This document shows positions 1 to 54,430 of a stretch of DNA of 54,430 nt, piece by piece; positions within the stretch are counted from its first letter, which is position 1, and each line of letters begins with the position of its first letter. Under the pieces are notes generated by a model, which searched no databases, was not told the DNA's origin, and saw nothing but the letters and a program-made list of their open reading frames with translations. Source of the DNA: Girardia tigrina (taxonomy: Eukaryota); the NCBI GenBank assembly GCA_001938485.1, contig MQRK01250505.1, positions 12,567 to 66,996 on the forward strand. Direction: 5' to 3'. The position numbers and the translations under genes are program-made.

Positions 1-1349
1 ATAGCTATCATATTAATTTCTTTTATTTAAAATATTGTTATATAACATGAGTAATATATATATACTAAATTACAGAGATATATCTTTAATAATAGAAAAG
101 ATAGGGCTTTATTTAAAAACAGTGATAATTATATGACTCAGACTGTATATATATATAATATTAAAATGTTATGTATTATGGTTACGGTAACCATGATACT
201 TTTGGTGGTTGATGTTTAGGCTCAGGTACTTTTGGTGATTATGCAGTTGTTATGTATTATATTTATGTATGTTTGAAGTACAATTGGAGTGTTTACATGT
301 CGTTTTAACATCTAAAATAAAAGGTTATGTATCTTGGTTACGATAACCATGGTACTTGTGATTGATAGTTAGGTACATTAGGCGATTCATGAGGTATTGT
401 TTGATGGTAAACAACATACATATATCATTTGGGTTTCATATATATACGATAAAATTTTTGAGCACTTTTTTGAGAATTTCAGAAATGTTTGAAAAAATCG
501 ATTTATCAGCACTTTTTCGAAAAAGTTGATATGGAATATAAATGTACGTATATGTATTACTATTCAAGTGCATATGGTTTTTATACATTTTGAATAAATT
601 TAAAATTTTAATAATTTAATTATACAAATTTTCCAATAAAATATTTAATTAATTTTTTATTTACAAACATTTTATAAATCTGTTTTTGAAATTTTTGGTT
701 AAACTTTTTACATTAATTAATTTTAATCATTATTTTAAAAAATTGAGAATTATATTCTCCATAAAAAGTTTTCTATATGTAGTTATATAATATTATTAAC
801 TTAATTAATTTATTAATTTATATTATTAACTGGTATATTTTATCAAACAAAATATATTTTAAATTCAAAAAAATCATTTATTTAAAATTCATTTAAAAAT
901 TATTTTATCAAAAGCAACCATCTAAGCAGAGCACAGAAAAAAGGCGAATTTGATCGACCAAGATAATAATTATTTTATAGTTTCAACAAAAGAAAATTAT
1001 AAAATTTAATAATTTTAATAAATAAAATTTCATTTTTAAAAGCAAAGAATTTTCTTAATATTTTAAAAACTGATTTTTAGTATTAATGATTTCTTTTTAA
1101 AATGAAATAAAAATAATTAATTATTTAATATTTATTAATTTCAAATAAATTAATTAATCATCTAAGCAGGGATGTACCTTTTATTAGTGCAATTTTTCAG
1201 GTAGTGTACTTTAATTTGTGTACTTTAAATGTTAAACAATAAATTTGTGTAACATTTATTGTTATATATTATATTTAATGTTGTATAACTTAGTTTTGTA
1301 TATATTTTACTAATAAATTTATTAGTCTTTTCATAGCGATATATATACA

Positions 1350-1655
1350 TAGGGTTTTTAAGGCCATTTTGGGCGTACAATGTACACCCAAAACTTTGGT
1401 TATTTTTAGGTAAATCATGGGTTCATAAAAAAAATACACACACTGCTATTCCACACACTCTCTCTTCCTCTCGCATATACATGCTCCTACTCAAGGTTAT
1501 TTATAATTGTATACTTATTTAATAATTAAATGACATACTTTTGTTCTTAACCCTTTAAATCCAGTGTGCATGTGTGATGTAACAATTTTTGAGTAAAAAT
1601 AAATATTATACTGTATACCCACATTTTCTTAGGTTACACCCTGCTGGAAACCCTA
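1350..1655. mobile_element. Short TIR element (MITE, possibly hAT-like)
   Basis: Begins TAGGGTTTTTAAG at ~1350 and ends CTGGAAACCCTA at ~1655, forming imperfect inverted termini. No ORF. Confidence 0.4.
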
Positions 1656-1664
1656 AAAAAACGC

Positions 1665-1714
<50 letters not shown>

Positions 1715-2440
1715 GGTTCCGAAAAAATACATGTGAACACTTTTGATAAAATTTTATAAAGGAAAAATTTTAAATAATTCTTTTAGTAAAATTATTAATT
1801 TCAAACAAAATAATATTTAGTTTAACAAACCTTGGAATTAAAAATTATAAATGTTTGTTTTACTTCATCAAAAATTATAAATATTTTACTCTTTGTTTTA
1901 TCTCATCAATTTTCAAGGCTGAGGAAAATTACTATATAAACAACATCAAATCTAGTTTTAGTTTGCCCAAAAATACTTGCAAGAAATCTAACTAAGAAGA
2001 GTCGTGTTAACAAGTAACGTAAAAACTTATTTTATTTTTATTTTATTAAAATATTAATCTTACAAACCATAAGTACGCCGTATGGGAGAAGAAGGTTTGT
2101 TTTAAATTACAATATCGTTTGTTTTGGGAGATTCACGGTTTTTACTGTAATCTATTAACTCATACGAAATAATGTTTTGTGTTTTGTTCTGTCATCAAGA
2201 ATTGAATTATTATTATTATTTTTGTCCTGACAATATTTGTTATTTGAAATAAAGTTTCATAAAGAATTTGTGTTCATTATTCATATATTTATGTTGGAAG
2301 TCCCTTCTGATTAATTGGAGTCAGATTATGGATTAAAGATTATTGATTAAGAATTATTGATTAAAGGTTATTGATTAAAGAATAAAGAATAGAGATTTAC
2401 GATTACAGTAATATATATATATATATTACATATATATATT

Positions 2441-2491
<51 letters not shown>

Positions 2492-2950
2492 TTTAAATGT
2501 CACAAGTATGAATCCTTGTACATTTGAGAAACACATCGTCATCTCCGTACTAGAATAGCAGAACACACTCAAACAGCTCCATTCTCGATCATTTATTTAG
2601 TTGCCGTGATCGTTAAAAAATAAATTATGAAAAAGAATTCCAAGGGTTGAATAAAAATTTTGACACAAATTTCGAGCGGATGATCGCTGATGCATTATTT
2701 ATTATGAAATGAAAACAATGCTTAAATATACAAAGTGATTTATCTAAACGCATTAAAGTTTTTTTTTTAAATATTGAAATTATTTGTGGTGTAACTGTGA
2801 GAAAACCATTTCAATGACTTGTAATTTTGTTTAAATATTCATTTTTACTGAAGATGCCTGGAAGGGAAAATTAGTTTTACGATATAAAATTATTGATAAA
2901 TGGCGTTTTTGTTTTCTTTTATCTAAATTACCATTGAGCCTTATTCAAAA

Positions 2951-2987
<37 letters not shown>

Positions 2988-3598
2988 AAGGATATTTTAC
3001 CATAAGTTCTTCTGAAAACGTATCGAAATGAATATTAAGTGTGAAAGAATAAATAGCAATTTAGTGACTGCGGATGACAAATCAAGAATGCAATTTCCAA
3101 ATAAACAAGTATCATGCGATGAAATAATGGAATACAGTGGATGTAAAAGAATACATTAAAAACAAATATGATTTTTTAGAATGGTATTTCTTATCACAAA
3201 AAGGTAATTAAAAATGTAAGTTAAAACGAAGAGATAACTATAAAATGACGATATGACTTGTAACATGAGATACTGTTTATACGGAGATATGAAACAATTA
3301 AAATACCTCAAAAGTCGACAGTCTTCTGAATGATAGGTTTAAAGTCTAAAAGCAGCTTCAATAAATGATCTCGTTATTTTACTTGACCAGCAACCCTTGA
3401 TTAACTAAGTTTTGTGGGATATTTGATACACAAAAATTATCTCTGGATTAGCTTCTTCTAATGAGAATAAGATAATAATTCTTTGATTACATTTAAACAC
3501 CATTCAAAATTTTCAAAATTTTTATTTTTAAAAAATGTGATCGTCGGACAAAACAAATAATGATCAAAACAACGTATATAATATGAAATCCATAATTA

Positions 3599-5069
3599 TT
3601 GGTTCGTACCAATATTTCTGTTTGTGATCAGTAAAGGCGGAAATTACTAGCGCAGTATATAGTAACATATAAAGAGTAAAAATATGTAATAGTTAAAAAA
3701 ATATTTACAGAAAATATTTATTGAATAATTGTTGGAATATTGGTTGATTTATTTGTCTGTATGATGACGGAAATTCGAAAAAATCTTCGTTTCTATACCT
3801 TCTCCCGTTATTCACTCGGCATAACGGGAAGTAACATTTATCAGAAAATTATCTCTGTTCATGGTGCTGACAGTGTTGGAGAATCTACGATGTATCGGTG
3901 GATAACTGAATTTGACAATGGCAAGACTTCTTTTGCTTGGGAAAACTGCGGGAGAAAATCAACAAAAACAACCCCTGAAAACATTATGTTGTTCTCTGGA
4001 ATTATTAACGCCAATGGTGCAGTGACCATTGATGAAATTGAAGATGAGACATCCCTCAGTCATGGAACCATTCAGCGTATTGTGAGTGACCATTTGGGTT
4101 TTCGGTCTGTTGCATGTAAGTGGGTTCCTCATGCATTGTCAAATGATCAAAAGGTTAATCGTGTCACTGCTGCAAAGGATTGGTTGAAATATTTGAAAAG
4201 CAAACACCAACATGAACATATTTTGAAGGTGGATGAGAAGTGGTTTTAGTGGTTTTTCTCAACTTATTCTCAAACTTTAAATGGGTTCGAAGTGCGCCTC
4301 TCTTTAATATTTTTGTTGGAGGTGTTCATCGAATACAAATGCCTAGTGGGCCATTTTTGGTAAGCAGAACTGGCGATGTGGGATGAACCAAACATACATG
4401 GATGAGAAGTGGTTTTATATGAGAACTGTTGGCAAGAAAAAAGGCAACCGTTGCTGGGGCTCCCCTGATGGTGATCACAGTGAACCCATTCATGTCGTGA
4501 AGCGTAGCCAGTTTGACAGAAAAATCATGCCTGTCATCGCAGTGTCCTTCACTGGAAAATATCATTGCAAACTGCTGCAGGAGAAAGAAAGCATGAATAG
4601 CGAGCGTTATGTCACTTTTCTTGTTAATATGGAGAAGAAGATTAGTCGACATGTTTTTCCATTCAACTGGAGAAACATGATTTTCGTGCAAGATAACGCA
4701 AGGCCTCGTGTTTCCAAAGTAACATCAATGTTTCTCGCAAAAAAGAATGCTACCTTGCTCCGTCAATCACCATATTCCCTGATTATAACATCTTGGATCG
4801 CTTTATTCATTTTTACTTGGAAGATCAGCGACACAAAACCAATTTTCAATCTGCAGATGAGTTACATCAATCCATTACATCAGAACTAAAAAATATTTCT
4901 GCTGATCGATGGTCATCTAAGATGGGAAAACTGATACAATGCGTCCCTAATGTTATAAAGAAGAATGGTGATTATGAATGAATGTATTACACAGGGTTGT
5001 TTCTTTTACATTGCTCGTTAAAAATGATATTGACATTTCAAAAGTCTCATTCTTTCTGGTATGAACTAA
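3599..5069 (+). mobile_element. Mariner (DD34D) transposon, disrupted
   Basis: TA-flanked imperfect TIRs (ttggttcgtacca / tggtatgaactaa). ORF pieces carry an HTH, KWVPHAL, DEKW, QDNARP and a frameshifted PYSPDYNILD. Interrupted by an insert at 4249-4398. Confidence 0.92.
4249..4398 (+). pseudogene. 28S (LSU) rRNA fragment inserted in the mariner, flanked by a 19-bp duplication
   Basis: Contains the conserved LSU blocks TATTCTCAAACTTTAAATGGGT and GCCTAGTGGGCCATTTTTGGTAAGCAGAACTGGCGATG(T)GGGATGAACC. Flanked by the direct repeat TGGATGAGAAGTGGTTTTA at 4230-4248 and 4399-4417. Confidence 0.9.
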
Positions 5070-5544
5070 TATATAATCAATTTATGTAATCGCCTTTTAA
5101 TTAAATACTTTTGATAAATTGGTTGAGAATTCTTTGAATGATAATTTGTTTGAAAAGTTCACGAAGTAATGATATAAATATATATATATATATATAGAGT
5201 AATAGATTGACTTTACCAATTTTAAACAAGTAATTCGATATATTTCGCATTGTAACACCAAAGTTTAGTGATAAATCATGAGCACTTTAGGATATATCAA
5301 ACTCAATGGTTACCTTCGGTTTTTCATTGTCTACCCTGCGTTTCTGAGTGACCTTAAGACTAAATATTTAGATTAAAATTACCTTTTACAATTTTTTTGA
5401 ACCAATTTAATGTTGTATGCTAGTACCATTGTATCTGAATATACTAATTGATGTATTGCACGGTTTCTGATGCTGAAGTTCCACGTAGGAACTAGTACTT
5501 CAATTTCAACCTTGCCATTATTTGATTACTAATTATTAAGAAAC

Positions 5545-6590
5545 GTTATTATTTTGAGGAATATTTTAAACTGTTTGAATGTGTGAATGTATGGATGCTG
5601 TATGTTGATTTAAGTATGTTGAATTTAGAATGGTGATTCTCCCATTAGATGGAAATTGGTATTTTTTTATTAAGTTTAAAGTGATTGACTATTCAAACAT
5701 AATTAAAATAATCATTTTATAAGTTAATATCTTTAATTTCACAATTAAAATTTAGTTTAATAATTTTTAGTAAAATTTAAATTAAATGCATTTTTAATAA
5801 TTTGATATCATTTTTATTATTTTGGGATTTATTGAAAAATGGTAAAAATTAATATTTTTAATTAATATTTTTAGAGGTTAAATATTTGAAAAAATAATTT
5901 AAAAAAATTGTTCGAATAATCATTATTAAGAACACCAACATGGATTTTCAAACTTTTATTTTCATTACAGTCAGAATTGTCTTTTGGACAACTCTCAGCA
6001 AAACTCTCGTCATTCGACATCGTTCTAAATTGATAATTTTTTGTTAATGTTTTTTAATAAACAATTATTCTAACAAATTTTTCATTATTTTCTGATTTTA
6101 TTTTTAAAATTCAAATTTCGTAATTTTAGTAATAATTTAATCTACTTATTAATTTTATTTAAAAATGATTTTATGTAAAGAAAGAACATTTATTTAATTT
6201 AAAACTTAGTTAAAAGTTATTTACTTTATTTAAATTTTTAATATTAAAATTTGAAACGATTTAATATTTTTAATCTTTTTAAATATCTTATGCTGTACTT
6301 CAATATATAAATTATACTCGAATAATTATTCATCGTGAACATCCAAAATATCAATTTTCCATCTGGGTGGGAGAAACACATTTCCAAATACTAAACTCAA
6401 CATACAAAATTCAACAAACCAATTTCAACATACCAAATTTAAAATATTCCTCACAATCAGGATTAAAAACAGAAATAAGAAAACCAATTAGAAGGATGAC
6501 AAACGATGAAAGACTTTCTGAGAGTCGTAATGACTCTAAATGTAATTGCAATAAAGATTTAAATGAGACTTGTTTAAATGTTCTTAATAA
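5545..6590. repeat. Cluster of copies of a ~0.5 kb AT-rich dispersed repeat (family X), in both orientations
   Basis: 5545-5920 is the reverse complement of ~28110-28490, and 6455-6590 of ~27988-28120. Core TTCCATCTGGGTGGGAGAA; terminus TATTAAGAAC. Confidence 0.75.
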
Positions 6591-7332
6591 TTATAAAAAA
6601 ATTATAAGTTTTGTATTATTTTCAAATATTTAACATAACTTATACTAATTTATAACTTAAATCAAATAGTATTATGAGGTTGTCAAGTATGATATTTGTA
6701 GGAATGATTACAATTATAAGTTATAATTGAAGCGAAATATTTAAAATTTAATCTTTTTCAAATCTCTTCGTTAAATTTTTCAGAAAATAATTTTTGCAAA
6801 AATACTCCTTGCAAGGGTTGTGAGAGTTGTGTAATATTAAACTGAATTAAGTTAATTATATTTTAAAGAATAAAATGTTTTCATACTGTCAATTTCATCC
6901 ATCGACTATTAAAAACAAGAAAACACAATTTTTAAAAATTTATTATTATTTGATAATTCTGATCATTAAAACAACATTATTTATTTTAAAATAATATTTT
7001 TAATTTAAGTAAATGTATTTTATACATACATAATGAACACAAACAAATATTTTAATGCATTTCCACAACCTTACCAATGATCTGTCCTTTTGACTAAAAT
7101 GAATATTTCTTTCTTTGACCATTTTCTGATCTTCTCTTTATTTATCCAAAGGCTTCTTGAGTAAATATAAGCAATCTAAAAAATTCTTATATAAATAATA
7201 TGATAAATTAAATGTATTTATAACTCTAAAAAAAGTAAAAGTTAGTTATCCAAATTTTTATTTATATTATATTTTATTTTTATTTATCTAAATCTTGTTT
7301 GGTTTATTTCACCTTGTTTCTGTCCAATTCAT

Positions 7333-7430
7333 CAATACTTTCCGTCTGGATTTTTCTGCTCGTGATCGTCGACTTCTTGTTGTAATGCGCCAAACGACTG
7401 ACCAGACTTGCCACTTGCTGAAAAACATCA
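7333..7430 (-). pseudogene. H2B: Histone H2B coding fragment
   Basis: Minus-strand frame reads [29 protein letters not shown], compared with H2[30 protein letters not shown]. Flanked by TCCAATTCAT at 7323-7332 and 7431-7440. Confidence 0.85.
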
Positions 7431-7440
7431 TCCAATTCAT

Positions 7441-7887
7441 TTATAATGCCCAATCACGATTTTTGGCCCTGAAGAGGGCCGTATGTCTTTCGCAATTATT
7501 AGAAGCACTTGAGGAACCACCGAAGAGATAAACTGGTTGAAACAATTTCCCAAGATTCGAATTCAGTACATAATCGAGAGTGGTACTATTCAATTTAACC
7601 ATGACGCTGATCGGCACACGCTTTCCATGAATTCCAGAAGTAAAATAAACGTAAATTATCTGTAATTGCAAATCACAGTCGCCTTCGTAAACTCCAGTGG
7701 TTGGTTTGATTCCGTGTTCATTGGGCATTATTTTCCTAAACTTCGTTCCAATACTGTTTCCACAACTTTGAAATATTCTCCTTAATTCATACCATTGATC
7801 ATGAATTCCTCCACATGTCTTTATAAAATAATCCACATTAAAAATAGAGTCAAAAGACAAAGTTATCTGTTCTTTTAAATTAGACAT
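7441..7887 (-). CDS. Intact 148-aa orphan ORF, possibly a very diverged H4-like protein
   Basis: ATG-initiated and stop-free in AT-rich DNA, with CCAAT and TATATAAAG upstream. Weak in-order echoes of H4 (RKI..N..GIKP, GVYE, HGKR, YLFGG), but the spacing differs from H4. Confidence 0.4.
7465..7480 (-). terminator. Histone-mRNA-type 3' stem-loop
   Basis: GGCCCT-CTTC-AGGGCC: 6-bp stem and 4-nt loop fitting GGYYYU-YUUN-ARRRCC, with A/C-rich flanks (AAGACATAC / AAAAA). Confidence 0.75.
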
Positions 7888-7970
7888 TTAGACAATTAAA
7901 TTAGACAATTAGACAAGGCAAATCGATTTTCTTTATATATCTTTATTGGTTATCAAAACTGTATAATTAT

Positions 7971-7990
7971 AATAATTCGTTTAAACAAAC
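7971..7990 (-). promoter_or_regulatory. Shared upstream motif GTTTGTTTAAACGAATTATT (copy 1)
   Basis: Identical 20-mer at 21524-21543. Both copies end 84-85 nt before an ATG. Confidence 0.55.
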
Positions 7991-9389
7991 AAATTTTAAA
8001 CCATAACAATTTTAAATTCTTAATATAACGTATATACATATACATATATAAATATATATTATACAAAATTCCAATTTCAATGTTAATTATTTCTTTAATT
8101 TTTTTTATATTAATTCAAATCTGGAACACCTCAAATTTGATTATTTATGTAAAAAGACGTTTGATTATTAATCTTTCCTAAAAATAAAGAGAGATCTCCT
8201 TTCAAAAATCAAAATTAAAAGAACTTGATCGTGTATCAAAGGAAGATATTATTTTCCAAAATTATAATATATTATTAAATAATTATTTAACATTCACAAT
8301 TAAAGTAAAATTACCTATAGAAAACCTTATTTTTTGATTATAATTATGAGTCATAAATTTTGGTTAATAATAGGAATAAACTTTTTCTTTTTTATTAAAA
8401 GATCTTTTTGAGGATACTTAATACGCACTCAAAGTAAAATATAAGTAATTTTAAATGTTATGAAGAGTATTAATTGCAATTTAAAAGAGGATAAAAGTAT
8501 TTTCTGAGCACTAAAAGAGCTAAAGGAAATTTAAATTACTTTTACAATTAAATAAAAACGCAAAACTTTTTTTAATTAACCAAATGATATTATAGTCGCT
8601 ATTTTAAGGAGATTATTTCAGGCAAATGTGGCAACCGTTAAGCTGTTGATAATGCATGAAGGAATAGCTATGGAGAAGTGTTCCATTTCTTTCAGTCTGT
8701 TCCCAGACCCGTGGAAACCATTCCTCCACGTCGTACAAAATCTTCTAATCCGATTAGACAAGAGACAGAATGAAGACAAATAATTAAAAGTCTGTTAAAA
8801 TGAAATAAAATCCTTCAAGCGGTTATTTTATTTTATATTTTTTTCTAATATTCAACAAATACGAAAGAATGAGGAAAAATTGGAGAAAATGTTTATTTGA
8901 AATTTTCGAAAATAAAATAAAAAATTCTTCTCATTATGCAAACCTCTGTAATTATTTAATCAAACAAATTCAGTTTAAAGAGAATATTTGAAATTTTTAT
9001 TTTATTTTTTTTAATTTTTTTTATAGAAAAATAAAATCTCAGAAAACCTCTGAGCAATTTAATTCAGGCAATTAACTTTCTTTTTTTCCATTCATTAATG
9101 AACTTTCATCATTCTACTTCAAAACAGCAGTTTGATTGTTATAAATTTATACAAGTGCCTTTTGAGAGCTAAATGGAGATCTTTAACAGTTCCGTTTGAT
9201 CGTGGATCGTGTCTTCGCTGGAGGGAAGAAGATTATGAAAGAATAAATATAGATATTTATTAATCTAGTTCTCTGTTTTTCATGAGAAATCGTTTGTTCA
9301 CTTCGAAGCGGAATAAATAGTCTATTTGAATGGTATTTCTAGTAAGTTAAGAAGTTCAATGTTTTGGTATCAATCTCATTTTTTATATA

Positions 9390-9651
9390 CAGTGCGTTTC
9401 ATTTAATGGCAGCACGTGGCTGCAATCATTACATTTAAAAGTGTGTGTATTTAAATATCCATAAAACGTTGTATGTTTTGTATGTGTGTATTTCTGTGCA
9501 TATGCTTGTGTTAGCATGTGTTAATTAAATTCATATATTATAAATGCAATTGTTAAAGATCGTCAACTATTATTTAATTGGATAATTAAATTCAACCAAT
9601 TTTATTAAGGTTAGAATTTCGAATCCTGCTGTTGTTAAATGAAACGCATTG
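9390..9651. mobile_element. Tc1/mariner/pogo-type MITE
   Basis: TA-flanked TIRs CAGTGCGTTTCATTTAA.../...TTAAATGAAACGCATTG. The same TIR occurs at 35949 and at 37398-37422. Confidence 0.8.
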
Positions 9652-9894
9652 TACACGAGATTAATATTAGACAACATGTTTCGAGAAATTCATATTCTTA
9701 TCATCAGATCAATTCTATTGTTTTAAGAAAATTAAAGTTGTTGTTATTAATAAACAAAATATTTATGAATGAAAAAAATGATTCATGATTAACATTATAT
9801 ACTCATTGACAGAACTCTCTCTTGTTATTTTAAAATGCCATTTATTTTCTCTATCATTCTGTACTTTACAAGAAAAAAATAATCCTTCGATTTG

Positions 9895-9943
<49 letters not shown>

Positions 9944-9945
<2 letters not shown>

Positions 9946-10181
9946 TTCAAATAATCCTGAAACAGACTTGATACAACTGAGCACTTTCAGTCGTTTTATG
10001 ACGCCTTTTTAGACAGCCTCGAGTTGATATGAACCGTTGACTGTTGTCAGGAGAGAATGCTACAGGAGATGAATAGACAAATCCGTCAACGCTTCATATC
10101 CACTCGAGGCTGTCTAAAATGGCACCATAAACGACTGAAAGTGCTCAGTTGTATCAAGTCTGTTTCATGATTATTTGAAAC
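9944..10181. repeat. Fold-back inverted repeat with ~98-bp arms and ~43-nt spacer
   Basis: 9944-10041 is a near-perfect reverse complement of 10085-10181. Confidence 0.9.
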
Positions 10182-10440
10182 GCGACCATTCAGTCAACAA
10201 GTTTCTAGAGATCGATTCAGCATTGGTGGAGTGGTTCAAAGCCTGCCGTAATTCAGCGACAGATGTTAGGGATGAACTCTACCTAGCTAAATCAGGAACA
10301 TTCATCAGCTCTATGAAAGTGTAGGATGACATCTCAAAGTCATAGGTGTAACGTTGGAAAGTGCGTTATGATATTGTTTTGAAGAAGACTTGCTGAGAAA
10401 GCACATCAGTCGCCGCAAATGCCGTGTATTATGTTCACGT
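10085..10440 (+). mobile_element. pogo/Tigger-like transposase N-terminal remnant (CENP-B-type HTH)
   Basis: Reads NKFLEIDSALVEWFK...RWKVRYDIV with in-frame stops. Confidence 0.6.
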
Positions 10441-10599
10441 TGAAATTTAGCTTGATGATGAGAGTAAAAATATTTCGAAAAATGCTGTTTCACGATAAAT
10501 CTAAATTTAAATAATTGTAGAAAAATATAATAAATTAAATACGAAATATTAAAGTTTTGTTTAAATAATCGTTTCTCAAACTATAAAATTCAAAATCAA

Positions 10600-11560
10600 G
10601 TGTTCGAGTTTGATTATAGATTATTTTTGTCATCTATTTTCTACCTGAATCACCAATGGAAAATCGTAATAAGTGCATTAATGTTACGAAAAATTCTTGT
10701 ATTCTACAGTATGTGGCATGACAATAATTTTGTAGCGAAATACACCGATATCGATTATCGTGTGTTCACGTCAGCAGGCGGATATGTGAAAGCTAATCTG
10801 TCCACGTATCGCGAGAACACCTATCGCTACACACCGCTCATCGCATATTTGATGCTTCCGAATGTCCTTTTCGGACATTTATTCGGCAAATTGTTGTTTT
10901 GTTTGTGTGATTTGATATGCGTGGGTCTCATGCATTCGATTGACCGTTTGAACAAGTTCTCTAATATTTGGCTGTTCATTTCTGCAATTTGATTGTTCAC
11001 TTCGCTTATTTTCACGGTCTCTTCTCGCGGCAATGCCGAATCGTTGTTGAGGATTTTCATTTTGTCGACTTTGTTTCTGTTACAAACGAATCGAATCGTT
11101 TTCTCAGCGATTATGTTCGGTTTTTGTGTCCATTTCAAGTTCTATCCGATCATTTATTCGTTCTTGATCTATTTGTATTATGTGACGATTATCAATTTCT
11201 TAACTTGATTTTCCCAATAGAAATCAATTGAAATTTGTGTTTGCTACTCTTGTGTCATTTGTGTTGATTTCGAGTCTTTTTTTAGCGGTTGTATGGATGG
11301 GAGTTCGTTTACCATTCGTACTTGTATCACGTACTTGTATTTACGGGTGGATATTAAACATATTTTTTCAGTTTTTTTACGCTCAATATTTACTATCGAT
11401 TACTCGTTATAAAGCGATTTTCGGACTTTGTGCTTTTATTCCCCAATTGACAATTCTGTGCTCCTTTAGTTGGAAACATCGATCTGATTTGAATTTGAGT
11501 TAGTTTTAATGTACGATTGGGTTTGTGGCGTTTAATAAAAAAAATTGGGGAGCCTCACAG
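10600..11560 (+). pseudogene. PIGM: GPI mannosyltransferase I (PIG-M/Gpi14) pseudogene, intronless
   Basis: Motifs KYTDIDYRVF, TYRYTPL, GKLLF..CD, SSRGNAES, VHFKFYPIIY and FIPQ. In-frame TGA at 10990-10992, further stops and a frameshift after ~11200. Confidence 0.88.
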
Positions 11561-11828
11561 TAGTGAATTTTGAGGTATTCAGACGGCTTCTGATTGGCCG
11601 AATTGTTTTGAAACGATTCGAACTTTTGATATATTTTTTTGTTTGCTCGAATCATTGTTATTTTGATTTTTTTGACGCGAACTTTTTTTGAAATGATCGA
11701 AAGTCGCCATTAAAAAAAATTGTATGTTCAAATTATCAATTAAAATTTCAGTGTTACTTTATTGTTTTTCTTTCAAAATTTGACATTTTGTGGTATATTT
11801 GTGTGTTTGATATCGTCCTTCAACCAGC

Positions 11829-12290
11829 ATGAACGTCCTCGGAATCGATATCAGTACGAAATCCGTAAAAGTTATTTTAAGCATTGCCAAAGATAAAACA
11901 ATACTGAACTATCGATAAAAGACACTAATTCCACGATTATAAATCAAAATCAATTTTATCACGCGCAAAATGTTGACAAAATATTCGAAGCAATTCGAGA
12001 GATATTAAATGAAATGAAGGGTGACGGTTTGAATAATGTGAGACATATTTGAATATCGGGACAAATGCACGGTGCTTTGTTTTGGAATGACGACAAGGAC
12101 GAGTCGGGCTACAATCGACACTCAAATTTGATTATCTGGATGGATCAGAGATGTAATACCGATTGTTTCATTGAGTCTCTACCGAAAATGCCGTCGTATT
12201 TGATTATAGAAATGGTCGTTAACGGACAAAATTTGATTGAGGGCACAGAGATTGGGTCTCAGATCACCGAAAAACAATGTGAGATGATTT
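11829..12290 (+). pseudogene. SHPK: FGGY-family sugar kinase N-terminal domain, most like sedoheptulokinase; pseudogene
   Basis: MNVLGIDISTKSVK, then I*ISGQMHGALFW and SNLIIWMDQRC. Contains stops and frameshifts and is 3'-truncated. The subfamily call is less sure than the family call. Confidence 0.7.
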
Positions 12291-12769
12291 TTTATTTGTC
12301 CCTACGACCCTTAGTCACCCTTCAACCCAGAAGCATTGCAATCACGTTCGACCTGCACCCAATCTGTTATAAATGCTATCTTGTTTAAAATTCACTTCAA
12401 ATATTTATTTATTAAACAGCTTTCAATAAAATAATGAAAACTTTAACCGTCGATTAAAATGATTAGTCGAAATTCTGTATTAAAATTCACAAAAAAAATT
12501 ACATTATCAATTATCTACCCTCATTTTGTTAATGTTTTACTATTCCCAAAAGAGATAATTAATATTTTAGTATTCTCAATATCCGAAATGGAAAACTGAT
12601 AATAATTAATTAGTTAAAAACAGAACAAAATTACTCTCTCAGATTTCCCGTTCCTTGATTTTCTTTTTTTCCTAAAATTCTTTAAAATTGGTTATTAATC
12701 TCTGATTTTGATTTTTATCATTATCTTTATGATCTTCATTTTAAATAATATCCTTATCCATGTTATTAT

Positions 12770-12945
12770 TATTATTTATTTGTTATAATTTATTTATTTA
12801 TCATTATTATTCTTAATTATTATATTTTTATTATATTATAATTATTTTTGTATTATTATTTATTTATTTTTATTTTAATTATTTATTTATTATTAATATT
12901 ATTTATTATTATCACATATTATTATTTTTATTTATTATTATTAAC
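12770..12945. repeat. Low-complexity (TTA/TTTA)n tract
   Basis: Directly visible degenerate microsatellite. Confidence 0.8.
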
Positions 12946-13868
12946 AAAACTTTGTTTTATGTCATAAAAACAAAAAAAAAGTTAAATATTATTTAAAATT
13001 TATTTTTCTTTTTTTCCAATTATTAATCTTACTTGGGTTCACTCCGAAGGATAATTGAGCTTTGAAGTTTCATGCATACTAATGAAATCATCTGCAATGC
13101 TTTTGTATCGCGTACATTCTGACTGAAGTAACTGAAAGATAACTCTAATTTGATGAAAATATTGTAATGGTAATTGTAAAATAATAAATTCGACCTATCT
13201 CACGCTATTAATTGATAATTAATTTAATTGAATAATTATTTGCAGTATTTATCAATTTAATGTGCTTTTGACTATTTTTATTTGAATGACAAGATTTTTA
13301 AAATTTAGAAAGGAATTTTTAAATGTCCTTAAAACTCAATAATTCTTAGTATAATAATTAATCACTCAGTAAATTAAAAAAAAATCCATGTTAAAAAATC
13401 AAAACAATCGGTCGATAAAAAACTTTCTATGTTGTTTTTTCATCTTATCATCAGTAAAACGAATACTTAGTATTTTAAAAAAGAATATTATTCGGCTTTG
13501 TTGTATATATTTAGTAATAATCAAACAATTCGAAATGTCAATTAGAAAAATTATGTTTGATAAAATTTAATTCTGGTTCTTTAAAATGAAATTTACAGTA
13601 CTTTTTCATAAAGTGGCAATATTTTTAAAAAAAGTAAGTTAATCAATAATTTTAATATTAATAATAGAAATTCCTAGATAAATCTTACAAAATAGCCAAA
13701 TGGCCAACAAATTAACACAAACACTAAAAAATTTATTACAAAACTGAACCACAGTTTAAGAAAATTAATTTATAATAGAAGTTACGAAATTATGAATAAA
13801 TAAGAAATATATCGGGATTTAATTTTCTTTAAAAAAATTTCAAGTTATAATTTATTATACTTAAAGTA

Positions 13869-15140
13869 TTAGGGTGAACCAAAAGTCTTTTCGTATTTTT
13901 TATTAAAAATTTAAACATAATTTTACAAATAAAAAACATTTAAGTTTCAAAGTAAAGGCCATTTGAATCTATAGCTTGAACCCATCTATGGGCAAGTTGT
14001 GCGATCCCGCTGCGGTACCAATCCTTGTTCTTAGAAGCGAAGAACTGGTGACACCCGTTTTCGACTTCGGCTAGATTATTGAAGCTGTGACCACGAAGAA
14101 AGTGTGCCATAGAGCGGAAAAGGTGATAGTCGGATGGCGCAAGATCCGGATTATACGCAAGGTGTGGAAGAAGTTCAAAGGCATCGCGATTTTTGATTTT
14201 TTCCTTTGTTTATTTGGAGGTGTGCAGTTTTGCATTGTCCTGTTGTCGAAGAACTCGCTTTCGATTGATCAAAGCGGGGTATTTCTCGCCAAGTGCCGTA
14301 TACATTCGATCAAGTTGGGCGCAGTAAAGGTTAGCGTTGATAATACGACCATTTGGAACCAACTCGAAGTTAATCAAGCTTTCGAAATTCCACCAAACAC
14401 ACAAAAGTGCCTTCATTGAGAAAAGATCTCGCTTTGCTACCGGTTTCGCCATTTGTCCGTGGTCCAACCATTGATTTTGTTGGTCTGGATTACTGAAGTA
14501 AACCCACCTTTCATCGCAAGTTACAATTTGACGGATGAAACAGTCATCACGCGCATTTTCAAGCAATTTTTGACAAGTTTCGAAACACTTTTCGGCTTGA
14601 ATTTGAGTCAATTCATGAGGCACTTCTCGACATTGTCTATTGACCTTACCAAGAGCATGAAGGTGTCGTACAATGAATTTTTGAGGAATATCGAGTTCGG
14701 CCGACAATCTTCAAGTACTTATTGGCGGATTTTTCTCCACGGCTTCACAAATTGCTCAGGAATCTACGGTGATAGGTGGGCCTGAAAGTGCATTGTCTCC
14801 GAGGTCAATGTCACCTTCGTTGAACCTTTTGAACCAATTTTGTGCAGTACGATTTAAGACCACATTATCGCCTTCAACTTCGCATATCTTCTTTGTTGCT
14901 GCAGTTGCGTTTAAGCCCTGTTTTCAGTAATGGCGTAAAGGAACACGAATTTCAAAATTTTCCATGATTTTTCTAAAAGACCATAAAAATTATATTAACG
15001 AATAATTAGAAGTTTTAATATGTATGATGATTAGCTTTAAAAACATATAACACATGTATATAAGATATCTTTATGTGGTAATAAGAAACAATGGAACAAA
15101 AAGACGTAGAAAATACGAAAAGACTTTTGGTTCACCCTAA
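13869..15140 (-). mobile_element. Full-length mariner (DD34D), transposase pseudogenised
   Basis: Perfect ~31-bp TIRs TTAGGGTGAACCAAAAGTCTTTTCGTATTTT with TA on both sides; 1272 bp long. Motifs VPHELT, VTCDERW, QDNAKLH, AYNPDLAPSDYHLF. Frameshifted. Confidence 0.96.
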
Positions 15141-18100
15141 TATTAAAACTTAAGTAAATTAAAATTAAATTTATATATCAATATTTATATTTCAAATTTC
15201 TGGTTGTGCTAAAATGACACGTAATTCCTCAGATATTTGTTTTAAAAATCATTGTTTGTTAGAAATAAAGTTTTGCGAGTTGGTGAATCTTGATTTTAAT
15301 CTGAAACCCAACAAGAATAAAATGGAAGAATGAGAGAAAGTGTTTCATAGGTGCAATTTAGATAGTTTTAATGGTAAACAATGTGATACCAGCATTTATC
15401 TCTTTTATAAGTGTTGAGCTAATCTTATTTGGATCTAGAGCTGAACATAGTCACGAAGTAAATTCTTCCAGCAATCTTTTTTCTGAAGATGTCAAAAATA
15501 TTATAATTGAGCTTGTCGAACGTAGAATTAGGTCTGAGAAAATTTAAGAAATTTCACATGAGCGAAAAAAAATTCAATTTAGGTATTTTTTAACTATATA
15601 GAGAAAGGAAAAATAAAAAAATGTGGAAGCACAAGTTATGCCATATTTTCGTAAACCTGTTTTTGAAGACATCGTCAAGTTACAGCTATCCTAGTCTTCT
15701 GAAATCTTTGGAAAAGCATCACTTCTTTTTCTTAAAAAAGATGGAAAAGGTTTTTCCGGAATTTTTCGACTGAATCATTTATTATTATTAAATAACACTT
15801 AGTATGAAGGATACCAACATTTCACTCCGATTATCAACAATATTTTGGAGACTTTTAGCCGATGTATCAAAGAAGATGAACTTTACGTTAACGACTGCCT
15901 CTCTCTCGTTTGATCGTCGTTGTTTTTCAGATGTTGGCTAACAGGTCGAAATTTTATCAACGAGATATGAAGACATTTGTAGCATCTCCTAGGTGTTTAG
16001 ATTATATTTAGATTAGGTGCTTAGACCAGTGATTATCAATGGACAAAGACGGACAAAGTTTTGCTGTCGGAAGATCCTGATACATCAGTTGAATATTTCG
16101 TTTCATCTGGAAATATAAACCAACTTGCAAAAAGTGTTATTCACGAAAACAATTTAATGCGTTGGAAAAACGTACTTTCTGTATTTTGAAAATCACAATT
16201 CTTAAAACAAAAGCTTGATGAGTTGGAGTATGCGACTGTCGAGTATTTTTCAAAAATTATACCTGCAAGAATGTTGTTCACATTTCAATTAGAACCAGTC
16301 TTTGTAAACTACCTGGGACTGCTAAAACTGTGAAGATTGGACAAAACTTGTAGCGTTGTAGACCAAACAATTTTAAAAAGGTTTTAATTGTTTAATAAAG
16401 AATAAAGAATAATCTTTGCATTTTTGATTCTTTATCTTTGTATTTTTAATTAAAATTTAGTATTTTGTACTATGAATTGTGCATGTTTTATTTATCCTTT
16501 TTATTTTTTTGCTTAGCATTTCCTATTATTTTACTGAGTGTTTATTTTTTTTACTTAGTAATAATAAATTCTTTATTTAGAATTTATTGAATAAAAACTT
16601 AGCTTTTAATAAAAAAATACATAGTGTTTTAATAATTATAGCGTTTAAATTTTTCTCAATAGAAATTAGTTTTTAATTGAGTCTTGGATGACCCAAATAG
16701 TCAATGACCCTCATTTGATCTTCGGAATTCAGTTCATTAAAATTTATCAGAGTAAAATTAGATTGAATAAGCATTGAAAAGATCATTTATCACTAACTTA
16801 ATACTCTCAACTTATATCGTTAAATATTTGAAATTTCAAAAGTAATTTAAAAGTATTTCCATCAGATGGATATCTGTACCAAACAGAAAAAGGTCTAATC
16901 ATATCTCATTATCTTATGGACAACTCTCCCAGAAAGCTTTGCAGTAAAGATGATTAACTGGATAATTTTGATATTGCCGTGACGAAAATAGATCGAATAA
17001 TGTTCTTTTTATGTTTTGAAGGAGGGGTTCGAACGCACCAAAGCCCATAGAAGAGCGCCCACATCAGAGATGAGTATAGCATTTTTGAGATTCTCTCCCT
17101 CTTTTAATTTTATTTTGTTATTGTACTGATGCATCATGTATTTATGTGGTATATGTGTAAGTATTATTATCAACATTTACTAATCTTCTGAATTGAAACT
17201 TCCTTCTGTCGACCAACCATCCCCTTTCTAAAATTTCCCTAAAGAATCAATAATGAGATGCAAAAATATTACAAAACTGCTAGAAATGAAGCAGAAGTAT
17301 GTGGCTTAATCCGGATGAACTTGAACTCAATGTGATTTTGGCTTTGGAATTTTGAGTCGTTCACCCTTTATAGAACAACCTTCTTTATTCTGATAAACTT
17401 TCAGAAGAACCGAAATTCGCAGTATCAAGAGACTTCATTTTTTATTTTATATATTTTATATATATATATATATATTATATTTTATAATAATAAAATTTTA
17501 TCATTAAACATTTAGAAAATAAAATTTTGTTTAAATGCCAGACTAGCTGCTGCATAATATTTTACTGGCATCTTAATCTCATTAGATATCTCTTGTGAAT
17601 GTTGTACAGTACATATTTGATGTACAATTCCCCTTGACACAGTCGATTCTAAGAGTCAATCTGCTCCCAATGGACTCGGTTTTTTCTACTCAAGATTTTC
17701 TGATATTTCAATTTTATTTATTAGTATCATGTCTACCAATTTCTTAATATTAGAGTTATTGGAGTTTTATTCTACCATGTTATCATCAAATGGTTCATTC
17801 TTATCATCAAGAAGGTTTTCACTTGTTGCTTTTCTAATCGGAAGGGGTTTCAGTAAGTCAATGAAAGACAACGTTAGCTTTTACAATTTTAAAATAACAT
17901 TATTGTTCTGAAATTCTAAATAATTAATATTTATTTTGTTATTGTTAACTTCAATATTTTTATTTATTAATAGACATCATCTGATAAATTGAATCTCCAA
18001 TCTTCAAATGACTTAGAAGTTTGAATGACAAAATTTTTGAGTTATTTCTGTCGTTTTATTTTGCTTATAATTAATATCAAAAATATTTTTTTAAAAATTA

Positions 18101-18179
18101 TGATGATGGAAACCTGTTTTATTAAATCAGATTGTTAAAATTTGATGACCATGAAAACAATAGATTGTTGTGAAGTTAA

Positions 18180-18371
18180 CCTTTAACCGGATAGAAAACT
18201 CTAAAAATTGAATGTATACATAAGAAATCCTTGAAAATTCGAACATTCTTTTAATAAAATTCATGGTTAGTTAAAAAAAGTGCTATAGATTGAATTTGAA
18301 TTAGTATTTTTATTTTGATTTACTTACGATTAATAAAAAGAGTCCAAAAGATTCTTCTATCCGGTTAAAGG
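18180..18371. mobile_element. piggyBac-type MITE
   Basis: TTAA on both sides and a perfect 17-bp TIR CCTTTAACCGGATAGAA. Confidence 0.88.
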
Positions 18372-19072
18372 TTAAATTGAGAAATTTATTTACTTGTTTG
18401 AAAATTTATGAACTGGTAAAAATGTTGTCGAATTGTGATTATCGAATTAAAGTTTGGCGATTGAACACAAATTCATAATCGATTAATTTCTATTAAATGA
18501 ATTACCTTCCAATTTTTGAACGAATTATTTTCGAGTTGTGAGAAATTACTTGAAATTTAGTTTCGTTTGACGAAATATTATTTGATCGATTAAGGAGAGC
18601 TGAATTATCAAAAGTTAAAAATATAAATTTGGTAAATTATTTCGATTTATTTGAGAGTTTAATTGTCAATTTAAATTTCAATTTTTATTTTTTATTTCTA
18701 TTTCAATTTTTTATTTTTATTTCAATTTTTAACACATTATTTTGTATTGCAATTGTTTATTTGGTCGAATTATTTGTTTATTTTGAATAAATTTTTTCAT
18801 TTATATCTTGAAGATTTCAAATCATTTGAATTTTATTTTGCGTATTATTTGTCCTAAAAATTGTTTGATTTTTTAAAATTTAGAATTTTATTCTGACATT
18901 TGAATTGAAGTTATAATTATTTGTGTTGAATTTCGAGTTGTAAAACTTTATCACTATAAAATAATAAATCTTGATAACGAAATTAGTCGTTATTGGGATA
19001 AATGTGGTGGAAAGTTCGAAATTGTTCATATATCTCTGATAAATTTGATTGGAGTCCTAAATTAAACTGATT

Positions 19073-19460
19073 ATGTCGTCTTCAAAATATCACAAAATTA
19101 AAAGCATCGAACTATGGACTCAGCACCTCTTTCTTTACGGCGATTCCCTAAAGAAACTCAGAGACTACCTAGACAATAATATTGATGAGAATAGCAAGTT
19201 ATGTAATCTAGGTGAGTTTTTTTACTATTATTAATATTATTTCTATTATATTTATTTTATCAAATAGGAATGTCCTTCAATGGAGCTACGAATGTGTATG
19301 AATGTATCGATGAAGGTTATTATACATTATTATAATTATGTCAATAATAAGTGATAATATTTTGATACATGAAAATTGTACTAAATTCTAAATTTAGTAC
19401 TCCTGTTTGAGTGTTTTCAATTATTCAGTTTCCCATTAATTACCGAAGAGCAAATCTGAT
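19073..19460 (+). other. Possible small spliced gene or pseudogene (exons 19073-19211, 19268-19315, 19398-19460)
   Basis: G|GTGAGT...AAATAG 56-nt intron preserves the frame (MSSSKYHKIK...CNLGMSFNGATNVYECIDE). No recognisable homology. Confidence 0.3.
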
Positions 19461-19789
19461 CAGCAGAATAACAAAACTAAATTGGCGTAAAAGCTGCAAA
19501 GATAAATAATTGTTATAATCTGGAACAAAATTAATTACTTTTTACCGAAATAAAGTTATTATTACTCTTATTATTTTAATAATGTAAATAAAACAAAATT
19601 ATTAATATTAAATATATAAGAAAAGTTTAATTATTGTCTTTATATATTTTATACTTTTTCAAGTAATCTTCTTCTTTAAAGAAACTCCTTTCAATTGTTG
19701 AAGAAATGGTCAGACAATGAGATAACCTAACTCAAGGTTTATTAATTTTAAAAAAAACTTAAAATTTAACTGTGACGGAAAATTTGAAA

Positions 19790-20221
19790 TGTTGTAAGTT
19801 TGTTGTTTGTACGCTGTTTAGATTTGTGACTCTCCTACTCAGATGGGATTGATATGTTATTGATTGATTATTTGAATCTAATGAAATTAATTTATTGAGA
19901 TTAATGTTTAGATACTAATTAATTAAAGTTTTATAATTATGAATTTTAATAATATTTTTAGTAAACGAATTTAACTTATTAAATTTAATATATTTTACAA
20001 ATTAATGTTTATTTAAAAATTACTTAATGTCTTTTTTATCCAATAAAATTATAAGAAATTAAAAGTTAATATTAAAAAATTTCCCATTGATTGTTTTTTA
20101 AGATTTGAATATATAAACAAAAACTATATCAATCAAAGAAAGATACTTACTGAGAATTTTTGTGAAGAATCATTTTGTGTTGTTAATAAAGGTTTACATT
20201 GAAATTGTGATGTTCTTAATA
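19790..20221 (-). repeat. Family X repeat copy (diverged)
   Basis: CTCTCCTACTCAGATGGGA matches the reverse complement of the core; ends GTTCTTAATA. Confidence 0.55.
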
Positions 20222-20364
20222 TGGCGACCACGCCAGGAAAAAATCCATTCTGAATACAATGAAAGTGTTTTAAAATGAATTAAAATTTTTATTCAAATTG
20301 AAAAAATAAAATTTATTTATTAAAAAAAGGTTTAAAAAAACATTGTATATAATTATATATATAA

Positions 20365-21400
20365 AATTCATGAATGGTCTTCATCCTAATATTAAATTTA
20401 CCACAGAATTGGAAGTAGATAATAAACTTCCCTTTCTGGACATTCTTGTCACTAGGATGAATGGAGGCTATAAAACTGAATTATTCAGAAAGGCAACAGA
20501 TACAGGTCTTTACACAACACCACAGAGTTTTTGTGAGGAAAAATATAAAGAGGGTATGATAAAAGGGCTTGTTTACAGAGTTTGGAATTTGTCGTCCAGT
20601 TTTGAAACTGCAAATCAGGGTTTAAATATTCTTAGAAGGCGCTTAAGGGACAATATGTATACAAACAAGCAAATAGAACACAATATTAGGGTAACATTAG
20701 ACAAATTATGTACAGATGTATGAGTTAAAAAACAATTAAAAGAAGAAAATACTGAAGAATACAAACAAATCATTAAAATTCCATATTCTGAAGGATTTAG
20801 AGCGTTTAAGAAGAGTATTTGTAGAACAATAAGTAGTACTNNNNNNNNNNNNNNNNNNNNNNNNNNNNNNNNNNNNNNNNNNNNNNNNNNNNNNNNNNNN
20901 NNNNNNNNNNNNNNNNNNNNNNNNNNNNNNNNNNNNNNNNNNNNNNNNNNNNNNNNNNNNNNNNNNNNNNNNNNNNNNNNNNNNNNNNNNNNNNNNNNCA
21001 CTCGCAAATGAGTCGATCGAGTAAGGTTCTTGATCATTGGTTATGTTGTAAGGATAGAACCTCATCCATTTCAAAAGAGGAGTTTTCTGTTTTACAAAAG
21101 GGTTTTGATTCACATTATGAACGGCAGCTTTGTGAATCTCTACTAATAAGACACTACAACCGATCAATTAACATTCAGAATGGGCAAAGTAAGGTTATTT
21201 CAATACTTAAAATTTAATTAAAATATTTTTGCCATTATTACTCAATAATACTTTAATAAATAATAATATTTAATCCCTAATATACCTTTTAAAGTTAATG
21301 TATATATTAAAATTGTTTTCGAATTACTGATGATGATGTGTGTAAACATAGAAACATGTCCAATAATTATATAAAAATGCTTTATATAATTATATATAAA
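20365..21400 (+). mobile_element. Penelope-like retroelement, 5'-truncated (RT C-terminus, GIY-YIG C-terminus, pLTR)
   Basis: LHPNIKFTTELE...LPFLDILV...FRKATDTG, then RQLCESLLIRHYNRSINIQ. A hammerhead follows. TATATAATTATATATA occurs at both ends (possible TSD). Confidence 0.9.
21322..21365 (+). ncRNA. Minimal type I hammerhead ribozyme (degenerate)
   Basis: CUGAUGA at 21327, short stem II, then GAAACAUGUC with palindromic ACAUGU. Mismatches in stems I and II. Confidence 0.7.
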
Positions 21401-21446
21401 AGCTTTGAATTCGTTTTTTGAATATTTAAAAAAATTTATATTTTCG

Positions 21447-21499
<53 letters not shown>

Positions 21500-21523
21500 T
21501 AATTTAAAAATGTTTTTTAATTC

Positions 21524-21543
21524 GTTTGTTTAAACGAATTATT
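21524..21543 (+). promoter_or_regulatory. Shared upstream motif GTTTGTTTAAACGAATTATT (copy 2)
   Basis: Identical to 7971-7990 (minus strand); overlaps the palindrome AATTCGTTT-GTTT-AAACGAATT. Confidence 0.55.
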
Positions 21544-21627
21544 TTAAGATTGGAATTGTTATCTAATAAAATTATTCGACATTATCGATTTTTCTTATTG
21601 TTATTGAAATAAGAAAATAAAAAATAA

Positions 21628-21816
21628 ATGAAAACTAAATCTCATCATACGAGAATTTTAGAGAAGAGATTCGTCAATTATCAGTATACGCGAAGTACTG
21701 CTTCTTCTTTGGGATCGCTAAAGTCGCCTCGAACGACATTAAAAGCGAAATTATTGAAGAAAATACAAGAATGTTTAATATCTCCGTCAATTACTGAGTC
21801 GAAAATCGGAGGATAA
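21628..21816 (+). CDS. 62-aa basic orphan ORF ending just before a histone-type stem-loop
   Basis: ATG lies 85 nt after the shared motif; TAA lies 8 nt before the stem-loop. No recognisable homology. Confidence 0.3.
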   Translation: MKTKSHHTRILEKRFVNYQYTRSTASSLGSLKSPRTTLKAKLLKKIQECLISPSITESKIGG

Positions 21817-21824
21817 AGACATAC

Positions 21825-21840
21825 GGCCCTCTTTAGGGCC
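21825..21840 (+). terminator. Histone-mRNA-type 3' stem-loop
   Basis: GGCCCT-CTTT-AGGGCC with the same flanks (AAAGACATAC, AAAA..GTGATTGG) as 7465-7480. Confidence 0.75.
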
Positions 21841-22374
21841 AAAATTTGTGATTGGTCTGTAAAAGAAGAAGTTGTTAAACTTACCATGGGGATCTTCCAA
21901 CCCAGAAAAACATACAAAAAAGTAGAAGAACTTGTGAATATACTAACAAAAGAAAAATTGTCTAAAAAAGAACTACCCAACCTTGCCTGTTTAAATATGG
22001 TTGACAGTTATGAAATCAAAAAAGAATTAAAACTGAAAGGAACAACTGAAACCAAAGATATAATAATATTATTAATGAAAAAAATTTTTTATAAAAACAA
22101 CCACGTTTTTCAAGCATTACCAATGTACTAAAAAGAGGAAAATAATTTTTTTCTAGACATGTGAGAAATTTTATACCTAACCCAAAAACGTGGGGCGGAT
22201 TTCNNNNNNNNNNNNNNNNNNNNNNNNNNNNNNNNNNNNNNNNNNNNNNNNNNTTATTTTCCTCTTTTTAGTACATTGGTAATGCTTGAAAAACGTGGTT
22301 GTTTTTATAAAAATTTTTTTTTATTAATAATATTATTTAACTATTTTTAGTTATCATTTAGGAATTTTTTTTTC

Positions 22375-22998
22375 AAAATTTTTTTTATCAAGTTGTATTG
22401 TCATCGGAAGCAAGCCTGTATAAAACTTCATTCATGAAAATAAGCGAAAAGATTGCTATTTAATACAGTGTATAAATCTGTAGATAATCGTAAGTGGTCT
22501 TTTGCAAAACAAATTAGAAAAAAATATTTTTTTTCAAAGTTTTTTTATCAAATTGTATTGTCATCGGAAGCAAGCCTGTATTAAACTTCATTCATGAAAA
22601 TAAGCGAAAAGATTGCTATTTAATACAGTGTATAAATTTGTAGATAATCGTAAGTGGTCTTTTGCAAAACAAATTAGAAAAAAATATTTTTTTTCAAAGT
22701 TTTTTTATCAAGTTGTATTGTCATCGGAAGCAAGCCTGTATAAAACTTCATTCATGAAAATTATCGAAAAGATTGCTATTTAATACAGTGTATAAATTTG
22801 TAGATAATCGTAAGTGGTTTTTTGCAAAACAAATTAGAAAAAAATATTTTTTTTCAAATTGTATTGTCATCGGATGCAAGCCTGTATAAAAAAATTCAGC
22901 TCAATTGGATGACTGAAAGTGGTCGAAAAATCAATCGCAAGATTTGTTCCAGACAGACAAACAGACAAGAAAGCAAGCTAATAAAAACGTGGTAAAAA
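22375..22998 (+). repeat. 160-bp tandem repeat (about 3.2 units) within a Helitron/Helentron-like non-autonomous element
   Basis: GTATTGTCATCGG recurs at 22395, 22555, 22715 and 22861. Followed by a CAGACAGACAAACAGAC microsatellite and the end AATAAAAACGTGGTAAAAA. Confidence 0.8.
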
Positions 22999-23899
22999 GC
23001 GTAGTTACTGTATTAGATTTTTTCATTTTTATTTTATCTTTTGGTAATATTCGTTATTTTTAAATTTTTGTGGTTTTGTATAGTTCTTATTTAATTGTAT
23101 GAAAGTTTTTTAACGCTCTTGTAACTTTTACTTCTTTTTTTATTTTATTTTATTTTGTTTTGGTGTTATGCGATCGTTCTTTTATTTTCATTGAAAGATT
23201 TATAAGTTTCGGTTCCATGATACGGAGTTAATAACGCAGCATATTTCGGAATGAATAATAATAATAATAATAAAGTTCATTACTGCTAATGTCAATTTGA
23301 ATTTAATAATAGATCAATATAATGATCACAAATATTATTATTCATTCCGAGATATTGTTTGGCTCGTATCCATAAAGATATCGTGAGGTACAGATACTGA
23401 AGAAAGAACAATCACTGTTAAACGATTTCGAATTTATCAAACAGCGATAATTATCGTCCATAATCCACATTTCGAATACCAGTTATCAATTCTGATTTAG
23501 AAGAATCACGAATAATTATGCATATCCATTATCCCAATTACATTTTCAATTTATTACGGTAAAAATTATATTCGTAACAAAATTACGTATTATTACACAT
23601 TTACACATTGTTTTCCCTAGTCTACCATTATCCCATCTATCCAAATTTCGTTCCATTAGGTCCTCAATATTTTTTGGAAAGAAATTTGACAGACTACAAG
23701 TACCGTGTTTTTAATTGTTTAATTCCCTTAATTACTGCATTCGATTGTCACAAAAATAAATGTTTTATTGTTAAAAGTTGATTATTAGTTCTATACTAAA
23801 CTCACCCAATTTAATATTTGGTTAGTTTAGTATATAATTATCAAGTAAAATAACATATTTGTCTTCCATACCAGTCGGGGAATAGGTTATTTTACAGTT

Positions 23900-26800
23900 A
23901 CCAATATGTACGAACTACGTAAAATGGAAAGTGAGGAAACAGTGGCAGCATATACGACGTTAAATAAACAAGATAATTGGAACACCGTAACTAGACGCAA
24001 AGCTGTACACAATGAAAGAACCCGGTATATACATTACGAACACAACAATAGGAACCAAGGAAATAATGGATTCAAACCGAAAAGTAATTATTACAGAACT
24101 GTAAAATGTTATGCGTGACAAGAAGAAGGCCACATAAGAAGAGATTGCCCAAATGTGAAGTGTACTCACTGCAACAGAAATGGCCATTATAGAACTCAAT
24201 GTTATCTCAACAAGAATAGATTTCAGGAAAGAAAACAGTACAGTAGAAACAGCGATTGGAAGAAAGCAAATAATACAGCATTCCGTAATAGACCTCAAAA
24301 TCATCGATACCCAGTTGAGGAAATTGATGAATGCAATGACGACTGCAAATACGAAGAGATTAGATCAAATCAAGGAAAGATAATAAAAAGGGGGATCTCA
24401 GATAAGTGACAAAAGTATGAAAAGGATCAGGGAAACGAGGAGACACAATCACAAGGAGAGATGATCAATGTGCTTCATTAAGTGATGAAATTAAGTATGA
24501 TTTTGCGTGTGATTGTGTGTGTGAATGTGTGTGTGATATCATATGTAATAGTATGACTGGAAATAACTCCCTCGAAGTTTGTAAATTAGATTGTTGGAAA
24601 GAGGAATGTGAAGAAAACTATTTTAGTAGTAAAATGGAAGAAAAAAGAAACAAAACGAAGAATGAAGAACTTTTAACAATAACAAAACTTAACATTAAAT
24701 GTGACAAACTGGATGGTAGACCAAGTATAGATTTTTACATTAAAAATAGAGAAGTACACTGTCTTTTAGACACCGGTGCTAGAGTAAATGTGATTGAAGC
24801 AAGTTTAATTAAAAACATACTAAACATTAGGACTGGATAATCGCGAAGACGTTTAGTATGCGCAAATGCTTTGGAATTAATAAATTATGGAACAGTACTC
24901 TTGAAGATTAAAATTGAAGGGAACCAAAAGAATATAAAATTCTATGTTGTCAAAGGAATGAACCCAGAAATGATAGCAGGAGTGGACTTTTTGGATAATT
25001 TTGGGATAAAGCTGATGAAGAAATCAATACAAAATAGTGATATATTTATTATGAGGGATAGCCCATCCGATGAAGACAGATTGAAAAGGATAACAGACCT
25101 ATACGAGGTAAGGTCGATGATCAGTAGATGAACATGATAAAAAAGTTTAAGTCGATATTCATGGCAGATAAATGGGATATTGGAAAAACATCATTGACGA
25201 AACACAAAATAGAAACTAATGGTGAACCGGTGTTAGTAAAGCCGTATAGACAACCACGGCATTTTGATGAAAAATTAGACGAAGTTATTAAAAATTTTGA
25301 AGGAAAAGATATAATCAAAAAATGTAGTTCACCATGGAACTTTCCATTGGTATGCGTCTGGAAGAAAGAGAAACAAGAAATACGAGTGTGCATGGATTTT
25401 CGACAATTAAATAAAGTTACTCTTAGACCAGCATTCCCTATGCCAAATGTGGATGATATGTTGAACACATTGAATGGTGCAAAGTATTTCACAACAATTG
25501 ACTTGTGAAACGCATACTATCAAGTTGAACTTGATGGAAAATCAAAGATTAAAACGGCATTCTCGACAAAGAATGGTCAATATTGTTTTAAAAGAATGCC
25601 TTTCGGAATAGCAGCTTTCAAGAACTAATGGTAAAAATTCTTTGGGAATTGAACTGGAAGGAAGCAGTCATATATCTAGATGATATCTTGATATTTTCTA
25701 AAGACATAAAAGAACATCTACAAAGAATAAAAAATGTGTTTTAAAAAAGCAAAGAATCAGGTGTGAGGATAAATCCAGAGAAATGTCAATTTCTAGTAGA
25801 AAAGACCAAGCTTTTGTGCTACATAGTAAGTAAAAAATGGTATAGAAACAGGTTAAACAAAGATTGATGCGATTAACAAGTTTCAAAACCCATCATGTAT
25901 TAAATATCTAAGGAGTTTCTTGGGTTTGACAAATTATTACAAGAAATTCATAAAAGATTATGCAAGATATTCGAAAGTTTTAGAAGGCGTGTGTGGTAAA
26001 AACAAGGATAAGAAAATAATATGTACAAAAGAATGTGACGAAGCTTTTCATAGATTAAAAGAAAGAATGGTTCAAACTCCAATCTTGGCGTATCCAGACT
26101 TCGATAAAGAATTTATATTGGACACAGACGCAAGTTTCGATATGATTGGAGCAGTACTGTCACAAAAAGACTCGCGTGAAAGAGAAAGAGTTATTGCATA
26201 TGGTTCTCATAAGATGAATAAACATGAGCTTGATTATTGTATTACCAGAAAATTATTACTTGCGATATATTATTTTACTCAGCATTTTAAGCATTTCTTT
26301 TATGGAAAAAGATTCTTGTTGCGAACAGACCGCAAAGCTATTACGTTTACGATGACCACAAATTACCCAATAACACCGCAATTTCAAACATGGATAAATT
26401 TTCTCAGCGGTCTTGATATGAGAATGGAATACAGGAAAGGTGAAAGACATACAAATTTAGATGTTATGTAGAGAAACTCTTGTGACTTATGCAGTCAATG
26501 CCAAACAACACATGAAGAAGCGAAGAATGGAAAGATTAAAACTCGAATTCTAGCGTTTCATGAAGAACCAAATAGTTTCAAATGGCAGAATGATAATGAA
26601 GAAATCGAACAAATTAAGAAAGATTTGAAACAAGGAAGAAAAAATAAATTGAAACTGAAAGATGGCATTGTAGCAACGGAAAATAATAAGTATTGGATCC
26701 TGATAACAAATATAACTGATTTTATTGAAGATATGCATAAAATGTTATGTCATGCTGGGAGTAAAAAGGTTTTTAACTACCTCAGAGATCATTTTGATAT

Positions 26801-27300
26801 GGAAAATATGAGAGAAAAGATAAAAGAAGTTGTACAAAGTTGCATAAATTGTCAAAAGCGAAAAACACTAACTGCGAAAACAAAAGAAAGACATATTAAG
26901 CAATTTGCAGATGAACCTTTTCAGAAGATATATATCGATTTTTGTGGCCCATTCAGGAGAAATGTTAATGGATACCAGTATATTTTGGCGATAATTGATC
27001 AATTTAGCCGATATATTAGCCTGAATGCAGTTGCTCACCAAGACGAGAGAACGCTACGGAAAATATTGCTGGATAGATGGATATATAAATATGGACCACC
27101 TAAAGAAATCCATGTGGATAGAGGCCAAACATTTGAATCAGAACTATTTAAAGAAACACTGAAGAAGTTTAAGATAGAAGTATTTTATTCAAGCCCGTAT
27201 CACCACAATACCAATGGAATTATAGAACGACAATTTAGAACAATTAGAGATGCTCTTAATGTCAGAATAAAGGATGGAACACATAGGGATTGAACGGAAA
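23900..27300 (+). mobile_element. Ty3/Gypsy LTR retrotransposon internal region (gag-PR-RT-RNase H-IN), decayed
   Basis: Two CCHC knuckles (one is CTHCNRNGHYRTQC), LLDTGA, SPWNFP..RVCMDFRQLN, YLDD, DTDAS, integrase H..H..C..C, IDFCGP and NGIIER, in Gypsy domain order. Many stops and frameshifts. No LTR pair seen. Confidence 0.96.
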
Positions 27301-27419
27301 TATTGTTGTTAATGTTAACTTTGTTAAAAAGTTTTTTATAAATAAAGTCTTCTTTTCTAAAGAGTTATAACTTTTATCAAATTTAGAACATTAAGCTGCA
27401 AAATTAAACTTGGACGATG

Positions 27420-28490
27420 AATATGAGGATTTTGAAGAATGTTTGATGTCTGAATGATGAATGTTGATTTGCGATTGTGCCTCTCCTACCCTGATGGAGG
27501 ATTAATATTTTAATTCTTATTATCGGAAGTAATTGAATTAAAGTTTAATGTTTAAATTTCTTTTAAATTTTAAAATAAGTACACCAATTTAATATTTTTA
27601 AAAAATTAAAATTCATTTTAATTTTAACCAATGAAATTTATGAAATATATATTTTTTAAATATTCAAAAAACGAATTCAGATAATTTTAAATAATATATA
27701 GAAAAAAGCAAACCTACGAAATGCTTTGTAATAATTGTCCTGAGAACGAATCAATTTTTAATTTTAATAAAAGCTTCGAAAATGACACTATTGTTCTCAG
27801 TGATGCAATTTAAAAGAAAACATTTTATTTTCCTTGCAGTTTATATATTATATATTGTAAATAACTTATTACTTGAGTCTTCTAGAAAATTTTTATTTAT
27901 TTAATTTTGAATTACAAATGTAAGGTTACCTATTGCTTTTCTAGAAAAGGAAGAGAACATTTCTAGCTTAGAAAAGGGTAAATCATATATTAAGAACATT
28001 TAGACAAGTCTCGTTTGAATTTTTATTACAATCACATTTAGAGTCATTATGACTCTCAGAAAGTCTTTCATCGTTTGCCATCGTTCTAATTGGTTTTCTT
28101 AATTCTGTTTTTAATCATGATTATTCGAACAATTTTTCTAAATCATTTTTTAAAATATTTAACGTCTAAAAAATATTAATTAAAAATATTAATTTTTACC
28201 ATTTTTTAATAAAACCCAAAATAATAAAAATATTATCAAATTATTAAAAATGCATTTAAATTAAATTTTACTAAAAATATTAAACTTAATTTTAATTGAT
28301 AAATTAAAGATATGAACTTATAAAATGATTATTTTAATTATGTTCAAATAGTCAATCGCTTTAAATTTAAATAAAAAATACCAATTTCCATCTGGGTGGG
28401 AGAATCACCATTCTAAATTCAACATACTTATATCAATATACAAAATCAATGCATTTACACATTCAAACAATTTTAAATATTCCTCACATC
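27420..28490. repeat. Head-to-head pair of family X repeats
   Basis: Minus copy at ~27420-27800 (CTCTCCTACCCTGATGGA). Plus copy at 27988-28490 (TATTAAGAAC...TTCCATCTGGGTGGGAGAA). Confidence 0.7.
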
Positions 28491-28606
28491 ATATATAACC
28501 ATTCATATTCAGAATAAATATGTACGTAAATGTAAAATATAATTATAAAATAAAAATTGTATTTACAATAAAAATATTGTGAAATCAGATATAAAAATTA
28601 ATTTGT

Positions 28607-29035
28607 AACTAGTAAATGAAAAAAAATTTTAATCCATCCTTCATGCGGACAGAACTTTTTTGTAATCTTTTGTAGAAGGGAAAATTACTATTACATTTTT
28701 AATCAATTTATTATGTTGTTAGCAACTATTAAAATATTTTGTAGAAAAGAAAATTTCATACAAAAAAAATTTACAACTCCATCTTGCTATTAAATAGTTG
28801 CGAATAACAATAAATTTACTATAAAGCACGGAAGGAAAAAGACCAAACATTTCTATTTAATACAGTTTAAACATTTGTGGATAATCATAAAACAGTTTTT
28901 TACAAAAATTATTTTCGATTTACTAATTTGATCAAATTTTCACATAATCATTTGTTGTCATAGAGAAAATTGATTTAGTAAAAAGCTTTCAAAAATATGT
29001 TTCTAAATTCCATGGATACATATATTTATATATAT
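28607..29035 (-). mobile_element. Helitron-like non-autonomous repeat (family B)
   Basis: Shares ACTAGTAAAT...CAGAACTTT and TTTCTAAATTCCATGGATA ends with 37731-38092 and 42828-43173. Confidence 0.55.
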
Positions 29036-29625
29036 AAAGAATGGAAAAAAATTAACATTTTTATGTAAGAGAGAAAAATATGCGCTCCTCAAACCTTTTA
29101 TTTTGGTTTAAATCATAGTTTTAAAAACCGTTACTTTGAGTTTTCTCTTCTTTGTAGGGGGGAATGAAATGGAAATCGTCCCTTATTTAATTCAAAAATT
29201 CCCATTATTTGTATGTCATGAGTAACAGTGATCAAGGATCATTAGTAAACTATCAATAGTTAAAAATGTAGATGTTGCAGTAGAGGGCATTTCAGTTCCT
29301 TTAAGTTTCCCATTGTTACCGTAATTGTACTTTACTTAGCCTAGAAATTTTGAATAATATTAATCCTTTATTGCTTAGTTATTGTGAAAATAAGGGATTA
29401 ATAATATTCCTTAAGCAGCCCAAAGACTCACATCACCATTGATAAACTATGCTCTGTTCTCTCAATCGATTGAAAATATTGATCTGGTATTATTTATTGA
29501 TAACTTCCGAGCGCAGAGGTTCACCATGTCGGATGAGATGCAGACGTTGTCCATGGTCCACTATTTTTATGTTATGAGATGTTTTTAATTCCTAAAACAA
29601 TTTAGAGGCGTACTTTAGACTACTA

Positions 29626-30410
29626 TTAGGTTGACCTAACCATACGTAATGGTTTTCAGGACACCGTAATTTATGACCGGTAAATAAAAAAAATGAAACA
29701 ATGCATAAAAACAAATACATTTCGCCATTAAGTATGTATAAGTTCTCAATCAAGAAATCAAAATGGAGTTTAAGTAAAAATTATTGAATCAATCAAATAA
29801 GTTTATATCAAATTTACTGCTTTGTAAGACTGGTCTAAATTTATTCCAAAGGTTTGGATAATACGGGGATCGCTGAAAGTACAGTAAGAAAATGGATGAT
29901 TCGAATTAAGAGTGAAGACATCGATGTTAATGAGTAAAGATGTTGTTCTCGATGCGACAAATCTTTCAAAGAAGACCGAATAGCGAAAAACAAAAGTTTT
30001 TTCAATGACAGCAGACATTGTAACCTTAGTACAATTTCGTTGCAGTTTGACATCCCTAGATCTACCATTCAAAAACTTTTTCGTGATGCTTTACAAATGA
30101 AATTAACTGGGTAAATGGATTCAACATTAAATAACAGAAGCACGAAAAGAATATCGTATTTTGGCTTGTAGATCAAACTATGATCGCTATACACAAGCTA
30201 ATCTACTCCTAAAGCGGGCTCTTACTATTGATGAGAGCTGCGTTTCTCGGTATATGGCAACAGATAAGTCCGAACAACTAGTTTGGCTGCTCTTTGACGA
30301 GCCATGCCATACTGTGCTTCGAGAAGACTTACACGGGAATAAATTTTTGCTAATAATTTAAAAGGATTTTTGTGGAATCTGCTTCTGGCAACTTTTATCT
30401 GAGAGAACAA
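29626..30410 (+). mobile_element. Mariner 5' remnant
   Basis: TA+TTAGGTTG terminus; STVRKW HTH-like segment and LTIDES first catalytic Asp. Heavily disrupted. Confidence 0.7.
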
Positions 30411-32175
30411 CAGTCTTATTAAGGATTAATATTGATTAAACTATATAAGCCAAAAGGCTTAGTAATGATAAACGTATCCTGATAATTAATTAACTTTATT
30501 TATATATTTGTTATATTTTATATTATAAAATAAAAGTTTAATAAATAAGTACATAAATTATTTTTTTATAAAAAATATTCAGGAAGCGTATTTCAAAGTC
30601 CGATGCTCAGCACCAGTCTCTCATTCTCTCTAAATATCTACTTCTATTTTCCTGGAAAATAATTGCTTTAAATTATATAAATTTGAGAATTGTATCTTGA
30701 TATAAGAAAATTGAAGAATTTTAAATAAAGTATTTTTTAATAATTATAATTTACCATTCAATATAGAACGATTCGCAGTGCAATGTTGAAAATTATTCCT
30801 TTGCATATTACATTAATTACCAAAACATTTTTGGAAATAATATCATATTATACATGTGGATCCAAAAGTCTCTTCTGAATTGTAAGGCTACATTGTATCT
30901 ATTGTATCCCTGAGTCTATTTCTAACAAATACTTGACTGTAATAAATAAAAAATATGAATATTATAATAAATATTTATTTAACGAATAACGATTATAACG
31001 GAAGGTGAACAAAGAAGTTGATATAGACCCCGAAACGTGAAATATAGTAGTATAGGAAATCGGTTAATAAAATAACAAACATCTTTACTTTGATCACGAA
31101 AATCTTGTAAATTTAACTGTATTGATCTTCACTATTTCGATGTTCAATATTGCTAGAGTTAAGTTATTCATTTATTAGAATTGTCTTCTATGTTCTTGTT
31201 TCTTAATAATCATAGTCCTATGAAAACTTCTTCTTTTAAATGTACGATATATATGGATAATTCTTGTTAAAAATGAACCGTGTAGATTTGTTTGTTAGAT
31301 TAGGAGATTGTACGATTGTTAGATAGGCGAACTGATAGAGTGATTCGATATTTAACCTTTTAGTTGATAAAAATGTTCAAGATCGCAAATTATAATCTCC
31401 AAACAAAAATAAAATTTATATTAATAAATTTTAAAAAAATTTTTAATTGATATTATCGATTTTTTTAAAATTTTTAATTATTTCTGTAATATATTATCAT
31501 CATAACGACGTAATTTTGTTATGATGAATATAAAATGTAATTATCAATATAAATNNNNNNNNNNNNNNNNNNNNNNNNNNNNNNNNNNNNNNNNNNNNNN
31601 NNNNNNNNNNNNNNNNNNNNNNNNNNNNNNNNNNNNNNNNNNNNNNNNNNNNNNNNNNNNNNNNNNNNNNNNNNNNNNNNNNNNNNNNNNNNNNNNNNNN
31701 NNNNNACACAAGAAGCCTTGTTATATAAAATTTACCTTATCTCAACATGAGCACCATTATGAGCAATACATTTCTCAAATCTACTTTTATATATAAATAT
31801 TAAAATATGGAAATATAAATAAATAAATACAGCATCTTCAAGCAATCTTTGTGTTATTTGAGAACACTTATTTTAAAAACTTTTTTTCAAGCAGTGCTTC
31901 AAACATAGCCACTCTAGTTCCTGTAAGACTTGTCTTGGAATGGTAGCAATTTGGGACTTTCTTTTAATGTCCTTTGAATTGATGGGTTTTTTTATTTTAT
32001 TTTATTTCTTCTTATGTTTATCTTAACATTATCACCACTTGGTAATACATCACCAATTGCAACTTTTCTTTCTCTTCACTCGTTATTCCACTTCTTTAAT
32101 GGTCATTATTGTATGATACTATGATATATTATTATATATTATACTACATGATATTGCTATAACATAAAGTTACTA

Positions 32176-32540
32176 CATTTGGTGATTGCAGGATGTGGTC
32201 ACGACGTGGCCACAGAGCCCCGGTGGCGGGAATGTGGGACCCCGAGACGAGGGAAGAGAGATACGCCAAAGACTAACTAAACTTTTCGAATTCATCGAGT
32301 CCATTGCACGGTACGACTTTGCGACGATTTCTATTTTCATCGTCACTCGAACCTTGGCATACAGTTAATTTATTTGTATCGGTCGATCGAGCAAATAAAC
32401 TGGTTCTGATAAATCTATTATTGAGTATTAGTAATGGAGACCGAAAAGCCGTTCGAGAATGCTCATTTGTTGCAAATTCAGTTAGTGCAAGACGATGATC
32501 ACCGATGATCTCCGGTAACTTTTTCCCATTCATTTAGTGA
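32176..32540. mobile_element. Probable LTR-retrotransposon debris
   Basis: ACA-TTTGGTGA LTR-end/PBS-like junction on the plus strand. On the minus strand, HSRTAFRSPLLILNNRFIRTSL resembles a Gypsy integrase C-terminal segment. Confidence 0.35.
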
Positions 32541-32559
32541 ACTTCACGCTATTTTCTGG

Positions 32560-33400
32560 GAATTCTTAGGAACTTTTTTTCTGGGAATTTTCACTTTCTT
32601 GTACATTTCTAGAAAATATTTTGTTTTGTCAGCTATTTTTAAAAAGAATTAATATTATTTCAAAACTTAAGGACGATCATTTAGAGTATGAATCACAAAA
32701 AATAAATGAATGGAAACTTGAAAGATCAACAAGTTTCTGAATTATTTAATTTATTATTTATTGATTTATAAAAAAAGAAAAAAATAGATATCTGCTTCCT
32801 GGAAACATACGTTGAGGAGAAGATAATTCCAAGTTTTATTTTCAAATCAAAGCTCCGCGAATGCCTACAAAGTGAAGATATCAGAATGATCCACAGAAGG
32901 ATGCTTGGAAGACTGATCGAGAAAGAAAAAAGAGTGAGAAACGACATTATGAAGGCGCTGACAATAATTCGATTCGCCTTATATGATGCCGGTTGGGATT
33001 TTTGTTTTCGTTTATTTGTTATCATGTCTATCAATAATTCTAATAATTTAAATAAAAGTAAATTTGCTGCACATAATAAGAAATTAAATAATTTAAGAAA
33101 ATTAGTTAATATTAGTAATTTCAAGATTCTGTGTAAGCATTTTGATAGTTATTGAGAGAGGGTCATGTGAAGCATTGTTAATTAGGTCACGTTGCCCTAA
33201 AATCAATGTTCAATTGGCAGTCTCAACTAGCTTATTGAGAATTTTTGATTAGCATGATTTCATGCAACCGATTACATAATCATTATTTTGTATTTATATA
33301 CAGGTGAATTGATTATTAATTAGTGACCTGAAGATGACGGTTGATCCGTCGTAATATATTATCTTTAAATATATTTTTTAATGGATGAGTTTTGTTTTTA
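32560..33400 (+). mobile_element. Internally deleted Penelope-like element
   Basis: N-terminal-like CFLETYVEEKIIPSF joined to a C-terminal EALLIRSRCPKINVQ, followed by a hammerhead-like motif. Confidence 0.7.
33325..33363 (+). ncRNA. Hammerhead-like motif with mutated core
   Basis: CUGAAGA, stem II GACGG/CCGUC, and GUAA in place of GAAA. Confidence 0.55.
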
Positions 33401-34269
33401 AAAGAAAATCATCATCCGGATTTCCTTTTATCTATAAAAAAATGTTTGACAATTAAACATATAAAAATAATTACTTTATATAATTAGAGTTTATTTTAAA
33501 ATGTGATGATAATAATAATAAAATACGTAAAGTAAATCGTATTGAGGCTGCCAGTTGAGTATGGTTGAACCAGCATCTGTTTTTGTCATTCTATTAAAAT
33601 GAGTAATAAATTTTTTGTCTCCGAAACTTTAAAATTATTTTGCGACTATATCGTGAATTTTCTGAAATCTTTCTCTTGTCACTGAATTTGGATGATTATT
33701 TATTTATTATTTTTTAAATTAAGTATAATGTGATATTTATTTAGTTTTACAATTTCTTAAATTTAACATATATCGTTCTATCGTACTATTTTCTAAAGGA
33801 ACGAACCCCTTTAAAGTCATCTGTCATAAAATTATTTTATTAATTAGCTAAACTATCTTGTCCATCTAAATCCAAAAATTTAGCTATTAGAACCGAAATT
33901 CTAATTGGCGTTATTCGAATCGTCATTTCAATGTCAAAACGACTATTGCAATTTAGGATGAATTTTGCACTAATTCTAACGAAACGCGTGCGCTGTTGAA
34001 AATACATAAAAAGATTCTTTAAATAATTCAACAAATAAAAGGAAGAATCTTGATTGAAATCGTTTATTGTTGTATTTACACTTGTGTGGGTATTTTTAAA
34101 ATAGCCGAGCATTTTATTTCTGGTTCAAACAAACATGACTTTTTTGTTTAAAATCAAAATACTATACAGACATAAAATTTACATGCTGGTAATTGTAACA
34201 TAAAAAAATAATAAATATAAACTACATTTTACATATAAATATTATTTCCATTTATTTTGGATTAAAAAT

Positions 34270-35920
34270 GCAATTTACGAATTTGAAAAATCTCGTTATT
34301 CGAACAGATAATGTTGAATAACACAACATTACCCATTGCGTTTCAGATAAAGTTTCTGTTTTCAATATTAACGGAGACGCATAAATGTGGTTCACTGATT
34401 GAAAGGTATGAAAGGGTAGACATTATTTAATAATGAACTCCAAATATATGGAAAATGGAAAGTAAATAGGATTATTAACTAAAGTTCCACTGAGTAACAT
34501 CGAATTTGTGGCATATTCAGATAGAATATTTAAAGCCAAAGTCAAAATAGTCAAGCTAATATTAGGAAAGGTATGCGTTTCTACAGATAGTGGTTATGAT
34601 GATGAATTGAAAGCGATATTCTGCGAATGTCTACACGCTATAAGGCACAAATTAAAGCAATTACTCTCAAATATGACTTATTACTTGGGGAAAACTTTAA
34701 CTGTAGTGTTCATTTTGAGGTTAATTATGCCTCTGACAATGGAGACAGGCTGATCTTGCTTGCAGAAAACAATAGAATGAAGACAGGAAAAACATTTTAT
34801 ATACATTTGTTAATTAAATATATATGCGAAGCTACTGGACTTCTTTGTCGTAGTGAAAAAGGACATCGGAAAAGCCAAAGATATTCACAAAAAATATCAA
34901 TATGACTGTGAATGGAATCATGAGTGATCACAAATGTTTATAAAACAATAATCATTTTTTACGAAAAACTCATGTCATATAATTATGTTTTTTATTTTTA
35001 ATTTTTAAAACACATTCTCTATGAATATCTTTTTATTTAAAATTTGAATCCGGAAATATTATTTTAAAAAAGAATGAAAAACTGCCGAAAGAACGGGCCA
35101 CATCTAAAAGGATGGAGTCTAGATCATAGGTTTCCAGAAAAGTCAGGTAGTTGAAAACGGAACGCATAATCATTATAAGCGATTAAGTTGAAAAATTTAT
35201 TGAAAATGGAAATTTCAAAAAGAATGGCCAAGACTCTGAGCTCACAAGGAATCTTAGATAAATATGTTATTAACGCATGTGTCGAAGATTGCGAACGAAG
35301 AATTGCAAAAGAATTAACAAAATTTTTTCAAGCCAGACCTCTCATTGAGTTGACTGATATGACTGGTTTTTACAATATGTCCGTGTTAGATGAAAGTCGC
35401 CAATCGTTAAAGACGTACAATTATTAGTACAACACTTAATCAATGAAGAAAGGACCCAGAACAGATAGGGTGATTGCTGAGATTGTCAAGTAGACAAGAA
35501 ACTCAGTATTCAGGAAACTTGAAAATGATTTTGAATTTATTTAGAATGGAAGCTGAAACACATTTCTGACTGAACGGAAGTCAGCAATAGTAACAACTAT
35601 TTTCAAAAGGAAATGCATTCCATCAGATGCTAACAATTGCTGTGGCATATTTACACTAGAAGGTATTCATAAAGTATTTGCAAGAATTATTAGATCAATG
35701 GAAATTTTGCTTTCAAATCTTGAAGAGGCACAATAGAGGTAATTAGTACTAGAAGGAAGTATATGTAATCTTTATCGACTTGGAGAAAGATTTTGACAGT
35801 GTACATGGTGAGGTTCACTGAGCATACTTAAAAAGACTAGGAATTTCGGAAATGATAGTCAATCTAATAATCTAATACAGCATTTTGACAAGGATTTTAC
35901 AACTTTTATTATAGATTGCG
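34270..35920 (+). mobile_element. RTE-like LINE remnant: AP endonuclease and start of RT
   Basis: SDRI, LLLGENFNCSV, DNGDRLILLAENN..TGKTFY, then KSAIVTTIFK...DANNCCGI.TL..IHKVFARII. Confidence 0.75.
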
Positions 35921-35948
35921 AGTTCAAAATGAATATCTATGATAGATA

Positions 35949-36195
35949 CAGTGCGTTTCATTTAACAACAGCAGTATACAAAATTCTAACCTTAAAAAAA
36001 TTGGTTGAATATAATTATCCAATGAAATAATAGTTGAAGATCTTTTAACAATAACATTTACTATAGGAATTTAAGTTACACACACTCACACAAGCATATA
36101 CACACANNNNNNNNNNNNNNNNNNNNNNNNNNNACATCAAAACACACAACATTTTAGGGTCATTTAACAATTTAAGGCTCTTTTAACAACAGTAT
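35949..36195 (-). mobile_element. Second copy of the CAGTGCGTTTC MITE
   Basis: TIR at 35949; the interior is the reverse complement of ~9430-9620. Confidence 0.75.
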
Positions 36196-36640
36196 CTCAG
36201 AAAAGTTAATAAAATGAATTATGAATTGGAAACCATTTCTTCGGTGTCAGACAATAATACTGACCCAGTAATGGATGTTTCTCATGAAATTCATGCTAAA
36301 AAGAAACGAAAATCGTAAGATGTTTAAACTTTTTACTTGATTTATTTCCTCATTTTTCAGAGTTTCTAAGAATGACAAAGAGAGAATTNNNNNNNNNNNN
36401 NNNNNNNNNNNNNNNNNNNNNNNNNNNNNNNNNNNNNNNNNNNNNNNNNNNNNNNNNNNNNNNNNNNNNNNNNNNNNNNNNNNNNNNNNNNNNNNNNNNN
36501 NNNNNNNNNNNNNNNNNNNNNNNNNNNNNNNNNNNNNNNNNNNNNNNNNNNNNNNNNNNNNNNNNNNNNNNNNNNNNNNNNNNNNNNNNNNNNNNNNNNN
36601 NNNNNNNNNNNNNNNNNNNNNNNNNNNNNNNNNNNNNNNN

Positions 36641-37197
36641 ATCAATCGTTCGATAGGATCGATCCGAGAAATCATCGATCATCGAGATTAGTAACGACGA
36701 CGACGACGAGGACGAATCGATCAGTTCTCCCGCTGCTCCTCCGCCATCGTCGTCGCCACCGGCTTCAAATAGCGACAATCGATCGATTGTCGGCCAGAAA
36801 CTACCGGATCGTGTGCTCTCGCCTCCAGTCCGTGCAGGTGCCCGTCGTCCGCCAGTTAATCGATCGCTCGCTTTACTCGATTGTCACCGTGGTCGACCTG
36901 GACCGCCTGACCCGGCTCACAGTCCGCTGCGCGCGCTCGTATCGCGACACGGGCGCGCTCGGTGCGCACATCGACTGATTGATTGACCGATTGATATCGC
37001 TGCTGTAAATAAATTCCCAGTTACAATCAACGATTGTGGTCCTAATGAGAACCGGTTCACTTTCTCTGGTGTTGCTCAGCTCGAAGACCACCATCAAATG
37101 GAGGTTACAATCAACGATTGTGGCCCTAATGAGGACTGGTTCACTTTCTCCGGCATTGCACTTCTCGAAGACCGCCGTCGCCGATGTCGTTATAACA
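36641..37197 (+). mobile_element. GC-rich probable solo LTR (5' part lost in a gap)
   Basis: Abrupt GC/CpG-rich block with AATAAA at ~37008, an internal ~83-bp duplication (37020-37092 / 37103-37175), and a ...ATAACA end. Confidence 0.55.
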
Positions 37198-37730
37198 ATC
37201 GGTTGAAAATAAAATGAGATTGTAAAAATGAAATTAATCGACAGTACATAAAATTATATCATAAAATTGAATAACATTCAATTTTATAATATAACATTAT
37301 ATAAGTCTTGCAATTTTTTATAACAGTACATTAAAGCAATCATAAAGCAAAATTATGATTGCTTTTACTGTTATTAAATGTGCACGTTATAACATTTTGC
37401 TGTTGTTAAATGAAACGCACTGTATAATATCTCTCGATATTAATTTTCCTTATTTTATTCTGCACCAGTACGTCTGTTTTTGGTCGGTTGTCTGTGTTGT
37501 GTTTTCGCGTATTTAAACTCTTGCCATCGCATCTGGTGTCACAGTCTTTGTTTTGTGTGCATTCTTGTTCGTATCCTGTACGAAATATTTTTAGTTCATA
37601 TATTACGTGTCTACTTATAATTTTTGGATGCAACTTTTATTGGTACATATTATATTTGTATTTTGTAAATTTTATTATTTATTTTTGTTGGTCAAGAACC
37701 AAGATGAAGTGATTTATGAGAAGGAAATCA

Positions 37731-38092
37731 AACTAGTAAATCAAAAAATTAATTTTTTTATATCCATTCTTTCTGCAGACAGAACTTTTCTTTGCCAACA
37801 AAGTTTTTAAAATTTAAAAAATTTAAAATAATTTAATTAAAAAACATTAAAAATTAATATAAACTACTTATAATTTATAATATCTTTGTTTGTTTGGAAT
37901 TTGGAATTGTTTGGAACTCCGAATTTTCCGTTTTTTTCCCATTTTGGGATCTTAATAAGATTTTTTCGATCAAATTTTTACATAATCATTTATTGTCATC
38001 GAGAATGAATAAGTGCGAAGTTTGAAGAAATTGACTGAGTAACAGACCGTCAAAAACAGGTTTCTAAATTCCATGGATATATATATATATAA
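37731..38092 (-). mobile_element. Helitron-like family B copy
   Basis: Reverse-complement homolog of 42828-43173, with a (TA)n start and CTAGT end. Confidence 0.65.
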
Positions 38093-38289
38093 CTATACAG
38101 AAAGTAAGCTAATAAAAAGAATGGAAGAAAAAAGATCAAGAAACCTTACAAACCAATTGGAATTAATAAAAAATAATTCTATAACATTGAAAGTATCAGA
38201 CCAACCCAAGATATTTAAATCATCAAATCAAAAATCTAATAATCCCTACTCAAAATCCGATGATTTATTCATTTCGATGCAGTGATAAA

Positions 38290-38900
38290 GAATGCTATAC
38301 TTGGTGAATAATTCTGGTAGAGTTGAGCTAACAAACTCGAAAGAAGCAGTATATCAAATCATTGGAGGATCTCTGTTTCCTAAATACAGATTACACGATG
38401 GCGGTGAGGAATCTGGAAATACAGAGGAGCGAATTGAAAATTAATGCAAATTAAACGAAAGTCATATACATTATGGATGATTCGAAAACGGGTTTAACAC
38501 ATGTTATTTTGGGGAAGATATGGTAGAAATTGTGAAAAAATTCTATTATATCGGGAGCATATTATTTACTCATGAAAGTCGTGACCAGGAAATTATTCAA
38601 AGTATACAATATTGTATGTGCACATATATTCTGCAATCAGTAATCAAAAGTTTTAGAGTTCTAATCATATTAAAGAAACAGCTGATAGAGTCTAATGTAC
38701 TGCAGATAATTTATTATGGAAATAATGTTCACAATGGAAAATGAAATAACTTCAGGCTTTTCATAATAAATTATACAAGGATGGTCATCGGGAAAATACA
38801 ATTGACAGAATTCCTAACATGAATCTCTCCATCGAACTGAATGAATCCTGAAACATGTTAGCCAGAAAGCGTATTCAGTTCTATGAATACCAAAAGCAGA
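38290..38900 (+). mobile_element. RTE-like LINE RT C-terminal remnant (likely the continuation of 34270-35920)
   Basis: LKINAN*TKV...EIVKKFYYIGSI...DQEIIQSI. Confidence 0.65.
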
Positions 38901-39238
38901 AAGAAGTTGAGTGCGTGAAATTAACATTAGTAGCACAATTCAAACCGAGCATAAATAAATTCAGCAGCCATAAAAACCAGTTGATGAACGAAAGAATAGA
39001 TCAGGATATGCTATATTTACTTGGATCTGAAAGAAAAGGTAAAGAGTTTTCACGAATCAAAGAAATGGTATTGGGAAAAGAATAAATAGAATAATGAATA
39101 AAAAGAGTAAAACAATAAAAAGAAAGAATTGGTTGAAAATGGTTATTGTTTTAATAATGATAATATATCCAGTTACAAAAAGAGGCTTGTCAAATAACGG
39201 TATAAAGTACATAAGTACCCTTCAGCTTAACGAAACGA

Positions 39239-39378
39239 GGGTTACTTGGTCCGATCAGATCGCTGTGACACAAGCATTACGGAGCAAGCATTCTCTATGC
39301 GAGCCTGGCAGACATACTTCCTCGTAGTATCCCTGGGAAACTAGAATTTGTTCGATTCCGTTTTTAGACTAGTGTCTG
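39239..39378 (+). ncRNA. HDV-like self-cleaving ribozyme (copy 1)
   Basis: P1 GGGUUAC/GUAUCCC (one mismatch), P2 CAGACA/UGUCUG, P3 UAC/GUA, L3 UUCCUC, GG for P1.1, P4 CUAGAA/UUUUAG, J4/2 CUAG. Confidence 0.7.
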
Positions 39379-39658
39379 AAGCTAGCCGATATCTGTACCG
39401 ACAGAATATTGTAGTACCAGTGGGCTTTCAATCCACTTACAAGGCTGTAGCTTACCTAAACTGAGTGTCATGGCTAGGGGAGTAGTGACACTTGATTTTA
39501 GATTTTTTAATCTTGATGAGTGGTGTTGTGAAACCGGTTTGCCGGCGGAGCTTAGGCATATTAATCCCCACATGGGAGAAGTGCCTTTTGAAGCCATTAG
39601 CGTCTCAGACCTCTTAAAAAGCTTCGGGCTTAATAACTTTATAGGATGTGAGGATCAC
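39239..39658 (+). mobile_element. ~0.4 kb non-coding retro-like element (copy 1)
   Basis: Colinear homology with 52235-52622; both copies end at TTTATAGGATGTGAGGATCAC. Confidence 0.75.
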
Positions 39659-40550
39659 CAAGCAAGAATATTTAATAATAAAATGAATGAATTTGTTATC
39701 AGAGAAATATTTATTTTTAGAGAAATTATTTTACAGTCATTTTATTATTGATTATAATTATTTTGTATATTGTTGTACTTCATTGGAACATTCATTTTTT
39801 CGTTGTTTTAATATCAATCATCATTTAAAAGTTTTTAAAAATTATAATGATATTGTAATGATATTAAAATCTAAAAATATGAAAAGAAGACTTCATTGCC
39901 GTTATTTTATTATCCAGGAGAATGAGAAGAGAATAAAAGTTTTTTCACAGTCGATGTAAGAAGAACATTAAAATAATAAAACAGAGTCTAAGAAATTAAT
40001 TCATGAAGAAAACGATTGTTCTCGGCTGTTGAAAAAAATCAATAATTTAATTTCCTCATAATTGTTAAAAGAAATTTTCATTCTTTAAAGGTAGTAATAT
40101 TTTATTGTTTTGCTATCAGAATTAAGAAAAAAAATATTTTTGTTGTGTTGTCATAATAATAATAAATAATAATATTAATAATAATAATAATATTAAAAGA
40201 AATAATAATAAAAATAATAAGATAATAATGTTATTAATACTATTATTATTATCAATAGTCATAATAATAATTGTTAGGAATTTGGGGGGCTCACATAAAT
40301 CTTTGAATTTTTATATTTAAAACCAATGAAGGAAATTTTCAAAATATTTAAAAATATTCTAAAATACATAATATATATAGAAGAAATTTTAGAGTTAACG
40401 ATATTTTTTATAAATTAAAATACAGGAACATTTTAGGGTTGAAAATATTTTAAATTAAAATTTAAAATAAGAATTTAATTATTTAAATAAACTTTAAAAA
40501 AATGGCAATTTTTACTAAAAACAAATAAACACCATTTAAAAATATATTTT

Positions 40551-40591
40551 TGATAATATATTTCGACGGTTTAACCGTCATCATCAGATCA
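40551..40591 (-). ncRNA. Minimal hammerhead ribozyme
   Basis: UGAU-CUGAUGA-U-GACGGU(UAA)ACCGUC-GAAAUAUAUU-AUCA. Confidence 0.8.
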
Positions 40592-40766
40592 CTGATTATG
40601 TTCTTTTTATATTTTTTACATAAGAAATGAATGATTACAGAATCACTTATGTAAGTCTAATCGAAAACTCTCAACTAATTTGTTAAGAGTTTTCAATTAG
40701 ACTTACGTAAGTGATTGTATAATCATTCATTTCTTATATAAAAGCAATAAAAAAGAACATAATCAG

Positions 40767-40807
40767 TGATCTGATGATGACGGTTAAACCGTCGAAATAT
40801 ATTATAA
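40767..40807 (+). ncRNA. Minimal hammerhead ribozyme
   Basis: Same core at 40771-40797, with one mismatch in stem I. Confidence 0.75.
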
Positions 40808-41159
40808 AAAACTTATTTAAATATTATTATAAAATTTTTATTTTTATAAGAATATAAAATCAAAATGAAAAGTTTAGTTTAAGATTTAAAAAAATATGAT
40901 TAATGATTAAAATAGAAACTTTATAACTGAAATATTTCTGATATGAAAATGTTTTAAAATGAATTGAAATTAATAAATTTTTACAAAATCTTTAAAGGAT
41001 AAAATTTTAATAAAAAAATATTATAAAACTAATTTTGTAAATTTCAAAAAAAAAGAAATAATAAATTAAGTATTCTTATTTATATCACATTGTCTCTGTG
41101 TATAAAAGGTTTGAACAAAAGAAAAATTGTTCCTCGAAAATTTTTTCGAAAAAATAAGT

Positions 41160-42182
41160 TATATATAATATATATGTCGAAAATGTTGGTTTGTCGGTCA
41201 CCCTATGATCAAAATGTTAAATAGCGGAGGAACCCGAGCGAATCCAAGTAAGAACATGGTCGATTTAGATAGCCCACATTAAGACGGTTCTGTCGGTGTA
41301 GCACCTTTGCCGAAAGACGCCGGACAATCGATGAATTTGATCGAAAACCGCGTAGGTCGTTAAATTGTTAAATCAACACTGATTTCGAATAATGCCGATT
41401 CGGATGATTCCTACTAGGAATTTCGTGAAAATTTTATGAAAATACTAATAAAATATTTGAGAAATGATCATTTTTATCACTTATTTACAAATTATATTGC
41501 TCTAATTTTGTTACATTGTTATATTACATTACTCTAATAATATTCTATTACGTTACTCTAATTATATTACATAAATTTTGTATAAATTTGCAAATTTTCG
41601 TTATTAATGATAAGATTATAATACCTTATACATGGTTATAGTTACGGTTAGGGTTAGGGTTAGGTTTAATGTGAGGATTAGGGGTTAGGATTATGATTTG
41701 AAGGTATAGTTAAAGTTATGGTTAAGGTAAGGTGTGAGAGTTAAGGTTAGTGGGTTATGGTTTAGTTTAGGTATAGTGCTATGTTTAGGTTTACGGTTAC
41801 GGTTTAGGTTAATTTTTTAATAATTAACTCTTTATCATTATCCTCCTACAATACTAGTTTGTTAATATTTTGGAAAAATTTTTAATGTTTACTACGATAA
41901 AATTTGACGGCAAAAAATAGAGAAAGAGTTAGTCGAAGAACGTTAGAAAGGACTTAAAAAAAGAAAGACAACTTCGATATAGAGAACGTCAGAAAGAAAA
42001 TTCTGAAGAGATTCAACGAATAAAAATGTGAAAACAAGAGATAAGCGAAGAAATTTCATATCATAAATGAAAATCCAAAGTGCTTAATTTTAATATTATG
42101 TTTGATTATGTTCATTGAAAATTTTATGAAATTATATTTTTCTTTTGATTTTTTGCGGGCCGTCGTGACGGGTAAAAACTAA
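41160..42182 (+). mobile_element. Helitron-like non-autonomous element (family A) with an internal TTAGGG-like tract
   Basis: 41180-41500 is homologous to 51420-51730. 3' hairpin CCGTC-GT-GACGG followed by AAAACTAA. Degenerate GGTTAG repeats at 41635-41812. Confidence 0.65.
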
Positions 42183-42827
42183 ATATAAATATCTTTTATA
42201 CTTGAATATTAAAATTAAAAATATTTTCAAATTTTAAAACTTTATGAATAATATAGAAACTTTCATATATACGTGTCATTTTCTACTATGTTATATTAAT
42301 TTTAAATTTTAATTAAAAGTTTGGTTTTATGACTTCAACTTTTGATATCAAACCTAACAATAATAATAAAATAATATTAATATTAAATAAAATAATAATG
42401 CAAATATAAGATGTAAGATGTAAGAGATGTACAAAAATATGGTAGGTGTTATTTAAAGTAGGATGTACTTATATAAATGATACAACAATTTTATATTGCA
42501 ATAAAAGTAACATGAATCATTTTATTGCAAATACATTAATAATTTTATGTCGTGTGATACATTAATGTGGAGTTCACGCTAAAGTGGGTTTTGATTTTTG
42601 TAAATACTTCTCTCAATGAACGATAGAATCATTTGTTAATGTCAGATGTTCTGTCAAAAACTTGCGTCAATGTGCATCGACACAGAAGCCTACATTGTTT
42701 AAATCACTTTACGCTTCTATGAACAACCTTTGGTCAAACATATAAGATAAAAAAATGACAAAATTTATTTTTTTTCTTTTTGCAACATCAGAAATTTTCT
42801 TATTTTCCATTCTTTCTGTTAGCTTAC

Positions 42828-43173
42828 TTTATATATATATATCCATGGAATTTAGAAACCTGTTTTTGAAGGCTTTTTACTCAATCTATTTTCTCCAAAC
42901 TTTGTACACTTACTCATTCTCGATGACAATAAATGATTATGTGGAAATCTGATCGAAAAAACATGATTAGGATCACAAAATGGGAAAAAACGGAAAATTT
43001 GGAGTTCCCGAACAATAATAATTGCAAGATATCTACTTATAAAATTATAAGTAGTTGATATTAATTTTGTTTTTCAATTAAAATTTTTAAAATTTTAAAA
43101 ACTTTGTTTGCAAAATAGAGTTATGTCGGCGTAAAGAATGGATATAAAAAATTTAATTTTTTAATTTACTAGT
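42828..43173 (+). mobile_element. Helitron-like family B copy
   Basis: (TA)n-TCCATGGAATTTAGAAAC start and TTTACTAGT end. Confidence 0.65.
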
Positions 43174-43983
43174 TTTTTGTATGTCTTGGAATAAAATAAC
43201 CTGAATATTATGAGGAGGTCACTGCTATTTAGTTGGTACAATATGGTGTTCAAATTCGTGTGGTTGTAAGGTTCCAGTTTATGTTGAAAAGCCATCGGGC
43301 ATCGATGGTGATCAAATTGAGATGTTAAATAAAAATATTTACGTTTTACTATGTCTTATAAAAAATAAATAAGAAATATGTTTGATATTCTCCTACTGAA
43401 ATGAGATATTAATCTAGCTAGAATAACATGACTTGTTTACATCTTTTTGTTGATAATACAAGAGAAACTAAATATCTTTTATGAACAATGAATATATTAT
43501 TACCCCACGTTGAAAATTCTTCTGACTGAAAAAAGTTCTTTTACCAAATTCTAAAGTTTTAACCACCTTGATCATTAAACATTTAGTTATAAAACGATTG
43601 CGATTATCAGTTTGATGTTGGATTTGGGATTATTATGTTGTTGAAGGATTGAAAGAAATAAAATTCTTGGAATCTGGGAATGGCTATGTTGATAGACATT
43701 CCTTGGTTCTTGGGGCCATTCTTCCGGATTAGGACTTTTGTTAGAGGCGCCAGAGTTTGTCGCGTGATTTTTGCATTTTATAAATTTTTATGAAAAGAAA
43801 GTAGATTCAAACCGTCTTATGGTAATAGAGTCTTGTATGAGCAAATGATTGAATGAATATATGAATGAAAAAATGTTTGTATGGATAAGTACAAAATAAT
43901 GTACAATTTTCGATGTTTTCGCGTTTATAAGTTCTTTATTCTTGTCACATGAGGTTTTTATTTTTTTCTTAAATCTTTTATTC

Positions 43984-44271
43984 CAGTGTCGGGCAACCAG
44001 TGTGCCGCAAAAAAATCTGGGGGCGCCGAGAAAATTTTTGTAAAATATTTAAAATTGTTTAAGTAATTGAACTTAATATTTAACAAGTTATTGAAGTATT
44101 GCTGCAGCAATATTAGTCATATTTTTGCATCGTTTTAAAACACACAGTAAGTTTCGCAAACAGTAATTGTAATTACTTACGAAAAAAATTATATTGAGTC
44201 CCACAGGTGCGCTGCGAAAACAATATTTTAAGCATAGTGCGCCGCAACTCGAAAAAGGTTACCCGACACTG
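43984..44271. mobile_element. hAT-like MITE
   Basis: TIR CAGTGTCGGGCAACC / GGTTACCCGACACTG with repeated GTGCGCCGC subterminal motifs. TSD not clear. Confidence 0.75.
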
Positions 44272-44390
44272 CACATTCAATAAAATGCACATTTGAAATG
44301 TTCGGAATGTGATGTTTGGCTGTGTGTAGACCCTTTTGCGGAATATCATTGTTTGACAGGCGGTGCAGTGGAAGCTTAGTTAAGGGTCAA
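44272..44390 (+). mobile_element. piggyBac 3' remnant (cysteine-rich domain and right end)
   Basis: KCSECDVWLCVDPFAEYH followed by a TTAAGGG-TCAA terminus. Confidence 0.6.
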
Positions 44391-44959
44391 GTAATAACCC
44401 TTTTAATAATCCTCAATGACGCACCAACGTCCAAATGACTGCCTTAGATTGTGATAATATTAAGCGGCTGTCGTCTTCATTTCAAGATCATTTCTGTCTG
44501 GACTCCATTCGTTCCCCGGATCCCATTTCTCTAAGTTAGGGATATATTCGTCCATAAGATTATGTTATGTCCGCTCGTCTCCTGCAGTTTCAACACAGTT
44601 TCCTGGATCTTCTTGACGCTCATCTCATCTATTTACTTCTCATATATCCGACAAGTAGATTTAATAGCTCTAAAGATAGCCTTCCCTCGTTCTCTCGATT
44701 TTTTGGTAATTACATAATTTACACCTTTTGGAACGATATTTCTACGATAAGACGCGCATACCGCCATAATTTCACTGATTTAATCGGAACAATTGTAACT
44801 AGCGGTTAATGATTGCGAGGATACGGAATCAAACTGGTTCGGAACCCATTCAAACTAACATTAAGAACTCCAATGAATCGCAAAAAAGCCGATACATTAC
44901 TTATAATCAAATCAACAAGTATTGTTTAATTATCAATCTTAAAGGCACGATCAAAATAA

Positions 44960-44992
<33 letters not shown>

Positions 44993-45053
44993 NNNNNNNN
45001 NNNNNNNNNNNNNNNNNNNNNNNNNNNNNNNNNNNNNNNNNNGATAAAAACAA

Positions 45054-45094
45054 GACGACGCGTTTCGAGATAATAAAAATCCCATCATCAGGTC
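45054..45094 (-). ncRNA. Minimal hammerhead ribozyme with intact core
   Basis: GAC-CUGAUGA-U-GGGAU(7 nt)AUCUC-GAAACGCGUC-GUC, with palindromic ACGCGU and a GUC cleavage triplet. Confidence 0.82.
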
Positions 45095-45249
45095 ACAAAA
45101 TGTACCAAGCAGGTACACTATATGGAAACTTGCCGAAAATAAATAAAATTTATCCAATATAATTTACTTTAAAAGGTAACAAAAAAATTAAACATTATTA
45201 TTTATGAAAATATTATTGGATAATAATGGCAAAAAATATTTTAATTAAA

Positions 45250-45470
45250 AATTTTAAGTATTGAAATAACCTTACTTTGCCCATTCTGAATGTTAATTGA
45301 TGGGTTGTAGTAAATTATATCTATTAAAATTGTATTAAAATTGTATTATTCGAACAATTCAATATTCATTTACTAAATATCCGAAAATTGCTGATGATGA
45401 TGTACGTAAACATCGAAACATGTCCAATAATTATATAAAAAAAACTTTAATCAAATTATATTTTCGAAAT
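45250..45470. mobile_element. Rearranged PLE 3' end of the same family as 20365-21400
   Basis: 45250-45310 is the reverse complement of ~21154-21215; 45335-45470 matches the pLTR at ~21300-21450 in the plus orientation. Confidence 0.8.
45387..45428 (+). ncRNA. Minimal hammerhead ribozyme with intact core
   Basis: AUUG-CUGAUGA-U-GAUGU(6 nt)ACAUC-GAAACAUGUC-CAAU. Confidence 0.85.
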
Positions 45471-46849
45471 ACTAAACTTGCGTTCACTGGTTTTCTTCCC
45501 TGCTCCAAACGCTGTTTTCATTGATGGTTTTTGATAAGCAAATGTTTGTCTTTGTTTCAAAACCAATTTTGATATATAGGATGATCATGTTTCCCAGTTT
45601 TTACTTCGACATGCTGTTTTGCATCATAACATGTTTGCCTTGCAATGTAAACTCGATTACATTTTTTAAAAGCGATTGTAAGCGATCTTTTGGTCATAAG
45701 AAGTTTTAAAATCAAATATTTATTAAATAAAAATGATTTATAAAACTGTGATAACGTGATGAATTTGTTTTAATTAATAATTTTACAAGAGTAGAAATTA
45801 TTTAAATATAAAGTTGTGCGTGCTCATTGACTTATTATTCATTGCAGTAAATATCAAAAATATTATAATTAAAATAATTTGCTGATATGTAAATCATATT
45901 ATATTTATTTATAATTTTAAATTATTTTAAACATCTTAAATAGTGATGTTATTTGGGTCGTGATATTATTAAAATAGTATCACTAACATTTTGTAAATTA
46001 GTAATATTATTTGGACCGTGATACTATTTGGGTTAATGGTACTATTCGGCGATATACGTTATATGTGTCGGTATATAACCGACAATCAGAACGGAGATTT
46101 TGAAACTGAGATCAACTATATTGTTTATTCTTTATATAATAAATGTAAATAAGAAAAGAATGTGTTATATAAGTATTTTATAAATGATATTGAATAACTT
46201 TATTATATTATTTATATTAGCATAATGAAATCGGCCAGATTATAATATTCTAAATATAAATTTGTAACGAAGTCATCCGGAAAATAGAAATGGGTCGCTG
46301 CTTCCATCGTACTTAGCAAACCCATTGTCAGCACATAACTCCCATTAGGACATATATATTGGAACTGCTTTATCCTCATTGAAATGAGGAGTAAATTAAT
46401 TGCTTTTATAAATCTACTTTTGAAAAACGTGCGGCTGATTCTATTTATTTTTAATAATTTAGTAATAATTAGTATAGACAACCCGAATAGATTGGCCTAA
46501 AAATTTTAATTCCTATAATTGAATATCATATTTATTTATTCTTTTCAAACCATGTTTTTGATATAAGTGAAAGTAGTAATAAGTCAAAAGAGTCGACTAT
46601 TTAAATTGTTTTTAAAATAATAAAATATTGAATTGAGTTTAATTGTAAAGTCAAATTTATTTGCCCAGCCTAAATTTATTCATATCTTTTTTATTCCAGA
46701 TTTGATAAAATTACGAAACATGAAGGAAAATACGTGGTAAAAAATGTAATATTAAATTTTAATTTTTGAGTGATTAAATAAATAATATAGGTTGTTACGA
46801 ATTGATTAAATAAATATATATATAATTTTTTTATTAAAAGTAAAAAAAT

Positions 46850-46883
<34 letters not shown>

Positions 46884-47092
46884 TTATAAAATTTATTGTA
46901 ATTTTTTTGTTAAAAAAAGTTTTTAATTGTAATTAATGTTGGTATCTGGAAAATTCGAAAAATGTAATTTGTTTAAATAATATGATTGTAAATTAGTTAA
47001 AGTTTAAATGTCGATTAAAAATAAACAGTTGTGATTGAATTTTGAGTTTTCAATTTTGGAATATAATTAGTAATTGAAATTAGCATTTTCTG

Positions 47093-47830
47093 ATGGCATT
47101 ATTTTCTCCGACATATCAAAATCGATTAACAAATGTTTCCGATGTGAAATTAATCGTAAAAACCGAGAGAAAACGTCGTCGATTTGAAATAGCGTATTTT
47201 CCAAATAAAGTGATCGCTTGGCGACAAAAACTTGAATTTCAAATCCAAACTCTGCAAGATGAACTGATTTACACGAATGTGTGGAAAGCGGAAATCGCGA
47301 GCAAAAATAATTCGAAAGACGCTTTTCAAACGACGAATATTTTGGAGATTTGTAAAATTATATTGGAGAAAGGAGAGCTGCAATTGACGAAGAAAAAGCG
47401 ATAATTTGTGATGGATAATTTAATTAAAGATGTCACAAAAATTCTGCCTAATAAAAAGTTGAATCTGAGTACAAAACTATGCTTTCCATCAGCTGTGATA
47501 AAAAAAATAATTCACGATTGTCACATCAGTTTGAAACCGAATATATCCACAAAATAACAATCTCTCGACTTTATTTGAATATTGATAAAGAAATTGAATG
47601 TTCCGATCGATGTCGCTCTTTTATCTGTCAACATTATTGCGATACAAAAATAAATTAAATCAATCAAAGGAGAATTATGGAGTTATTGTGAAAATATTTT
47701 CTCAGAGGTGCCACAAGAGCACGATTTAAAGATGGAGGCGATTTTGAAACCGGAAAATTATGATTTATTCAAAGAAAATTTCGAATTACATAAAAAATGC
47801 AGCAACATAGGTTTTAATTTTAGTAATTGC
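47093..47830 (+). pseudogene. SBDS: Ribosome maturation protein SBDS/Sdo1 pseudogene, intronless
   Basis: MALFSPTYQNRLTNV...RFEIAYFPNKVIAWR...EICKIILEKGELQLT, then past a stop DCHISLKPNISTK*QSLD. Several stops and a frameshift. Confidence 0.9.
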
Positions 47831-47889
47831 TTTATTTTTTCAAATATATCAAAAATTTTATTGTAGCATTTTGAATTTTCGTCAGTGAG

Positions 47890-49014
47890 ATGGTTTTAGA
47901 CGTCGGATATTGCAGTGTTATCAAGTTCTTTTTTGACAGAAGATGAGGTGCAGTGAAATCTACGATCTTTTGTAGTCAATTGACTTATTCAAACTCCCTA
48001 CCTCTGACAATGGTTAAATATTCGGTCCGAGAGTTTAAAGGTGGTCGTGACTCCGTTTTTGATCAAGAAAAAATAAATCCGCCACAAGAAATTTTCGACA
48101 CAGTATATGAAAAATTGGAGGTGATACAAGAAGAGCATCGCAATACCCTGATAATGCTGTCACCGAAGCTCAACATTAGTTTTGGTACAGCCCATGCAAA
48201 ATTTAAATCCATGGGTATCAGAAAACTGTTCCAGATTCGTAGCCCGCTTCTTGACTAGTGAAATGATGCGAAACCGCTTGGAGTACAGTCAAAACAACCT
48301 GAATCTATGGGACCAACGTGGTGAGACTTTACTGGAAAATTTAATTACCAAGGAAGAAACCCCACTCAGTATGTATTTACCGGAAAAAAGCATAAGTCAG
48401 CAGAGTGGAAATTGTCTGGAGAGAAGCCATTTTTGAAGATTCGAACAGGGACAAGTCATGGGTAAACGATGATGCTTTACACCTTCTGGGATCATAAAGA
48501 TGCTATTCTCATGGATTTCGGCGATAAACGCATTACCACCAATGCTGTCTACTACAACTAACTCGTGATAACCGCCAGAAAGAATAGGCTGAAACAGAAG
48601 AACAGGCCACTATGAATTTTTTCACGACAATGCACCAGAGCACACAGTAGGCATTTCTCTGGCCACAGTTGAAGGTTCTGGACTAGTGCTTGTAGATCAT
48701 CTACCGTACACCCCAGATTTTGCACCGAGCGATTTATACCTTTTCAGACAACTAAAGAAGCATCTGAGAGGAACCAGTTTCGATCCAAACACGATTTGAA
48801 GGTTGATATGGAGGGTTTCTTCACCGCATTCCCTTAGAAGGTTTCTAAAAGGCGTTTTCTAAGTTGATTATTCGTTGGCGGAAGTGTGTAGAGCGAAATT
48901 GATATTATGTTGAAAAACGATAGCTACATTCGTTAAGCTTGTTGTGTTATAAAAATTGCCATTTTTGGAATTCTTTTTCTTTGTCATGCCGGGTACTTAT
49001 GCAACGCACTACGT
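47890..49014 (+). mobile_element. Mariner remnant, 5'-truncated and decayed
   Basis: SRFVARFLT, LITKEETP, FWD, HDNAPEH, HLPYTPDFAPSDLYLF and RWRKCVE. Probable right TIR at ~48988-49014. Confidence 0.88.
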
Positions 49015-49239
49015 CTAGGTTAAACTATACATCTAAAGAAGGTTCGATTTAAAAGTTAAAAAGTTTAATAAATACAATATAAATGTCATTGTAATTATCA
49101 ATATTTATGTGAGCTCAAATGACTTCTCTTTCAGTCTTTTTTTCGTTATCACTGCGTTATTAAATTAGTTTTTTTTAGGTTCAGTACTCTCCATAGTTGG
49201 GTGCGCGATATATTTCGTTAAGAATCTTTACTTGAGAAC

Positions 49240-49700
49240 TATTAAGAACATTAATTGAGTTTCATTTACATTTACTATTATCACAATTTTAATTGCCACT
49301 ATAACAATTCTCCGTAAAACTTGCGTAGCTCGTCATCGTTCTTGATTGATAATCTTTAATAATATTCTTTAACGTCTTATTATTCAAACAAAATTAAAAT
49401 ACAATTTAATCATTGCAAAAATAATTTATACTTTAAATTATAATTTAATTATTACAAAAATTATTTATAATTGAAATTTAAAATAATTTTTATCTATTTT
49501 AAGAAATTATTATTAAAATATTATTTATGAAATATTAGTTTAATTTAAAAGTGATTATTTAACTTTTAATAATTGATTAAACAACTTGACGTTTTAAAAT
49601 ATTTAAGATATCAATCTTCCATCTGGGTGGGAGAAACACGATCTAAATACAACATACCAAACAACACACAATGAACACCATTCAAAAATATTCCTCACAA
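49240..49700 (+). repeat. Family X repeat copy
   Basis: TATTAAGAAC start and TTCCATCTGGGTGGGAGAAACAC...AATATTCCTCACAA end, as at 6357-6457. Confidence 0.7.
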
Positions 49701-50394
49701 GAACTTTCCAAACAGTTATGAAATTTTTAAATTGTAATATTATATTTTTAATACACTTCCAGTTTGTTTTGAAAGTGTTTCTTGAAAACTTAAATTTTGG
49801 GGAAAAAAACGTAAATGCTTCAAAAAAGGAATGTAAAAACTTCACGCAATACAAATTTCATGGAAAATAAATCTGTTAGATAATAAAATTTATCATATAT
49901 GATTAAAAATCATGACAGAGAGAATTCGTATGGGAAATTCATTCCCACAAACTCCTGGCAAGAACAAGCCCAGAATTTTGTTCTCTAGCAGGGTCCATGA
50001 AACACTTGATACTAGCAAGTAGGGATAATTCTTAAAGGAAGTCAGTAGAGCTAAGAAAGAAATAATCAAAAATAAATTATTAAGGGTCTATTACAAGCCC
50101 AAGTAGCGTTTCATAGTCCTAATTAAATTTCTAGCTATTTATCAACATCTTAATCTAACTTAAAATCTTTTTGAAATTGAAATATTATTAATTCAAATTA
50201 ATCAAATTAGAAATATTACATCAATGATCCCTAAGGATCAAATATCTTAAAAAATAATAATTATAATTTACAAATTGAAAATTACCTGCAGCAGAAAAAA
50301 AACAACTTAAAAACCTAATAATTATAAATTAGAGAATTAGTCAGATTCAAGGAAAGAACTTTTATAATGTATTTCTTGCCAACAACATATATAA

Positions 50395-50620
50395 ATATAT
50401 ATAAGAAATGAATGATTATGTAATCACTTACGTAAGTCTAATCGAAAACTCTTAACAAATTAGTTGAGAGTGCTGTTTGAACATTGATTTTTGGATCACA
50501 TGATCTTATCAACAATGCTTCACATGACACTCTCTCCCAATAATTTTTCAACTAATTTGTTAAGAGTTTTCGATTAGACTTACGTAAGTGATTACACAAT
50601 CATTCATTTCTTATATATAT
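50395..50620. repeat. Inverted PLE 3'-end duplication
   Basis: ~75-bp inverted arms. The minus strand encodes WERVSCEALLIRSCDPKINVQTALSTNLLRVFD*. Confidence 0.85.
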
Positions 50621-51175
50621 GCAACATATTTAAAGGAAGATAATTTGGTATTTGACGAAAGAAACCTTTTTTGAGTGGAATAAAATAGAAAGATCACTAA
50701 TAAAGTTATTTGAAGTTTAATTTTAAAGAAGTATTCTTATTATTTATATTATCTTCTTATATTAGACAAACTGTTTGATCCGCTCAGGTAAGAGCCCATG
50801 TTGAGTTGTCTTCTGACCGGACTGAGAGGGGTAATTCTTTTTTATTCAGAAAATATGTTTTATTCAATTGTTTTGAATGAACAATCATAATGTTTTTTGT
50901 GTGAAAAACTTAGCTACAATATTTTCACTGCATCGGAGATCTTGGTACACAAATCTGATCTTATCTCAACTGATGATATTGGTAATTATTCTTATCTCGA
51001 TGATTTTCTATCCAATTATTCGGTCACTTTGAGATGTGTTAATAGAAATTATGGTTTAGGTATAATGACATATTTACCAGTCCATGCTTCGTCACCGGTA
51101 ATGGTACAATTAATGGATAGAATCTTGAGTCTTTATTGAGTCCCTTGATTTCTGAATTTTTATAATTTTAACACG

Positions 51176-51310
51176 TTCCCCTTCGTCCTCCTTCTTAGTT
51201 TTGTTAGAGTGGATTCTATCTACTATTAATTTTAATTCACCCTAACAAAACTAAGGATTATTATTATTATTGTCGATGATTATTATAAACTAAGGAGGAC
51301 AAAGGGGAAA
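51176..51310. repeat. Small nested inverted repeat
   Basis: TTCCCCTTCGTCCTCCTT / AAGGAGGACAAAGGGGAA and CTTAGTTTTGTTAG / CTAACAAAACTAAG. Confidence 0.7.
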
Positions 51311-51384
51311 TTCTTAGTATTATAGAAATTCCATATTTAATAGATTTCAAAAGATTTAAGAATAACATTTATAAAAATATCGAT

Positions 51385-52088
51385 AATATACATATAATAT
51401 TTGTCTAAAAAGTGTGTTTGTTTGTTTGTCGGTCACGCTTTTCAATGTAAAATTGCGGGCGAACCGGAGTAAATCCACTTGTATACGTGGTCAATCTGGA
51501 TAGCCCGTATCAATACAATTTTGCCAGTACTGCGCCTTTGCCTGGAAGCCGATGAAATCGATCGAAAACCGTAAAAGTCGTTAAATGGTTAAATTAACGC
51601 TGATTTCGAATAATGACGATTTTGGGGATTCCTACAAGGAATTTCGTGAAATTTTTTTATGAAAATTCTAATAAAATACTAATTTATTTTATAAATGACC
51701 TTTTGTATCACTTATTTACTAATTATATTTTTAAAAATTAATTTAGATCAAATTTGCAAAATTTCGTTTTAATCTGATTCACGGTTTGTCGATCAAGCTC
51801 AAATTTTACTATGATCTTATATATGCTGATAAAATGCGAAATAGTGGAGGAATAGTGAGTAAATCTGTGTAATGTTAAGAAAACTCTACATAGTCCGCAT
51901 CGAGACGGTTCTGTCTGTACAGCGCCTTTGCCGAAAGGCTCCGGGAGTCGATTTAACTGACTGACTGTTAAATCAACACATAATTCGAAATAATAAATTA
52001 TAATAATTACGATTTAAAAAATCAAAACAGAAACTTTCAAACTCGAAAATTCAGCTCACCCGTCATATATGACGAGTCTTTTTCTAGT
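51385..52088 (+). mobile_element. Helitron-like family A copy
   Basis: (GTTT)n near the start, palindrome CGTCATATATGACG at 52061-52074, then CTAG|T at 52084-52088. Confidence 0.75.
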
Positions 52089-52234
52089 GTTAAAATAGTG
52101 TGCGTAACATCCAAAGTAAGAAATTAGCCTACCATGAAATCCAAAATTGACAATTTAGGGAAGACTAATCTTGAATACAAATTTAACTGTCATGGGTGTA
52201 AAAACTCGTGCATTATCTCACAGTGATCAACTGT

Positions 52235-52622
52235 GCAAGCCAGGCAGACATACTTCCACGTAGTATCCTTGGGAAACTAGAATTGGTTCGAATCCGTATC
52301 TAGGCTAAAGTATCTGATAAGCTAACCGATATCTGCACCGACAGAATATTGTAGTACCAGTAGGCTTGCAATCCACTTACAAGGCTCTAATTTCCTAATC
52401 TGAGTGTCATAGCTGTGGGAAGTATTGACTTTGCAGTCGAGTGGTTGACTGCATCACATAGACTCTTGATTTTTTATCAGGATAGTGGTATTGAGAAACC
52501 GGTTCGCCGGCGACGCTTAGGCATGTCAATCCCCAGTTAGTGGAGTGCCTTTTGAAGTCATAAGCATCTCAGGTCTCCTGGAAAACATCAGGCTTAATGA
52601 TTTTATAGGATGTGAGGATCAC
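52235..52622 (+). mobile_element. ~0.4 kb non-coding retro-like element (copy 2)
   Basis: Homologous to ~39295-39658. Confidence 0.75.
52245..52316 (+). ncRNA. HDV-like ribozyme core (copy 2; P1 5' strand not identified)
   Basis: CAGACA-UAC-UUCCAC-GUA-GUAUCCU-UGG-GAAA-CUAGA...UCUAG-GCUAAAG-UAUCUG. Confidence 0.62.
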
Positions 52623-52647
52623 ATTATCTTAAAACACGAATTAGTGA

Positions 52648-53090
52648 ACACTCACAGTTGAAAAGATCGAGTAAGGTTTTTGATCACTATAGATGTTGCA
52701 AAGATATGTGACACTTCATCTATTCCAAAAGATTAATTTTCTATTCTTCAGAAGAATTTCGATTCACATTATAAGAGGTTGTATTGTGAATGATAGCTAA
52801 TAAGACACTATAACCCATTGATATATATATCCAAAATGGAAAAAGTAAAGAGGCCTCAATATTAAATATCTTTATAAAATAAATTAAATTAATGTTTATA
52901 ATCTTTTTCTATAAAATTAAATAAAATTAAACTTTAATATTCATTTTAAGATCTTTATGACCTTATATACTTTAAAAATGAAAAAAAATATTAAAATAAA
53001 TAACAAAAAAAAATAAAGTTACTGATGATGGTCAAAGATTGTGATCGAAACATGTCTATTGTTGAATTTTTAAAAAATGCTTTAAAAAAA
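52648..53090 (+). mobile_element. PLE 3' fragment
   Basis: Homologous to 20999-21217 (GATCGAGTAAGGT..GATCA, GATTCACATTAT); a hammerhead follows. Confidence 0.8.
53018..53060 (+). ncRNA. Minimal hammerhead ribozyme
   Basis: CUGAUGA at 53022, stem II GGUCA/UGAUC, GAAACAUGUC. Stem I is weak. Confidence 0.72.
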
Positions 53091-54325
53091 TATCTATTTA
53101 ATATATATATACATTAATTATATAAATTTATTATGTTCTTAGTGGCTCTTGAAATCTTTTGTAGAAGGGAAAATTTCATAAAAAAATTTGTTACAACTCC
53201 ATTTTGAAATTAAAAGTTACTTAACTTAATAAATTTATTAAAAAATGTAAGTTATTTTCCCTTCTACAAAAGATAACAAAAAATTCGTTTGGCCGAGTAG
53301 AGTAGTTTTGTCGTTATTTGAGACATTACTCACCCGTTATGTGACATGGTTGTTGACCGAGTTTTACTGTTTAATTAATCTATAAGTAACTAATATGTTT
53401 AAGTTCGGTTCTTGTAGCAAATTTAAAGGGGTAAAAATAAGTCAAACAATTCAATTTTTCTGTATAACGAAAATTCGCATCAATTGGATTTTACCAATTT
53501 TACTAATTTACCACAACCAATATATCATACATTAAAACAAACTAAAATTAATTTTTACTCATTAAATTGAATTTATTTCAGATCACATTATTTTAAATTT
53601 TTTGTTTATTTTACACATTGAAATGTTGCGAAAGACACTTATGGAGTCCTCGAGACAAGGAGAGTGGGTCACTGTTCCTCCCTTCTCCAGTGCCTGCCAG
53701 GACCAAGTCTTCTTGAAACAATCGATATACATTTGCAACATATGTTATGGCAATTATATGAGGAGAAGAAATGCAAATAATTCCTCAATTAAATATTTAT
53801 TTTAATAATTATTTACGATTACTATAAATCAATGAATAAATAAAACTGTCGCAAAATTTTTCAAAATGACGCGGCCATAAATAAAGACAAATGATAAATA
53901 ATAAATAGAAAAAAAACGTTTTAATCGTTTTAATCATTAAAATTATTTTTCCTCTATTTTCGCTAATTATTCCAGTAAATATAATCAGACAAAAATGAAA
54001 TTGAGCGGTCTAAAAGAATTTAGAAAGACAAATAAAATTATTTTTAATTGAAATAAGAAATTCTTGACAAATCTTGGAGAAGCGTTTCTTTTTTGGTTTT
54101 GAATATAGCAGTTATTTTTCTGAAGTTCAGTCATCGTTCACAAATTTACTTTACTGAAGTGGAAGTAAATGATTTATAGTCTTGGGCGTATATATATATA
54201 TATATATATATTATTACGATAAAATCAATAATTTTGTGAACAACTGGGAAATAACAAAGAAATTCAGAACGAAATGTATTTTGTAGATGTGTGCTTGTCT
54301 TACACTGATCGATTATTATTATAAA

Positions 54326-54430
54326 CTAGCGCGCTCGGCCCGCTTCGCGGCCCTCTCTTGCCGGGGGTTCAATTTTTTTTATATTATAAAAGCCCAAGTC
54401 ACTCACTGCCTGCCTCACTGCCTCACTAAT
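54326..54430. mobile_element. Helitron-like termini at the window edge
   Basis: Minus strand has a GC hairpin followed by CTAG|T at 54329-54325. Plus strand has TATATTATAAAAG followed by CACT/GCCT microsatellite-like repeats. Confidence 0.5.

What the first reader, a model, noticed from the sequence alone, without database searches (positions are those of the whole stretch)
21524..21856. Second cassette: 62-aa ORF whose stop lies 8 nt before a histone-type stem-loop
Seen: motif, then ATG, a K/R/S/T-rich ORF ending GG*, the stem-loop, and a purine-rich AAAAGAAGAAG ~20 nt downstream that could be a histone downstream element. The layout is that of a replication-dependent histone gene, but the peptide is not a recognisable histone. 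The 5' motif here is itself a hairpin (AATTCGTTT-GTTT-AAACGAATT), so both cassette ends are palindromic, which could alternatively mark recombination or replication signals.
Basis: partly seen in the sequence, partly recalled or inferred. Interest (0 to 1): 0.7.

Follow-up and report, generated by a model that had tools for sequence, protein, structure and literature searches.

The report
Retrotransposon end carrying histone-mRNA stop signal
The "cassette" is a broken leftover end (solo LTR) of a copy-and-paste jumping gene whose ends carry scraps of host genes and the host's own histone-mRNA end signal, which likely lets the cell's histone machinery cut the element's RNA short in dividing cells (not tested).

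Summary
The features are there, but they are not a mini histone-like gene. Window 21449-21864 is the 3' part of a solo LTR of a high-copy BEL/Pao retrotransposon. The other cassette (7315-8128, minus strand) is a sister LTR. The stop before the hairpin occurs in 1 of 20 copies. In the family the frame runs through the hairpin and the primer-binding site, and in intact relatives on through a ubiquitin domain into Gag-Pol. This LTR leader carries swapped host fragments (H2B, beta-tubulin, EF-2-like, others). The hairpin, its upstream GAGAA and downstream TGATTG are the host's real histone 3' signal, most likely captured with an H2B gene. At least 1,737 exact hairpins exist genome-wide, and 3 of 120 sampled belong to histone genes. 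The proposed purine-rich element is only LTR end plus flank. Across LTR subfamilies the signal varies where host histone signals vary, which suggests RNA-level selection. Against this, about half the LTRs lack it and no RNA end was shown. The scan earlier reported the host-fragment/ubiquitin LTR leader in another genome; the histone signal is the new part. A DNA transposon in this window carries a similar signal.

The parts
21449..21864 (+). 3' part of a solo LTR (family B) of a BEL/Pao retrotransposon; the first ~100 bp of the LTR are missing here, and a different repeat abuts at the (TA)n run
   Evidence: homology 21449-21864; BEL integrase end and polypurine tract upstream of the same LTR in L014; no LTR start directly upstream; nearest hit, 2 mismatches, at 20266, not followed
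21450..21496 (.). (TA)n microsatellite inside the LTR (U3 by inference)
21519..21540 (+). LTR palindrome, probably at the promoter or RNA start; its TTGTTTAA core also lies upstream of 14 of 21 H3 genes (background 2 of 593 windows) and of 0 of 12 hairpin-bearing H2B genes
   Evidence: 717 exact copies
21565..21589 (+). AATAAA (21565-21570), ATCGAT (21584-21589) and T-rich tract: likely the LTR's own poly(A) signal, which puts the ORF and hairpin in U5
   Evidence: (AATAAA 15-40 nt after the palindrome in 58 of 67 LTRs)
21628..21816 (+). 62-aa ORF: broken copy of the LTR-encoded leader frame; source of this leader segment unidentified
21811..21855 (+). Host histone 3'-end signal: upstream purine element, hairpin 21825-21840, TGATTG 21849-21854
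21861..21871 (+). AAAAGAAGAAG: last 4 nt of the LTR plus 7 nt of flank; not a family element
7315..8128 (-). Sister solo LTR (family A, TGTT...AACA): palindrome 7995-7974, beta-tubulin-derived ORF 7887-7441 reading through hairpin 7480-7465, H2B remnant 7434-7342
   Evidence: (tubulin E 4e-19)
35949..37422 (-). Unrelated 1.47-kb TIR element with TA flanks, carrying two tandem histone-type 3' signals with a variant loop (near 37136-37121 and 37053-37038)
   Evidence: (305 candidates)

Best explanation
The region is a decayed solo LTR of a BEL/Pao retrotransposon whose LTR holds the start of a reading frame that likely leads into the Gag-Pol protein and, inside that frame, the host's histone-mRNA 3' signal, which likely lets the host histone machinery cut LTR-started RNA just after the hairpin. 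Shown: LTR identity, host-fragment cargo, an open frame across the LTR end and primer-binding site, and identity of the signal with host histone genes. Inferred: (1) reverse-transcriptase template switches swap host RNA pieces into U5; (2) a ubiquitin domain ending in GG before Gag is cleaved by host deubiquitinases, so leader content is free as long as the frame stays open; (3) the signal arrived with an H2B gene, from an unprocessed transcript or DNA because it includes sequence beyond the cut site, and lost the H2B stop by an internal deletion; (4) SLBP binding and cleavage a few nt after the hairpin, 24-150 nt before the primer-binding site, would turn part of the 5'-LTR and solo-LTR transcripts into short non-polyadenylated RNAs and damp full-length RNA in S-phase cells. 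The 62-aa peptide itself has no function.
For: LTR: 86 polypurine-tract/LTR junctions. Full element L141 has 97.9% identical LTRs, a 5-bp target duplication and a primer-binding site. Pfam DUF1759, RVT_1, Peptidase_A17, Integrase_H2C2, DUF5641 and ubiquitin in L134. Frame: 80 stops in the hairpin frame against 332 and 478 in the other frames, 113 copies. Stop-free before the primer site in 15 of 17 and after it in 11 of 17, against 0 of 17 for each other frame after it. Hairpin-to-end distance is a multiple of 3 in 15 of 18 copies with a clear target duplication, of 37 examined. Sister lineage: 7 of 8 stop-free for 300 nt after the primer site; L275 is open through ubiquitin into Gag. L281 from another sample is one 2536-aa ORF starting 528 codons before its primer site. 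Signal: 27 of 27 host signals have TGRTTG downstream and GNGAA upstream; 84 and 78 of 98 non-histone copies meet looser versions. H2B cargo is 78-86% identical to the L249 H2B class against about 72% to the main class, and 27 of 30 nt match across the signal. In 54 modules not chosen by the hairpin, loop position 4 varies freely and pair 3-14 shows a C-G to T-A switch in 6, which changes two amino acids. Downstream conservation across LTR clusters tracks that of host genes, rho 0.62-0.66. SLBP is encoded. The same 16-nt hairpin marks mRNA ends in C. elegans (PMC1924863, passages).
Against: No RNA 3' end was shown. One contig of a run only guessed to be RNA bridges the predicted cut site (X5 record 17). 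Of 30 LTRs picked by the palindrome, 12 have the hairpin, 13 do not and 5 are uninformative; hairpin-less subfamilies also spread. Position +2 is C in 24 of 24 host signals but A in the window's family and in most LTR copies. No U7 snRNA was found. Shared descent and recombination through the module could give the same conservation; the clusters are related, so the correlation is not a clean test. A cut inside one's own Gag frame is costly. No family-B LTR joined to a primer-binding site was among my loci; the family-B link rests on 3' LTRs (L014, L129). None of 80 BEL loci from other samples matched the hairpin pattern.
Confidence: 0.5

Rival explanations
1. Same solo LTR and leader, but the histone signal is a passenger. 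It came with the H2B fragment, happens to keep the frame open, and persists because the shared module (a hairpin that may pause reverse transcriptase) is where subfamilies recombine.
For: About half the LTRs lack it; +2 departs from the invariant host C; cargo changes on both sides of the module and both stem variants occur with tubulin cargo; single copies break stem pairs at random after insertion; read-through contigs exist.
Against: Silent stem positions stay fixed while loop position 4 and the host-variable flank positions change; the compensatory pair costs two amino-acid changes; a second LTR lineage and an unrelated TIR element also hold such signals.
Confidence: 0.33
2. The hairpin forms the 3' end of the full-length genomic RNA in the 3' LTR (long R region), making a non-polyadenylated, S-phase-regulated retrotransposon RNA; the 5' copy is suppressed.
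For: The signal lies 24-150 nt from the LTR end, a normal place for an R/U5 border; a long R would let cargo be captured at strand transfer.
Against: AATAAA with a T-rich tract is kept upstream in 58 of 67 LTRs, with or without the hairpin; hairpin-less subfamilies transpose.
Confidence: 0.12
3. One reading: a stand-alone histone-like mini-gene making a functional 62-aa basic peptide.
For: The layout in this one copy; a promoter-like core shared with H3 genes; relatives occur in RNA-type contigs.
Against: The stop is in 1 of 20 copies, and no contig of the four runs carries the window's letter at 21814; no Pfam match and only two hits among 1.84 billion representatives, one a related LTR leader and one a repetitive ORF; the proposed downstream element is flank.
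Confidence: 0.05

Closest known systems
BEL/Pao LTR retrotransposons (Semotivirus-type)
   Same: TGTT...AACA-type LTRs, 5-bp target duplications, primer-binding site, polypurine tract, DUF1759-RT-Peptidase_A17-integrase-DUF5641. TG...CA ends, AATAAA and a GT-rich tract fit general LTR anatomy (PMC3601003, passages; that paper did not model BEL).
   Different: The reading frame starts in the LTR, crosses the primer site, carries swapped host fragments and a ubiquitin domain before Gag; about half the LTRs hold the host histone 3' signal.
Tm1-HH elements of root-knot nematodes (PMC3169594, passages)
   Same: Transposon carrying a captured histone hairpin with variable upstream sequence; function left open by the authors.
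   Different: Tm1 is a Mutator/Foldback DNA transposon, 8 copies, non-coding. Here the signal lies in a retrotransposon LTR, inside a selected reading frame, in over a thousand copies. The TIR element at 35949-37422 is the closer parallel.
LTR-mediated retrocopies (Tan et al. 2016, PMC5131818, abstract and section 5)
   Same: Host mRNA pieces, sometimes from several genes, joined to LTR elements including a Pao element, often in frame.
   Different: There cargo replaces internal ORFs; here it sits in the LTR, so gag-pol stays whole and every solo LTR carries it.
U7 snRNA repression of human LTR12 (PMC11417402, abstract)
   Same: Histone 3'-processing machinery acting on LTRs.
   Different: Works through U7-complementary motifs at the level of transcription, with no captured stem-loop.
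Ty1 GAG starting inside the 5' LTR; pestivirus ubiquitin insertions that free a viral protein
   Same: Coding frame over the primer site; host ubiquitin as a cleavable spacer.
   Different: Both recalled from memory; the Ty1 review passages I read (PMC13709905) did not state this. Neither involves a swappable LTR leader.

Membership tests
BEL/Pao LTR retrotransposon | Direct LTRs with TG...CA-type ends around an internal region | tested here: met
   L141 LTRs 97.9% identical; family A TGTT...AACA; family B ends in AAAA instead of AACA
BEL/Pao LTR retrotransposon | 5-bp target-site duplication | tested here: met
   18 of 37 LTRs with a located start, one ambiguous TA case left out; family B 3 of 8 exact (two are duplicates) and 2 with one mismatch; not testable for the 5'-truncated window copy
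BEL/Pao LTR retrotransposon | Gag (DUF1759), RT, Pao RNase H (Peptidase_A17), integrase, DUF5641 in that order | tested here: met
   L134, ending in a family-A LTR; BEL pol end upstream of family-B LTRs in L014 and L129
BEL/Pao LTR retrotransposon | Polypurine tract before the 3' LTR; tRNA primer site after the 5' LTR | tested here: met
   86 and 85 exact junctions, controls 0 (both patterns also catch sister lineages). Initiator-tRNA identity is recalled: 13 complementary genomic matches, but ARAGORN called no tRNA in 2 of 2 loci
Replication-dependent histone gene | Encodes a histone | tested here: not met
   No Pfam match for the 62-aa ORF; related LTRs add only a truncated H2B fold
Replication-dependent histone gene | 6-bp stem, 4-nt loop identical to the host's | tested here: met
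   Identical in 11 of 21 distinct H3 genes
Replication-dependent histone gene | Conserved flanks and downstream element | tested here: inconclusive
   TGATTG present at the host spacing; +2 is A where 24 of 24 host signals have C
Replication-dependent histone gene | Downstream element pairs with U7 snRNA | tested here: inconclusive
   No U7 over the Rfam cut-off; the one weak hit lacks a complement of TGATTG in the stretch printed
Replication-dependent histone gene | Stop codon shortly before the hairpin as a conserved trait | tested here: not met
   1 of 20 copies
Replication-dependent histone gene | RNA ends a few nt after the hairpin without poly(A) | not testable with these tools
   Only contig-type runs were served
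LTR-mediated retrocopy (Tan 2016) | Cargo replaces internal ORFs between two LTRs | tested here: not met
   Cargo lies in both LTRs with gag-pol between them
LTR-mediated retrocopy (Tan 2016) | Cargo from spliced mRNA, microsimilarity at junctions | not tested
   Host donor located only for the intronless H2B

The most novel reading that the evidence does not exclude
Transposons of this animal repeatedly capture the histone 3'-processing signal because it works: BEL/Pao elements use SLBP-dependent cleavage inside their own Gag leader as a cell-cycle switch, and over a thousand solo LTRs act as histone-style mini-genes that make short non-polyadenylated RNAs with host-gene scraps in dividing cells, possibly competing for SLBP.
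Probability: 0.3. Interest if true: 0.85.

Novelty: new variant of a known kind. Interest (0 to 1): 0.62.

Why it matters
Histone stem-loops are thought to be almost confined to histone mRNAs. Here most exact copies in a genome sit in transposons. If used, this would be a retrotransposon tied to the cell cycle through host histone RNA processing, and it would make the question left open for nematode Tm1-HH directly testable with 3'-end sequencing and SLBP knockdown. Apart from that, a Gag leader inside the LTR, buffered by ubiquitin and refilled with host fragments, is a route for exon shuffling that leaves the element autonomous. It also warns that stem-loop searches will over-call histone genes in such genomes.

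Tried and rejected
Rfam scan of the window: no family. Helitron or Penelope end, considered for the 3' hairpin and for tandem 3' duplications: rejected once target duplications, polypurine tract and BEL pol were found. Splicing after the primer site: not needed, because the AT-rich stretch is stop-free in one frame. U7 search: nothing over cut-off. Folding against shuffles was not significant: z -0.59, -1.79, -1.85; the hairpin's case rests on identity with host signals. RNA runs: only contigs; one run (X6) on record as RNA, the rest guessed. Summed depth was high over both cargo regions, near zero over the 5' part of LTR A and lower past the hairpin, but contig depth cannot show starts or ends, and host H2B and other repeats also align, so I draw nothing from it. 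Hairpin-plus-primer-site pattern in metagenomes: 0. Viral contigs: none. Source of the family-B leader: not found. Host clade: the SLBP search gave no named relative; 'flatworm' comes only from an unchecked scan note, so stem-cell (neoblast) readings are speculation. The first conservation comparison filtered on the downstream motif and was circular; one search repeats it without that filter. In one search the script scored L404 (1 base available) as hairpin-positive; I moved it to uninformative. Literature: 'histone stem-loop' + 'LTR retrotransposon' gave 0 papers; a five-term histone/SLBP/U7/Schmidtea search gave 0; Tm1 was the only one of 15 listed papers holding 'histone hairpin'; the listings showed no report of this element. 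The library lacks most subscription journals, and I read no supplements or repeat databases.

Full report
Observation. The genome is a 1.43-Gb AT-rich animal assembly; its clade was not established here.

It is a repeat, and an LTR. Window 21500-21900 has 1,239 candidate matches in the genome; the 40 scored are 82-91% identical apart from the window itself and mostly end at 21864. The other cassette belongs to an 814-bp repeat at 7315-8128. Both start TGTT and end AACA or AAAA. A 5-bp target duplication was clear in 18 of 37 copies with a located start. In L014 (family B) and L028 (family A) a BEL integrase end and a polypurine tract lie directly upstream, and the genome has 86 such junctions. 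L141 is a whole element with 97.9% identical LTRs, a target duplication and a primer-binding site. L134 has ubiquitin, DUF1759, RT, Peptidase_A17, integrase and DUF5641. The window copy lacks the first ~100 bp of the LTR; another repeat abuts it at the (TA)n run.

The ORF is a broken leader. The stop is in 1 of 20 copies, and 8 of 20 (two are duplicates) are open from ATG to the LTR end. No contig of four runs carries the window's letter at 21814. Across 113 hairpin-bearing copies the hairpin frame has 80 stops against 332 and 478. It is stop-free in 15 of 17 copies before the primer site and 11 of 17 after it. The hairpin-to-end distances 24, 42 and 150 keep the frame in 15 of 18 copies; 93 does too. 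In a sister lineage the frame is open for 300 nt after the primer site in 7 of 8 copies, and in L275 it runs through ubiquitin into Gag. The best database relatives are single ORFs with host domains (HSP90; TRAF finger; kinesin plus Sec23/24) ahead of ubiquitin and BEL Gag-Pol; in L281 the ORF starts 528 codons before the primer site. For the window's own lineage, continuity to Gag is inferred from frame statistics, since single copies carry frameshifts. AATAAA and a T-rich tract follow the palindrome in 58 of 67 LTRs, so leader and hairpin likely lie in U5.

Cargo. Of 90 contig-ordered exact hairpins, 2 followed H3 genes. 34 followed a beta-tubulin fragment alone, 19 an H2B fold alone or mixed, 5 the family-B leader alone, 20 other fragments, and 10 were unassigned (references were ORFs taken from these loci). 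Tubulin (E 4e-19), H2B and an EF-Tu-type GTPase piece are tool-supported. The labels cyclophilin, ADP/ATP carrier, BTB, SAP, EF-2 and kinase are my recall. L187 joins the window's leader (78% identical over 51 aa) to an H2B fold.

The signal is the host's. H3, H2A and H2B genes end in GNGAA, a GG(C/T)CCT-CYTN-AGG(G/A)CC hairpin, and TGRTTG (27 of 27 signals); 11 of 21 distinct H3 genes have the window's exact hairpin. The LTR H2B cargo is closest to one H2B class (78-86% against about 72%), whose signal matches at 27 of 30 nt, with the H2B end and stop missing in between. The two stem variants have 609 and 1,128 exact matches, controls 0; 1 of 30 sampled from the second set is a histone gene. 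SLBP is present; U7 was not found. The same hairpin marks histone mRNA ends 3-6 nt downstream in C. elegans (PMC1924863, passages). Planarian canonical histone mRNAs are non-polyadenylated (PMC10954484, passages), which is relevant only if the host is a planarian.

Is it used? For: in 54 modules not chosen by the hairpin, loop position 4 is free, silent stem positions are fixed, and one pair switches from C-G to T-A at the cost of two amino acids. Downstream conservation in LTR clusters follows the host profile (rho 0.62-0.66, 115 against 24 sequences; related sequences, so not a strict test). A second LTR lineage has the hairpin in a different, H3-like context. An unrelated TA-flanked TIR element in this window carries two variant signals. 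Against: 13 of 25 informative LTRs lack it, and 12 of 30 primer-site loci have it (which includes a sister lineage without it). Position +2 departs from the invariant host C. A contig bridges the predicted cut site. None of 80 BEL loci from other samples matches the pattern. I put functional cleavage as an attenuator at 0.5, passenger or recombination module at 0.33, 3' end of the genomic RNA at 0.12, and stand-alone gene at 0.05. The solo-LTR identity itself is near certain.

Known and new. The element is a member of BEL/Pao and not a histone gene. The nearest precedents are Tm1-HH (PMC3169594, passages), LTR-mediated retrocopies (PMC5131818, abstract and section 5) and U7 control of LTR12 (PMC11417402, abstract). 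General LTR anatomy is from PMC3601003 (passages). PMC8532177 and PMC13709905 (passages) added nothing used here. My searches found no report of a histone 3' signal in an LTR or of this leader, within a library that lacks most subscription papers. The scan noted the host-fragment/ubiquitin LTR leader in another genome; I saw those notes after reaching that reading. Verdict: new variant of a known kind, interest 0.62.

Noticed in passing
window 35949-37422 (-): 1.47-kb TIR element with TA flanks (6 of 6 copies with both ends, of 15 loci), 305 candidates, with two tandem histone-type 3' signals (loop CATT); a parallel to Tm1-HH. A similar TIR end abuts the (TA)n of several family-B LTRs (L004, L006, L011).
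   Followed up: partly
L070, L084, L153, L185, L186, L190, L192, L196, L205, L271: A further LTR lineage with its own ends has the hairpin in an H3-like context; possibly an independent capture.
   Followed up: partly
L254, L256, L261, L270, L273, L275: Sister BEL lineage without hairpin; varied cargo (one kinase-like, recalled) in frame with the primer site, ubiquitin and Gag.
   Followed up: partly
L005, L013, L017; joints 21862/21864 back to 21776/21777: Tandem duplication of the last 86-99 nt of family-B LTRs, doubling the signal.
   Followed up: no
L281 (P0002), L282 (P0004), L288; proteins P0001, P0005, P0006: Intact BEL relatives from other samples with host domains and ubiquitin ahead of Gag; in the three loci the ORF crosses the primer site. 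The clade is wider than this host.
   Followed up: partly
H3 loci L041-L065: TTGTTTAA 15-70 nt upstream of the ATG in 14 of 21 H3 genes, and ACCACAACGTAA-like motifs upstream of many H2B and H2A genes: candidate histone promoter elements.
   Followed up: partly
window 20370-21217: Penelope-like RT and GIY-YIG remnants by recall; no Pfam hit.
   Followed up: no
window 22363-22865; 22062-22145 and 22254-22337: Three 160-bp tandem copies; 98% inverted arms around an N stretch; the arms and 21322-21377 match a repeat very abundant in the laid runs.
   Followed up: no
window 23906-27293; 3761-4889; 14210-14452; 48010-48436; 10681-11503: Ty3/gypsy-like pol remnant, mariner-like transposase remnants and PIG-M-like gene pieces, all by recall.
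   Followed up: no

Follow-up and report, generated by a model that had tools for sequence, protein, structure and literature searches.

Two SINE copies and their surroundings

The window, by which we mean the whole 54,430-nt stretch of DNA that was analysed, is AT-rich eukaryotic sequence from an assembly of 1.43 Gb. It holds two copies of a non-coding SINE which are 84% identical to each other, and copy 1 is also 83-84% identical to two copies of subfamily A (subfamilies A-E are labels of this analysis). A sequence-only reading had proposed a two-copy element headed by an HDV-like ribozyme. Its repetition extends beyond chance: 41 genome matches were obtained (40 scored of 1819 candidates), and a 52-nt head pattern gave 90 matches as against 0 for its reversed control. 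The features of the two loci are as follows.

39265..39280, + strand: target motif of copy 1, GTGA at -16..-13 and TTAC at -4..-1
39281..39289, + strand: likely 5′ TSD of copy 1, decayed, 6/9 matches to 39659-39667
39290..39658, + strand: SINE copy 1, about 5 nt missing at the 5′ end, P1 5′ strand gone
39309..39378, + strand: HDV-like core of copy 1, with P2 39309-15/39372-78, P3 39316-18/39326-28, L3 39319-25, P1 3′ strand 39329-35, P1.1 GG 39336-37, P4 39341-45/39363-67, C39369 at the predicted catalytic position and a shortened J4/2
39610..39658, + strand: 3′ tail of copy 1, LINE-tail-like, ending in CAC, no poly(A) or microsatellite
39659..39667, + strand: likely 3′ TSD of copy 1, from sequence
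52077..52873, + strand: decayed Penelope-like element (tblastn), split by copy 2 at its YIG motif
52196..52211, + strand: target motif of copy 2, GTGT at -16..-13 and GTGC at -4..-1
52212..52220, + strand: 5′ TSD of copy 2, 8/9 matches to 52623-52631
52221..52622, + strand: SINE copy 2, full length, with P1 52221-27/52265-71, L3 52255-61 and C52305 at the predicted catalytic position
52623..52631, + strand: 3′ TSD of copy 2

The place of the decayed 5′ TSD of copy 1 is likely the one set by the target motif, whose 7.4 bits are reached at 68 of the 107258 positions scored in the window. With its P1 5′ strand and two bases of J4/2 missing, copy 1 probably has a catalytically dead ribozyme. In copy 2, P1 and P2 are each paired at 6 of 7 positions and the ends carry a GTGATC/GATCAC inverted repeat; the Penelope fragment around it corresponds by tblastn to P0121 residues 404-449 upstream and 453-535 downstream.

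Several parts of the earlier description were recovered. Both copies end at GGATGTGAGGATCAC (39658 and 52622), and the P2 strands, the GG, P4, C39369 and two downstream hairpin sequences are all present. P3, L3 and the P1 3′ strand lie in another register than the proposed one: P3 is ACU/AGU, L3 is UCC(A/U)CGU and the P1 3′ strand is 39329-35. The 5′ boundary had been placed at 39239, which none of the 40 other matches reaches, the earliest starting at query position 96 (window 39275). The strand 39239..39245 (+) assigned to P1 is flank DNA unique to copy 1, outside the element, and its pairing is at chance level: a G-started 7-mer pairing 6/7 with 39327-33 occurs in 205 of 1062 100-nt windows. 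Cleavage before G39239 would fall in the same flank. With this P1 two dependent claims are lost, since both rest on the copy 1 flank: a long J1/2, which actually measures ~16 nt, and a folding switch formed by the upstream AAGTACCCT (fold z = 0.05 against shuffles). The true P1 strand is CAGGGAT, the start of intact copies, which copy 1 has lost.

Other elements share the window. A young Penelope-like fragment at 20331-21214 is 91-96% identical to P0121, its middle reading N, and decayed AP-endonuclease LINE fragments at 34496-35872 are 26-40% identical to P0001. A dispersed repeat (D10, D11) lies at 41266-41435, 51497-51656 and 51887-51944, twice upstream of copy 2, while three 160-nt tandem units and several MITE-like inverted repeats are found at 22363-22865, 22062-22337, 40540-40818 and 50395-50620. 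Two fragments at 3725-4889 and 14210-14710 presumably belong to Tc1/mariner-like transposases, and the decayed frames at 24421-27293 are taken to be Gypsy-type protease, RT, RNase H and integrase. Sequences like PIG-M mannosyltransferase and FGGY sugar kinase (10534-10992 and 12053-12388) are presumably host exons.

Ends, predicted fold and first base pair of the SINE family

The family has discrete ends, TSDs, covarying helices, a probable LINE partner, a target motif shared with that partner, and repeated insertions at the same nucleotide. Intact copies are non-coding, measure 350-420 nt and fall into five subfamilies with 62-93% identity between them; A, B, C and E start with CAGGGAT, and D with GGGGAC. 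Loci were chosen by element sequence only (29, then 70 of the 90 head-pattern matches, then 25 more). They yielded 98 two-ended copies at 69 distinct sites, a set confined to copies with a recognisable tail. TSDs were counted from 9 nt upwards, with one mismatch allowed; by this measure 46 of the 69 sites carry one, compared with 25 of 1380 control 9-mers; the lengths are 9 (23 sites), 10 (16), 11 (5), 12 and 14. Some SINEs stand in tandem, spaced by the TSD (L006, L038, L112). No tRNA gene was detected in the 7 loci searched. The assembly contains identical duplicate contigs (L232-L235 and L240/L241 are 99.9-100% identical over their full length), and raw counts are thereby inflated.

At the family level P1, P2, P3, P1.1 and P4 occur in the order of a nested double pseudoknot. 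Over 46 aligned heads, P2, P3, P1.1 and P4 are 94.2% paired, as compared with at most 50.7% in slid-register controls, and two-sided changes affect 42 cells, where shuffles give 12.7. P1 stands outside this count, its 5′ strand being out of register in that alignment, and the 42 cells trace to about 4-5 inherited changes, not to 42 events. Compensatory changes occur in P2, P3 and P1.1. The C at the catalytic position (41 of 46 rows) and the U..G of L3 are kept by the majority in all five subfamilies. Among the 100 matches listed, a T replaces the catalytic-position C in 10 and a P4 C in 7, as expected from neutral decay. The proposal of a ribozyme-headed SINE is supported by TSDs and by covariation in the family alignment, self-cleavage being predicted.

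The Rfam HDV models gave no match to SINE heads at E up to 10, and the best match overall was a LINE head (L148) which scored 28.5 bits with the F. prausnitzii HDV model against a gathering score of 44 (E 0.098). A loose HDV descriptor was unspecific, with 11 loci in 10 shuffled windows and 0 of 6 LINE heads found; a second parse of LINE heads recovered 7 of 9. Two other readings of the head were dropped. A circularly permuted, retrozyme-style P1, in which GAGGAT of the tail pairs with the core, was abandoned as intact copies carry a 5′ P1 strand, and a lineage from a dead master was abandoned as its four C-to-U matches are one duplicated locus. Separately, Penelope flanks ~30 nt upstream of the insertion (for instance L125:340-352) can pair 6-7/7 with the SINE P1 3′ strand, an R2-like alternative P1 which also starts with C. 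A B-box-like GGTTCGANTCC lies in the P4 loop at window 52284-52294 and in subfamilies B and E.

The first base pair sets most of the SINEs apart from their partner. Subfamilies A, B, C and E start with a C paired to G37; subfamily D and the LINE heads start with G. CAGGGAT follows the TSD in 92 of the first 100 of 129 Penelope-site junctions (assembly duplicates included), directly in 64 and after 1-2 further bases in 28, and the other 8 are point variants of which at most two can be read as an A start. In subfamily E, L3 position 22 has become U and one G of the GGG has become A, each in 11 of 11 heads. These changes pair only with a 7-nt P1 3′ strand ending in G, which places G37 opposite the first C. 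An A1-U37 register was rejected, with 79.3% pairing and no two-sided change against 85.9% and 10 U-A rows for C1-G37; by sequence alone, it remains compatible with A and C copies. The P1 of LINE heads is 7 bp long and paired at 7/7, and in 5 of the 7 that could be parsed (9 given) the G start lies at the TSD end. Since LINE heads and subfamily D start with G, the RT is not the source of the C.

Pyrimidine-purine pairs at +1 slow HDV. The literature search, which covered sources other than Repbase and subscription papers, returned no natural C1-G37 ribozyme. The available text of PMC3774820, PMC9901934 and PMC10879173 holds no information on the +1 pair, which the figures and supplements of PMC9901934 may treat. 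We lean towards a C1-G37 variant that cuts; alternatively, the fold would be kept without cutting.

The partner LINE and a shared target motif

The sequence-only reading had recommended a search for an autonomous LINE sharing an end with the SINE, and a LINE with similar ends and the same target exists. A 3850-nt copy (L138), inserted in a Penelope site and followed by a second copy after a TSD, encodes an AP endonuclease, an RT and three C2H2 fingers in a frame that here contains stops. The partner has a short 5′ UTR and a single ORF, AP endonuclease then RT. An intact ORF (P0001) represents a sister family and is up to 100% identical to truncated copies. We call the LINE RTE-like on the basis of its architecture together with what we take to be RTE motifs. 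In a quick RT tree of 67 rows (65 of 120 homologues listed, careful search unfinished, no curated references), the partner LINE falls in a 29-row clade (SH-aLRT 99) whose members mostly have 2-4 C2H2 fingers and include a Schistosoma rodhaini protein. Metagenome searches found no relatives of P0001, and those with the alignment gave 7 loci. One of these was read (L225) and showed neither an HDV head, by the loose descriptor, nor a TSD; another was read at one end (L226). The protein cluster atlas returned only generic RT clusters.

SINE and LINE resemble each other at both ends. The LINE has an HDV-like head, and its 3′ end is a hairpin tail plus CAC without microsatellite-like repeats. The LINE tail pattern has 1197 matches, of which 31 tails were read. 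The likeness of the tails is short, about 30-50 nt, and 5 of 7 SINE tails align better to the LINE tail than all 500 shuffles do. Copy 1 is marginal: one shuffle in 500 does as well, whereas none does for five younger copies. The tail of copy 2 shows no significant similarity (326 of 500). With the decayed L138 tail only 2 of 6 SINEs beat the shuffles, and the subfamily D tail does not align. The tail hairpin has changed from GAGCC/GGCTC to AAGCC/GGCTT. Two further Penelope-site loci were observed. At L152:141-2600 a different RT element, whose motifs we take to be R2/NeSL-like, has broken into a LINE head directly behind J4/2; L140:4860-5290 holds a 425-nt LINE which has lost its interior but kept head, tail and TSD, a second route to non-autonomous copies.

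SINE and LINE insert after GTG-N10-TAC. This was assessed on 32 dispersed SINE sites (non-Penelope, non-tandem, with TSD), one of which (L094) may be a diverged Penelope copy. TAC directly precedes the TSD at 25 of the 32 (background 1.1%), GTG occupies -16..-14 at 18 (background 1.0%), and both parts occur together at 16 (background 0.014%). The total motif amounts to about 9 bits. Both window copies sit at a site of this type, and three dispersed LINE copies with TSD outside Penelope show the same motif. As the final AC is also the element's own 3′ end, it can be read as microhomology with a nick at T/AC.

There is also a hot spot. Twenty of the 69 SINE sites, window copy 2 among them (split at P0121 residues 449/453), fall on a single nucleotide within the YIG codons of a GIY-YIG endonuclease from a Penelope-like element. 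The target is predicted to encode an RT and then a C-terminal GIY-YIG endonuclease: P0121, 96% identical to the target ORF, matches RVT_1 and PF26215, and its GIY-YIG match is weak (E 0.0012, below cut-off). The Penelope site reaches 15.8 bits on a matrix built from the 32 dispersed sites, more than any of the 107258 positions of the window. With an exact pattern we counted 824 empty Penelope sites and another 439 in which the match is lost beyond the 9-mer. Fifty of the 439 were read (30 supplied by the search tool, 20 chosen by us), giving 48 distinct cases: 29 LINEs, 17 SINEs, one point change and one other. At least three LINE families use this nucleotide, the LINEs have many different 5′ truncation points, and every junction read shows insertion in sense orientation to the GIY-YIG gene. 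Of the 31 LINE tails, 5 run into Penelope and 9 into its 9-mer. The degree of targeting appears unusual for this group. As to the part of the protein that reads the target, the zinc fingers were set aside because the finger 2 helix is not the same in two LINE families that share this site, and the endonuclease seems a better candidate. The sequence-only reading contains neither the target motif nor the Penelope hot spot nor the C1-G37 pair.

Explanations and relation to known elements

We consider it likely that the window carries an old SINE with a predicted HDV-like 5′ fold, probably copied by a sequence-preferring RTE-like LINE. The element would be read through from a host or Penelope promoter, and the ribozyme would cut the transcript just 5′ of C1, where genomic copies start. 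The LINE protein would bind the 3′ hairpin tail and nick at T/AC, which lies roughly a helical turn 3′ of GTGT. Target-primed reverse transcription could then be primed on the 2-nt AC microhomology with the RNA end, and insertion would leave a 9-10 bp duplication (11-12 when AC is counted). Because the motif survives upstream of each insertion, the site can be reused, which yields tandem arrays spaced by the TSD.

How the Penelope hot spot arose admits different explanations. We incline slightly to a by-product: a sharpened RTE signature would meet an abundant young Penelope family carrying the best-matching site (the Cys and Tyr codons of CxxxY), with no adaptation. This agrees with the 49 of 69 SINE sites that lie elsewhere, and with the split signature of T-stretch plus TA already present in RTE elements (PMC13295347, PMC6007223, in their available portions). 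The matrix alone predicts a Penelope-site share of 25% for about 10000 sites. Against a by-product speak the 4-9% predicted for 1263-3000 sites, as compared with the 29% seen, and the likeness of the dispersed-site consensus to the Penelope site at about 14 of 17 positions. Since the predicted share depends on the number of Penelope sites, adaptation and coincidence are not separable here. It is more doubtful that an RTE-like LINE lineage with three C-terminal zinc fingers became adapted to the catalytic YIG codons of Penelope as its target, which would offer a harmless transcribed landing site, destroy a rival endonuclease and let the element free itself by its HDV-like ribozyme as R2 does in rDNA, the SINEs doing so through an active C1-G37 ribozyme, an exception to the rule of an invariant G1. 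Passive amplification of one SINE insertion inside a transposing Penelope would explain why many occupied sites have near-identical Penelope flanks, yet different SINE subfamilies, at least three LINE families and many truncation points meet at one nucleotide, and TSD variants match on both sides (L007, L020, L024). The differing truncation points and inserts rule out co-amplification, and we regard this origin as barely credible.

The nature of the head can also be questioned. The same SINE and LINE might exist with a C1-G37 head that no longer cuts, the fold protecting the 5′ end or aiding insertion and the 5′ end being a transcription start, for example of Pol III. G1 has been called invariant in active HDV-like ribozymes (available text of PMC8495972), and four subfamilies are without it; moreover, the structure of the R2 template ribozyme itself raised insertion (PMC11331408, in part). 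In subfamilies B and E the P4 loop contains a B-box-like GGTTCGAYTCC, with A/B-box-like motifs in J1/2 and L4, but this box is altered in A and missing in C and D. Pol III seldom starts at C. The retention of the catalytic-position C and of the L3 U..G, and the lack of a dead sub-lineage, speak against loss of cutting as well. We hold this explanation to be less likely. A retrozyme-like or circular-RNA element, as the earlier reading had suggested, or a MITE with short terminal inverted repeats would accommodate the tandem copies and the GTGATC/GATCAC of copy 2. However, the tandem copies are TSD-spaced, subfamilies A, C and D have no inverted repeat, for which the MITE reading was dropped, and 5′-truncated copies and a LINE use the same site. 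Instead of a hammerhead ribozyme in tandem monomers, the family has an HDV-like fold and copies dispersed with TSDs. In the contigs from sequencing runs, whose RNA status is mostly conjectural (best share 0.38), no back-joint was among those listed, and they say nothing of ends or expression. An origin of this kind is very unlikely. In animals, retrozymes consist of hammerhead units in tandem and are tied to Penelope ends (10.64898/2026.07.22.740005, in part).

The proposed copying of an HDV-headed SINE by an RTE-like LINE has partial precedents, described here from the accessible portions of the papers cited. HDV-like heads are known on LINEs and some SINEs and likely serve release from a co-transcript (PMC6765202). 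The heads of R2, L1Tc/NARTc, RTE and Baggins place the same nested double pseudoknot precisely on the 5′ junction; here, in contrast, four SINE subfamilies have C1-G37, and the carrier is a ~0.4 kb non-coding element. RTE-derived SINEs with LINE ends include Bov-A2, MAR4, RTESINE1 and RTE1-N1_LA (PMC3747384). Like these, the present family is non-coding, has a LINE-like head and tail and no tRNA gene was found; it differs in the ribozyme head, the unique middle body, the missing 3′ microsatellite and the sharp target motif. Perere-3 of Schistosoma mansoni is an RTE with a twister variant and is not site-specific (PMC8501958). It shares the single-ORF LINE and the 5′ ribozyme beside the TSD, although its ribozyme is a twister.

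Target choice extends these comparisons. The RTE signature Tn-TA is known from Bov-B, the Sauria SINE and plant Au (PMC13295347, PMC6007223). TA at the nick, a motif about one helical turn upstream and 1-2 nt of 3′ microhomology are common to both, whereas here GTG(T/A) replaces the upstream T-stretch, the motif reaches about 9 bits and one target gene recurs. According to the available text of PMC13295347, only Tx1 and R1 hold site-specific AP-endonuclease LINEs. Repeated insertion at one nucleotide of a multicopy target is shared with these groups, which differ from the present LINE in that its protein is RTE-like and its targeting incomplete, at about 29% of SINE sites. Other transposons are the target of some Tx1 elements. 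Our literature search, carried out outside Repbase and subscription papers, returned no RTE-like element with a GTG-N10-TAC motif and no LINE aimed at codons of the GIY-YIG type. LINEs with ribozyme heads and SINEs derived from RTE elements have been described; the sharp motif, the Penelope hot spot and C1-G37 appear, on limited evidence, to be new.

These features bear on ribozyme biology and on target choice. An active C1-G37 ribozyme, if true, would widen HDV-like descriptors, and those demanding G1 would miss it. A promoter overlapping the ribozyme, if the B-box-like sequence is one, would resemble trypanosome Pr77. RTE and Vingi systems for gene writing insert broadly (PMC13295347, PMC13708176, in part). 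A compact single-ORF LINE that combines a 9-bit split motif with an ORF still intact (P0001) and with short, natural template ends would allow a direct test of how sequence preference arose in this group. Finally, if the nuclease motif of another retroelement is disrupted time and again, this would clearly exemplify the targeting of one transposon by another.
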